Of a stretch of DNA of 64,000 nucleotides, positions 1 through 64,000 are shown piece after piece (within the stretch, counting starts at the first letter, position 1; the number at the start of each line of letters is the position of its first letter). The notes below the pieces were generated by a model. It was not told the DNA's origin, ran no database searches, and saw only the letters and a program-made list of their open reading frames with translations. The translations under genes and the position numbers were made by a program. Origin of the DNA: Eutreptiella sp. 'Long Island Sound 2002' (lineage: Eukaryota > Protista > Euglenida); the NCBI GenBank assembly GCA_964036045.1, contig OZ038378.1, forward strand, positions 24,056,001-24,120,000, read 5' to 3'.

Positions 1-7
1 TACATAA

Positions 8-32
8 CCCTGCGTGCGCGCTACAGGGTATT
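8..32 (+). repeat. Left terminal inverted repeat (25 bp, first 14 bp perfect)
   Basis: Inverted match to 5906-5930; only 7 bp of outside flank lie in the window. Confidence 0.75.
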
Positions 33-195
33 GCCGCGCGATGGCTCAGTGCGCACTACAAAACTATAGCGCGCAGCATAGCGCGCGCTATGGCTCGGGG
101 TCTTGGGTTTGTAACCCCATGTCCTAATAAGCAGGGCAAAAACGCCTATTTTTCTAAAGTTTCAGATGCTTCCGGCACCGCATGTGACGCTGTCA

Positions 196-2087
196 ATGTC
201 AGGGAAGGTTGCAAACATTTTGGGCCCCCACTATGGGTGGTCCCTGTGGAAGAACGAGGACCTTTTGGCGGACCTAGTTGAGTTTTTTTGCTCAGGGTCT
301 GCCGTCCAACGCTCTTTGTGGGCCAGGTTGGAAAAAAGGGTCCCCGTGTCTGAAGCAGAGAAGAAGCGTCGCAGGACCGAGGCTGCCAACGCCGTCACAC
401 CCCTGTCGGTGGTGGACTTGGTCCTGCTCCTGAAGATTCCAAGAAGAAGGTATTATTGCTTACGCTTTGCATGTGACATTGCGCGCACTTCCGCTCATAG
501 CACGCGCTTCGTTGACTTCTGCGCGCGCTACGTCCCCATGTTGCGCGCGCTATTTTCCTCAGGTACAAAGATTTGATTACTTGGACGAGAAGTAAGGTCC
601 CCACACACCTTTTTTCTCTCCCCTCCTATGCTAGTTTCGCCACAGAATGGAACCAGCTTGCAAGTAGGCAGCATTTACAGGTTGCCGTGCAAACAGATGG
701 GGTTACAAATCAACCCAGCCCCCACGTGGATAAGACCCGTTCTGGTTGTATCGATCCCGCCGCGGCGCAGCCCTCGCGAGGCTGCCCTGGGGTCACAGTC
801 TTTTCGCAGTGGCCCCTGCAGCACTTTTTTGACTATATATTTTTCTTTTGATTCCATTGTTTCTAACCTCCAATACCCCAGGGAGTGCCCAGCAGAGCTG
901 TGGATCATTGTGAGGGGGGATGGGTTGCCTTGTGGGGGGGAATCGTGGTGCCACATGTCCATTTCCTTTGCCAACCATGGTCACTTGGCAAGGACGTTGT
1001 CCTACCACTGGACTGTTAACGTCGCCCTTTGTGGTGAGAAGTCCACCTCTGTGTTGTCCCAGGTCTGGGCTAACAATCTTGCTTTTCTGCAGAGTGCCCT
1101 TGACAGTGGTGTGGTTCCCATCCGGGGTGCATCCAGACGGTGTAGGATTTTCTGCGGTGGGGATAGCCCTTGGCTGCGTCGGTTGTCCGGTGTCACTACA
1201 CATTGGATGGCAGGTAGTCTGTTCACTTACATGACGTGGTGCAAGTCCAGTGCAACGTGGTTGCAACAGGATGTGGATAGAACCACCGAGCGAGATGAGC
1301 AGTTGTTAGGGCTTATTGCACCTGGGGCCAAGTGCAGGCCCATGGATATATTTGGTGTTGTCCAGAGCAGGTTGTTGAAGGTGCCTCTGAGGCGGCGTCA
1401 CCTTATACCATGTGTTCTGCACCTTCTGATTTTTGTAGGGAGGCAGGTCACTGCCTGGTACGCAGATTGGCCAAGTCTGTGCGTCCCAGTACCAGGGTCC
1501 CTGTTCAGGCTATTTTTCACAGGTCTGGTTGTCACATAGCACTACAGGGGACGGCAGAGCCAGATGGGGAAGAGACTTGGTGCTTTCTAAAGGTTTGGGA
1601 GGACCTGGCCCCCCTCCTTGGGGGTGACATGAGAATGCACACAGCAGTGGTTGCCATGTACATACTACTGGGGGACATGTATGGCACAATGTTTGAAGAG
1701 GGTGCATTGCAGGCTCCAGAGGTTGCCCAGGCTTTCCAGAGGTGGGTTTGTCCAGCAATAAGATCACCTTATATTAACTGGATGTTGCACGATGCAACAG
1801 TCACTATTCAGGCCATAAGGCCCTATGGCCTAGGAATGTTTTCGGGGGATCTTTTGGAAGGGAGCAACAGGGTGCTGAAGGACATTTGGTCCTCCTTTTG
1901 TGATAGAGGTGGGGGGGCAGGAACCCTGGTGTCGCGCCGCATTAAGATGCTCAGGCAGGTTAATGAGCGTCTGTTCCTGTACTTTGAAGTACCAAGGTGG
2001 AATGGGAACTCCAGAAGCAACCTGTGCAATGCACAAAAATTGGGTGACGAGGTTCGGGCATATTTTGCGGATGAGGAACTGTGGTAG
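196..2087 (+). CDS. RAG1/Transib-like DDE transposase, ~590 aa, 2 exons, two single-base frameshifts as assembled
   Basis: Exons 196-449 and 563-2087 with GT-AG intron 450-562 (an alternative ATG lies at 166). An extra T in the run at 840-844 and a missing G near 1457 join ORFs 573/628/1332. Motifs in RAG1 order: IIVRGDG (D600-like), FCGGDSPWL (D708-like), PCVLH (DALH-like), SPYINWMLHD..YGLGMFSGDLLEGSNRVLK (cf. RAG1 TNYFHKTLAH..GSIGAWASEGNESGNKLFR, E962). Confidence 0.8.
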
Positions 2088-2371
2088 CGCGCGCTATTTG
2101 TTTTTTAGCGCGCACTACGTGCTATCTAGTGCGCGCAATGACCACTATCGCGCGCGCTATGCTGTTTTCAAGCGCCGGAACCCTTGAAATCGCGATATAT
2201 AATTGGAAGTAGCGTGCTATGACTACGCACTTCAAATGTGCCTCCCATTTGGAATGCATTGATTTGTTCCTTTTCGTCCGTTTTTTTTGGTGCTTTCGAT
2301 TTTTTTGTTACTGCATTTTCCTTTTTGTATTACTGCTGGAACAGGGGTACTTTAATGTAACCCTCTTGCCC

Positions 2372-5300
2372 ATGCAGCCCACGGGCTGGGGGTATCCGCC
2401 TCCTGCAGAACCGCCAACAACTGGTGCAGGGGCCACACGAGCAGGTGCGACACCGCAACCACCGCCACATGCAGCTGTACAACCGGGACTGCAGCAGCCG
2501 TCCACGACGCCGTGGAGCATGCAGCCACAGGTACTTGCCGTGCGCACTACTGTTTCCGTTGCGCGTGCTACGCTCTTGTTGTGCGTGCTAGCTGTCTCGT
2601 TGTGCGCACTACGCACGTCCTCGTTGCGCGTGCTTTGTCCTGTTTTCCGCAGACGCTGTTCCAGCAGCTGACCCAGTTCTCCCCAACTCAGCCTCTGTGG
2701 CCCGCGCCACAGTCCCCGTTACGAGCTGCCTCACAACAGCTGTCTCCCATGCTGTTCCCCGTTGGGTCGCCCACCTTGGGCTCCCCAGTGCGCGGCAGTC
2801 TTCCAGTGGGCCAAGTGCAGCAAGTGCTCTTCGGGCCACTGCAGCAGCAGCAGCAAATGCAGCAGCAGCAAGTGCAGGCTGCGGCCCAGCAAGTCGGCAG
2901 CCCAAAACAGCAGCAGCAGCAGCAGCAGCAGCAGGTCCAACTAAGACAGCAGCAACCCCAAGTGCAAGCACAGTTTCAGTTCTCCCCACCCGGGCCACGT
3001 AAGGGCTTCGCCTTCAACAGCGACTTCAAGAACCGAATCTGGCCCAACCAAAACAGCACCATCTGCGCCCAAGGGCCCAATTGGGCATGGCTGAAGGACG
3101 TGACACCGGCCTACCTCTTCGAGGTGGCCTTCTACAAGTTCTGGCGCCAAAGGGCCACGGCCATTGCCAAGATCCCAGACGGAGCCGTGAAACCCTGCTA
3201 GCATGACGAGAGCATTACTGGCACCTGGTGCAGTCTGGCGAACCTGTTGAACCCCTCCATGCCAACCCAAGAAGGACAAGCTGCCTGTGGAAACTGCAAG
3301 GTGGAGGAGTACGAGCTGCTGTTCTCGTACTGGGAAAGTTATGGGTGGGGTCATGTTCGGACCCACACGCCTCCGGGTGCCACCGCAAAGACCGTCCACC
3401 ACTTCTACTTCAACAAGGACCCACCGAGCTTCATCAACGCGACCGACGCGGGGGCAATGGCCTTCAAGAACGAGTGCGCCTCGGTGAGAAGTGCGGGTGC
3501 CACTTTGCTGCGGGGGTCAGCCAAGAAAGGAGCCAGTGCCGCAAGGGCACTTGCAACCGGCGCCAAAGTCAAAACCACGGCGGTCAAGGACGAGGAGCAG
3601 CCGCAGCAGCACCAAGTGCAGCAGCAGCAGCTCCAACAGCAGGCAGCCGTGCAGCAGGCAACACTGCAGCTGCTCCAGCAGCAGCAACGGGTGCAGATGG
3701 CCCAGCAACAGCAGCAACAACAACAACAACTGGCACAGGCACAGGTACGCGCTATGTTTGCCATTGCGCGCGCTTTCGACATTGTTGCGCGCGCTTCATT
3801 TGTTGTAGCACGCGCGATTTGATTGTTTGCGCGCGCTACGGCCCTACCTTCTGTCCCATTGTCACGTAGGTGGGCAGCTTCGAGCAGCTTCTGTGCCTGG
3901 GATCCCGCAGAGGGCCGTTGATGATCAGCGTGCCCGCGGACATTGCCAGGCAGTCCAAGCATGCGGCCGACTGGCTTGACGGACAGAAGGAGCAAGGCCC
4001 CTCCCCGGTGCTGGCCCGGGCTAAGCGGCAGCTGGAGGAGCTGGAGGTGGACTGGGCCGGCGCCTTTGCCGTGCCGGAGACGGAATCCGTGACAGTCCCA
4101 AGGCCCAAGAAGAAGCGTACCGAGGAGCCAGCAGCCACCAGCCACCAGCCACCTACCACCAGCCATCTCCGCCTCCCACACCACTAAGCCCCCCCACCCG
4201 CCTGGAAAGGTCCTTGCCCAGAAGACTGCCGACCAGCAGCTGCTGGCACAGGCGGCACACAGAGTCCAACGTCAGGCGGAACAGGCCAAGAAGAAAGAGG
4301 ACGAAGCAAAGAAGAAGAAGAAGGAAGAGGAGGAAAAGAGGAAGAAGAAGGAGAAGGAAGAGGAGGAAAAGAGGAAGAAGAAGGAGAAGGAAGAGGAAGA
4401 GAGGAGGAAGAAGAAGGAGAAGGAAGAGGAGGAGAAGAGACGGAAGAAAGCAGAGGAGGAGAAAGCAGAAAAGGTAATGCAGCGCGCGCTATCGTAGTCA
4501 TTGCACGTGCTATGCATCTCGTCGCGCGTGCTATGCTTCGTACTGCGCGTGCTATGCCTGTGCTATGCCTCTGCGCTACTCTTTCCAGGCAAACAAGACG
4601 GCACCGCAGCAGGCACCCCAGCCGCAGCTCGCATCAAAGCCAACACCGAAGCAGCCTGTCCCAGTCCCAGACCAGCCACAAGAACAAGGAGGTCCGTGCG
4701 GTTCCACCCCAGCCAGTACGGCTCCCAAGGCCAAGCAGCAGAGCAGAGCCGACGCCGACAAGGAGGCAAGAGATGAGCTCATGCAGCGCCGAGATTGGTC
4801 CTACCAAAAAAGCTACAAGCCTCGGTGGATCATCTACTGCACCACTGCGATCGCGCCGATGATTGTGGAGGGAGCCGAAGTCAACCCAGCATGCGCCAGG
4901 GCCCCTCAGGACCACGTGGCCGTCATCATCCCCAACGATCAGTGGAGCCCCAGCCAACAAGGGGAGGAGGAGGAGGAAGAGGACGACTGGTCGGAGTTCA
5001 TGCCCAGCTGCCAGGTGTTCTCCGCCAAAAGCAAAGCGTATGAGGAGTTGGACAAGTGGCAGTCGTGGTGGGAGACATACGAGGCCGATGAAATTGTGGA
5101 CCTCTGCCCCGACCCAAAGACCATGAGGATGTCCCCGTCCAAGCCACCGACCCCAAAGAAGAAGAAGCCCCAAGGAGACCCACCAGCCCAGCCACCAGCC
5201 CCCCCACCAGAAGACAAGGGACCTGCCGAAGCTGCAGCACCAGCAGAAGCACCAGCAGCAGCTGCACAAAAAGAAGAGGCACCAGCCCCAGAAGCAGCAG

Positions 5301-5557
5301 CAGCAGCACAAGAAGACGACGCACCAGCCCCACCACAAGAAGAAGAGGCACCAGCGGCCGCGCCACAAGAAGGAGAAGGAGCAGCCCCCAAAGAAGAAGA
5401 GGCACCAGAAGGAGCAACCGCAGAAGGCGACCCAAGCCCACAAGAAGAAGGGGATGCAGCCCCAGCTGCCACTGGGGCAGAAGACCACAGACCCGAATGG
5501 GAGAAGGAGTGGGAGGCCGAAGTGGTGGTCCAAACCATTAAGGAGATCACTGAATGA
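2372..5557 (+). pseudogene. Second transposon gene, ~940 aa, 4 exons, Q-rich and E/K-rich, unknown function
   Basis: Exons 2372-2530, 2653-3744, 3870-4473, 4589-5557, joined by phase-0 GT-AG introns of 122, 125 and 115 bp. In-frame TAG at 3199-3201; +1 frameshift within a GCCACCA 7-mer repeat near 4130-4165. Confidence 0.7.
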
Positions 5558-5905
5558 CAGCGCGCGCTATACCTGGTATAGCGCGCGCCGTAAGGCTCAT
5601 AGCGCGCGCTGTAAATATGTTGCGCGCGCTACACTGTCTGTGCCCGTGAGGACCTGTACTGTTGCACACTTTTCAGACCTTTCAGACAGTGTTTTTGCAT
5701 GTGTTTTGGGTTGGATGAGCAACAGGGAATGTTTTTGAAAAGGAAGGGGTTTTTGAGAAACGCAGGACACTGGAAAAAGCATGGTTTTGAAACATTTTCC
5801 GGTTTTGAAAAATTTGAAAAACGGGACAATATAGCGCGGTAGAGCGCGCGCAATAGGCGCGCTATAAAGGTCATATTTTTGAAAATTTGCGCGCACTATG
5901 GAAAA

Positions 5906-5930
5906 AATACACAATTGCGCGCACGCAGGG
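5906..5930 (-). repeat. Right terminal inverted repeat
   Basis: Reverse complement of 8-32 (21/25), ending GCGCGCACGCAGGG followed by AA. Confidence 0.75.
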
Positions 5931-6242
5931 AAGTCATAGCTCTCATTCTTTGTGAGACGGATTGCGTCACATCATACTTTTCTTCCATAGATTGATTTTA
6001 GTGGACATTATAGTTTTCCTTCCCCCCCGAAAAACAAAATGACAAAAAAAAAGAGCAACCAACATCACCACATGCTACTACACATGCCCAAAACAATCAT
6101 TTCAGCGTTCGTACGATCCATCATTAAAGCAATACAAACTAAGGATGCATCATCCATAATGCATAATCGATATTTCCCAAAAAAAACAGCAAATGCAATC
6201 GGAAAGACATGAAAAAAAGAAAACATAAAAGAACCCATGGCA

Positions 6243-8079
6243 TTAGACTGGTGACTAGGCTTGGGAAGGACTCGCTATGCCCCTCCTTCCCAAGCCTAGA
6301 AATGCATGAAGTCCCTAAAAAATCGTTGCAGTTTTCGATATAACCTTGAAACCACCGACGCAAATATGTTGGGTGTTTCTTCTGCCTAAGCACACAAACA
6401 ACAAAAAATAACTGCAATTCATGTCGGAGCAAAATATAGATCATGTATGTCCCATTGCTTGAGGCTTGGTACTAGAACATTGTTGGTTGTACAAAGGTAT
6501 AGGTTTTATTGCCACTGTTTCGTTAAAAATTTATAGCCACAAAAATTGACCCTAAACCGATTTTTTTCCAAGAACAGCCACCGCTCGTTTCTTCATGACT
6601 CTAGCAATTGTTGAAGCCCTTACTCCAATGCTCCTATTGGTTTTCGTTTCGTCCCTCACGGAACCATTGGTTTGTGGGACCGTGGTTCATTCCAAATTCC
6701 GTGGTTTTCTGTGGGTGAGAACTAGCAACACAGGTATAAAACCCCCAACTTACAAAATACCTTAATTATAGCACTTGACGACGCCAACCACCACCCATTC
6801 TGAAACTTGTTGGTCCGTTTTGCACAACCATGTCCGCTCTGGTTCGTGACGACTTCATACCTGATCGCTGGAATGCCTTATGGAACAATCGCTGCAAAAA
6901 TTCTCAAAACGGTCACTCACAGCAGCGCTAAAAAAGTACCTTTTCACGTAATTTTTGCGCCGAGAATTCGGAGCTGCCAAATACTACCCCCCAGTCATTC
7001 TCTTCTACATCTCTCAACGATCGTAATGAGCTACTTTTCGAGGCCTAACTCCACGACATGTCCAAATGCCGCCCAAAATACGCGACCGCGCAACTTAAAA
7101 AAGCTGCTAAATGTCGAACCCCCAACGCATAAAACGGTTGCATTTTATGACCTCGCGGACCCAAATACCAACACAGCACGTGCTACAAACCACGAAGGAC
7201 GTTGATAAAAAGGGTTTGACGGAATGTGTATCCGGGGCTCCTCGCAGTACCACTTGGAGGGAGACGCATGATGGCTAAAAAACGGACCCTGTTTTCAGCG
7301 CTGACAGCATGCTCCAAAACCCTCCACTTGACGCCCCCCGTTCTATGACCATACGAACACAAGGTCAAAGCCACATAGTACACATCGAAGAGCAACAGTA
7401 GGGCTTCGATTTGGTCGGGGGGCAGCCGCGTAACTCAAGGTTGTATTCGCGCAGCGCCAAATTCCGTAAGGACCATGATCGGAAAAATGCGATTTTTCGC
7501 CAAAATCGCTCTCACTCAAACGGCCGTATCTCGGCGCCACCGGGTCGTTTAGAGCTAAATTTTTTTTTTCCGCGACCCCGGGAGCTGTCCGGAGATGATG
7601 ATGCCCAGATTGTGGCCAGATGAGCCACAGGCGCGGCGCCATTCCTGTTGCCAATTGACCCGCGTTTCGAAAATGGACGTTTTTTCGCAACTTGAACCCT
7701 TCGCCAAACTGCGAAATCGGATCCGTTTTTCGAAATTCCAAATGCCATATGGATCATTTTTCGATGCCGTTCACAAAAATGCAGTCGAAATCGGATTTAC
7801 TGAAATTTCATTTTTCGCGATTTTTAAACGGATCTCGGGATTCTGGCCAGTAAAAAAAAAAGCCCCAAAATAACATTGTAGGGCCCGAGCTGCCATCCAC
7901 AAATATGCCTTTGGTTTGTCCGAAACTTCGTTCGTTGCCACCTGTACGGCAGCACGAATCCGTAAACATAATCAGCGGGGTCAGCTTCACAGCTGAGCGT
8001 CGCAGGCGGCCGCGGAGCCCCTCCCCCGCGGCCGGATAGCGAACGGCGGGCCTTCCGGCCCAACGGCAACAAGCGCTGA
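6243..8079 (-). mobile_element. Non-autonomous Helitron-like element, copy 1
   Basis: On the minus strand: starts A|TC at 8079; ends with a 16-bp-stem hairpin (6255-6299), 8 nt, then CTAA|T at 6243, matching the Helitron A|TC...hairpin-CTRR|T pattern. No coding capacity. Confidence 0.55.
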
Positions 8080-8584
8080 TGGGAAGCCCGGCCCGCCCAC
8101 CCGCGACAAGACCCGGCGGGATAGTGGTATAAGTGCTCGTGGTGGTGGTATACGTGGTGACGAGCAGTAGTGGAGGCAGTAGCATATCTACCATTGTACC
8201 ATCTCGCTTGACACCATTCAATAGACCTACGTCCTATTCTCTGACAATACCTAATCAGCACAATTGACGGATAAATATACTCGGTTCATAAGTCTCGTTC
8301 ATGGTATGTACCTAATGCTAAGTGACACCTTGTTTAATGAATGAATTTCAGTGCATATTTCATGCTATTATCACATCAACAAAATTGTGCGGCACCAAGA
8401 ATATCAATGCATGCTACACTAGCTATGCACAATGTCTCCTTTTGCCTCTTAGCAATCAAGTAAAAAAGAAAAAATCAGAACAAGAAAATAACACATCGAG
8501 CAACAGTAGTTTACCTATTTTACACAAAGCAAAAGCAAAGAAAAAAAAAGACAAGAAAAATAAAGGATAACCCAATTGATGTCA

Positions 8585-10459
8585 TTAGCTTTGTGACTAG
8601 GCTTGGGAAGGACTCGCTATGCTCCTCCTTCCCAAGCCTACAAAGGCCGAAAGTATCAGAAGTTTCGCTGCGTACCAACAAGTACACGTTTTATTACGCT
8701 GATTTTAGTTGAAAACGAGGATTAAAAAACCCGATCTTCAGGCAAAATGAGTTCAAGGTAGCCTATAACCGGTCCCCATATCTCGTTACAATACCTCTTC
8801 ACCTTTCAAACGAGCCCAACGGTTCGTTCCAACTCAACGGTATGATGGACAATGACCTCCGACAAATGGGACCATGAACTCCAAATTGCTACTTTTCACC
8901 AAAATGCAAAACCCCCATTGCTTATGACTCCGGGCCAACGGGGCTTGAATGGGCAAACAATCGATCTTTTGCATTCTTCTAGGTCCAAATAACTCCATTA
9001 TGCTTGGTTGAGGACTTGGTTACCTATGTGCTTCCAACCTGACTACGTGCCGACGGGTACACGTTTTGACGTGGCAGGGTATGCACAACATACACCTGAT
9101 TTTACCTAAAAATGACCACCAAAGACGCAATTTTTGCGTGAAATGGGTGTGAGACGGCCTGTGGCGGGTCCTATTATCCTTTTAGGACATGTTCTCAGCT
9201 TTCAAACGAGCCCAACACCTTGTTCTAACTCCACGGTATGTTGGAGAAGGAGCTCCGACGAATGGACCCACAAACCGAAAATGTCCATTTTTGACTAAAA
9301 TGCGAAACCCCCGGCTGATATATCTAGGGGCCATTGGGGGTACACCGGGCAAACTAATGGCCTTTCCCCTCCTTCTAGGTCCAAACTACTCAAATATGCT
9401 TGGTTGAAGCCCCAAGAAAGCATGCGGATGCAACCGGAACTCCGGGGGGGAGACCCATGATTTTGGTACGCAGGTGTTGTGACAGCACCCAAAAACGCAG
9501 CTTAAAAAGCACGTATCTTTGAGTTTTCGCCCCCATGTGCTCTCTATAGAGGCCATACGGACGTAACATTGCTTATACCCGTTCCATTGGACCCATACGG
9601 GACTAGTTTGCACAAAGGTTGAATCCCTAGGCCGGGATATAGCACTTTGACAAGGCTGTACAATGGAGACAACAACCTTCTCTAAGTACTGTTTTTTCTA
9701 CCGTTTGTACCCTCTTTCTAGGCATCAAGAGGAGGACGGAGTGGTCAACCTTGGGGATTTTCACATCATTTGGGTGCAAATGAACTTGGATTGTCACTTG
9801 GTTCGTTGCTAGACCCTCGTGGTTTCGCTACAATAGGCCTACGAAACAGGCCAAAATGGCCAAACTGAGCCTATTGTATAAAAACTTGAAAAAATCATAT
9901 CTTTGGCCTACCGGCTCGAATTTTGATAAACCGAAAGCCAAATCTGGGTAGTTTGTGACGCTGAACACGAATATCTAGTCAAAACTCCGGCGTCGAACAC
10001 GCTGCTGGCGGAAATCGACGATCGGTGTTCCGAAACAGTGATTCGTGCAGTTTTGCGAAAGTCCGATTTTACAGCATTTTTCAGGCTTTAAAACCCTTCA
10101 CATTCATGGGCTTAAATCGAATTTTCGTCAACTCTAGCTAGGTGCTGAGTTCCACAGGAGAAATGTCGGCGACAGCCATTGGTCACGCGTGCGCGCCGAT
10201 TTTTGACCAGAAATCCGGATCCTGGCCAGTGAAAAAAAAGTCCCCTATACAACCTTGTAGGGCCTGTCCTGCCATCCACAAATATGCTTTCGGTTCGTCC
10301 GGAACCTCGTCCGTTGCCATCATTACGGCAGGGACAATCTCTAAACATAATCAGCGGGGTCAGCTTTCCAGCAGAGGGTCGCACGCGGCCGCGGAGCCCC
10401 TCCCCCGCGGCCGGATAGCGAACGGCGGGCCTTACGGCCCAGGGGCAACTAGAGCCAAA
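8585..10459 (-). mobile_element. Non-autonomous Helitron-like element, copy 2
   Basis: Same hairpin (8598-8640) followed by CTAA|T at 8585. A ~240-bp module (10205-10450) is clearly homologous to 7835-8070, at nearly the same spacing. The 5' TC is not evident. Confidence 0.5.
8790..9410. repeat. Diverged ~400-bp-period internal duplication
   Basis: CTTTCAAACGAGCCCAAC...CTTCTAGGTCCAAA...ATGCTTGGTTGA occurs at ~8805-9015 and ~9198-9407. Confidence 0.7.
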
Positions 10460-10799
10460 TTGAGGAAAGGCTTTAAATCTAGACTTACATCCACAAACCT
10501 GCCTGAAATTGAGCTGAAATCAGTGATTTGCACACACATTGCAGTTCATAACAGGCAACGCAAAGCGTGTGCAGAGCAGTAATGTGCCAATAGATAAAGC
10601 AATTTGTGTGGAACGGAAAACCAATCCACATTCATGGCCTATTAGTGTACATCAAACTATAAGTATCGTCCACCAGACCCCATACGTAAGGTAGCAAGAG
10701 ACGTTAGGGATAGTCGACTCATTGTCAGTCCACAATGCAAGAGCATTCAACGCCTGGTACCAGGAGTCTGCCAAAAATTGACTCCATGTTGGGGGATTC

Positions 10800-13630
10800 C
10801 AACACAATCCACACATGAGCAGGCGTTGAAGATCCACAAGCATTTATTGAACAAGTACAACATCTACCTCCCTGAGAGGATACCTGTACGTGTCCCAATC
10901 CCAGACAAGCATTCCTGCTGGCTCTGAGATCCGAGTTTGCACGCATGCTGGCGCAGAGTAGGCTCCCTGCTCCCCTGACTGCATGGCTGATCGCAAGTTT
11001 ATCTTGTATGCCGCAAAGGACACCAAAAGTTCACCAAGCGATACGCGGTGCACGCACACACATTGCCACGGGGGCTGTAGCGGAACAACTACAGCGTGAG
11101 GCCGGCACAACCGTCTCACTGAACGGCTTGACACTTGGCACCCTAATCCAGAAGACACCACACGTTATACGGAAGGAGGTACGACGCATTGAGCTGCCTC
11201 TGGACGCCATATGCCAATGCACACAACCGTCACAAAACTATCACATACCCAAGGGGCAGAACTAGCAGCACATTGTGCTCAGATCAACTGAGCAATGGGC
11301 CAGTTTCCACACCGAGCCGTCCCTGTTTACACAAAATGCACGAAACAGCACCCTCCCTTCTTAGTTGCACCTCACAAAATCGCTATGTGTGTTTGAAACT
11401 TCCATCAGACCAATACTCCACACCAGACACCCGGAATCCGACAGCAAGCCAGAGCATGCCGACAATCAGTGTGCTGCCATTTCCACAGAAATCACACAGA
11501 GAGCACGTGCGTTCATCGAGTCACACGGTATGCAGTACCCCTGTACGGCGGCACAAAATTTGCACACGGCACATACAAAATTGAAAGCATGGAATCTTGT
11601 GGCCACCCCATGGGATAAAAAACTGCACAAACTTGGGGGTTTCTGTACAGTGCTGTGCGAGACACATGTACAGAACGGAATCCTGTCTGCCAAGGAGTTC
11701 GATATTGTGGGTGTTAGCCCATCAGACTGGCAATGCCAGGCCATGGCATTGTCCCTGATTTTACAATCCGCACACAGGCACAGAATTTTGAAATTGCGTG
11801 AAGATCTGAATGTCCTGCACAGTGCATTACAGGACCCGCAGTACAGGACAGTGTACATTAGCAGGCACTGCATTCGAGAGACGCTGTGGGAAGTCCTACC
11901 CTTCCCTGACCTCCTGACACTCACCGCACCCAAGCGCCGCTCTGCCCCGCCAACCATCTTTGCATTACCGAAATGGAAGTTGCAGGAGATGATCAACTTC
12001 TTCCTCTGGAGAAACATCATTTCTTTTGCGAACCACCCCATAAAGCCGTTAGCTACAAAGGTTGGGCGATGTTTAACTCTAATGATTCGGGAAGTCAACA
12101 GCCTCTACCCTTACATGTCCCTACCCTCACTTGTCGGCGTCCGCGACATGTTTCTCTCACTCCTCACCTTGAGCAAAGGGCAGCAATGCACAGTGGTCAG
12201 GGAAAGGGATATGGATAATTGTTACTCGGAAATTCCCAAACAGAAAGCGCTCCAGGCAGTGGTGTACATAAAATCACTCATTACTGAGCAGGGCACGACA
12301 AGAGGAGAGCTGTGGTTCTCAGTGGCACGTGGAAACGACAGACACAGGGACGGACTGGGGAAGTCTGTTGACGATTTGTTTCACGTGATTTCTTTTGAAC
12401 AAGTGTATGAATACGTGGTATGGGAGTTATTGCACAACACCTGGTTCTGCATAGACAACATCCTGATGAGGCAAGGTGCTAAGGGAGTCCCCATAGGGGG
12501 CTTCCTTTCAGCGCAAATTATGATCCTCTATGCAATTGCGGTTGAGATACCCCTGATGAACCCAGAAGGTATGCAAAAGCACATGCGCACAGTCCAGCAG
12601 GTATGCAAGAAACGGCGACTCCCTCCCTTCAGTTTCACACCAGGCCCCAGCCTGACCTTCCAAAACCCTCCGGTAGTGCCAAAAAATCTCCATTTCTTCG
12701 AGGAGTATGGAATGCGCGGTTGGTTTGATCAAGAAAACAAAAAACTCGGTACCGTGACATTACAGGGTGTTACTTTTGGAATGCAGATGCTACAACTATG
12801 GGACTCACACCCGCAAGGCCGCTTTGGGTACATTGTTAATGCTGCCCCCAAGCGTGCCAGGCCATTGTTGAATACCCACTTCGCTCAGCTTAGCAACAAA
12901 TCAGCGATGCTTGCTGAGACTCAGTACCTGCAAGGTTGTTTACCTGGTGGATCCCACACAGGTACCCCCGTGCCAACAGTTCTGTTGTCCAAGTTCATGG
13001 ATAATGCCTACATAGGGTTAGTGGCTATCCCCGCAAACATGTGTGATGCTGTAGTACAGCTTGTTGAGGTGTTCCTTGACAGTTTATATAACATCCCAAT
13101 GAAGTGGGAACCACACGGGCCTGTAAATGACTGGTGTGAGTGCAGGGTAGTGACAGATCCTGAATTGGCCCTGCTTATGAAAGGTATTGCTTTCCAGCTG
13201 CCAGAAGAACCCAACCCGTCACCCGATGATGCCATTTGGGACAGATGGGTAGATGCAGCATCCCCCAACTGCCCATCGGTCGTCCAATCCATGATGCCTG
13301 CATTAAGTGACAAAGCATTGGTATACGCCTTCCACAATACCCACCGGCAAATAAACCTAGCGTCCATTGTGAGGGGATGTGGATATAAAGGCTATTGCAA
13401 AAGTTGGTGGTGGCCCTCTTTCAGGGCACGCATCCATGCTGCAGGTCTCAATACACTAATTCCAGCCAGGCTAATCACAAAATGGGTTGGGGAGGGTCGG
13501 GGTTTCAGGAGGTCTGTCGGGCCGGCTCGTGCTGCGCACTTCGCACCGGCCCTCCAGACCTCCTGATTTCTGATTTCTGTGTTTTCTGGTTTTCTGTTTC
13601 TTTTCTTTGCTTTTCTATTGTTGCTCTGAT
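10800..13630 (+). mobile_element. Penelope-like retroelement, 5'-decayed
   Basis: The RT frame continues upstream through two in-frame stops (11263, 11362) to ~10900 and includes a CxC...H linker (CQCTQPSQNYHIPKGQN*QHIVLR). A T-rich tail follows the stop codon. Boundaries are approximate. Confidence 0.7.
11365..13566 (+). CDS. Penelope-like reverse transcriptase (733-aa open portion)
   Basis: PLE-type motifs: PTIFALPKWK, WRNIISFANHP, RERDMDNCYSEIP (motif A, D at 12208), RQGAKGVPIGGFLSAQI (motif B), SKFMDN (motif C, 12994-13005). Confidence 0.85.
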   Translation: MHLTKSLCVFETSIRPILHTRHPESDSKPEHADNQCAAISTEITQRARAFIESHGMQYPCTAAQNLHTAHTKLKAWNLVATPWDKKLHKLGGFCTVLCETHVQNGILSAKEFDIVGVSPSDWQCQAMALSLILQSAHRHRILKLREDLNVLHSALQDPQYRTVYISRHCIRETLWEVLPFPDLLTLTAPKRRSAPPTIFALPKWKLQEMINFFLWRNIISFANHPIKPLATKVGRCLTLMIREVNSLYPYMSLPSLVGVRDMFLSLLTLSKGQQCTVVRERDMDNCYSEIPKQKALQAVVYIKSLITEQGTTRGELWFSVARGNDRHRDGLGKSVDDLFHVISFEQVYEYVVWELLHNTWFCIDNILMRQGAKGVPIGGFLSAQIMILYAIAVEIPLMNPEGMQKHMRTVQQVCKKRRLPPFSFTPGPSLTFQNPPVVPKNLHFFEEYGMRGWFDQENKKLGTVTLQGVTFGMQMLQLWDSHPQGRFGYIVNAAPKRARPLLNTHFAQLSNKSAMLAETQYLQGCLPGGSHTGTPVPTVLLSKFMDNAYIGLVAIPANMCDAVVQLVEVFLDSLYNIPMKWEPHGPVNDWCECRVVTDPELALLMKGIAFQLPEEPNPSPDDAIWDRWVDAASPNCPSVVQSMMPALSDKALVYAFHNTHRQINLASIVRGCGYKGYCKSWWWPSFRARIHAAGLNTLIPARLITKWVGEGRGFRRSVGPARAAHFAPALQTS

Positions 13631-13922
13631 GGTACACGCAGTGCCTGTGCTTGCCCTCAGGACTTTTCAGTGATCTGCACAGTGCCAGCATCTCCTTCCA
13701 CAACGCGCGCGACCGCTCGCGCCTGAAAAAACCCGCACAGGCCCGAATCGCCTGTTCAAAAGTGGCCTTTTTGACTGACCAGAGCATTCGGTGCACAAAA
13801 TGCGAATTTTCAAACAGCAATCTTATTTTTAAGACTAGTTTGAATTTCGAGCACCTTTAAGTCAGGGTTTCCAGGATGTCCGATGATCGCTGGTTGCGGC
13901 GCTGCAACATGTTTCTCCTCTC
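13630..13922 (-). repeat. Putative polypurine tract and 3' LTR start of the Ty3/gypsy element
   Basis: The minus strand reads GAGAGGAGAAACA then TGTTGCAGCG at 13909, downstream of pol. No second LTR is present to confirm it; the far end is a guess. Confidence 0.4.
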
Positions 13923-14654
13923 AGTCAGTTCAAAGCAGGAATTGGTTGTAAAGTAGGGTATTCAGCCGCCGAGGCCAGAGCCCCACGACAGGACCACCAA
14001 TCATGCAGTTGAGTGTGAACCAAACACAAGTAGCAATCCAGTGCTCAGTGAAAGCCAAAACTGTCCACCTGTTACGTTGCCTTTGGACAGGCGTTGTGAG
14101 GCATCCCCTGTGTGCGGGCTCTGCCATTCATACACTGACGATCCAGTGCTTGCCTGCTTGTCTGTGTTGAAGGATTGACTAGGTATCGTCTCCAGAGTCT
14201 TAAAAGCCCGTCGACGGTGGTTGATTGGATAGTGAGCCATCCGTCTACTTGTACGAGCTAATGTAACACAAATTCCCAGGAGATCTGTCAAACACATGAA
14301 ATCAGTCACCAACTGTCATGTGCAAGAATATCACACATGGAGAGTGAAATTGGACAAACCGCTGCCAGGTCGTGTAGAGGGACCCAGCTAGCAGCTGGAC
14401 ACGCTAGTGTCATCGTGGCTCGAGTTGACGGTGTTTCCAAGCAATTAGATTCCCATCATCTAGCATTTTGAAAATGATCCACATGATGGACATGATGAGC
14501 ATGAGGAACATGATGACCAGAATAAGTCCAGAATGTCCCATCATCTGTTCAGCGAACCAGTTGTCGACTGCAGCGGAGCCGTTTTGTCCCTGAGCCACCA
14601 GGGGTATATGGGGGCGGAAACTTTTTGGTGACTTTTCGGCGACGTGAATTGGCC

Positions 14655-17600
14655 TCACATCTTGTCACAGATGGGTCTTGCCACAATTGAAGCATATTCT
14701 TCATCTTGCAAGTCCTCGTTAGTGACACAATGCTTGGGTAGAGAGCTTTCGCGGTCGATCTCATGGTTTTTCTTGAGGAGCTTGATGAAAGTGTCCGCAT
14801 ACCCGTGTATATCTTCTTCTTGTCTATACCCTCTCCATCTGCAGAGAAAGCACCACTTGTTCGGAGCATCTTTCTTGGAGTCAAGAATCCCGCCCAATTC
14901 AAGATTGCTCATGGCCATCTTTTGGTCACTCAGCTACTTTGAGGTCCATTACAGCGGCTTGTATGCGCCCTTGGGGCATGGAAGCTCGGCCTCCAACAGT
15001 CCTAAATCTACTTCCTGGAATCTCTTTGGTTCAAGTTGAGTTTTGCAAGTATTCACTTAGTTGACTTTGAACCCGGAATGGGCCTTCCCAAAGTGGCAAC
15101 AACTTGTTGTTCTCCTTCAAAATGTTGCCTGACTTACAAAGCCACACTTGTTGGCCCTTCATGAAGGACTTTCTTTGTGTTCCCGATCGACTCTCAAACT
15201 CCACCCAATCTGCTAGACTCTCCAGTTTGCATCACCAGTTGGGATCCACTTGGAATCTAGTTGCCTGATCGTTTCCAGCAATTTTGAGGCGCCGTGGCAC
15301 TGCGCTGGCTTGAAGACAACTGGTCCAGGACCCATCTTCACGCGGCCAAAAGCCAATTTGTTCGCACTGAGGCCGTTATGATTCTTGGTTCCATGGTAGC
15401 GCCTGATGACACACTAAATTGATTCCAATCAATTGTAGTCTTTTTCAGGAGCCAAGAAATTTCTCCGAATGTTTATGATACATTGTCCAGCCCTCTCAGC
15501 AGGAAGCGCTCCATGATCGTAGACTCCGGCAGGGAGTGGTGCACTCCCAATAAGGCACACATGTTCTCCCACCAGGTCGCAATAAATTCTTTCCCACTGT
15601 CGGTAAGGATCTCACTTGGTACATCCCAATTACTCATTCACTGACTCGCAGTCCACTTGGCAGCCATCTCAGAGGTAGGATGCTTGGTTTGGCAAGGGAG
15701 GACCTGGATGTAGGCACTATGGCGGTCTTGAATTCACAGAGCCCCATCGATTGGCTTCTTCCCGTAGAGACGTTGCTCGTGGCTTTGTCCCAACTCGAAG
15801 ACATCCGCCGTCACCTTGTCGAACAGCCTCTGTGGAATTAACAGTCCTTTCACCAGTCCTTGTGCCTTTTGATTCTTGGAGGTTGGCGACTGACATTGCT
15901 TGCATCCGTTAGTGACTCGGTCTCAGGCACCTCTGCAGTGTACGGTATACACACGGTGTTGAAGCTCCTGCTCCAGAACCCAAGAATGTGCATGAGATGC
16001 CTCATTCCGGTGCCAATACTTGACATATCTGTCAGAACCCAAGAATGTGCATGAGATGCCTCCTTCCGGTGCCAATACTTGACATATCGGTCAATCAGAC
16101 AATCAGGAACACATCTGTCCTTGCCAAAATCACTTGTTGCCCTGCAGCACTAACATCAATTGGAGCTGCGCCAGCCAGGGGGGGGGGGGGGGGGAAGGGG
16201 GGGGGGTTTCGGCCAGCCGGCCTACCCGCGCCACAGTCAGCCAGCCACCTAGCCAGCCACCTAGCCAACCACCATTGCTTTGTACATGCATGTTTGCCTC
16301 ACCGCCCTTGCTCTCAAGATCTCAAGATGATGTCGCCGATCCATTGAGTGTGTGGTAAAATTGTGTGGATGGTAAATATTTCAAATTGAGGACAATTGTG
16401 TACTTTGAGGTTTACATCGGTAACAACAACATTTGCAGTTGAACATAAGTCTAATGCGGTGATTCTATGTTTTGTGTTTTTGGTCTGTATGGGAGGTTCC
16501 GAAGGCAAGGCAACTTGGAGTATGAGGTAAGGATGTTCTTGAAAGGTGGCCGACCCCCCCCCCCCACCCTTGCAAACCCATCCCCATACCCATACCATGT
16601 CTAAGAAGAGGCGGTACAATGGCTACGTATTTTGGCTGTTTTCCGGGGGCGCGCGCGCCAGCCAGCCAGCCAGCCAGGGGGGGGGGGGTTTCCAAAGCCT
16701 CCCAGCCACCCAGCCGCGGCTAGGCGCAGCTCCATTGTGTCCTTTGATTAGTAAGGCTTTCCCCCTTGTAGCTTTTGATACACAGGTTCAAAGCACCTGT
16801 CATCCTTGTACATCTTGGTCCAATCCACGCACAGAGGTGACATTTCTTTGTCAGGAGAGTAGATTTCGCCTTGGATCTTGTTAATGGGAAGGCATTCAAG
16901 AGCGCCAGGGACGACTCAGAGTCAGAATTTACTTACCTGTTGTTCTGTCTTAGTAATCTCGTTGCATCTGACGACTTCTATTTTTTTTATTTTTCAACGC
17001 CCATAGAAGACAATGCTTCTTGATTAGTGCTTGTTCCTCCTTCACCTCCGAGTATGCCTCTGACACTAGATAAGCCGAGCAGCTCATGGCATCTGCTACA
17101 GTATTGTAGCGGCCCGGAATGTAGGTGACATGTAAGTCAAATTTGCTGAGGTACTCCTGCCATTGGTCTCTTCTCCAAGCTCAACCTTAAGGGGTGTCCA
17201 CATACTCCGTTCTCCAGCTTTCCGGGGACTTATCGTCGGTCACTACTTTAAATGCTGGCCCATTATCCACCCTTGGTAGCGCCTCGACGTGCAGAGAATG
17301 GCGTAGGCTTCTTGTTCCCTTGGGCTCCAATTTGCTGCCTTGTTGTAATCTAGCGAGAAGAAAAAGCCAAGGGATGATGGTGACCTTTGTCGTCAACTTG
17401 TTCAATGGTTGCTCCAATGGTGTAACAACACGCGTGTGTACAGATATAGAAAGGTCTTTCATCCAGCCCTGGAATCTTCATCCTAACCACATTTGCCAAG
17501 GCCTCCTTGAGACCAAGGAATGCTTCCACACATTCTGGTGTCGGCTTGAGCTTCACTTGAGACCCTTTCCTTCCTTCACTTTGCCAACGTGGGGTAGTTC

Positions 17601-17710
17601 GGTCATCACTACGAGCGTCGAGAGCTACGATAAATTGGAGACTTGTGCTGTCTCCCCTCCTTTGGCTCATGCTGACGACCACCTAAGTGAGATTGCCGGC
17701 GTAATACCAC
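14655..17710 (-). pseudogene. Decayed Ty3/gypsy pol: RT thumb, RNase H, integrase, chromodomain
   Basis: EAFLGLKEAL..RPFYICT..IGATIEQ..HPLAFSSR (RT connection/RNase H); CKQC; LLIPQRLFDKVTADVF and ILTDSGKEF (integrase); LGGILDSKKDAPNKWCFLCRWRGYRQEED (chromodomain, ~14700-14900). Many stops; 60-bp tandem duplication at ~15975-16092. Confidence 0.85.
16162..16733. mobile_element. MITE (572 bp) with 3-bp ATT TSD inserted in gypsy pol
   Basis: TIR GGAGCTGCGCC (16162-16172 / 16723-16733); ATT at 16159-16161 and 16734-16736. Confidence 0.75.
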
Positions 17711-17715
17711 CGGTG

Positions 17716-18522
17716 AACCCGGAGGTGTTGACCCTGAAACACAATGCCTTCCTAGCACAACTGCTTCTGGAAGAGGTGGACCTTGACTCCACCAGTGTTG
17801 GGTCCCGCGACCATACTATTCTTTCTATGCCACCCTCCCATGGTCCTACAGGTAAGGTTCCTGGCACTAAACCCTCTCCCAACAATATGCCCGTCTCCGA
17901 ACGTGACGTCCAGAACCTGCAACGGGTACTGTGGGCAAAAGCTGAGGGTATTAAGCGCCGAACTCGCCTAGACCTCGTGAAGAGGATCCGGAAATCCTCC
18001 ATCTGGTCAGAGGACGACGATGAAGAATACACCCTCCCCGATCCTGCGACTCCACTGGTGTACTCTCTCAACTAAACTCAGCAGGGTCATCATGGATGGG
18101 ACAATGATGAATTGCCCCCCGAAATAGTGGGGCAAATGAAAAAACAAGAATGAGGGAGAAGCAACCTCCATGTTGAGGAAGACTTCTCTGAAAAACTTGA
18201 GAGCCTGAATCTTGACCCTCGTCTGACTAACCTCATCAAGAAGTATCAAGTGGTGTTCGGAGCGTTGCCCCCACCTCTCTCTTGTAGGAAAGTGGTCCCG
18301 ATGGACCTCAAACTCAAACCTGAGGTTGAAGGGTCGGTAGTGAGGTGTCGTCCCTACCCTACCCCACGGGACCAGATCGACGAGATCGAACGCGAGATCC
18401 AGGAATGTATAGATGCGCTGGCCTCGTCGAGGAGGGTAAACACCGGGACTATCCCCGCAGTTGTAGTCCTTGTTTTCCTGTAACCAAGGCAAGATCCACC
18501 GCAATGCGCTTGGTTGTAGATA
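17716..18522 (+). pseudogene. Ty3/gypsy pol N-terminal RT fragment in the opposite orientation
   Basis: LTNLIKKYQVVFG..RCRPYPTPRDQIDEIEREIQECID / GLVEEG..SCSPCFPVTK..MRLVVD (RT motifs 1-2), cut off by the satellite at 18523. Confidence 0.75.
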
Positions 18523-19100
18523 TTGATCGCGTACCCTCTAGCCCAGTGTACAGCCCACGCGATGAATCCTTGGAGGGTCTACACCCGCCAAGGATTGATC
18601 GCATCCACTTTAGACTAGTGTGGAACGCATGCGATGAATCCTTGAAGGGTCTACACCCTCCAAGGATTCATCGCATCCCCTCTAGACAAGTGTAGAACCC
18701 ATGCGATGAATCAATGGAGGGTCTACACCCTGCGAGGATTCATCGCATCCACTTTACACTAGTGCAGAACCCACGCAATGAATCCCTGAAGGGTCTACAC
18801 CCTCCAAGGATTCATCGCATTCCCTCTAGACTAGTGTACAAGCCATGCGATGAATCCTTGGAGGGTCTACACCCTCCAAGGATTCATCGCATCCACTTTA
18901 GACTAGTGTAGGACGTATGCGATGAATCCGTGAAGGGTCTACACCCATCCAAGATTCATCGCATGGCTTCCACGCTAGTCCACAGTGGATTCATTGCATC
19001 CACTTTGGACTAGCGTGGAACGCATGCGATTAATCCTTGAAGGGTCTACAGCCCCCAAGGATTCATCGCATCCACTTTCGACTAGTGTGGAACCAATGCA
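18523..19100. repeat. 72-bp palindromic minisatellite array (~8 units)
   Basis: GATGAATC-type motif at 18561, 18633, 18705, 18777, 18849, 18921. Each unit holds a ~19-bp-stem hairpin, GCGATGAATCCTTGGAGGG-TCTACA-CCCTCCAAGGATTCATCGC. Confidence 0.95.
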
Positions 19101-19129
19101 ATAGTGCTCCTCACCACAGGGAACAATGT

Positions 19130-22100
19130 TAAGCTCACGTAGCACCCACCTGACAAGCAACATGGGGATACTGCGTTTTAGTGCTTTCTGTGTATAAGAG
19201 ACATAGTTGGGCACCTTACTAGGCAGGTGGTTGGGAACAGCATTCACACATGTGTGCCCAGAAAACCGCTGCACATAGTGCGTGCCTTCAACGTCATACC
19301 ATGTACAGTAACAAACTGCTCAGCACTGGTGGCCTCTGGGTCCCTGAATTGCTCCATAGCAAACTTAACGGACGCTTGTTTCCTAGCAAACATTAGGGGT
19401 GTGTTCTTCTCCAATGCGCTGTAACCAGTAGGGGATGCACATCAGCGTCACTCACATTGTCCGCCACATCAACCACGATCTAAAGTAAATGGTAGAAAGC
19501 AGACTAGATAACTGAAAAAGAAACTGGAAAACGAACCATTGGTGTGCCTTAGATACCATGCTGCAGTTTAGCGCACCCAATTTTTGTGCCACAGGTTTAC
19601 TAGGAAGAACAGAGGCAATGGAAACTTGCTGCTTGTACCCCTCTCCCAATGCCAGAGTCCTCTCCTTGTCCTCAGCAGATGAGATCAATGCAGGTCGGGG
19701 AACAGGCTTTGCCTTGATAATAAGAAAAGATTCCCACTCTGCGGCGGACCAGATCGGAGTTTTGAAAATTGCATCCCAGCTTGGCCATTGATTGGACTGC
19801 GACCACACCCCCTTACCCAAATACACCTTGTTGGCACCAGGCTTGTCTTTGAGCAGACGCTTTACCTCCTCAAGCTCCTCATGATTACCTAAGGCATCAC
19901 AGTTCAGCAGAACCGACCGCCCATTAAAAAACGAAAAAGTGCTGCAGTATTGTAACATACATCTAGATTCATGCAGGATTGGTTCTCCGGATGCAAAAAC
20001 ACCAGGTCCCACGTGCGATCCCTTTTTATTGCGCACAGCAGGGCAAAAATACCACAAGCAGTACACCCTATCGAATTCATGTACGACAAGATATCACCAA
20101 TGGAATGATGATCAATACCCCTAATGCGCCTCATTGCAAAGGAGGTAACATCTGTCATACGAGAGGGAAATTCAATGAATCATGTAAAAAGTGGGCTGCA
20201 GTGCGTAAACGTCGGTAAACATGGAAAAATCGTCATACTCTCATGATCTTCTGCTTCAAATGCATCAACACTTGGACCTGCACAGTCGCCAGTCCAATCC
20301 ATAAAAATCACGAATGGTTTCCAATTTTTCAAGAGGGTATCCCGTGTCACTTTCCATGTCTACAACAAACTCGCACCGGGTGGTACAAAAACGGTACCAA
20401 CGACACAGGCAGAGACACACCGCATTAGTGGAGAACCCAAGCTTGCCCCATTGCGCACAGCTGTAATTAAAGCTGATTTTTCGTCGTCCGTGGCCCGCAT
20501 CTCGCCGACCAAAGAACAACAGACTTGGCCCATGCTCAGACTCGTAGTGGCATGATGTATAACATTGTGGTCACCAAAAATTTGCTGTCGTGTTTGTAGA
20601 CCACACTCCGTAATAATAACCTCAACTGACACATGGCTCAACCACTCCGGTACCCCTTTGCCGGTCCTCACAACCTCCTTCCACATATCCACCAGGGCAG
20701 ATGACACATGCTGGCCCCCAAGGACCCAGTAGTTACCGGCTAAAAGAAACAGTGAGTGCCAAGGATCAGTGAACAACAAAAGTGGGCTGCAGCGCAAACC
20801 GTGAACGAATCAGTGTGCGAGACATCACAATAATTAAAGCAGCATACGAACCAGCATCCAACCAGCATAGTATAGTAATAGGACGAGTGGGGGGATTGGC
20901 CTCCAAGTTCTCCGGTCGCATTTGTACCACTTTCGTGTCACGGGTTCTGATCTGACCATGAACCAAGGTATCATCAAATCTCAGGTTGGACACTGGCACT
21001 TTTTGTAGCTCCTTGTGTACCTATTTCCCACGGAGGTCCTCATTAACTAACAAATCGTACTTTCTAGTCAATGAAGCCTTTTTAGGAATGCTATCCGGCG
21101 GCTTGGGCACAACCTGGCTCAGTGTGCGGTCACCATTGCTAGCAGGCTCGGAAATTGCGGGGGAATCAGTGGGTCCATCAATCCACATTACAAGACAGTA
21201 TTCTTAAAAGAAGGCAAATGACAGTGTGGTAAACTGGACTCGGGTCAAAAACAGGCAACAACCATAGTGAAAAACATATTCTGGTTCCCATGCAGCTCCC
21301 TAACCTGCAGCCCGGGTACCCCCTCAAAACTCTTCAATTGCGATACCACGAGCATCCAGGTCCATCAAAACGTGTGTGTCAAAACTTTCACCCAACAGCA
21401 CAAGGTCAGGTGCACTCTCATCAGACTCAACACTCATGACCCCCTGTTGCAACGCTACCCCTCGACCACGGCAGCCCCCCCCCCCATTTCCGCGTGCACC
21501 CCGCTGCACCTAACGGACACGGGCTCTAGCAACAACCTGCCGCCCCCCATCCTCCCCCTTGGAACCCTGGGCTGTCACACAGCGCCGCAGAGCATGCCTC
21601 CGGTCAAGCAGATCTGCAATCATGCGAATATGATTGTCCCTTTGTCCTGCTGTTCGAAGGGGGACGTGAGCATCCAAAGTGGCAGTCAACTCGTCACTGA
21701 CGTCCCTGGGGGTGACCACTGTTTGCAAACACTTCAAAGCAACGTCGGAAAAATGGGACTCGGGGATGGGTTGTGACAGCGGCGGCGGAATATGAAAATC
21801 CTCAGGCCAGACCCAAGAAACCGCAACCTTTGCCATTTGCGCGCTGCACCGCGCAAATGGCACAACATCCTGCCTGATTGCTTGTATCAGCGCCCTCACA
21901 TTCCACTCAACATGGGGAACAGTGCCACCGGGGCCACTGGACATCAGCCTGTCACGCTCCGCGGTGCTAGCACTTGCAACCAGCAGATACTCGTCAAAAC
22001 ACTGCTAAAACGTGGTTGCACCCGCGTTGCACGCAAGGCTATGCGGAACCCGACTCAACAATGCCTCACATAGTTCCTCCTGGAACGCTTCTGGAAGCAG

Positions 22101-22620
22101 ACCCTCATACCACTGCGACCAAAGCAACCCGCCAACCATTATTGAACAAACGTACCTGATCTTATGCTCGTGGAGCATTCTAGGGTGCATTCTTATGTGC
22201 AGGGACCTATCCAGAACATCGCGCGCAGTTCGGCCAAGACCGCCGGCCCGGTAACAGTCACCAACCTACATCCCAACTAGAAAGAGCGCAGGTACGTACC
22301 CATACAACAGGTGCTTTAACGCGGTGAGTTGCAATAATTGCAGTTCAGTGGCAACAAGGTGCGGCCGGACCCATCTAGAAATCGCCATAAACTGCAGATT
22401 CAGCATATCTCGTACCTTATCCGCAACCACAAGGAGGGAGGCAAACAGTCTTTCCTTGAAGATCAGTTTGCGTGCTGTTGGTATCTCATGTCCTACAAGA
22501 ATGTGCGTGTGCAGCTTGGCCACTTGTATTGGTTGTGTCCACACCATGCCCGAGTCGGACACAAGACCAATATGAAAGGACGCAGCTGAGTCCTCGGCAC
22601 AGTTTGACACCGCTACCACC
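19130..22620 (-). pseudogene. Long degenerate reading frame(s) of unknown family
   Basis: ORFs 22266-22619, 21510-21944, 20360-20797, 19904-20158 and 19452-20066 are protein-like, collinear on the minus strand and partly in one frame (20797 and 20158), separated by isolated stops or frameshifts. No family was recognised. Confidence 0.4.
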
Positions 22621-22760
22621 TTGGTCTGCTCTTCCGGCTCGTGCTATCAGTACCTCCCACTGCCTTACCTTTCCAACGTTCGTTGGCTAGTTGCTTCCAC
22701 TACTTACTGCTTAGGAAGAGGTTTGCGCTGGCATAAATGAGGGTGGAGTACATCCGAAAG

Positions 22761-23231
22761 CTAGCACCCACCACAAATACCCACATGGTACGCCCACAAC
22801 CGGGTAGTTCGGGAGGACAAGGGACAAATAGGTGCATGTAAGCCATCAATGGTACCAAAGTTGTCCATGGTCCCTAAACCTTCCAATGCCGTACAAATAG
22901 GCACCTTCATGGGACGCGGCCCGCACGTAAGGGCCGAACCTAGGAAGGTTTGCGTAGGGCGGGGGGGGGCACAGTGCACCAATTTAGGACAATTCATGTA
23001 ACTCCAACTGGGTGGGCCTTGCACTGCCTCAATGAGTGTCGCGGCCACCCTAGGGAAGCGGAAATCCTCGGCCGTATCGAAGACACGGGCCACGAACAAG
23101 GTAAGCCGTTTAACCAGGACCCAAGGCGTACAACGTAGCTCCGCTGATAGCCAACTCAAGTCGGGGGTGCAGGCCCTAAGGACCTCAAGGAACAGGGTCG
23201 TCAGACACCTCACACCCCCTCCCCTTCCCAC
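22761..23231 (-). pseudogene. Possible PIF/Harbinger (DDE_Tnp_4) transposase fragment
   Basis: Only one motif: DNFGTIDGLHAPICPLS resembles the GAIDGTHIPI first-Asp motif. Later motifs were not found. Confidence 0.3.
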
Positions 23232-23919
23232 AGCTCGGGCTGCGTCACGGGATCACGGCGAGGGGTCAAACAAGTCCTCCGGACGTGGCAGCCAGCCATG
23301 CAAGGTCAGCCAAACTGGGGGACGACGAGCTCACCACCTGCGCGACCTTCGGGCCGAACCTCTTGTGCTTTGCTGCCGGGCCAATCGCGGTTCCGGCTGT
23401 GGCCACTCCAATGCCCCCAGCCACACCGGCCCCGACGGCATCAATGCCGCCCCCCTCCGTTGAAGCAGCCACCGCCATAAGCGTGCGAGCCGTGCGCGTC
23501 CGTAGACGCGCGGTTCCGCCCACCAATGGACCCGCGTCTCGCGTGAAGCACCGGGCGTTTAGTCCGGCGCGTCCCCGTGGGCCCTCCCTCGCGACGGCGT
23601 CCCTTGAATTTAGACATGGGTCCCCGAGATCGGACGTGGACCCCGAGGGTGAAGGCTGATCGCAGTCCACCAGGGCTGTCCTGACCACCACCACCCTCCT
23701 TCATCGGACCGGGAACTGTCACTGGAGTCGACAGTAACGAAGCCATGCCCCTCCTGGGGTTTAGGGGGTGCTGGGCAATTGGGGGAAGCAGGGGGGGGGG
23801 TCCAACAAGTCCTCAGGCCAGACAGGGGGGTGGAACGCGGTTGGAGGCAATGGCTCAGCCTCCGCAGGGTACATATTGGGAGCCCAAACCTCCAAGTGTG
23901 TAAGCACCCGAGTCGCCCC

Positions 23920-24700
23920 ACCTCACCGGCCTCCCGAGGCAATCGAAGAGGGCCCACGACGGCAGCGTCTTGGAACGCTGTCGCATACCGCAAGGCTGTG
24001 CTGACAGTGCACCATCGTCTCCACCACGGGAGTACTCCATTTGGGGGTGGCGAGCGTAACACGCAACGTTGCCACCCCTGCGCAAAGAATGCTACCGGCA
24101 TCGTCTCCAAGGTGTCGAACCCACAACCTCTAGGAACTTGTGTTCCAGCCAAGCGCTGCCCCCAGGGAACAGATGGTCGCTCGCTCGTAGGTCTTTGGCC
24201 TCCACTTATCGGAGGACGGCCTCCCGAGAACAATCCGCCCATGGTGAGAGCAGCCGAGACTACCACCCTTCCTCACTAGTTTTGGAATTCAAGAAACGTA
24301 GCCACAGAGGCAATGATACATCCCCCGTACGGAGGCCAACCCTGAGCCAAAGAACCCAACAGACAACTGCCACGAAAGCCATAGGCAGCGCACCAGGTTG
24401 GAGCTCCGCTCACTCCACGAGGACGCACAAACCTTTAGGGGGCAAATAGGGCTGGAAGCCCACCTTAGACATAGCCTGTGCAATGGGCTTGTGCAGGTGT
24501 TGGACGACCAACCCGATCCATCCAAGATCTTCAGCGGCTCGCACCGCCGCATTGTATCCACGCTACATGGACTGTCTCCCTCCTCCCGCCGCCCTGGTTG
24601 CCAGGAATTCTGCTAGTGCCCCAGCCATCGACGTCTCTCCACAGGCCTCCTGGAATTCTGCATTCTTGGCCAACTTCTGCATGTACGCTCTGCAGGTCCC
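23920..24700 (-). pseudogene. Decayed tyrosine recombinase (DIRS/VIPER/Crypton-like)
   Basis: In order on the minus strand: VVCWVLWLRVG (catalytic R), FLNSKT (K), HSLRRGG (HxxR, ~24075-24095), WWRRW..VSTALRYA (catalytic Y), across frameshifts. Confidence 0.75.
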
Positions 24701-25588
24701 AGCCCTCCCAAATCGGATTGCCCAAGCATCAGGACCGCTGGGCGCGTCCTCGTTCCCTAGCATGCACCAGCGCGACCAGATCCAACGAAAGGAGCACCCA
24801 CAACCCTCCACGGACTAGATCTGGTTCCCACCACCGGCTCTCGTGGTTGCGTGGGGCAGGGCACCGGGTACGCCGCCCCCCACTGCCGTTGTTCACCTCC
24901 AATGGGGACACTGGAAGTGCCAGTGTTTGGCTGGCAGCGCCGTCCCCTGCTGAACACATCACCTGCAGAGGGCTTTGACTCCATGGGGATACGTTCTCCT
25001 GCTCGGGTTTGCCAGCTGAGATCCCCACCTACGTCCCTGAAGTGCACGTTCTTCCAATCAAATTATATGCCCGGGGCACCCCTGGCTTCCTCCGGCGACA
25101 CATACGGCGAACGTGCTTTAGGCTCTTGGCCTGCCATGGTTGTATACCTCGTCATGTACGCTGTGTGTGATTTGCATAGCACTTCCTAGATGCGGTATGC
25201 CAGCAGATGATCACGGGGGGGGCGGGCCCCCCTGGTCAATGGCCCCTGCATTATCAAGCCGACGCTGCAGCGGCCCTCCTGCCTTGTCGAGTAACTCCTT
25301 CATGGCGCCCACGCACAGGCGCATCCACTGGGTGACTGTCTCTTCGGGGAAAAACTCCTCCAGGGATTCCGACGTAAGCTCCGGAATGTCCTCCTTTTGC
25401 TTGAGGCTCGTACGCTGCACCTCCATGCGCAGCCTCTATATCTCTTGGGCCTGTGCCTTCATGGCCGCAGCCATGCTCTGAATGTCCAATGCTGCCCCAT
25501 TATCTACGTCTCCCATCCGGATTGGTGCTCACACGAAGTACACGCCACAAAAAACAAAAAACAGACAGAAAACTGCCTCAAAAAGAAA

Positions 25589-25642
25589 AGACAAACAATT
25601 GTTTGTAAACTGCCTCAAAAAGAAAAGACAAACAATTGTTTG
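25589..25642. repeat. Tandem duplication of a ~34-bp A-rich unit
   Basis: AAACTGCCTCAAAAAGAAAAGACAAACAATTGTTTG occurs twice. Confidence 0.85.
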
Positions 25643-26879
25643 AGAACAAACAAGGGATCCAGGCAGGCAATGGATGAATCCTGCGCGTTCTTTTTTTTCG
25701 GAGAAAATTGTCCTCCGCGTTTCGGCAGCAATGGGTCCAAAACCCAAAGGCTATTGCCGGCGATTTGGCAAAAACCCCATGGGAAATGCCAAGGGATTTT
25801 GCCATACAAAGCAAAGCAATTTGCGACATGTGTGTTGGCCACCACCGGCGGCGTATCCTTCCTGTGCACATGTGTTTGAATTCCATGATCCACCGCCTCC
25901 AAAATATACCCGGTTGCTAGCTGCCACTGCATGGTGAAAGTCATCGCCTTTGCCAGGACAACGCATGCCGCAGCGGCTTTCCAATACCATCCATGCCTAG
26001 CGAGCGATCGCCTGCCGTGCTATGCTTGATGGCCATCCTCATGACCTCAATTGTCATGGGCGGCACCATCCCCAAGAGCTGCCTCCAATTCCGCGGTTTG
26101 GGCGAACCCCTAAGTTAGTCGTTCACCGCTGTCCAAACGTGCAAGCCGCCATGTGTGACGCGTCGCGGGTGCTGCTTCACCTCGTTTGCCAAACCTCCCG
26201 GGTCCATCATCGCCGCATTTCCCGTGTGCAAGACCAACACGTTGCGGTATCCAATGATCCTCCTCATAACCTTGGACATCTGCTTACGCCATTGCCTCGT
26301 TGGCGTCAACCCTTCACATTGCAGCACTGCCCCCCAACTGCACCATCCCCTCTGAGAGGTTCACTGCATAGTGCGCCGAGTCTCCTAGAGCCTTGAGTCG
26401 GGAGGACACCCGGTTAGGTCCTCGTGTGTCTGCTGCCTTACCGGCCACAAGCCATCCTCTTACACCGCATACGCGGTGCTTACAGTCACGGAGTTATTGA
26501 GCCACCGTAGCTATTGCACCTCCCTCCGCGCCGGCCTTCCCTTGGCTGCCCTCTCCGCCAACACCCATACCATTCTGTCCAGTCAATCCCACCACGCATA
26601 CACCTGAACTTCTGCAAGCGTGGGTTGTATGTCGCGTAACTCCCCTAGATCCGCCAATCGTTGGCTGCTCCCATCCCACAGCATGATTCCCAACGCATCC
26701 AAACATGTTTCCTCCGGCCACTCCACCGGTAATGGTGGCATACTAACTCGCATCTCCTGCGCCGAGCCTTCCATGCGCTCCTGCTCCTGTATCATCCGTG
26801 GTGTCCCACGCAGTTTGGAGATGAACAGCGGGATGGTTAGATAAGTTTTCATGTGCCAAGGGGGGGGGGGGCTTTGGTG

Positions 26880-27330
26880 CATTGTCGTATTGATCGTGGC
26901 TATGTGCCACTGTAGTGGGTGGGTGCACTGTCCAAAGTGATAGTAGTGTAGCTGGGGGTGTCGGATCACCAGGCGGTCATGGTGGAGTTCGTGCCAGAGT
27001 ATTCCCAGCTACTGCCCATCCTGTAACCCCTAGTCATCTACTAGGACCTGCTCCAACTGCATGGCCACCGTCTCATTCTCTGACCACACCGCCTCGTAAT
27101 TGGCATCCTAGGCGTCTATAAGCGAATTCATATCCCCTGCCATGAGGCAAGCACCCCTTGGCGTGTAGTCCACCAACTCCTCCCGAAAGATCTTCCTATC
27201 CGTTGCCGCTTTGGGCGCACGTACATTCATGAGAGTCGGTCGTTCCCCGAACGGCAGCATTATCCAAAGCCGTAGCACTCGCTCGTCCAACAGCGGAGTC
27301 AGCGGCGCAGGGCCGTGGCCGCCCAACGAG
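26880..27330 (-). pseudogene. LINE apurinic-type endonuclease remnant
   Basis: RVLRLWIML..TLMNVRAP..RKIFREEL..CLMAGDMNS matches the NxYAP...GDFN signature. Confidence 0.75.
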
Positions 27331-27766
27331 AGGTCATTTAAATTAAATTAAATTGTGGGTGTGGGTGTGCGAGCGTGTGTGTCTTGGTGCGTGTGTCCCG
27401 CCCGAATCTTTGAAACAACCTCAAATTGCGAGGCTCAACATGCCTACGATCTGAAATCATCAGCGCAACCATGAGTTCGAAATTTGGATGGAGCCACGTT
27501 GTCAGGCCAACGACTAGCACACCGATTCACAGCTTCGCATTCGGGAAAGAATTTCTTGGTTGCAGCATTGCGGCATCCTGCTCTCATATCCTCTTCCGCC
27601 CCCCAGAGTGAACTTAGTTGAAGTGATTCAATGGTGGAAACGCCGCAACGAACAAAACATACAAAGCAGCAAATTAGAAAAACAACCTCCTAACTAATCA
27701 AGTCCATTTTCTCGATTTTGACGGCCCCCAACCCTCATGTTGCGGTGGGCTAGGTGTCGCCGGGGA

Positions 27767-28154
27767 TTACTCCGGAGAGAGCGACTGCATCACAAGGGAG
27801 TAGACCGGTGACAGCGGAAGCCAAGGGGTGAGTGTGAACGACCTACGGCCTCCTGCTCCGGGGGCCATCATTGGTAGAACCTTTGGTCGTAACGGTTGGT
27901 GCAATGTGGACTGTGCAGCCCCCGCCTTCGCTATCTCATCGTTGGTGTCACTGTACACAAGTTTATTGTGTCCATATACATGTGTTACCTTCACCGGCGC
28001 ACATCCGCTCCATATGATTAATCGTACTTCCTCCCACTTGTTGTCTTTGCTCTAAAAACCATGCTAACAGCCGTTCTGTTGTCCTTCTTGCGTCAACCTG
28101 CTCAATATTGCGGAACCATGCGCGCGCCTCCGTGAACGTCAACCCCAGCGACAT
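27767..28154 (-). pseudogene. RNase H C-terminal remnant (retroelement)
   Basis: KVTHVYGH..SDTNDEIAKAGA matches the hVxGH..NxxADxlAkxGA motif. Confidence 0.6.
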
Positions 28155-28907
28155 GACCAGCTTCAGGGTGTCGACCTATGACACATCCTCAATTGCACCC
28201 CATGCAACCTTAATTCGAGAAAATTACCATTGCACAACCGATTACGTTGACCGTTAACCGTTGATGACCTCTACCTCAGGAACCCACTACCTGAGGTCCC
28301 AGCTGCGGTCAAGGTATACCCAAACGGATGACACCCGCCCTGGATTGCACTGGGGCGGTGCAAATGTCGGATTGCGGTACCTAGGCCGCATACCCAACTG
28401 TTCGGAGGTGCCCGACATGTGCTTTTTTTTTTGGCATATTCTAGGATTTTTTGGATTTTTTTGGGGCGCACGATACATAGTGCTCGTGGCCAGCATTTTA
28501 CCGTGGGCGATCGGAAAAAGGCTCCGTATTTGTCTAGTGCCCGCTCGGAAAATCCCCAAGCATGGTTGGTTTTCCTAGGCATATTCCTTTGTCTACCACG
28601 CGCAGAACGGAATCAACGTTTTTTGTTCGTCAAAAATGAATCCATAAAGTTTTGTTGTTCCGGGGGGTTTTCGAACGTGCCGGACGTCATGGAAGCATCC
28701 GTTTTGTTCATTTCCACCGTTTTCCATGTGAGAAGTGTATCGTGCCGTTGCCTCTACCTTGGCTTTTGTGCTCCGTGTGCCGCGCGTTTACGCGTGTTAC
28801 GTGTTCTAAGCGTTCGCTTCTAGGTTTGCCTCTGGAACTCGAATAACTCGTGTCGCATATCCGTGCAAGGCGTGTTCCGCGTTCCGCACGTAACCGACAT
28901 CACGCTT

Positions 28908-31900
28908 ATGGAGGCCGGAACCCACGTTTTGCGCGAGCTACGCGTCCTCCCGTACCTCAGCCCTTTCTTTATGCCCGCACCGCTTTTCCCGGACAGCCAC
29001 AAGCACTGGCTGGCCAAGGGGGGCCACCTGGGCAGTTGGGGGAACGCGGCCACGCTGAAGCACAACGCGTTCATCGTGTTCCAGATCAAACAACAGACAT
29101 GTATGTGATTGTTCAATGGGGTGGAGTACGGGTGTTGTGCCTTTGGATGTCTCCCACGTCGATGTCGTTCGTTTCACATTTTTTGTTTCTCTTTCTGGGG
29201 CGTGCCACACATTTCTGCACAGCTGGGTGGCACGCAGCCTGGGTCAACCGCAAGAAACCCGGCAGCAAGGATCGCCGAGAAGATGAGATGTACCTCACCA
29301 ACGTGACCGCATATCAAGTATGCATGCATGACAAGTGCCATTATGTTCCGTTTGGTCGCACCGTGACGGTCCCTAGTCTCCATTTTCGATAAGCTGCTTA
29401 CCCCACCAACTGCCTGCAGATCAAGACGAAGCCAAGCAAGCCCCGGGATCCCGCAAAAGTCCAAGATTGCCGCGCTAAGCCGGATGGATGGTTCGAGTAC
29501 ACAAAGGTTGTTCTGGGCGTGCTGCGTGTTGCATCTATACGTGATTCCGCCCCCTGTTATACGCGTGTTGCGCGTGTTGCGCGTTCTGCACGTTCCGCCG
29601 ATGTGCCTCTCGCTCCGTCTCTGGGGGCACCACCACCGTGTTACGCGTGCTGCGCGTTCTGCAGATCCAAGCGAACCGGTTGTGGACCTGGTTGGAGGGC
29701 GAGGCAGAAGAGGGTGAGGAGGAGGAGGAGGAGGAGGAGGAGGCAGCGGACGATGGAGACGAGGAGGAGGAAGAGGAGGAAGAGGAGGAAGAGGACGACG
29801 TGCCATTGACACCCCATGGCAAGAAGCAGGCCCGAGGCACAGTGAAGAGGGAGCATTCAGAGGACGAGCCAGATGACACCGTTGTGCCGGAGAAACACTC
29901 CTCTTCTTCTGCAAAGGCAGCACGGTCCACCATGCTGGAGGTCAAGCAGGAGCCGCAGACAATGGCAGAGAAGAAGAAGCGGAAGGCAGAGGAGCGGAGC
30001 CCGCCCAAGGTGCCACCGAAGAAGTCCGAGGCCGAGATGCCCAAGAAAAAGAAGGACAAGGACAAACCGGCCTGTGGGAACGTGTCCTTTGCGATCGGCG
30101 GGAAGGGCCCGCAGAAGAGCATCATCGCCGCACTGACAAGAGCAGAGAAGTTCCAGCATGAAGGCGGGTACGAGCGTGATCTGGAGACGATGCAGAGAAT
30201 TTTGGAGACGGACTTCAACGCGACCGTGGGTCGCCTGGTGATGCACTACAAGGAGTGCCTGTCGGAGGATTCCAGAACCCAAGTCCAAGCAAGAGCTCGG
30301 GTTGGCCCTGCTGCTGCACACCAGTGTCCGGGCCGTGAGCGTGCAAAGCGTGCTGAGATGCGGGACCAAGAACGCCCAGTCGGCTGCAGCAGCCCGTGAG
30401 CACTTCGAGAAGCGCTACCCATCGAGCAGCCCGAGACAAGTGGCGGAGGGGATTTTGAAGGGCTTGTCGGTTTGTACGGGTTGCGCCGCCGCGCCGCAAT
30501 GGCCGGTGGACCTCAGCCCGCCGGCGGAGGGCCTCAGTTTGGCCAAGCTGAAAATGGAGGGCCTGCGAGGTGGTCGTGGAGGTGGGGTCAGCGATCGGGT
30601 GAGCGCAATGGGCATCGAAGACATTGTTGACATGGAAACGGATGTTTTGCAGGTGTTGCGCGCGTCCTCTGTTGTGTTTCTACGTAGTCGCTCCGCGCGT
30701 CATGCGCGTTCTCCGCGTTCTGCGTGTTTGCTTCTACTGTGCCTCTGGAGGACCAATCCTGTTTTCCGCGTTCTGCAGGAGAAGTTCGTCCGGTTTGTCC
30801 GGATGGCCGGCCTGATGGCGTACAAATTGGAAGAGGAACGGCAACTCGAACTTCCGGCGTCTGGAGCATGGTCGTTGGTGCGCACCCGAGAGCTGGCGGC
30901 GAAGAAACCGCGGGTATCTGTGTGCTTTGTGGTCTCGGTGGTGTGCGCGCTGGTGCCTCCGCGCCGCCTCTAGAGCCCCGTGGTAGCGTGATGCGCGTTC
31001 TACGCGTGTTACACGTATGATTCCTTGCACGCTTCTGGAGGAGGACTTGCCGTGTTACACGTTGTGCAGACTGCCGCTTGGGATTGGGCGCCCCCTCACA
31101 TGAGCGGGTACCCGCACCTTCCAGCCCCGCCACCGCAGTACCAGCAGTCGTACCACGAAGACCCGCGGTGGCCCAGCTATCCGCCACAGCCGCGGGGCCC
31201 CCCTCCGCCGCCGCCGCATGGCGAGCCGCCGCGGGGCCACCTGCCTCCCTTGCCCTATGGCGCGCCGCCGCGGGGCCACCCCCCTTCCCTGCCGTATGGC
31301 GCGCCGCCGCGGGGTCCCCCGCCTCCCCTGCCCTATGGCGCGCCCCCCCGGCGCATCGGGCGAGCCGCCGGAGGTTCGTCCGAAGGCGCTGCTCGGCCCA
31401 TTCACCGATGTGGCAGAGAGCAAGAAGGTGCGTGGGCGGCTGCGGAACCAACCCGATCGTACGTCCTGCGTTGCGGCTTTCAATGCGTGGTTTGTACGGA
31501 GCCGTGAGTCACATGTATGTGGAGGCCCGGTCTCGTCTGCCCAATGTTCTGCCACTTGGTTGCCCCCCTTGTGTTTCCACAGGAGACGGGCGAGATGCGG
31601 GACGATCCTCAGAGCATCAAAACAGAAGGATCTAGCGCCGTTGGGATGGAGGAGGAGCAGGTCGCTGTGCTGCGTGTTCGCCACGCGTGCTTCTTTGTCG
31701 CCTCCAGAGGCCGGTGCGCTCCGTGTTGCGCGTGTTGCGCGTTCTCCGCGTTCTACATGTCTTGCCCCCGCCGTGCCTCTGGAGGACAGACGTCACGTCG
31801 TTCGCGTTCTGCAGAAGCCTCCCCCGGAGACGGAAGGTCAGGGGGCCAAAGAAGGACCCAAGGAGCCCGCAGAAGGCGCTGCAGAAGGCGCTGCCGCACG

Positions 31901-32241
31901 TGCGGAGGTCTCAGCAGGGGGCGATGGTGGTCCGGCAGGTGAGCAGATGTGCGTTGCGGGGTCACTGCTGTTTGCGCGTCATGCCCGTATGGTTCTGTTG
32001 TGCCTCTGGAATCCGCCCTGGCGTGTGTTGCGCGTTCTGCGCGTGTTACGCGTTACATGTGTCTCGATTCCGGCCTTCCTCTGGAGGACAGCACCCCGTT
32101 TTCCGCGTTCTGCAGGCGCCTGTGCGAGTGAAGGAGGAGCCCCCCAACTTCCCGGAACGCCATGCCGAACCGGAAGGGGATATAGATACGGAGACGGCAG
32201 CCGAGGGCAAGATGACGGACGGCGAAATCCAAGAAGTGTAG
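28908..32241 (+). CDS. Nine-exon orphan gene, ~725 aa, acidic/basic and proline-rich tracts, three +1 frameshifts as assembled
   Basis: Exons 28908-29100, 29223-29317, 29420-29506, 29665-30652, 30779-30913, 31070-31427, 31583-31660, 31815-31938, 32116-32241. All eight introns are GT-AG and phase-compatible once single extra bases at ~30268 (GG), 31343-31349 (C7) and 31821-31825 (C5) are removed, giving 2181 nt. Confidence 0.65.
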
Positions 32242-33611
32242 AGGGTTGGGAGGGCGGGGAGGGGGAGGACGGGTGGGAGGGGGAGGGGTCCCAGGGGTTT
32301 TTCTCCCCGCTTGGGGAACCGAGTCCGGGATGGCCGGACCCCGACGAGTCCCGGGGGCGGCAGAGTTCGCAGCCCGCTTTGCGGGTCCCCCCTTGGGAAG
32401 TTTCAGCGCAGACAGGCGCTTGTTCTCAACAGGCGCCGGATTGGTGGCGTCGTAATATGTGGTAGCTATACCCGGTTTCTTGGCTGTACAATAATGGAGT
32501 ATTATGGCGATCGGACATGTAGTGCCCGGCGCCCAGCACAAGCGAACTGGTGGTGTCCCGCAAAAAAAGATACCACACCTGTTGCCTATTGCTCTGTGGT
32601 CGGCGAATCGAGGTTGAAACCCCCCCCCTCCGCTGCAGATTGCTGTGTGGTAGGGGAATTGAGGCTCAAATCACCCCCCCCATGAAAAAAACACCCACAG
32701 TGCCCTGTGCTACGTGTGCTGCGTGTTGCCTCTGACTGTGCCTCTGGACTGCGGACTCTGGACGTGGAGCAAGTTTGGTATGTGCATGAGTCCATGACTC
32801 ATGGCCCGCCGAAGAAGTCGGTGCTGCACAACGTAATGACGATGTTTTCGGAATTCGTAACATTCCACACCAGCCGTACATATTTCTTGAGTCGGAACAG
32901 GAATAGTGGCCATGTTATACATCGTGGGGTGCACCCTCTGATGGACCAGCTATATCTTGACCCCAGCGGTAGCGCCAAGCTTCCAAACTTCTGACACTTG
33001 AACCAGATTTTGTTCATGCGGTCTTTGGATTCCTTCCCCTCATGTAGGTCCCCCCGAAGGACTGCCAAGAACCTTGGATCCGCGTTTCCTCCGGTCGCTC
33101 GAGCGCAAGCAACTCACTTTTCACAATGTCTTTGTGACGGCGTATTGGAGGTTTGCGGCAGAAAAAATGTGCGAACACATGCTCAAACGAAATCTCAGCA
33201 ACACCACCCAAGTTGAAAACAACATATCATGCAGACGGTGTCACAGCCACATGTGAGAAATCTAGCTGAGCCTGTTTGATACGCCCAGTCTTCCTTTTGC
33301 CCGTAGTTTCACCGGCAGCAGCACTACTGCTGCTGCTGGTTGGTGCCAATGCCTAGTAGAGCTGGCAACAATGGGGCTGGCATAGCTGTTGGAGGTGCTG
33401 GTTGTGTTGTCCTCTCCAAGCTCCATGACACTCTCCTTCAACAACCGCATGACCTTTTTGTAACACTTCCTGGGCAGGGCATGCTTTACCTTGCCCAAGC
33501 GTACATGTGTCTGTCTACCTCAAGGTATGCAACAACAGCACACTAGTTGTCAAAGGGTGAAGGGGGCACAAGCAAAGGAGACGTTGGTCACACGGCCATT
33601 AGTACAATGTC

Positions 33612-34073
33612 TTAGGCATGTCTCCTTGCTCTCCCGGAGGCGTCTCTGGGGGTCTCGAGGATGACACATGCGCAACAATCGCAAAGAAAACCTTTGTCAG
33701 CAAGACATGTCCCGAAAATCTGAAACGGCAAAATGCAATGCACTATGCGCTTCAATGGTTGCATGCATCCAATTTGGTCCATCAATGCTTCCGTATCCCT
33801 GCCTTGTGCCCTTTCGGGATCTTTGTGCCCCTGGTGTGGGTTCTGCTCCCACCCATGGATGCTCTGCCCATCTACTTTACACTGCATGTGTCTGCACCTA
33901 TCCATGCATGCTTGCAAGGTGATCCAAGTTAGCTTGAAAATCTTCAAGCACAGATCCCTCATCGTGGTGCCTCGAACGTTCACGATCCTTATCTCCACCA
34001 CGTACCTTGGTGTAGAGAATGGGGGACATGCGCGCAGTTCCGTTGCAAGTGGCTGCAGTGGCGGATTGTGCAT
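33612..34073 (-). pseudogene. Possible LINE endonuclease N-terminal remnant
   Basis: IRIVNVRG and CVILET resemble the NVRG / QET motifs; heavily decayed. Confidence 0.35.
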
Positions 34074-34235
34074 AGTTTACCACAAGGGCCCACCAAACCG
34101 CCACTCTTTCATGTAGACATACTACCCTGAGGGGTAGCCTATGTGGGAATCACTGCACTCGCCTTGGCATCTGGCTTGGGGGGGTCACCAGCCTACAAGG
34201 CAAGTGACCCGGGGGGCCCTACGAGATAACGGGCC

Positions 34236-34962
34236 ACGCTAGTCTAAAGTAGATGCGATGAATCCTTGGAGGGTGTAGACCCTCCAAGGATTCATCGCAT
34301 GGGCTGTACACTAGTCTGGAGTGGATGCAATGAATCCTTGGAGGGTGTAGACCCTCCAAGCATTCATCGCTTGGGCTGTACACTACTCTAGAGTGGGTGC
34401 GATCAATCTTGGATGGGTGTAGACCCTCCAAGGATTCATCGCATGGGTTCCAAACTAGTCTAAAGTGGATGCAATGAATCCTTGGAGGGTGTAGACCCTT
34501 CAAGGATTCATCACGTTGTAAGGTGGATGCGATGAATCCTTGCAGGGCGTAGACCCTCCATTGATTCATCGCATGGGCTGTACACTAGTCTAGAGGGGAT
34601 GCGATGAATCCTTGGAGGGTGTAGACCCTTCAAGGATTCATTGCATGGGATCCACACTAGTCTGAAGTGGATGCGATGAATCCTAGGGGGGTGTAGACCC
34701 TTCTAGGACTCATCGCGTGAGTTCTACACTAGTCTAGAGTGGATGCGATGAATCCTTGGAGGGTGTAGACCCTCCAAGGATTCATCGCATGGGCTGTACA
34801 TTAGTCTAAAGTGGATGCAATGAATCCACTTTAGACTAGCGTGGAACCCATGCGATGAATCCTTGCAGGGTGTAGACCCTCCAAGGATTCATCGCATGGG
34901 CTGTACACTAGTCTAGAGGGGATGCGATGAATGCTTGGAGGGTGTAGACCCTCCAAGGATTC
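34236..34962. repeat. Second 72-bp palindromic array (~10 units), inverted relative to 18523-19100
   Basis: Same hairpin with the loop read as TGTAGA; period 72 (34257, 34329...); local inversion near 34800-34850. Confidence 0.95.
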
Positions 34963-34999
34963 AGGATGTGTTTCTTGGTATTGCAATTGTGTATACCTC

Positions 35000-35560
35000 C
35001 AGGGTGCCCAAGAATGAAAAGCAGGCACACCAGTCAATACTAGCATCCATGTAGTGGCCACTGGAAATGAAAGCAGTGCCCACTAGGACCAACATGCATG
35101 CAGTGACCACGAGGTATGAAAAGCATGCACGCAATGCCTACCAGAATATACTAGCATGCATGCAGTGCCCACTAGGAAATACCAGCATGCATGAGTGACC
35201 ACCAGGAATGAAAAGCACGCAAACCGTGCCCACCTGGAAATACTAGCATGCATGAGTGACCGGAAATACCAGCATGCATGCAGTGCCCACTCGGAAATAC
35301 CAACATACATGCAGTGACCATCAGGAAATACCAGCATGCATGCAGTGATCATGAGGAATGAAAAGCATGCTTGCGGGGCCCACCAGGAAATTCCAGCACA
35401 CATGCAGTGCCCACCAGGAAATACCAGCATGCATGCGGTGCCCATCACAAAATATTAGCATGCACACAGTGCCCATTGGGAAAAGGCAGCATGCATGCAG
35501 TGCCCACCAGGAAATACCAGCATGCATCAATGACCACCAAGAAATACCAGCATGCATCCA
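35000..35560. repeat. ~31-bp minisatellite
   Basis: Diverged copies of CATGCAGTGCCCACCAGGAAATACCAGCATG. Confidence 0.9.
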
Positions 35561-36099
35561 GTGTGCAACGGTATGGGCTGAGATTGACCTAATGCACTGC
35601 TTTGGGCCCTGTGTATGCCACTCCATGGTTGGCTTTAAGGGTCGGTTCTCGGTAGGGTCTGAGGGGGTACGAATAGGGTGTGGGGGGGGGGAGGTAAACG
35701 GTTGTGCCGCCCCGTGCTGTGCCGTGCTGTGCCGTGGCGTGCTGTGCCCGGGGGGGGGGAGGTCAAAGGCAATGTGCCACAGACCTCGTAGTGCACCAGG
35801 TTACCTACATCCATGGTGCACTGGGAGTGTTTGGTGAAGTCATGATCCCCACCAAATCAATGTTGCGGAGGGTCCCGCAATTGTGTGCAAAGGCCACTGA
35901 TTTTGGTTCTTCGTCACAAGCCACAGTCCCCCCCACCCCCTCGTTCTGTGATTTTCCCGTTTCATGGATGTCCTAGTACATCACTTTCTCCACTGTGTCG
36001 TGCTATCCTCCTTTGTGCATGCCCAATTCACTCAGTGAATGTTTCTGTTTTCTCGGCAAACCTAAACGTCGAATCAATTCTCCAACTTGCAATTTCAAA

Positions 36100-36777
36100 A
36101 TGCCAAAGCGGCTCTTTAGCAAACAAGATAATGAAGATTCGTCAACGAAAACTTCCCGGATTGGCCCAAGCCTTTGGAAACGCAAAGCGGTGGCTGGGGA
36201 GTACGAGATCCAAAGTTTGTCCAAGTTAGCGTTCATCGAGCGGCGGAAGCACCCACATCGCTTCCGGCTCGTTAAGAACGGGAAAGTCATCAGCTTTTAC
36301 AACACACAACAGGAGATGAGCGAAGCCTTAGCGAAGATGTCCTCCAGCCCAAGTGACGCCGAGTTGATCACCAAGCTTCAAGCACTCAGCACGCAATCGA
36401 GTCTCTCGGACCGTGGCGACACGCACCCAGGCAGAGGCGCCACGGCCCCCAATCACGCGAGCAATGGGCTGCCCGATTTTGATGAGGCCGTCACCATACA
36501 GCCAGACCGCCGCGGCACGCTGGACCCAGGCGACGCTGCCGAAAGACCAGTGACGTACTCCCACCCGCCCGCCTCTCGTGCCATCGGAGTTGTGGCTGAC
36601 TTTGATGAGGCCGTGACTGTGATGCCGGACCGCCGCCGGACTATGGACTCCGACGATAATCCACCCCGACCAACTGCAGTCCCGCAGAAAAGTGACGCCG
36701 AGCTCATTGCTGAATTTGACGAGGCCATTACCCTGGGGCCGGATCGCCGCCCGAGTGTTCACTCTGATGCCGCTTGA
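36100..36777 (+). CDS. Single-exon orphan protein (225 aa) with three FDEA(V/I)T..PDRR repeats
   Basis: Uninterrupted ORF from ATG 36100 (AAAATG) after a pyrimidine-rich stretch. The repeats are conserved at protein level but differ at synonymous positions. Confidence 0.6.
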   Translation: MPKRLFSKQDNEDSSTKTSRIGPSLWKRKAVAGEYEIQSLSKLAFIERRKHPHRFRLVKNGKVISFYNTQQEMSEALAKMSSSPSDAELITKLQALSTQSSLSDRGDTHPGRGATAPNHASNGLPDFDEAVTIQPDRRGTLDPGDAAERPVTYSHPPASRAIGVVADFDEAVTVMPDRRRTMDSDDNPPRPTAVPQKSDAELIAEFDEAITLGPDRRPSVHSDAA

Positions 36778-37049
36778 CCAGAGTAATTGCACACTGGCCT
36801 GCAGTTAGCTTGCTCCCAGATGCCGAAGGGGTTTCCACTGCAGCCCCATTCCTGTTTGGCAGTTTGGACATGCACCGTGCGCACCGCGCGCACTTCTGAG
36901 ATGGGTGGCATACCAGACAGTGTTTCAGCGCGGCTTGGGGTTCATGGACACGGATGGGGCAAAAACTCGAGGGGATGGGCAGTGGAAGGGGGCATGGGGG
37001 TGGAAACGCATTATTGAGTCATGCGAACTGATCTGCTGTCCAGAGTTCA

Positions 37050-37330
37050 ACGAAACAGTTCGGTGATGCAATGCTACCGTCAGTATGTACGCCGGAGGCG
37101 CTGATTTTTCCAGATTGCTAGCGCGCCCGTACTCGGTCAGTTGATCCACACCATAGTGACACGTGCCATGGACGAACCTCAGGCCACGGTCCTGGTGCAC
37201 AGTACGTGCTGGCTGGAAGTTGAATTGGAAGTTGCAAGATCGCCAATGAACAACTGAGAAAGGGCACCCCCTTCCCAACCCAGCCTGGTACAGTGGGCGC
37301 CAGAGGAAAAAATTTTCCATACTTTGCCTT
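37050..37330 (-). pseudogene. LINE reverse-transcriptase fragment (motifs 4-6)
   Basis: GLGRGCPFSVV (G.QGCPLSP-like), LRFV at the expected YxDD position (decayed), NLEKS. Confidence 0.55.
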
Positions 37331-38963
37331 TGGGTCAGGTCAGGTGGTGAGTGAGTGATTCCACGACCCCCCGCACCCCAAGTCGTGGTGGGACATTTGT
37401 GGGTCTCTGTGTTTTCCCAAAATCTGGGTGGGTGAGTCTGTGAACCCCCCCCCCCCGCCCATGGATAAGCCATACACATGGCACAGTAGGGGCATGCATA
37501 GCTCCTGCACAAATGCACGAGACACCGGGGCCACACATTGGCTCCTGCACGAAGCCGTGGGACAGGTCATGTGCAGCCCTTTCACAAGACATAGGGCAGT
37601 GGGAGCACTCATCGCTTCTGCCCAATTACACAGCGCAGCAGGGGCACACATTGGGCCTGCGCATGCACATAGGACAGAGGGGCTACAAACAGCACCTGCA
37701 CATATTGATGGGGACAGTGCACACATATGGCTTCTGCGCAAGTGCATCAGACCATTGGGGCAGGCATAGCTGCCATGTGCCCCGTGGGGTCAGAGCCCTC
37801 CGCGCTAATCTGTTTTCCAAAAGTTCAGTGCCCCGGCCCTCTTTCCAATCGTTGGCATGCCGGATGGTCCATTGCCTGCCCTCAGTTCAGGGGTGAGACG
37901 GTGCCCCTGCCATTTTACCTTTGGGCCGGGCTTTGGCTTCTTGGGGTGTGCGTTGTGGTGAACAGAGTGACACACTGGGGGTATGATGACGTATGCAAGG
38001 ATTTGTGAGAGATGATTTTTATGGTCCGCTCCCTGAGGCCAAAACGTGCATCGACCTTTTGCTCATGTTTGGTCTTTGGAATTCGAATGGGGCTGGATGT
38101 GCAATCCAACGGCTTTTGGAGCATTTGGTCTGGTCAGTCATCCTTCGATCACGTCCTGGTGTCCAACTTCAAAGTCATGTTGGGGTCCCGGCCTATGGGG
38201 ATCCCGAAGAAACAGCCGATTTGTAGTTCGGCCGCAGTGGCCTGTGCAATGTGCAGGACGTCCTTTGCATGACACCCTGTACCTGCAGATTGCCCAAAAC
38301 GTCCTCGACTCCCACAGCTCGTTGTAGAAAGTTCTCAGCCCCCCCCCCCCAACCCAAGAGGCTACAGACTCTGCAGCTGCTGAGGAATGCAAAGTTGCTA
38401 CTCGGCATTGCGAAATCCCAGCACAAAGTGGCACTGTTGCCGGGAGCCCCAGATGTGCGACTCCTACATCACCATGCGCACCGCATGTGCAGCGTGCTGG
38501 CACTCCCCCTTGAGGCCCTTCCCGGAGCATTCGCAAAAAGCGGGCGGGGTGTTCCCAAACCTCCACATGCCCACCACCCCCTCCATAGGACCGCTACCTC
38601 CTGCTGCAGTTCACTGACAGGTCAAAAAACGCCGATGGTATACACCTGCGTGGTGAAATTGCAACGGTGTTGGCAGCAGCCCCAGGGTGACGCATCTGGA
38701 TTGTCTAGTGCTGGCCAGGGCAGGGCAGGAAACAACTGCCCTGGCACAAGCTGCGTACTTCGTGACCAAGTGAGAAAGATCACTGCAGGAGGGCACTTCG
38801 GTGCCTTGGTGACATCTCCATCGGCAAACGAGGGTGGCACAAGGAGCGTGCCCCCCCCCCCTGCCCACCCCTACACTGTCAAGAAACCCCAGTGAGACGC
38901 GCAAGTGGTGGCCGCAACCGCACAGGCCTGAAAACGGACCAGCGTTGCTGTCATCTATCCATC

Positions 38964-40987
38964 GGGGGAGCGTCAGCATGCCGGGCGCGCGCCAGGCATC
39001 TTTTTGGGCCACTGTTGATACGAAGCCCTAATCCATGCTTTTGGCATGGCCCCTTTCCAGTTGGGGATATGGACCAGCCCCTTTCTAGTCGGGGATATGG
39101 ACTGGCCCCTTTCCGTAAAAATGGATTCTTCCAGCAATTGGTTTACCAAAAGCTCATGAACTCTCTGCCTCCCTCCCCCCCTTCTTCGTCTCTCTGTCTT
39201 GTTTCTCTCAAGTGGCCAAGTGGTCAAGCAAATTTCTCCCCTTTCCACCACACTGCGTCTTTGCTTTGGCTACAGAGTCCATTATGAATTCTGCCTTGAT
39301 GTTGTGGCCCATTCCTGATTTGCTTAATTTGTGCCTCCTGGTGTTGCCCATGCCTTACCCCTTTTGGCAACTACCATGTTTGTGTCCAACATTTGGCATC
39401 ACCCCCATTCTAGACATTAATGCAGGGCTGAAGGTGACTGATGCAGTGTAGGCAATGGATGCCACTTACCTGTGGTGATAGGATGCCCAATGATTGATTG
39501 CATCACAATAGGGGCTGCCAAAATGCTTCATCCATCAAGGACACCGACTTCTAAACAGACAATTTTATTGATGAGCTGCCACTTGGTCCAAATGGCCGAA
39601 AGATGAATTTCAAGACCGAGACGCTTGGTTCGACAAGTTGTTGCATGGCAGAGGTGTGGGTTTTGTGAACAAAAGATAGGCAGTTCCCAACAATTACTTT
39701 TCTCGGGAACCATTCACCGCTTTGAGGAGAGGAGGTGACCTTCACATTGCGCTCCTTTTTATCTATCACAACATCTAGTATCAACCTTTTTGTACCGGTA
39801 TCTAACGCCGGAATCGGCGTGGTGCAATCTGCGGACGACTGGGACGATTAAGGCTGGAATCAGCTTTGCGATTGTTGTTCTTCTCGAAATCCTGTTTTCA
39901 TAGTCTCCTTCACCGCTTGCCTCACTCATGCCATTTTCTCTTTTAGGCGGGTGTCACAGAACGGTCACATGAAATAACAAAGCATACTTGTGGCACAAAG
40001 GCAAAGCAAAGTGCCTGTAGGCAATGTATAAACTAGGTACCGCTGAGACAATTCCGCAGTGACGGATGAGACCATTGGAATGTTTGGCAAGGTTATGCAT
40101 TGAGATTCCTTCGGATTAATGCCCACACAGAAGTTGCTTATACATACCACACACAACATTGGCGGCTGAGCACCATTACCCAAGGCCTAATTAGGTGTTG
40201 GAGGAGTCATAAGAAATACAAATATCTACATATCGGGATGAGTAAACTCATCCTGATCAGACTCTTCTCGGACGATCTCATTATCTGCATCAGGATTGTT
40301 AGAATCCCTAAGCTTGCTTCCCAATCCGTAGCCGGAACTCCCCGACGCTAGGTCAGGGATATGGACTGGCCCTGTCCGGTTGGGATATGGGCTGGCCCCT
40401 TGCCGGTTGGGTTATGGACCGGCCCCTTTGTGGTATAGGGCACACATTGAGCATTTGTTTGGGCAGTTGTGGTTGGGGTTTGGTTAGGAACATCTAGCGT
40501 GGCGGCCCCAATGAGTTGCACCAGTCCGTGCATGTTTTGTTGTATTTCACTCAATTTTGCATTCGAAGGCAGGTCCATCACCCTCCTTATAGACTATGGG
40601 ACCATGTCCCGCCTCATGTTTGGACTGATAAAAGCAACTTGGCCGCCATGCAAGATGAGGGAGAGAATGAGGCAAATGTGTGTGCCTTGTGTTGTCCGAA
40701 GCGCTCCACCATCACAGGTTGTGGTGAGTGCTGGGAGCATTATTGTGATGAATGTATTGATGCCCATACTAGTGGGGAACAAGTCGTTTATTAGCCAATA
40801 CATGAGTAATACACATTGATGTTGAAATTCTCCATTTCGCATTATGCAGCGTGCTTTGTAGGGAGGGTTTGCAGTCCACTCTGGTCAACTTGGAGGGCTC
40901 CTCTAGGGGAGGGTAGATCCGGGGTTAAAGTCAGGATGGTTAATACAAAAGTAGCGTGCCGGGCGCACACCGGGCAAACGCCCCCCC
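38964..40987. mobile_element. Old non-autonomous TIR element (GGGGG...CCCCC), related to 45624-46735
   Basis: Imperfect 13-bp TIRs; flanks ATC/ATT. Left end (GCCGGGCGCGCGCC.GGCATCTTTTT) and ~150-bp right end are shared with 45624-46735. Confidence 0.5.
39200..39530. repeat. Dispersed repeat homologous to 59500-60010
   Basis: Shared blocks such as CACCACACTGCGTCT.TGCTTTGGC and GAAGGTGAC.GATGCAG.GTAG...GGGGCTGCCAAAATG. Confidence 0.7.
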
Positions 40988-42156
40988 ATTGAGTCCTTCA
41001 GCAATGATGCTTTCAGCGATATCCGCAATGCTTGCAGCTCCCCACAAGGTTTGGCTTAGTACCTTCCCTCCCCCAAACCCCATGGCCCGCCCGAAAACAT
41101 CCTCAGCACACAATGTTCTGCGCTATATTGTGTCATGAGGTGAGGGTTTTGCACATCATGCTGGGGCATGAAATTTCGTGCCACGGGCAAAGTACATGCA
41201 CTGAGTAAAGTTTTGTACTATGCTGCCATTTTTTGCGTCAGTTATGGTGTCACCCCGCCTTACTTCGCCTGAGTTTGGAGATCTGTTGTCTTTTTTGGGA
41301 TTCGCACATATTCACACCTTTCGTTTGCGGGATGCAAAGGATTCCCTCAAACAAAACAGGAGGCGAACACATGTGATGCCCGCCAGATTCATGTGTGATT
41401 GTGGTTGTGGTTCCTTGCCCCAACACTTTGACATATGGCCCCTATCTTCCAACGGAATACAAATGAAGCAACGTTCTTTGAAGTCAATGAACGACCCTAG
41501 AGGGAGTGTTTGTCTCGATCATCACCCTCCTCCTCTGCTGAACGCTGTTAATCTCCTGCGACAGTATGGAAATGGTGGGCAGTTCTGGGCCTCTGCTGCA
41601 CCAATTAATGAGGCTGAGCGACCCTCCCCTGACCGCAGCCTCACTATCGGATTCTGTGCCACATTTTGTCGGGTGAGGCCGGGCCGTATTCTCTGTGTTG
41701 GAGCCTTGCTGTGAACAGAGCAAAGGTGGGTCACTTTGTGCAGGTTCACCTGCGCTGTGGGCGCATGTTTCAAAACACGTGTGTCTCCCACAACCGATAA
41801 GTGTGACTCCAAACGCACATGGGGTCGCACTTACTAAAAATCTGGAGGGGTGTTACTTTCAAGCCTGCTCCACAAACAGTGCTGATGGTGACATTGGGCA
41901 AGGCGAGATTGCCGTTTGCTTGCCCAGAACAGGCGGTTGATTCACTGCTGCTGTGGTCAGCCCCATGCCGACCACCGCGTGCTGCATCAAGCCAGAAACT
42001 GAGTTACCGGACTTACCGGACGGCCCCAATTTTGCCCTCGGCCACTTCAGGTGAATTATGCTTCCCTGAGGTGACCTGGCCAGGGCTGCGCACAGGTAAC
42101 GTCAAGGTGTAAACTCGTTGGTGCATTGTCGCATGCTGTACCGTGCGCACCATATT

Positions 42157-42256
42157 GTGTCGTGTCGTGTCGTGTCGTGTCGTGTCGTGTCGTGTCGTGT
42201 CGTGTCGTGTCGTGTCGTGTCGTGTCGTGTCGTGTCGTGTCGTGTCGTGTTGTGTC
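42157..42256. repeat. (GTGTC)n pentanucleotide microsatellite
   Basis: About 19-20 near-perfect units. Confidence 0.98.
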
Positions 42257-45200
42257 ATCATCTTGTGCTATCCTCATCGCAGGACACAGCACTCAACAGT
42301 ACCACCCCCCTCACTGCAGCAGATGCCAGTTGGCCATCTGAAACGCAGCTTTGGAAAGTGGACACAGCCCATTGGCCCAGGTATTATTCACACACGACTG
42401 CTGTTTTACTGAGCGTTCCTGGTTTTTGTCGTGGCTACACATGATGCCCTCCTAAAGCCCCTGCATACATCAGCAATCGCCCCCCCCCCCCCGTTTGGCT
42501 TTGACAGGCACAGGTTTAGGAAAAGGACAAAAACGCATGGGCAGCTTCGAAGCACCATTTGAAGTGCTCCTGCAAGCCTGAACTTTCAAAGGCTGTGTTT
42601 AAGAATGTCTCGTAGTTCAGTATGCATTCCTGCATATGCTGCAGCAAGAAGACCGTCCAATGCATCGTGACCTTTGGTCTCCATATCCTGCTTCAAGATC
42701 TCAAGCGGCAAGGGACTTCCCACGCCTGTGATCTGACGCGAGGTGCTCTGTCAATCCAGTAGAATTTATGGGGTATGCACGGCTACAAAAAGGCATTTCC
42801 ATATCCTCCATTGGGAGCAGCTGCATTTCGACATTTTGCCCTGGGCGTTGACACTTCGGTGTGCTTGTTTCGCTTTGCTTTCCTTTGACAGAAGGGACCG
42901 TGCGCCCCAAAAACACAGGTGAGTTGCTCAAGGGGTTAAAAAAAAAGCATCAGAATGGGTCCCGTGTGTGCTGACCGCCGGTGAGTAATTGCATTTTGGG
43001 GTGTAGGCCGACAGACGTACATGACTGCGGAGGTGGGTACACGCAGTACCGTTGTGCTGTGCCTTGCTCAGGGAGCGTCCATCCACTCCCGCCATCGTTG
43101 GGCTCTAAACATGCATCATACCCAAGCAGCACCTGGACCCCGAGAGCAGGTGTGCAGGTACTTTTACGCCCATCACAGTCTGAAAAAAATCGTTTCACAA
43201 GTTGAAGCTTTCACGATTTTACAAAATTTTGCACTTCGATTGTTTTTTTTTTTTGCAGAGTTTGGGGGGGGGGTCGGTGCAACAGACACAATATCGTGCA
43301 GGGCTTTGTCCACTGGAATCGTTGGTGTTGAAGCTGGTTTGAAAAAATCTGTGCCGTATTCAGCCCTGCCATTTGCGGGCATGAGGAGGTGTTGGGCTTG
43401 CTGTCATACCGATTGGCACAGAGCATGGCGCTGTGCTCGCTCACCCAGGCACAAAGAAATGTTGTTGCAAAACAACAGCACAAAATATTGGAACGAGTGG
43501 TTGGCACCTGTCATTCCTGGAATCGTTTCGTCGGTTGTTCCACCTTTCTTCAAGCCGTGTGTTTCTTCTTCTGGTACCGTGGTGCTGGGAGACTATTCTC
43601 TTTACGGATCCGCTTTCTTTTCTATGTCGGTGATGCTCTGCAGTCATCGCATATTTATGATGCACAACGTGTGCAGCCACACTCCCTCGCAGATTGAACT
43701 GGTGTGAAACAATAAACACGTTTGACCCAAGACGTTGTGCACCAGAAATATGGGAAGCTCCAAGGTGCTGCAGCTGTTCGAAACCTCATGATCCCGTGTG
43801 ACTGAAGTTTCGGTCACATTCATTACATCGTGTGTCTTTGCTCAAACAATTAATCCTGTGGATGTGCTGCGCCAGCCTGTTGCCCTCTGATCCCCCCCTT
43901 TCCGATCACCCATGCCCCCAGTGCTGAGCCAGGCACTGTGATGCAGCCACTTTCAGTCAGAATCCGCGGTGTGCCATGGCTGTTCTGCCCAGCGTTTGAG
44001 GCTATGTTCCGGGCACAACTGCTGTTCGCTTGTGCCGCTGGGCCGCTGGGGCAAACAGGGGGTGGTGCCTAAGGCATGGTGCCCCAGCAGTATTGCAGTC
44101 TCAGTAGTATTGCAGGGTTTTTGGAAGGGTAATTTGCCACACAAGTCACTGCTGGGCTGTTTAGATGCCAAGAATTTGAAGTAGTGGTCATGTTGAATTC
44201 CGCCAGGGCAGGATGCAGTTTCTTAATGTTGCCTTGGCAAATCGCTCTGGGCATCAATTGAGCGCTGAGGGTTTTGTTGTTCCATTTTATGTGCCATTAG
44301 CATATGTCATGCCTGTTTTGAGTCTCCTCCCACACACACAAAGGCCATCAAGGCAGAAAATGTTTCCAATTGGCTACATCTTGCAATCGGTGTCCACTAA
44401 TCTGTGCTGTATGCCATTTTGCAACCCATCCGACCAGTGAGCGGGATATGTTTGGTATTTCCTTCTTGTCGGCAATACCTCACTTTCTCAAATTATTGGT
44501 AGCTGTGGCAAAGTACAAAGTTTTTTGAATGCACTATGTTCTGATCTGCCTTTTGCAGCATCTTGTTGGGTGTTCATCCAACGTCTCATTTTTGCAACTT
44601 AGTGGTGGCCAAAAGGGAGCCGAGAGGTAACTGATTTGCCACCTCAGACTGCAGCTGCAGCTTGAATGCCGGCGTTCCATGTGGTTGTGTTTTGCTGTTT
44701 GTGCAATTTTTTTTTGCATATATTGTCGCGTGTGTTGTTGGGGTGGGTTCAGGGTTGGTATGGGGGTATATGTACCTTTAGGACGTGGTGAATTTTTTCT
44801 TTGGGTAACCAGTTCGCTGTGTGCAGGGCTCGGGTACCACCCCCTCCACAAGGTGGAATGAATGCGGACTACTGCAGTAACATACAACAATCAAGAGTGG
44901 GTCATGCTTTCGTGGGGTGCGGGTTTGGGTTGGATCTTGTCTGAAGATCGTGAGGCTAGCTTCATTGGAACAGAATGCAGTGTTTTGGATAGATTTGAGC
45001 TCGGCTGTGACTGCATGGGCTGTGTTGGTGTGTGGGTGATGTGTTGGAAGAGGGGGGTAGGGATGATTTTGCTGGTTCCATTTGCAAATGAAATGTTCGC
45101 GGCGTTTGGGGGGAGGGGATGCAAGGAAATGCAGGAGAAACATGCATTGATTACGGGCTTGAGAGATTTGTTGCGCGTAATCAGGGCATCGAAGATTGAT

Positions 45201-45804
45201 TGCGGTATCAAAGGCTGCAAACTGGGTGCAAGCAGGAAGGATGTGTGGAGGGACATGGAGCAGATGTAATTACGCTTGTCCCCTGGTGTTGCGGTTTTTT
45301 CTGTCCACCATTTTTTGGCTTCTGCTTCGAAACTGGGGGGCCAGCAGGCGTGGAAATCATCCCGTAAAGCTGCTGTTTTTTTGCAGAAGGTGAGGTCATA
45401 TAGGGGTAAAGCGTCCATGTGCCATCACCTGTGCCTACATCACGGTACGTACACACAACCAGCCACAACTAGCCACAACCACATTCCTTGCATCTACAGA
45501 TGTATGTTCATAGTGCATGAGAGAATCACATCCACAGGATGGAGTTCATGGCTGCAGAAAATGTCCAACAGAGGACAAGCAACAGTCTTTGCAGCCAGTG
45601 ATAGGATTAAAATGCGAGCATATGGGGGAACGTTAGTGCGCCGGGCGCGCGCCGGGCATCTTTTTTGACCCGTGCCCCACCGGTGACCTTTTAGGGGGTG
45701 CACTAAGTGCGGTGCGTGCGCAGTGCAACTATTTGGACGTCTAGCCGTCCTAGAACCCCATACTTTGTGATACTATGGGCAATATTGTTGTTTGACAACG
45801 GGTA

Positions 45805-46186
45805 CCCCCCCCCCCCCTTGCGCATGCACGGCCTTGTCTAAGCACGGGGTGGGCGTTGAACCGCCGTTTTGAGGAAATTTAGGGACCGCTGTTTTTGTAG
45901 TCCAGAATGGAGGATTGGGTGTCTGTAGAGTGTTTGTACAGGGAAAGAGGGGCTCATTCATGTCTGTGATGGTGCGTTCTGTTCATAACAACATTGTACT
46001 ACACATTGGAACCCCATGCTGCTTGTTCTGATGTGATTTTCAGCCCTGGCTAACAATGTTATTCCTGGTCTGGCTGTCACATGTGTCACGCGCATGCACG
46101 GCCTTGTCTAAGCACGGGGTGGGCGTTGAACCGCCGTTTTGGCCTGACTTCTGGGACCGCGGCCGTGCTTGCGCAAGGGGGGGGGG
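45805..46186. mobile_element. MITE (382 bp) with TA TSD and poly-C/poly-G ends
   Basis: TA-C13-TTGCGCATGCACGGCC ... GGCCGTGCTTGCGCAA-G10-TA; ~50-bp internal direct repeat (45822-45871 / 46092-46141). Confidence 0.75.
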
Positions 46187-46300
46187 TATTTTGATGCTTC
46201 TTTCACATTCGGGATATGGTATATTTAGATTCTCACCCAGTTTCACCAATTTTCTTCCATTTTTTGCTCGTTTCCACCACATCCACTCCTTGCTAGGTTG

Positions 46301-46400
46301 ATTTCTCCCCACCATGGGGACCCCAAGAAAGCAGGGGTAATGTAGCCATATTGATTTCTCCCCACCATGGGGACCCCGAGAAGGCAGGGGTGATGTAGCG
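46301..46400. repeat. ~53-bp tandem duplication
   Basis: GATTTCTCCCCACCATGGGGACCCC.AGAA.GCAGGGGT.ATGTAGC occurs twice. Confidence 0.85.
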
Positions 46401-49400
46401 AATACTGAGTTTGCGCTTCGTTCTTGTGACGTGAGGCAGAAACGCCGTCGAAACTGCTTGCGGCTTGGGGACTCATTACCACAGCGAAATCTATGCGAAA
46501 GGTGAAGGCAAAGTACCATTTGTTTAGTACAATACAAATGACATTTGGAGTTGTTGAATTCACAGCTATTGTCTAATTATGCAACGTGCTTTGTAGGGAA
46601 GGTGCGCAGTACATCATGGTCTATTTGGGGGGGCCTTCTCCATCAGAGGGTAAATCTCGGGCTGAAGTCGGGATAGTTAATAGAAAGGTAGCGCGCCGGG
46701 CGCGCGCCGGGTGCGCGCCGGGCAAACATTCCCCCTATGTACAGCACAGAGGAGGTAATGAAGTATTGCATTGGTATAAGGGAGTATGGGAGATGTGGTG
46801 TGTCCGAACGGATTGTAAGGGTATGGGTGTTGATATTGACCCAGAAAATTTTCAGGCTGCCATGAGAGGTATTTTTGGCAGACTAAAGCGATGTGACAAA
46901 ACTGCTTTTTGGACCTGGTTCGCACTCGCTCTCTCTGATGGGTCTGTTTGTTGACTGTCATTCTCACTCGCGGTATCCACACTCCCGTCCCTCCCAATCC
47001 CCTCATCACATGTCATCATCACAGAGAGCATAAAGCTGGGGGGAAGCGGGCAGTGTTCCAGTCATCAGCAGAAGACCAGAGGAATGGAGACAAAATAGGG
47101 GAAGCCTGGATGGCATGGTATCAAGAGGCACAACAGAGAGTCCACCTGTGCGCGCAGAATCCCATCCTGTGGACAGAGGTGCAGGAATCACTGAGGGCAT
47201 AGAACAGATTGTTAGTAAATGCACCTGATGCACATCTGCGCAGGATTGTGAGGCTCGCGAAGCTACCTGCAGACTCCCCACCTTGCCACAGAGCAGGTTG
47301 CAATATATGCGATGCTTGGGCCATGGTGTCCCTATGTAGGACAGCTGAGGGCGACCAAGGAGGGATCGTGCCCCCCAATCAAAGGATGGTCAGAGCATGT
47401 AAGTAAGGCAAAAGCATTGGTTGGGAGATACCTAGGACATAAACATAGGAGTTTGCGCACATTCAAAGGGTTTGGGAGGTCCCCCTCTTTGGCCATAGTC
47501 CTTGCAATGCAAGGAGCAGCCACGGGGGGGAATGATTCTGCGACAGAGCACGCCAACTGAGAATGCATGCCAGCTAGAGAATGGGTGGGAAAGTCCCTTG
47601 CACCTACCACCAATCAGATTGCACCAAGAATGGTATTTGCCAACGTGCTATGGGAATGGGTGGTCAACAAGGCACTGAACCCAAACAGATGCAGAGCGAT
47701 GGCAGCAAAAGTCAATACGGTACTAACTGCACAGAATTACACGGTCTCGGTGAATGACTTATGCCATTTGGTACGGGTATCTTAGGGCTATTTACAGCCC
47801 AAACAGTTTGAGAAACTGCGGCGGGTATGTACAAAAGGAATGGGGGTTGAGCTGGGGATACAGGAACCACGAAGACTGATAATGCTGATAATACTGATGG
47901 CCCCACCTGACCCCCTGAAAATTCATGTCCAGAGAAAAGTGCAGGGTTTGATCAACAAAACACATCGACCCAGGCAGGTCCAACGGCTGCTGGGATCCAT
48001 TGTCACATGTGCACCTGGTGCAAATACACGTGTGTGTGTGTGTGTGTGTGATGTGATGCGTGAAGATAGACAGACACGGGCACCTGAACGGGTGGCCAAG
48101 TCGAAGCATGCATGTGTGCAGCAGACGGTTGTGACATGGGAGGGGGTCTCAGAGCCAATTGGATATATACTGTGACCCACATGAGCGAAACAGATGAACG
48201 ATCCATCCTACATAGGATGCTGCACATCCGGGAAGGAGACCATTGCAGAGTGCAGCCTCATGGCAGACAATCTAGTATTGTAGAATGCACGCAAACATAT
48301 CGTATGCTAGCAAGCACAACAATGGCAAGCGGTCCTACATTGCAGAGAGTGAACCCGTTTTGCTGAGCACTCCAGACAGGCAGTGATTCCTAATGCATCT
48401 AAGCTGCAACATTGTGTGCAGAAAATGTGTGAGGCCATTTGAAACCTCATGATATACATGATAGACGGTGAAGAAAACGGTCGCATCTGTCGATGAGATT
48501 CAGATGTTTGGTGACAACTTGTACGCGGCTAATAGTACCTCCAAACTTGTGAAATCAAACCTCGGATTCTTTGTGTAAATAGATTGTTCTTGTATGTAAG
48601 AATCAAACAACTTATTAGGGATGTGCAAAGCATCCGAACCTTGCTTGGTCATAGAATCACTTGAATACGTGCCTCCTCATCTCCTCTGCTAGCCCTTCCG
48701 TTGTCACAGCAGCCAAGTCTGGCCCCAAAACGCAACTGATATTGCTAGGAATGTTCCATGGACCTTCCAGCCAACCCCCCGTGGGTAGCTCGGAAGACAT
48801 TTTGGTGTATTTGGTGGAAGCCAAAATTATTGCAACATTCCATGGAAACTCGATTTTACATTGGAAGCAATATGTGTTGTACTTCGTCAAAATGCTTCAT
48901 GCACTAACACATGATCCACAAAACTCACAAGAAACACGGGGTACAAGCCAAAGCACCTTGCTTGAAGAGTGGCAGGAAACCATCGATATCTCCACTCCGG
49001 AAACTCGCCCACATACAGATCTTTTTGTTTGGCCCTCACATCATGACGCGGCGGGGGAGAGGGCGTGGCGCCGTTGCGCTGACTCGAAAACTTTGTTCGT
49101 AGCAGGTGCAACATAGATTCAAAGTTGCTTTCTACTAACGGCACGAAGAAACACGTGTTGAACAAGGTGGAGATTTTCAAAACATCCATTTGTGGGCATG
49201 GTGGCGGTGAAACCTTAGTTTATGGATATAATTATAGTTTAGGCTACCGACTATGTTTTTCAGTTGATTGTCTCTAACGCATAATGGAGGGATGTGACAA
49301 AAAGGTGGGGGAGGGGCCCTAGTCTGCTGGCGTGCGTCCAATGCATCGTCTATTGAAGTACTGCCAGAAGTGAGAGTAGACGATATGCTTATTGAGGAGG

Positions 49401-49553
49401 TGGACCGCAATAGAGCAGACTGGAAGAAATGGGTGCTGGGACCGTACAAAGTACCGCTTCAGAGTGATACATACAAGAAGGATGTGGAGGAATGGGAAGA
49501 TAAGAATGCACAAAATCCTATTTGAAAATGATGATGAGGCATTGCAGTAGTTC

Positions 49554-50551
49554 ATGGAGGCGGTGGTCGGTGACTTTAACAACAAGGCGGGCTTGGTGAA
49601 GGCGCTTGGGTTTTATTGGGGGCGCAAGCGGCTGAGACCAGAATTTGAGAAAAAGATCTTCGTGATGGATGAGCCCCTGGTTGATATTGAGGAGTCCGAG
49701 ACGGATAAGCACTACATTACGGAATTGGAGGCAAAACTGGCTGATGCGGTTCTAGAAATGGAGAAGGCCAAGGCACAGCTCGTGCCGGCACTTGCGACAA
49801 CAGAGCTAGAGAAATTATACCCTACCCCTTTTGAAATCTCCCCCCCCTTGCAATCTCCCCCCCCGCTAGGGGGGAGACCTTGACTTCACTATTTTGCTAG
49901 GCAATATCTATTGCAGTGGGCTGCAGTTCTGCCACATTTGGTACATACGCCCTGGTGGGGTCAATCCAGTGGATCATAAGAGTGCCCAACTCTTAAGGCT
50001 CGAGGCTGTGGTGGATGCATCACCCAAGTCCCCAAAGTCGCCGGAGTCCCCCATGGCTTTGCAACCCCAAACACCGGCACACCCCACACAGCCCACTGTG
50101 GTGACCAGTGTGAAGCAGAAGCGGTGGGTACCACGGTTTGCCTTGGAATACCCTTGCAACCCCCCCCCCCCCCCCCTAGCGGGGAGACCGCCACGTGCTA
50201 GGGTGGGAGATTTCAAGGGCGGGGAGGGTAATGACACGTGCGCTTCCCAATCAGTGGATGGTGATCCTGGAATCTGCAATGGCAGAATTGAAGGACAGGC
50301 CCTTGAATGCAGAGAATTGGCACAGGGACAAATCGTTTTGGCAGTTTGGAAAGTCCTACACGATGAGGTATGTGCCAAGAGGCAAAGCAACTCCACGGTG
50401 TAGCAACAGCAGGCGGCACCGCCACAAATGCCGAATCAGGTGGTTGAGCAGCCTTTGAGATGCGTTGGCGACCAAGCTAGGAAAGTATTTTCGCTGTGGC
50501 CAAGAGGGCCACTAGGCGGCTGATTGTCCCAAGAAGGGAGGCAATGGAGGA
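49554..50551 (+). pseudogene. Decayed gag-like region ending in a CCHC zinc knuckle
   Basis: Frame of ORF 50195 continues KYFRCGQEGH*AADCPKK (50483-50536), i.e. Cx2Cx4Hx4C with C>Y and a stop. Confidence 0.6.
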
Positions 50552-51340
50552 GTCTGGTAAGTTGGTGAACACAAGGTATGGGTCTCGGCGAAAGGAGTGG
50601 CATGGGGCATGAGCAAACTGCCACATGGAGACATATTCCATTGCCATCCGTCAAGCCCTATACGACCGACCTTTAGAAGAACCACGACTGTGGGCGGTGG
50701 AGCGACGCCTTCACGTGCTGGCAGCCAGGGACAAAAGTGGGTGGAGTGCCAAGGTGCTGGTGTTGGGAATCCGACTCCTGGACAAACTGCACATCATCAG
50801 GCCCATCATCCAAGACATACACTACATGCAAACCAGTGTGGTTGCTAAGAGATGGGCGAGAAGGGCGCAGCCAAAGCTATTGGGGACGTGGGATCATATT
50901 AGAGCCATCACCACCAGCAGAGGGCATGGGGCATGGGGCCAATTAGTATTCTTGGCAGTCTGTAGCATTGTTTTTCTCTGGAGAGTGGGTGATGTAGCCA
51001 GTGCCACGTGGGAGTGGATCTGAGTGCTTGGATTCGCCGCCTTCCGGGATGAAAAGCGAAATAAGAAGGTCATAGTGTATCTGCTATCGGAGGAGCATGG
51101 ACCCTGATCCCCGAGGAATGAAAGAGAAGAACCCACTTGAGTGTTGTGCATGCTTTGTGTTGAAGGGACACTGCCTAGACTAGCGGGTTTACCTCTAGCC
51201 GTGCCGGCCCGGAACCACACATTCTAGCTTCAACATTGTCAACATGTACGGGCACCAGATCACATGAGCCGCCAAGATCTGTATACAGTTCTCGTACAAG
51301 TGGTGTGGGTGGTGAAACAACGTGCAATGGAGAGTGCCGC
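50544..51340 (+). pseudogene. Second decayed tyrosine recombinase, directly after gag
   Basis: LVFLAVCSIVFLWRVGDVAS (R motif) and FRDEK; the N-terminal part aligns by eye with the YR at 23920-24700. The C-terminal HxxR/Y motifs are degraded. Confidence 0.55.
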
Positions 51341-54267
51341 AGTGCGACACAGGGGCTTGCATTTGATTGAGAGGTGTAGCTCACAGTCCCCACTGCAGAA
51401 GGGTGGCGAGTCATCCGTGGTTCAGCATGGGTAGACGGGGAGATGTTTTACATTTGCTTTCAGGGACAACGGCAGATGTGCAGTGGTTGCGGCCAGAAAT
51501 TTTACACTAGACAAAGCCGAGAACAAGTGATGCAGCCCATGTGTATGCACACTCTTGAGTGTGGAACCAAGGGAGCACACATATATGTAATATGCTTCAA
51601 TTGTGCTCGGACACAGTGCCCATGGCGTTGATTGTACGATATGAGGTGAGGTGAAGGGCTATGGCCGATGGATGAAGTTTGATACTACACATACAATGAT
51701 TTGTAGTTCCATGAATGCTCACAAATAGAACCGATTTGCAATTGTTGTGATTCCCGGGTGGCAGCCATCGCCAGATATGGCCATGTGCGGAGCACAATGC
51801 AATGGAAAGGGACTCAAATCCTAGGTGTGCCACTGTGTGCCCTACCAATGTGTGTGTGTGTGTGTGTGTGTCAGCGTTGTTGAATGGGGTGCGGGTATGA
51901 GGACCTGTTCCATTGCTTGTGTGACTATAGACTAGAATAGTATGTGCTGGCTGTGCTAGCTCGTGCAAATGCTAATGAGTAGATTAGGGTTAGGTACCTC
52001 TGCCCACAATCGGTGTTTGCTCATTTGGCTACGGACTTGTGTAGTATGCGACCAATTGTGTTAGTCTGTGAATGTAGGAATATGACTAACACACACCACC
52101 ATATGACAACAGGATCTGACTCGCCTTGGGCTTTCAACCAGGGTTGTGGTGGCTGCTGCTACAAAAACGGGACAGTCTATGACCAAGTCTTGCCCCCTGT
52201 GGTGTCCCTCCTTGACCTGTGTGAAGCTCCAAGTCACAAGGTGGAGACTGTACAGTGTTGTGGACCTAGTGTCCAAGTGCGCTTTGTGAACGTGGCTCTT
52301 TCTCTTTCCGAATGCCAAGAAATAAAAGTAACCTCAAAGCCTTTGGGCGGCATCATGAAAAGGTGGTGATTGTAAGCGGAGAGGGCCAAAGTCGAGGCGC
52401 CGTGCACATGGTGCGGTGTGCACATAGTATGTCAATGAGAACACGGCTTGACCCTCCCCTGTGCCGTGTCTATGGCCAGCTACCTAGTGAGCACATGTTA
52501 ACATCTCCTATCCAGACCACATCATGGCATCTTGTGATTGAAGAGTTGGTGCTTTGTTGCTTTCTGAGTTAGTAATTGAATGAATGCACATCACATGAGT
52601 GTGTTGCATAGGTAACAGCAAAGGGCAAGGCTTGAGGTACGACACAAGGGTCACATGTGCTAACACGACCTTTTGTCACTCCTCATTCTTGAATGTTGCA
52701 TTTGTGAGCAGTTTGTTGCTTGGTGCTGTGCTTTTGTAGCCCACATGTCCACATGCTAACTGCCCAATATAGCATGTATTGACCCGTGGAGCTGCGCTAG
52801 CCGCCAAGGGGGGTTCACAGAGGCGGGTTGGCTGGTTGCGCCACCTGGCCACGGCGAGCTGTGGCTACAGCCACCAAACTTAGTAGCATAGTGTAGTTAG
52901 GCCTAGGACTCTACCTCGCTCTGGGCATCGAGTGATTGGAAACATTTCCTCACCTTGCACCTGCCCTTGACATGTCTCTAAGTCACACGAACCTCATGCA
53001 TGGGGATGTGGTTGTTGGACATTGTTGTGCTCGTGTGGGAATTAGGACTGTGTTGTCTAGGCTCAAAGGCCTCCAATTGGTGGAAATGGAGCACTCGGCT
53101 AGGCACTTGCTCCCACGAAGGCCACTATGGCAAGGCGCGCATTTTCAAGGTGTGCCAGCTTGCCATGTGGAGGGGGGTGGGGGGGCTGCAAAGGCTGCCA
53201 ACGGCAGTTGGCCATAGCTTGGTGCAACCGCATCCAATTACAAGGACGTGGCACCACCGCCACAACAATAATGGGGAGCTACATACAAATGCACACACAT
53301 GTCCAGTGTTTTTCAACACGAGACCATGCACTACTTGACCTATAGTCTCCAATTGTGTGTGGCATGGGGGGGGGGGAAGGGAACCGTCATGTTCTGTTTA
53401 GCAAATTTACTCAGCATGTTGGGTATTGAGCTTCTTCTGTGCAATGCCTCAACGACAGGGGCAAGCCACTCCAAAAAAAAATCCCTACATGCTGCCCAAA
53501 GTGCTGATTTATTTTTGCCTTATCACACCCTTATGCAAACAGTGCCATTGGGCGGGCCGATGTACTTGGGAAACTCAATGTGCTCCAAACTTCTTGCCTT
53601 GGATGCAAGAAATCTGAACTGTACAACAATGCACCACCAATACCACCTTGTCCAGCCAGCAAACACAGGACAAGGTTTCCAGCCCTCCTTGCCATTTGAT
53701 CGTGAAGTGGATTAGGGACACAAGAGTGCAGCCCAACCTGCTACCTAGGTGGCAGCCAAGCTTGCAGCCAAGCTTGCAGCTGGAGAGCCCATTTCTGTGG
53801 CCCCTGTTGAGCATAGCTTGTCTCTCAGTAGATCTGAACATGCATCTCAACAAGCAGTTTTCGGCTCATTTTGTGGTTCATATGCCCTCGTGTTTGCATG
53901 TCTTGTTTCGTGTCGCGGGTCCATTGCATAGTAACCGGGGGGAGCGAGGGAACTGTCACTTGGGGTATGTTCCTTCGGGGGTGCGAGGATACCGTCACGC
54001 ACAGGTGGTTACTATACAGGGGGGGGGGGGGTTAGTGTGGCCCCAACATACTTTGTGTCCCTTGTTGCTGTACTTGTGGGGATTTGGGCTATGGTAAGGC
54101 ACACCTGAAGAGGATACGGGGTTTGGCGCTGCAAGTAAGACAGAGTGGTGAACGAAACCTTATGCACACACATGGTAAGTGTGTTACATGACCCTTATCC
54201 AGAACACAATGAGTAACACGATGGGACAGCTTTCATGTCTCTTGTATGCTTCTACAGATCCTCATCA

Positions 54268-55227
54268 ATGCGTACCACAACAAAGCCGTCCAAGACCCAA
54301 CACAGTGGCTGGCTCGCTTGGTATGAAGGCAATTTGAAGGGCCGGCCCCTTACGACCAAGGGCATAAGCAGTGCCATCTGTCTGGCCTTGGGCAACATCA
54401 TTGCACAAATGGCGGCTGAGGTTTTCGATCTTGGGACGATACTATTTATGTACGTTTGGGGTCTTGTGATTGTGGGCCCTTTGGGGCACTGGTGGTACGC
54501 GTGGTTGGACCGAGTTGTCAGGAGCAAGGGGCCTAGTAGTACTGTGATGAAGATCTTGCTCGATCAAGTTGGTGTGCTGTGCTGTGTTAGAATGCAATCT
54601 GATGCTGAGAGATATTCGTATGCAATGACGAGATGGTGCCTGATATGCGATGTTGTGTTGCTAAGGCATACAATGTGAAATAGTAGCATGCAATGTCGCC
54701 GTTGTTCAACCATGTGTGCCTGAGATAGGTGGTGCTGTGACACAATGGTATATGGTGTTCTGCCACAGTGGTATGCGATGCTGAGAGACTGTAGTATGGT
54801 GTGTGGTAGTGACATGCAATGTTGTGGCAGCTGTATGTGGTGCCATGTGACCTGGGTTTACGATGTTGTGGGGCCGTGGTGTGCGGTGCCGTGTCGCAGT
54901 CACACGCAGTGCTATGTGAAAGTGGTATGCGTTGCTGTGTGACAATGATGTGCGGTTGTATCTGGCACTGGTCGTCTTGTTTCGGCAGTCTATACTCCGC
55001 CCACAATGCTGCTACTGCTTGTGTGCAAACAAACGGCAGCCGGGGTCCCCTTCAGCAGCGCCTTCGACACTGCGGTCAGCCAAGCCTGGCCCCTGCTCAA
55101 GACCAACTGGGTCGTGTGGCCGCTGGTACACTTGGTGACGTTCAATGCGGTGCCTGTGGATTACCGTGTGCCATGGCTCAGTGTTTGTGGTGTGTTTTGG
55201 GCAGTGATCATCTCCATAATGTCATAG
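54268..55227 (+). CDS. Mpv17/PMP22 family membrane protein (~180 aa), 2 exons
   Basis: Exons 54268-54571 and 54989-55227, GT-AG intron 54572-54988, joining as KILLDQVVYTPP. Family motifs: WYEGNLKGRPLTTKGISS, GPLGHWWYAWLD, LKTNWVVWPLVHLVTFNAVPVDYRV. Confidence 0.92.
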
Positions 55228-55769
55228 GTGCTGTTGCACACTCTGCGCTTTGGCATCACTACCTGATCGTCTTGCAGCTGCACTGCGCAGGGTGCGGTAG
55301 TGGTTGCGCTGACAGCCAACTGGCATATTTTCGTACTCCCCCCGGTAAAGAAGCAGAGGGAGGAAGGGGGGAAGGTGGAGCATAAAGGGGTTGCAGTCCT
55401 GATTGCTCGGCACGAGCTCATCTGAAGGGCTCTCGGGCAGTAATGAAGGTGTCACCTTGTTTTATGTGTGACCACTTGTAAATGAGGGTGTGGGCTCATG
55501 ACTGAATTTAAGGTTCCGGCAGTTGCTTTGTTGAAGGACAGGCAGGTGCTGTGCATACCCATGCTGCGGTGTGTGGCAGACGTTTGTGAAGCGTGTTTTG
55601 CGTCGTTCTATTGCTTTCTGATTTAATGCCGCTAGTCATAAGCGTCGCAGCACATTGACTGTGAGGAAACGTGTGTGTGTGTCGGGGGGGGGGGAGGGCA
55701 TAGAGTAGCACATTAAGGTAAAGCACAAAGAGCAGGGGGGAGAGAGGGCATCCCTGCCGTAGGCCTCTG

Positions 55770-56400
55770 GTTTGGAGGCGGGAGGTGTAGGTATGGCCTT
55801 CAACCAGGGGGAGTCCTCGGGCTGTCTGTAGTGGGCTCGTAAAAGGCTAATGGCGCGGGGGGGATGTCCATGTGTTGCAATACTAGCCACATGGTGGGTT
55901 GTGGTACACTATTAAAGGCTTTATTGAAATCTATGTAAAGACTGTATGATTGAGGGATGTTTTGGAATTTTGCTATTGGTTGATAGATGTGATCTGCCGT
56001 GCGCCGGTTCTGCAGCCCTCCAATCTGGGAGGGGTGAATGAGACCATTCTCCCTGGCTATTCGTGCCTGTGTGTGTGTCCTGCTGTTTGAAATGTCTGAA
56101 AATGTCCATGTGCAAGCATGTGGCGTCGTGTGGTCACACACTCATTGTATACCCATGGGGGGCAGTCTTTCTTCACAGAGCGTAGATCTCCATAGCTGCT
56201 GGGCCATTTATGAAAGCCGCCGCCTGCTGCATTCCCTGGGCGACCTGAACTTCACTGTCTGTGGTTTTCCCTACTGGGTCAATGACCTTGGAATTGTCAG
56301 TTTGTGCTAGTTCGGGGACAATATTTTGATCGCCTCTTCCTACCCTGACAGTGCACACACACAGTTGGTCCACAGGGTTTGCACCATACTGGGGAAGGCA
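55770..56400 (-). pseudogene. LINE reverse-transcriptase fragment (motifs 1-3)
   Basis: LIHPSQIGGLQNRRTADHI..SLYIDFNKAFNSVP. Confidence 0.85.
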
Positions 56401-57288
56401 TGGAATCTCCGGGTTCTCTATGAGCTCTCCAGAAACCCGCGCGACTTGCCCCTTGGGTGAGTTTGGGGGCTGGAATGGGTAGAAGCCCCATGGACTATTG
56501 CTCCTTAATATGATTTCCTTCCTCCGGGTTCTCTATGAATGCCAGTCGACGTACGTGCGGTACTAGGGCACGTGCCATACCACAAATGTCACGGCAATGG
56601 GTTTCTGCATGGTACATGGCTCTGACGGTATAAGATTAGTGTATGTCCATCCAAATGTGCTGTCCCCAACCTGGAGTCTCAAGCAAGGAGCACCGTTGAA
56701 GTCGCCGAACGTGCAGCATGCAGGGTATGTTACTGGCTTTGGCAGCCAGTGTGCCCTGGTGCACAACATGGGCTGCACAACTCCTGAGTGTCAGTGCATG
56801 GTGCCAGGTTGCTTTACTAGTGCCTGGTGCCAGGTTGCAGTACTGTTTGGGTATGAACACAAGAGGCACGGTGGGCACACAGTGCCATACAACGAGCATA
56901 CGCCATCGCCCCCCATGCTTCCGAAAAAATGACTGGTTTCATTCACCAGCAAATAGAAAATTTCCCTCGCCAGCGCTGTTGCCACGTGGTAGTTGTCCTA
57001 CGGTGGCTTAGCAAGCACGCTTTTTGGAGAGGGCATAGGTATTCAGCCTAGCACCTACCCGACTGCCTGTCCCCCAATGGAATTAATGGTGCTTGGTGTG
57101 AGGATCGCCGTGCTCTAGTCCATCTCTGGTCCATATCCGTGAATGAATGTCCCCTATGCTGCATGCCCCCTTTCATGGCTGTGTGTGTAGCCCCCTGGTT
57201 ACAGGTGGCCTTCTGGTAAGTAGCAAGTAACGTATGCGCCGAGACTAATCCACTAATTCGCTCCTCCTCCCTTTGTGCATGGGTTACA

Positions 57289-57604
57289 GGGGGCGCACAG
57301 TGCACTGTGCCCGCGTTGTGCGAAAAGTCGGCTGTTTTCCACCACCGGTAGCCATGGGTCCTGTGGTCCTGAATTCTGCACCCTACAGCCCCTGGTGGTA
57401 CACCAGGGATTTTTTGTTTTTAAGTCTAATGCTTGCCACAGCTCCCAGGGTCCTGAATTCTGCACCCCATGCTGTCTTGGATTTATCATGCATGCTTCTG
57501 TAGGTGGGTGGTTTTCACAGGTGTTCCCGGGATGCACAACGTAATATTTGGCGCTGCGTGCGCGCTGTGCCCGTGCTGTGCCCGCGCAGTGTGAAAATGC
57601 CCCC
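57289..57604. mobile_element. MITE (316 bp) with 3-bp ACA TSD
   Basis: GGGGGC...GCCCCC ends; ACA at 57286-57288 and 57605-57607; interior homologous to 61451-61744. Confidence 0.65.
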
Positions 57605-59230
57605 ACAGCCCATAGGTCCAGGGAGTATTTGTCTTCGTCCTCAAGGGTGGACAGATGCTACACGCTCTGGACCACTCCATGGACACTGCCTGTCATCACA
57701 ATCTCTATGACTGTTCCCTGCAGAAAGGCGCCTAGCCACATGACAATGTCACCCTCATTGTTTTGATGGCCTGACGAGAAGCTGAGCTGCCCAGTGCCCT
57801 GTGCCTGCAGGGTTTTGCATTTGGGAGCGTCTTGCTTAGTGTGTGTGTGTGTGTTTGTATTTGAAGTGTGCATGCAATCAGCGCGGAAATGTGGCCAAAC
57901 GGGGTCATGCTGATGGATGTGCAGCGGCGCAGGTGGCCATGGTAGTTGGGCTGAGGGTTGCTGATGTGCACCCTGCAGCCCACCATTGAAGAATGGGGTA
58001 CATTCTGCAGCAACTTGGCGCAGCGGAGTCCGCAGTGAGCAGAACAGAGGAAGAGGGGGTTTGGGGATCTCTACTTCTCCCCTACCCCCCTCCCCACCAC
58101 CTTTTCCAAACAGTGGCTTGCCCCAATAGCACAGGTTTTTTTTGGTGCCATTTCCACAACTTTTTGGAACCATGGAATCGACGATCCTTTTTTTTTGTTC
58201 TGGCGGATATCAGGGTGTTTGGTGTTGTTTTACATGATTCAAATCCTCTCAGCCACCGCCACCGCTGCCATGCACACTCGTCAACCTTCACTGCTATCAA
58301 CATTGCACCTGCACAAAACACGATGAAAATCTACCCTGACATCGGACCCCATCCGGTCATATATAACGACAGACTTTTCCCTGCTACACAGCAAATTGAA
58401 CTGCTTGTGGCACCCAGTCCCCATTTCATATCCATACACTCCGCATTATTCTTAAAGGGACGAAGGACATGGGGCCCAGCAGTACCGAGGCAGATTTGCA
58501 GGTTGCTGATGCTGCTTGCTCTGCTCCACTGGCTGCCGTTTCGGGCCAGTTTCCCTCCCGACGACAACAGACCCTCGCGAACATTCCTATTTCTGCTTCA
58601 GGGCTGAAGGCAATCACGCTACTGCTCGTGTGCTCTTCAGTGCGCAATGCTGCTTCGCAATTTTCGGTCCTTTGCTGCTGGTTGGACAAAGGGGGGGGGG
58701 GGGCTAAGGTCACAAAGAACTGATGTGTTCAGAGCATTTTGGTTGGCAGCGCCCAGTGCAGTTTTTAACGGTGCAACACAAACCACGGAGGGGTCCAGGA
58801 TAGCAGGTGCTCCCAAACTGTTCCTCAATCTGCTTTTAAAGCAGGCCTTCTGCTCTATGCCCGGCAGACAGCCTTTGGCCGTACTTGCGCACGACAGGGT
58901 TTTGCTGCAGGAGGGCTGGAGAGGGCAGCTGGTCTCAAACTCTGTCCTGCTTGCCCTACGCCGGGCCCCTCCCAGCTGCGTATGAAGCTCAGTTGGGGGC
59001 CAGGGGAATTCACATTGCAAGTCCACCGTTGCTGAAAAGAAAGCCATCCCTGTTCAAGATCCCAAATTGGAGGGTCCGCTGAAGATGAGCCAAGGTCGTG
59101 AGGTAGCAGCCGCATTTGATGTTACATGGGTGCAAGGACTGCATTGTAGCTGTGCTCTACCCCTTCATCAAAATCAGAACCTCAAAGAAGAGCTAGTGAT
59201 CTAAGTTACCTCAGCAGAGGCTCTTCTTGG

Positions 59231-59424
59231 TTGTGTGTGTGTGTGTGTGTGTGTGTCAGTGGTCTTCACAAATGAAACTCAGTTGTCTTATTGCCTCCCA
59301 GCCCCCCTTGGCAGACAAGAGGCGTTGGGGCGTGGCAGCATCAAGTATTCCACAGATCCCGCCTTGAGAGGCCCAATCCAAACCAGCCGTTGGTTTACCA
59401 AAAGGTTCCCAGAACTCTCTGTGT

Positions 59425-59462
<38 letters not shown>

Positions 59463-59496
59463 TCTCTCTTTCTCTCTTTCTCTCTCTCTTTCTCTC
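59231..59496. repeat. (GT)n and (CT)n microsatellites
   Basis: (GT)n at 59231-59256; (CT)n at 59425-59496. Confidence 0.95.
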
Positions 59497-61450
59497 GGGC
59501 CAAGTGGTCAGGCAGTTTGATCCAATTTGCACCACACTGCGTCTCTGCTTTGGCCACTCTTTCTGTGACAAATGTTGGCACCATGTTGTGGCCCCCGGCT
59601 CTGCTCGATCTGCGGATCCTGGTGTTGTCGTCGCTGTCTGACCTTACCCCTCTGCAAGTTCCGTATGCTCTCGTCTAGGCCAAGTATCTCCGCTTCTTTG
59701 TCCTCGTCTTCTGCTGCCTAGGCGGACAACAATAGTTGCAGTCCAACTGCAATTCTGGTTATTTTGGCTACAGAAAGTTGTCTGATCACACTTACCAATG
59801 AGAATGAGTGCTAGGCACGAAAACTGGATTGTAGGAAAACCCTATCGCCACCTGCCTTGTTTGTGTCCAATGACTGGCATGCACAAACACCACCCCCCAT
59901 CCCAGGCATTGATACAGGGTTGAAGGTGACGGATGCAGCGTAGCCCATGGATACCAATTATTTGTGGTGATACGATGTCCATCGATTGCATCACTATGGG
60001 GGCTGCCAAAATGATTGATCCACAAACGCCGCCGCAGATTTCATGGACAATTTTCTTGATGAGCAGACACTCTCGTGCACGTACCGTGCGCCTTTTTTAT
60101 TTGTATAATTTACCTGACACCATTGTTCTGCTTTGTTGTTGCCCCATGAGGTGCTGTGTTGCTGAGCTGGTAACCCATTTCACCCTTCATGCCCTGAGGA
60201 CTGCATTGTACATGCTTATCCCTGGTCTGTAGCTTAGCAACACAATGTCATTGTCTTGGGTTCGCACCGGTACCCCTGTCTTCTGCAACCGCAGCAGTGC
60301 AAATGAGCGGGTTCCTGTTACTATTCTGGGCCCCTCGCAACGCCCTGGTGATTACCTACGCATACAATATCAAGTGAAGGGCACATGGAGTCCAAATTAT
60401 GTCGGAAATCCCTATAAGGTGACATGGACTGTCGATTTTGCGGACAATATTTTATGGTGAGCATTGTTGCTCAGCTTCATGTACGAATGCAGATATTTAT
60501 ATGTTGTACATCAATCATTTTGCTGTGTACAATCCAGATAACATCCTGTTTCAATTCAGACTACAAGAGACCGATGAGATACCCATTTACCGGCTGTTTT
60601 CTTGGTGCCAATGTTGCTGTCCAGTGCCTTTCTGTGAGGGTCCGTTTGCGGGGTGTAATTGGCCAAAACGGTGTGCACCGTGCGCACACAGTGCACCCGC
60701 GCCCACTTTGTCCAAATGGTCAAGACCAAGACACTTGGGCAGACAAGGCGTTGCATGCCTGGGGTGACGGTTTGTGAACGAAACACAAATATTCCCCACT
60801 GGTTTATGCGCAGCTCACACTGAACTGACTCGATGCCCCTCTCACTTTGCTGTCAGCCATTTCGCAGGTTGATACCTGCAGCTATGCTTACTTTTACACG
60901 ATCAGTTCGGGGCGCTTTTAGTACATTGGGCGTACAGTGCAATGATCTGGCTGCCTGGACAGACAAGCACCTGCACTTGCTGTGTCACCATGTACAACAC
61001 CCCATCGGATCGATCTGGATCCGCGCTCAGAATGACCTCTGTTCGAACCCAATTACTACCTCTCACCACTTGGACACAACCTCTCACCTGGACTGGACTG
61101 GTCCTTGGGGCTGACCCACGGGTCCATCCAAATGGGTTGGAGTAGGGTTGCCGGTTGGTACTTCTGGGTTAACGCTTTGGAGTGTTTTGTGGAGGTGTGT
61201 CCCTCAAAGGCGTGCCTCCAGTCTGTGTGTGGTTTGGGAGGAGGGGGGGTATCTGGAGGGCATCAATTGGTCAGGCATCTCGCAGAGACTAACAGCTTGC
61301 CTGCCTCTTGACCTTCATTGCCTTCTGTCGGAGTGCACAGATTGTCCGCAGTGTGACAATACCCCCTGGCCTGGCCGATTCCTTGCCCTCTACCCGCTCC
61401 CGCCTCCCTCTCATCCTTTTTCAACCCATTTCCCCCTGCACATACACTAT

Positions 61451-61744
61451 GGGGCGTACCGTGCGCTGTGCGCGCGCTGTGCGAAAAGTTGGCTGTTCTC
61501 CACCACTGGGAGTTCAGTAAGTTCAGAAGGTTGAAAGGACGTCATTGAATGGATGCTGCAGTGGACGGGGCTATAGGGGGCAGAATTTAGGTCCCTGGGA
61601 CCCATGGCAAGCATTAGATGTTTGAATTTTTGAGTTTTGAATTGATTGTGCATGATTCCGCAGGTGGGTGGTTTTCAGGGTTGTTACCTGGATAATCACC
61701 GTAATAATTGGCGCTGTGCCCGCGCTGTGCCCGCGCTGTGCCCC
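61451..61744. mobile_element. MITE (294 bp) with 3-bp TAT TSD
   Basis: GGGGC...GCCCC ends; TAT at 61448-61450 and 61745-61747; same family as 57289-57604. Confidence 0.7.
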
Positions 61745-62233
61745 TATGCACTGGGACCCTCTGGTCACTGCCCACACCGTTCATAAAAAGGGCTTAGGCT
61801 ACCAGCGGAGGGCTTTACAGTTCCATCACGAAGGCCGCTTCTTGGCAGCTGCTGGCACCCTGGGAACGGGGCGAGGGGCACAAGGTTGATCAATGACTCT
61901 CTGCCACACGACAGAACATGGAGCACACCGGGCAACAGCATAGGGGCAAGCGATCCTTCAAACAAGGGATCACGAACCTTGAAATAGGAGAAAAGATTGC
62001 ATCTGTGCCTGTGCGTCTATGTGTTGGTGGTGCAGGTATGCTTGTGTGTCTGTGCTGCTGTGTGGTTATGCAGCTGTGTGGTTTTGTTGTTTGTGTTTTT
62101 TTGTGGCCTTCTGTAGCCGTGTTCCTTTGTGAAGGCACGTGCGCCCACATGCTGGTCTGTGTGATGATGGTTTTGCATATGCTCAAAAAATTTCATTGGA
62201 TAGCACAACGAAAACGAATCACAATGAACAGGC

Positions 62234-62844
62234 ATGAGGCCGGGACTCCTAGATCAGGAAGATGATGAAAACGGGCGGTTGAGTAGGTTGCAAACACAAC
62301 AGGTCAGGCTGCTTAAGTACCGCTACCAACACTTCGCCCACTCCACCCCCGCACAGACCAGGGTGTTGGGGACGTGCCCCAAGGCTTTTACCTCACGGAG
62401 ATCGCTGGCATACGTTGTTACATGAATCAAAGTCGCAAACTAGGTACCGACTGGTACAGTGACGGGAGCAAGGCCACGGCCCAACGCGCAAGGGTAGTCA
62501 TCACCTGTGGGAACCTGAAAGTACTGGCCAGAGTGTTGGGTCCACAGTGCTCCTATCAAGCCGAACTGATTGGCGCGGTTCTAGTGGCGGTACTAGCTGA
62601 GGACGGTGATACTTTGGTTTGCGGAAATAAAGCCGCAGTTGACCATTCTATGCAGCCTCCCCGGCCTCTCAATGCTGACACTGATATGAGGCGTGCACTA
62701 TTGCGGGAGTTGGGCACCAAAGAGGTCCCCTTCAGGTGGGTTTCCAGCCATTGTGATGTGAAGGGTGCACGAGATGAACAGGACATGATGGACATCATTC
62801 GTAATGACAAAGTCGACAGATTGGGATCCCGTTTTGCTGGATGA
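62234..62844 (+). pseudogene. RNase H domain of a decayed non-LTR retroelement
   Basis: WYSDGS, SYQAELIG, (D>G)NKAAV, RWVSSH, NDKVDRL in canonical order. Confidence 0.8.
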
Positions 62845-63323
62845 CATTTTTATTGCCGGCGGCCCGACCCCCCGACTGGCCGAAAAATGGATTTTGAAGC
62901 TGCGTTTCGTGCCGGAATTTCAAGGGACCCACTAGACATTGTGGCTCCCTCTCAAGTGGGTACAGTGTGTGGCATGGGTAACGTGGTTATGGGGCAAATG
63001 CCAAGTGGGAAGGATGTGGTGCCCCCTGCCATAAACATCGGGCGGATTGCGCCGTGTGTGGTGAGTCCCATCAGACCACAGTGCGTCAATGGCTCATCTA
63101 GTGTGGCTCATGGGCAACACAACTCCGGGAAGCGTGGGTCTCTGGTAGCGAGCTGGGTCCCTGGTAGGAACATGCACGTCATTAGTGGGGCACGGCGTCC
63201 GCCGAAGATAAGCACCACACAGCCTACCTCCGCATACGTGTGAGCTTTCTTGAGTCCATTGAATGTTTCCCTTCAGTGCGTGAGCGGGTTGGCCACGACT
63301 AATATGCTATGTTGTTGAATGTA

Positions 63324-63717
63324 CCCCCCCCCCTTGTATAAGCTACGCCCTTGTCCAAGCTACAGTAGGCGTAGGGACTGTATTAATTTGGGACCTAATT
63401 TTAATTTGGTACCAAATGTAGTGCAGCCACATAAGACATGGGTTTTGTGACAAATTTGCGAGTCACATAGAGTCATGGACATATTTGTTGTGAGTGTTTG
63501 CCCACTTGAACCAACATAGCTCTGATTTTGGGGATTTTTGTGCATTAATGCCCCTTGCTTGCACCAGCTCACCATGCAATCCTCTCTTTTTGAACCTGGG
63601 CGCGTGGTGTCGGTAGTTCTATGTGTAGCGCGCAAGCTACGCCCATGTCCAAGCTACAGTAGGCGTACGTACCGTATCAATTTGGGACTTTGGCGTAGCT
63701 TATACAAGGGGGGGGGG
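63324..63717. mobile_element. MITE (394 bp) with TA TSD (Tc1/mariner-like)
   Basis: Perfect 26-bp TIR C10-TTGTATAAGCTACGCC; TA on both sides; the reconstructed empty site is the palindrome ATGTACAT; internal direct repeat at ~63341 and ~63635. Confidence 0.85.
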
Positions 63718-64000
63718 TACATGTGCTTAGAGGTCAGCTCTAGATGCCCCCCCCCCCCCGGATCGATACACAAACTCACACCAGCGAGTCAATTTTTGTG
63801 TGGTATGGTAACCTCTAGTGTTGCCACGTCAAGCCCCATCCCACGCCCCAAAACCTGTGCGAGCAGGTTTTGTACAGGCCCAAAAAACGCAAACCAGAAG
63901 CCTCGCACGACATTGCCATCAACACAAGCAACTACAAGATTGTACCACCTATGTAGTGCGGTGACACACCACACCACGCAACGCATCTTGCATGCAGTGG

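Follow-up and report, generated by a model that had tools for sequence, protein, structure and literature searches.

A two-gene DNA transposon with a predicted RAG1-type transposase fold, CCCT termini and 2-bp target site duplications in a euglenid genome

Introduction

RAG1 is the recombinase of antibody genes. The maize En/Spm element, a CACTA transposon, encodes the transposase TnpD together with TnpA, and TnpA binds subterminal 12-bp repeats. EnSpm/CACTA, Mirage, Chapaev and Transib, along with Plavaka, ESTA and Lanisha, make up the CMCT clade (Kojima 2025, PMC12730594). The target site duplications (TSDs) of this clade are 2-5 bp long, and its termini are mostly of the form 5'-CA..TG-3', with listed exceptions; for instance, PlavakaA has a 2-bp TSD and TGT..ACA termini (PMC12730594). 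In addition, C(2)C and H(3-4)H motifs were reported to be common to all CMCT lineages (PMC12730594). Meanwhile, Transib was defined by a 5-bp TSD and by a CACAATG heptamer, a spacer of 12 or 23 bp and an A-rich nonamer (PMC1131882).

In this study, we analysed one 64-kb stretch of DNA from the euglenid Eutreptiella (hereafter the window, at its whole length). The element found at positions 8-5930 is best read as a new and so far unnamed branch within the known CACTA/Mirage/Chapaev/Transib (CMCT) assemblage. It departs from the described lineages in three ways: its ends are CCCT, the C(2)C/H(3-4)H pattern is not conserved, and it has no Pfam match. Its motifs, its ends and the lack of Pfam matches suggest that the branch may stand as a lineage of its own.

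Results

Boundaries, termini and TSDs of the element

The element at 8-5930 belongs to a recently active family of two-gene, cut-and-paste DNA transposons, and this copy is dead. Its features are as follows.

6-7, no strand: left TSD copy (AA), matching AA at 5931-5932
8-32, plus strand: left TIR, with 8-21 (CCCTGCGTGCGCGC) perfectly paired with the right end and the first palindrome copy inside
12-90, no strand: 5' subterminal GCGCGC palindrome copies at 12, 47, 67 and 79, irregularly spaced
166-449, plus strand: transposase exon 1, encoding a helical, basic stretch of about 95 aa that includes KKRRR; reading frame kept in copies L002 and L003
450-562, plus strand: transposase intron (GT..AG), with four palindrome copies at 479, 498, 519 and 541
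563-2087, plus strand: transposase exon 2, predicted RAG1-fold DDE core; intact homologue P0066 (474 aa)
919-921, plus strand: putative catalytic D1 (D86 of P0066), motif VRGDGLP, in strand beta-1
1162-1164, plus strand: putative catalytic D2 (D167 of P0066), motif GGDSPW, directly past strand beta-4
1857-1859, plus strand: putative catalytic E (E399 of P0066), in a helix, motif E-[SG]-x-N-x-x-L-K
2085-2159, no strand: array past the transposase stop, four copies at exact 21-bp spacing (2085, 2106, 2127, 2148)
2372-2530, plus strand: partner exon 1, P/Q-rich, with a putative start codon
2531-2652, plus strand: partner intron 1 (GT..AG, phase 0), with a four-copy array at 2559-2635
2653-3744, plus strand: partner exon 2, in which Q-rich segments flank a Cys/His-rich domain A of ~170 aa (about 2990-3490)
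3745-3869, plus strand: partner intron 2, four copies at exact 21-bp spacing (3764, 3785, 3806, 3827)
3870-4473, plus strand: partner exon 3, in which a K/E-rich stretch comes after the small, conserved domain B
4474-4588, plus strand: partner intron 3, with a four-copy array (4480, 4501, 4522, 4543)
4589-5557, plus strand: partner exon 4, encoding domain C (about 4751-5149), then a tail rich in P, A and E, and a conserved C-terminus; stop TGA at 5555-5557
5558-5631, no strand: array past the partner stop, four copies (5558, 5579, 5600, 5620), beginning at the next base after the stop
5830-5898, no strand: 3' subterminal motif copies, irregularly spaced
5906-5930, minus strand: right TIR, with which the ends of L001, L003, L005, L013 and L014 coincide
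5931-5932, no strand: right TSD copy (AA), pairing with AA at 6-7

The first-pass annotation, made from the sequence of the window, had described 25-bp TIRs beginning with CCC and AA on both flanks, and both descriptions hold. The two arms are 25 nt each and 84% complementary; their outermost 14 nt pair perfectly and occur only twice in the 64-kb window, once per end. As to whether other copies extend past these limits, comparison within the same ENA assembly showed that homology to the window begins exactly at 8 in L002, L003, L004, L005 and L013, and that it stops exactly at 5930 in L001, L003, L005, L013 and L014. Six other copies share the exact boundary at 8 and/or 5930, with identities of about 94-98%. 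Furthermore, all four copies with both ends had a TSD of 2 bp (AA in the window, AT in L003, TG in L005 and GG in L013), and a 3-bp TSD fits none of these four. Among the loci compared, the joined flanks of four copies matched no unoccupied paralogous site. No further copy of the element and no Rfam match was found in the 64-kb window.

A sister family, L011 (7069-14321), whose transposase is 35% identical, has the ends CCCTAGTG...CACTAGGG, which are also of CCCT...AGGG type, and this one copy is flanked by CA/CA, a 2-bp TSD. The ends of the present family start with CCCTGCGTG, and those of a nested element with CCCTTCGTG. The remote relatives outside this genome lie on contigs of 1-3 kb, and thus their termini are not definable.

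Copy number and state of the copies

Clustering at 90% placed up to 192 members with the transposase exon 2 ORFs and 129 members with partner exon 2 (P0266, an intact ORF of 440 aa). The family numbers about 100-200 copies in this genome, as an order of magnitude. Intact ORFs of transposase exon 2 (P0066 and P0070) were also found elsewhere in the genome. In the window copy, the transposase gene is frameshifted twice, and the partner gene carries a nonsense codon and an insertion of 7 bp. Of the 7 copies examined, none was fully intact.

Transposase gene

The consensus transposase has 572 aa and is encoded by exon 1 (166-449) and exon 2 (563-2087), separated by a GT-AG intron. This intron and the three of the partner gene were predicted from GT-AG borders, phase and conservation. 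The first-pass annotation had predicted a spliced transposase of ~590 aa; the length was near, and the two apparent splices proved to be frameshifts of the window copy, namely an extra T near 840 and a missing C near 1455, where the other copies read straight through. An intron at 1371-1438 was considered as the cause of the frame change and was ruled out, because the other copies read through with an extra C. The window copy also holds an in-frame 90-bp insertion in exon 2 (about 698-787). The N-terminus encoded by exon 1 is a candidate DNA-binding region.

The D-D-E motifs had been noted in RAG1 order and context, and they are indeed conserved among diverged relatives (12/12 for D1, 26/26 for D2 and 21/24 for E). 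The AlphaFold model of P0066 (pLDDT 91.5, pTM 0.90) supports a RAG1/Transib-type fold along the whole length. In this model, the C-terminal ~475 aa appear to be arranged as a pre-RNase H domain, an RNase H domain (D86/D167/E399), an insertion domain and a C-terminal domain, which is the RAG1/Transib type of architecture. The structure search that had been proposed gave the same picture: in Foldseek against the PDB, all 49 matches at E<1e-3 were RAG1, RAG1L or Transib, followed by Hermes (E 0.013), although the PDB holds no CMC transposase structure, so that the order of these matches does not discriminate between the Transib and CMC sides. In Swiss-Prot, the fold search gave RAG1 at 1e-11 and then a gap of 9 orders of magnitude. 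In the ESM Atlas, the shape search gave a Transposase_21 (CACTA-type) cluster with a TM of 0.76 over 440 residues and RAG1 with 0.71, and a language-model search gave RAG1 clusters at 0.95.

Sequence searches gave much less. No Pfam family, including the RAG1 domains and Transposase_21, was matched at E up to 10 by P0066 or 30 diverged relatives, which was the outcome of the profile search that had also been suggested. The family profile from a 30-sequence alignment (A1) matched RAG1L in the PDB weakly (E 0.005), with the H and E motifs aligned; the motif of the catalytic E aligns with ExxNKLFR of RAG1L. With a fragment-rich alignment (A2), the RAG1L match was absent.

In addition, the Cys pair downstream of GSxY and the His pair upstream of E are not conserved (C193 in 6/27 and H376 in 9/25 diverged relatives), and the H(4)H of RAG1L falls on L and D of the family consensus. 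Another motif, C-x2-H, is conserved in 26/28.

Palindrome arrays

The element contains six internal arrays, each with four TWGCGCGCGCTA palindromes at 21-bp spacing. They occupy each of the four introns and the stretches that immediately follow the two stop codons, and the first copy of the 2085-2159 array overlaps the transposase stop TAG. This is the oddest trait of the element: its own 12-bp palindrome is arrayed in every intron and after both stops. A candidate protein-binding form of the palindrome is TAGCGCGCGCTA. In RNA, such GC-rich palindromes would form strong folds as well.

All 10 matches to the palindrome in the 64-kb window, with at most one mismatch, lie inside the element (0.03 expected). 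The motif positions are less variable than the spacers (0.050 vs 0.081). Furthermore, relatives have other motifs in the same places: TAGAAC/GTTCTA in L006, TTGAAC in L010, GGTTGAACA in L011 and GTTTGAA in L012. In each of these four, an array lies directly upstream of the exon homologous to transposase exon 2, and the arrays of L011 are direct 10-bp repeats.

Partner gene

A large partner gene in tandem orientation had been proposed, and we found it on the same strand as the transposase. It is present in every copy examined. It has four exons and encodes about 940 aa. In the window, exon 2 has a TAG nonsense codon at 3199-3201 (TGG or TTG in the other copies), and a 7-bp insertion in exon 3 (about 4132-4138) shifts the frame. 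Judging from its composition, the K/E-rich stretch of exon 3 may form a coiled coil.

Sequence searches with the individual pieces of both the transposase and the partner gene gave no meaningful match in Pfam, PHROG or the PDB, and the partner gene showed neither a ParB nor a dioxygenase signal. A protein language model offered a lead from domain C to nucleoside 2-deoxyribosyltransferase-like proteins, and a further lead, of low recognition, pointed from domain A to a CxC cysteine cluster; the single-sequence fold of domain C was unusable (pLDDT 48). The variability of domain A at the three codon positions was 0.046, 0.035 and 0.089, highest at third positions. In addition, domain A has a homologue in the sister family L012, downstream of a transposase that is 36% identical (tblastn E 0.002), and in L010, a metagenomic relative, the transposase is followed by a gene whose composition is similar. 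Gene 2 is probably a long-standing partner and not a recent cargo.

Discussion

Taken together, we give a probability of about 0.8 to the main reading, which is that this is a real transposon with a RAG1-fold DDE transposase and a 2-bp TSD and that it belongs in the CMCT assemblage. With the CMCT clade it shares a transposase whose predicted fold is like those of EnSpm, Transib or RAG1 and a TSD inside the 2-5 bp range. There are precedents for a 2-bp TSD in Mirage, PlavakaA and ESTA, and for a non-CAC terminus in PlavakaA. However, the element differs from the clade in its CCCT...AGGG termini instead of the usual CA..TG, in the C(2)C/H(3-4)H pattern, which is unconserved in 25-27 diverged relatives, in its protist host, and in the palindrome arrays of every non-coding segment. 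The first-pass annotation had read it as a possible undescribed lineage near the Transib/RAG1-CMC radiation. An unnamed branch is still what we see. Nevertheless, the wording was too strong: the CMCT clade already spans TSDs of 2-5 bp and variant termini, and the TM of the Transposase_21 cluster is at least equal to that of RAG1.

Instead, the element could fall, as a divergent member, within a CMC superfamily that already has a name (Mirage or EnSpm/CACTA) and form no lineage of its own. The 2-bp TSD agrees with PlavakaA and with Mirage, the latter compared by TSD length alone; the Transposase_21 cluster is similar in fold, and two proteins with repeated 12-bp motifs recall En/Spm. We consider this unlikely, since the similarity to Transposase_21/EnSpm lies in the fold alone: there is no sequence match to Transposase_21 or any other Pfam family, the termini read CCCT rather than CAC or CA, the TSD is 2 bp and not 3 bp, and the CMCT-wide zinc pattern is not conserved. 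Much less probable still is a true Transib or RAG-like transposon whose ends and TSD length have merely drifted. Transib, RAG1 and the RAG1L of ProtoRAG share with the element the order and context of D-D-E, a GS[VIL][YF] motif and an E-x-x-N-K/R-L motif, and a His equivalent to the H of the DATH segment is common to the element and RAG1L. They are also the top solved-structure matches, and RAG1L is the only sequence-level match in the PDB. On the other hand, the ends are of a non-Transib kind, as had been claimed: the 5-bp TSD and the CAC heptamer, spacer and nonamer are absent in two families with no more than 35% identity to each other. Moreover, the zinc positions lack a conserved Cys or His pair, no RAG1 domain of Pfam was matched, and there is no RAG2-like partner. 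We therefore keep the placement as an unnamed CMCT branch.

As for the arrays, we lean slightly towards reading them as putative binding sites for a DNA-binding module encoded by the element. Maize En/Spm is the nearest parallel, with two element-encoded proteins, a short TSD and many copies of a 12-bp motif that would here, too, probably recruit an element protein. However, En/Spm is one alternatively spliced unit and not two tandem genes, its repeats are subterminal whereas the arrays here extend into introns and past stop codons, and the partner protein has no similarity to TnpA (no Transposase_24 match). To our knowledge, binding sites arranged in this way inside introns have not been described for any transposon. 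The arrays could also act in RNA, as hairpins that define introns or pair splice sites, as structures for 3'-end formation or termination, or by triggering silencing through small RNAs. Euglenid introns use secondary structure; four of the six regular arrays coincide exactly with introns and the other two begin at stop codons, and neighbouring copies of a self-complementary, GC-rich 12-mer would pair in RNA. We regard a role in RNA as less likely. Copies also occur in both subtermini and within the TIR, and the direct 10-bp repeats of L011 are unable to form local hairpins. In addition, the motif changes between families while its positions are kept, which points to a co-evolving factor of the element rather than to host machinery, and the 21- and 10-bp spacings agree with the DNA helical repeat. 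It is likewise doubtful that the partner gene is a host-derived cargo with no role in transposition. Its protein is largely of low complexity (Q-, K/E- and P/A/E-rich) and matches no known transposon protein family, but the gene is in all copies examined, its introns bear the element's own motif arrays, the domain A homologue of L012 stands in the same position beside a transposase that is only 36% identical, and the similar gene of L010 comes after its transposase.

We propose the following mechanism. The transposase would recognise the conserved CCCTnCGTG-type termini and excise the element, and reinsertion with cuts staggered by 2 bp would give the 2-bp TSD; the TSD is observed, and the cleavage chemistry is suggested by analogy with RAG and Transib. 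The module that would bind the arrays may lie in the N-terminal part of the transposase, encoded by exon 1, or in the Cys/His domain of gene 2. The 21-bp phasing would correspond to two helical turns, in subtermini, in introns and after stops. By analogy with TnpA and the 12-bp repeats of En/Spm, array binding might give each co-resident family an identity of its own. A deeper reading, which we offer only tentatively, joins these points: a deep, separate protist branch of RAG1-fold transposons may lack the canonical zinc site, by loss or from the outset, may cut at CCCT and leave a 2-bp TSD, and may recognise itself through phased palindromes distributed over introns, UTRs and subtermini and read by an element protein, with sister families coexisting without cross-mobilising.

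We found no published transposon of RAG1/Transib fold in euglenids; a literature search for Transib transposons of Euglena gave only a Merlin paper. The present results indicate that well-supported transposases of this fold reach into a protist (euglenid) lineage. Furthermore, a RAG1-type fold appears to function with CCCT termini and cuts 2 bp apart, and where C(2)C/H(3-4)H is not conserved, which bears on the question of which features of RAG1 are ancestral. Through the family-specific arrays in introns and past stops, one could study how transposon families that share a genome stay distinct. Finally, intact single reading frames in the copies suggest recent activity, and the genome may hold an autonomous copy at another site; such a copy, if present, would be a candidate for a genetic tool in this organism.

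Element boundaries and target site duplications

As the first-pass annotation had proposed, the element at 8-5930 is bounded by inverted repeats of 25 nt (8-32 and 5906-5930); these are 84% complementary. Over their outer 14 nt (CCCTGCGTGCGCGC) the match is perfect, and this stretch is found nowhere in the 64-kb window except at the two element ends. A homology search using a C-terminal piece of the transposase as query found dozens of near-identical ORF fragments in one ENA assembly, and the loci of several of these were fetched and compared with the window. Homology begins exactly at window 8 in L002, L003, L004, L005, and L013, and it stops at 5930 in L001, L003, L005, L013, and L014. The AA already noticed on both flanks of the window copy is a 2-bp duplication, and the same length was found consistently in L003 (AT/AT), L005 (TG/TG), and L013 (GG/GG). 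None of these four flank pairs is compatible with a 3-bp duplication, and the probability of four 2-bp matches by chance is about 1.5e-5. The copies are 94-98% identical to the window. Since protein clusters at 90% identity reach 192 distinct members for the transposase and 129 for the partner gene, the family comprises, in order of magnitude, a hundred or more copies.

A sister-family element at L011 (7069-14321), with a transposase of 35% identity, likewise ends in inverted repeats, here of 31 nt and beginning CCCTAGTG / CCCTAGTGACCCC, and is flanked by CA/CA, which brings the duplications defined to five, in two families. Because this distant relative shares both features, neither the CCCT-type ends nor the duplication length is a chance product of a single family; both characterise the lineage. 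The sister element is 7.25 kb long and has an extra 459-aa ORF upstream of the transposase.

Transposase and classification

Sequence searches of Pfam and PDB with pieces of the transposase and with P0066, an ORF protein of another copy, gave no match. An exhaustive HMMER search recovered 351 relatives; some are at only 27-44% identity, and they belong to other families of this genome or were found in unrelated assemblies of metagenomes or runs. The AlphaFold model, built from a 128-sequence alignment, was confident (pLDDT 91.5, pTM 0.90). All 49 Foldseek matches in PDB below E 1e-3 were RAG1, amphioxus RAG1L, or HzTransib, the next being Hermes (E 0.013), and the Swiss-Prot models showed the same gap. 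Furthermore, a cleaner 30-sequence profile matched RAG1L by sequence (E 0.005), pairing a conserved His and the E-x-x-N-K-L motif. In the model, the catalytic residues (P0066 numbering) lie on beta-1 (D86), just after beta-4 (D167), and on a helix (E399), and they are conserved in 12/12, 26/26, and 21/24 diverged relatives, respectively. This supports the earlier reading of the transposase as RAG1/Transib-like, with its D-D-E motifs in the order of RAG1.

The PDB ranks cannot tell Transib from CACTA, Mirage, or Chapaev, because PDB is without structures of the latter three. In a shape search of the ESM Atlas, the best matches were unnamed cnidarian and fungal clusters (TM 0.77-0.82); a Transposase_21 (CACTA-type) cluster reached TM 0.76 and RAG1 0.71. 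The defining features of Transib are a 5-bp duplication and ends of the CACAATG-spacer-nonamer type (PMC1131882); the window family has neither, which agrees with the earlier view that its ends are not those of Transib. In the CACTA/Mirage/Chapaev/Transib (CMCT) clade, duplications are 2-5 bp and ends are mostly CA..TG, with exceptions that include PlavakaA (2 bp, TGT..ACA) and ESTA (TA) (PMC12730594). The 2-bp duplication of the window family fits this range, but its CCCT...AGGG ends differ from those of all described CMCT lineages. Also missing are two motifs that all lineages of the clade are reported to share, C(2)C and H(3-4)H: only 6/27 diverged relatives have a Cys after GSxY and 9/25 a His before the catalytic E, and where RAG1L has H(4)H, the family consensus has L and D. 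Another motif, C-x2-H (C250, H253), is kept in 26/28. The best-supported reading is that the family is an unnamed branch of CMCT, set apart by its ends and motifs. The proposal of an undescribed lineage near Transib/RAG1-CMC was right in substance, but it overstated the novelty of what is best read as a variant within a known clade.

Gene structure and decay of the window copy

Gene models were drawn from an alignment of five copies; both genes lie on the same strand.

166-449, transposase exon 1
563-2087, transposase exon 2
2372-2530, partner gene exon 1
2653-3744, partner gene exon 2
3870-4473, partner gene exon 3
4589-5557, partner gene exon 4

The transposase gene is spliced, as had been suggested, with a single GT-AG intron between its two exons. 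The partner-gene introns are all GT-AG and phase 0. The window transposase changes frame twice, through one surplus T near 840 and the loss of a C near 1455. The first-pass annotation may have taken these changes for splicing, which was rejected as their cause; they belong to this copy as defects, since other copies, such as P0066 (474 aa), P0070, and P0008, read on without a break. As each alters the length of a homopolymer and the assembly is from long reads, both could be assembly errors. The window partner gene has a TAG at 3199-3201 (TGG or TTG in other copies) and a 7-bp insertion at ~4132. As these are no homopolymer artefacts, the window copy is dead. The transposase of this copy only also carries an in-frame 90-bp insertion (30 aa) at ~698-787, flanked by a 10-bp near-repeat (GGGGTTACAA / GGGGTCACAG).

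None of the seven copies examined is intact throughout, and each ORF is intact in some copy. One deletion derivative has a 491-aa fusion ORF (P0067), in which the transposase runs to shortly beyond the catalytic E and then continues, in the same frame, into the C-terminal portion of the partner protein.

Partner gene

In the partner protein (~940 aa), three conserved blocks are set among stretches rich in Q, K/E, or P/A/E; one of the blocks, domain A (~170 aa), is Cys/His-rich. A weak homologue of domain A lies directly downstream of the transposase of the sister family L012, position matched (tblastn E 0.002, 26% over 179 aa), and in the metagenomic relative L010 the transposase is followed by a gene rich in P/A and K/E. 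In addition, third codon positions of domain A vary most. By these sequence comparisons, the partner gene is an old partner under selection. Searches of Pfam, PHROG, and PDB gave no match, and no likeness to RAG2, TnpA, ParB, or dioxygenase was seen. A language model offered leads only: for domain A, a KDZ-associated cysteine cluster of the CxC type, at low recognition, and for domain C, similarity to nucleoside 2-deoxyribosyltransferase domains (0.93, 185 shared features). The single-sequence fold of domain C had a pLDDT of 48.

Palindrome arrays

All 10 occurrences of the motif TAGCGCGCGCTA (at most one mismatch) in the window fall within the element, where 0.03 are expected. Looser matching resolved six internal arrays of four motif copies each at 21-bp spacing (motif starts below).

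479, 498, 519, 541, transposase intron
2085, 2106, 2127, 2148, from the transposase stop codon
2559, 2579, 2600, 2624, partner gene intron 1
3764, 3785, 3806, 3827, partner gene intron 2
4480, 4501, 4522, 4543, partner gene intron 3
5558, 5579, 5600, 5620, from the base after the partner-gene stop codon

Looser copies are also found at both element ends, including within the inverted repeat. When aligned, the six arrays stay in register; their motifs are conserved and their 9-bp spacers unrelated. Variation among copies is 0.050 at motif positions versus 0.081 in spacers. Relatives keep the architecture with a changed motif: TAGAAC/GTTCTA in L006, where copies following the stop codon are likewise phased at 21 bp, TTGAAC in L010, GGTTGAACA at 10-bp spacing in L011, and GTTTGAA in L012. 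The main rival explanation is that the arrays, which lie in introns and after stop codons, act at the RNA level, in splicing or 3'-end formation. We favour putative DNA sites recognised by a protein that the element itself encodes, because the arrays combine family-specific sequence, conserved placement, and helical phasing, and are present in untranscribed termini. En/Spm carries TnpA-binding repeats; such DNA sites would act alike, but are spread through the whole element.

In L011, the GGTTGAACA arrays make up long blocks in inverted orientation (12093-12141 versus 13762-13810, 92% complementary), separated by 1.6 kb. The window at 30001-32000 has 64% G+C against ~50% nearby, and the strict palindrome is absent there.

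Other loci and environmental samples

The same unrelated-looking element, starting CCCTTCGTG / CCCTTCGTGAACCGGCCGTTTG, interrupts two copies (L004:11652 onward and L014:11080 onward); it is probably another CCCT-ended family inserting into the window family. Copies at L001 (~6985-7071) and L002 (9113 onward) are broken at differing positions by another repeat (…GGGATGCAGCGTTCTAGGGCGTGGTGCGG…) with TAGAAC-like motifs. L014:1-14825 suggests a nest of insertions: in these 15 kb lie four or more copies of the family, fragmentary and rearranged, with both orientations represented. In relatives from other samples (L006:1759-1775 and L010:50-70), two telomere-like CCCTAA repeats directly abut CCCT... 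terminus-like sequence (CCCTTCCGTTC, CCCTAGAAGCCCCC); these repeats may belong to the end or mark a preferred target. The window also contains a 733-aa ORF (11365-13566, + strand). In estuary metatranscriptome runs X1-X3, 6-24% of sampled 31-mers of window 100-2200 were present, a hint that environmental samples contain the family or a close relative, possibly in expressed form.

We found no published description of such elements in the host group. The analysis adds the precise limits of the element, with five duplications in two families; the lack of the canonical Cys/His motifs; the conservation of the partner gene; and the generality of the motif-array architecture.
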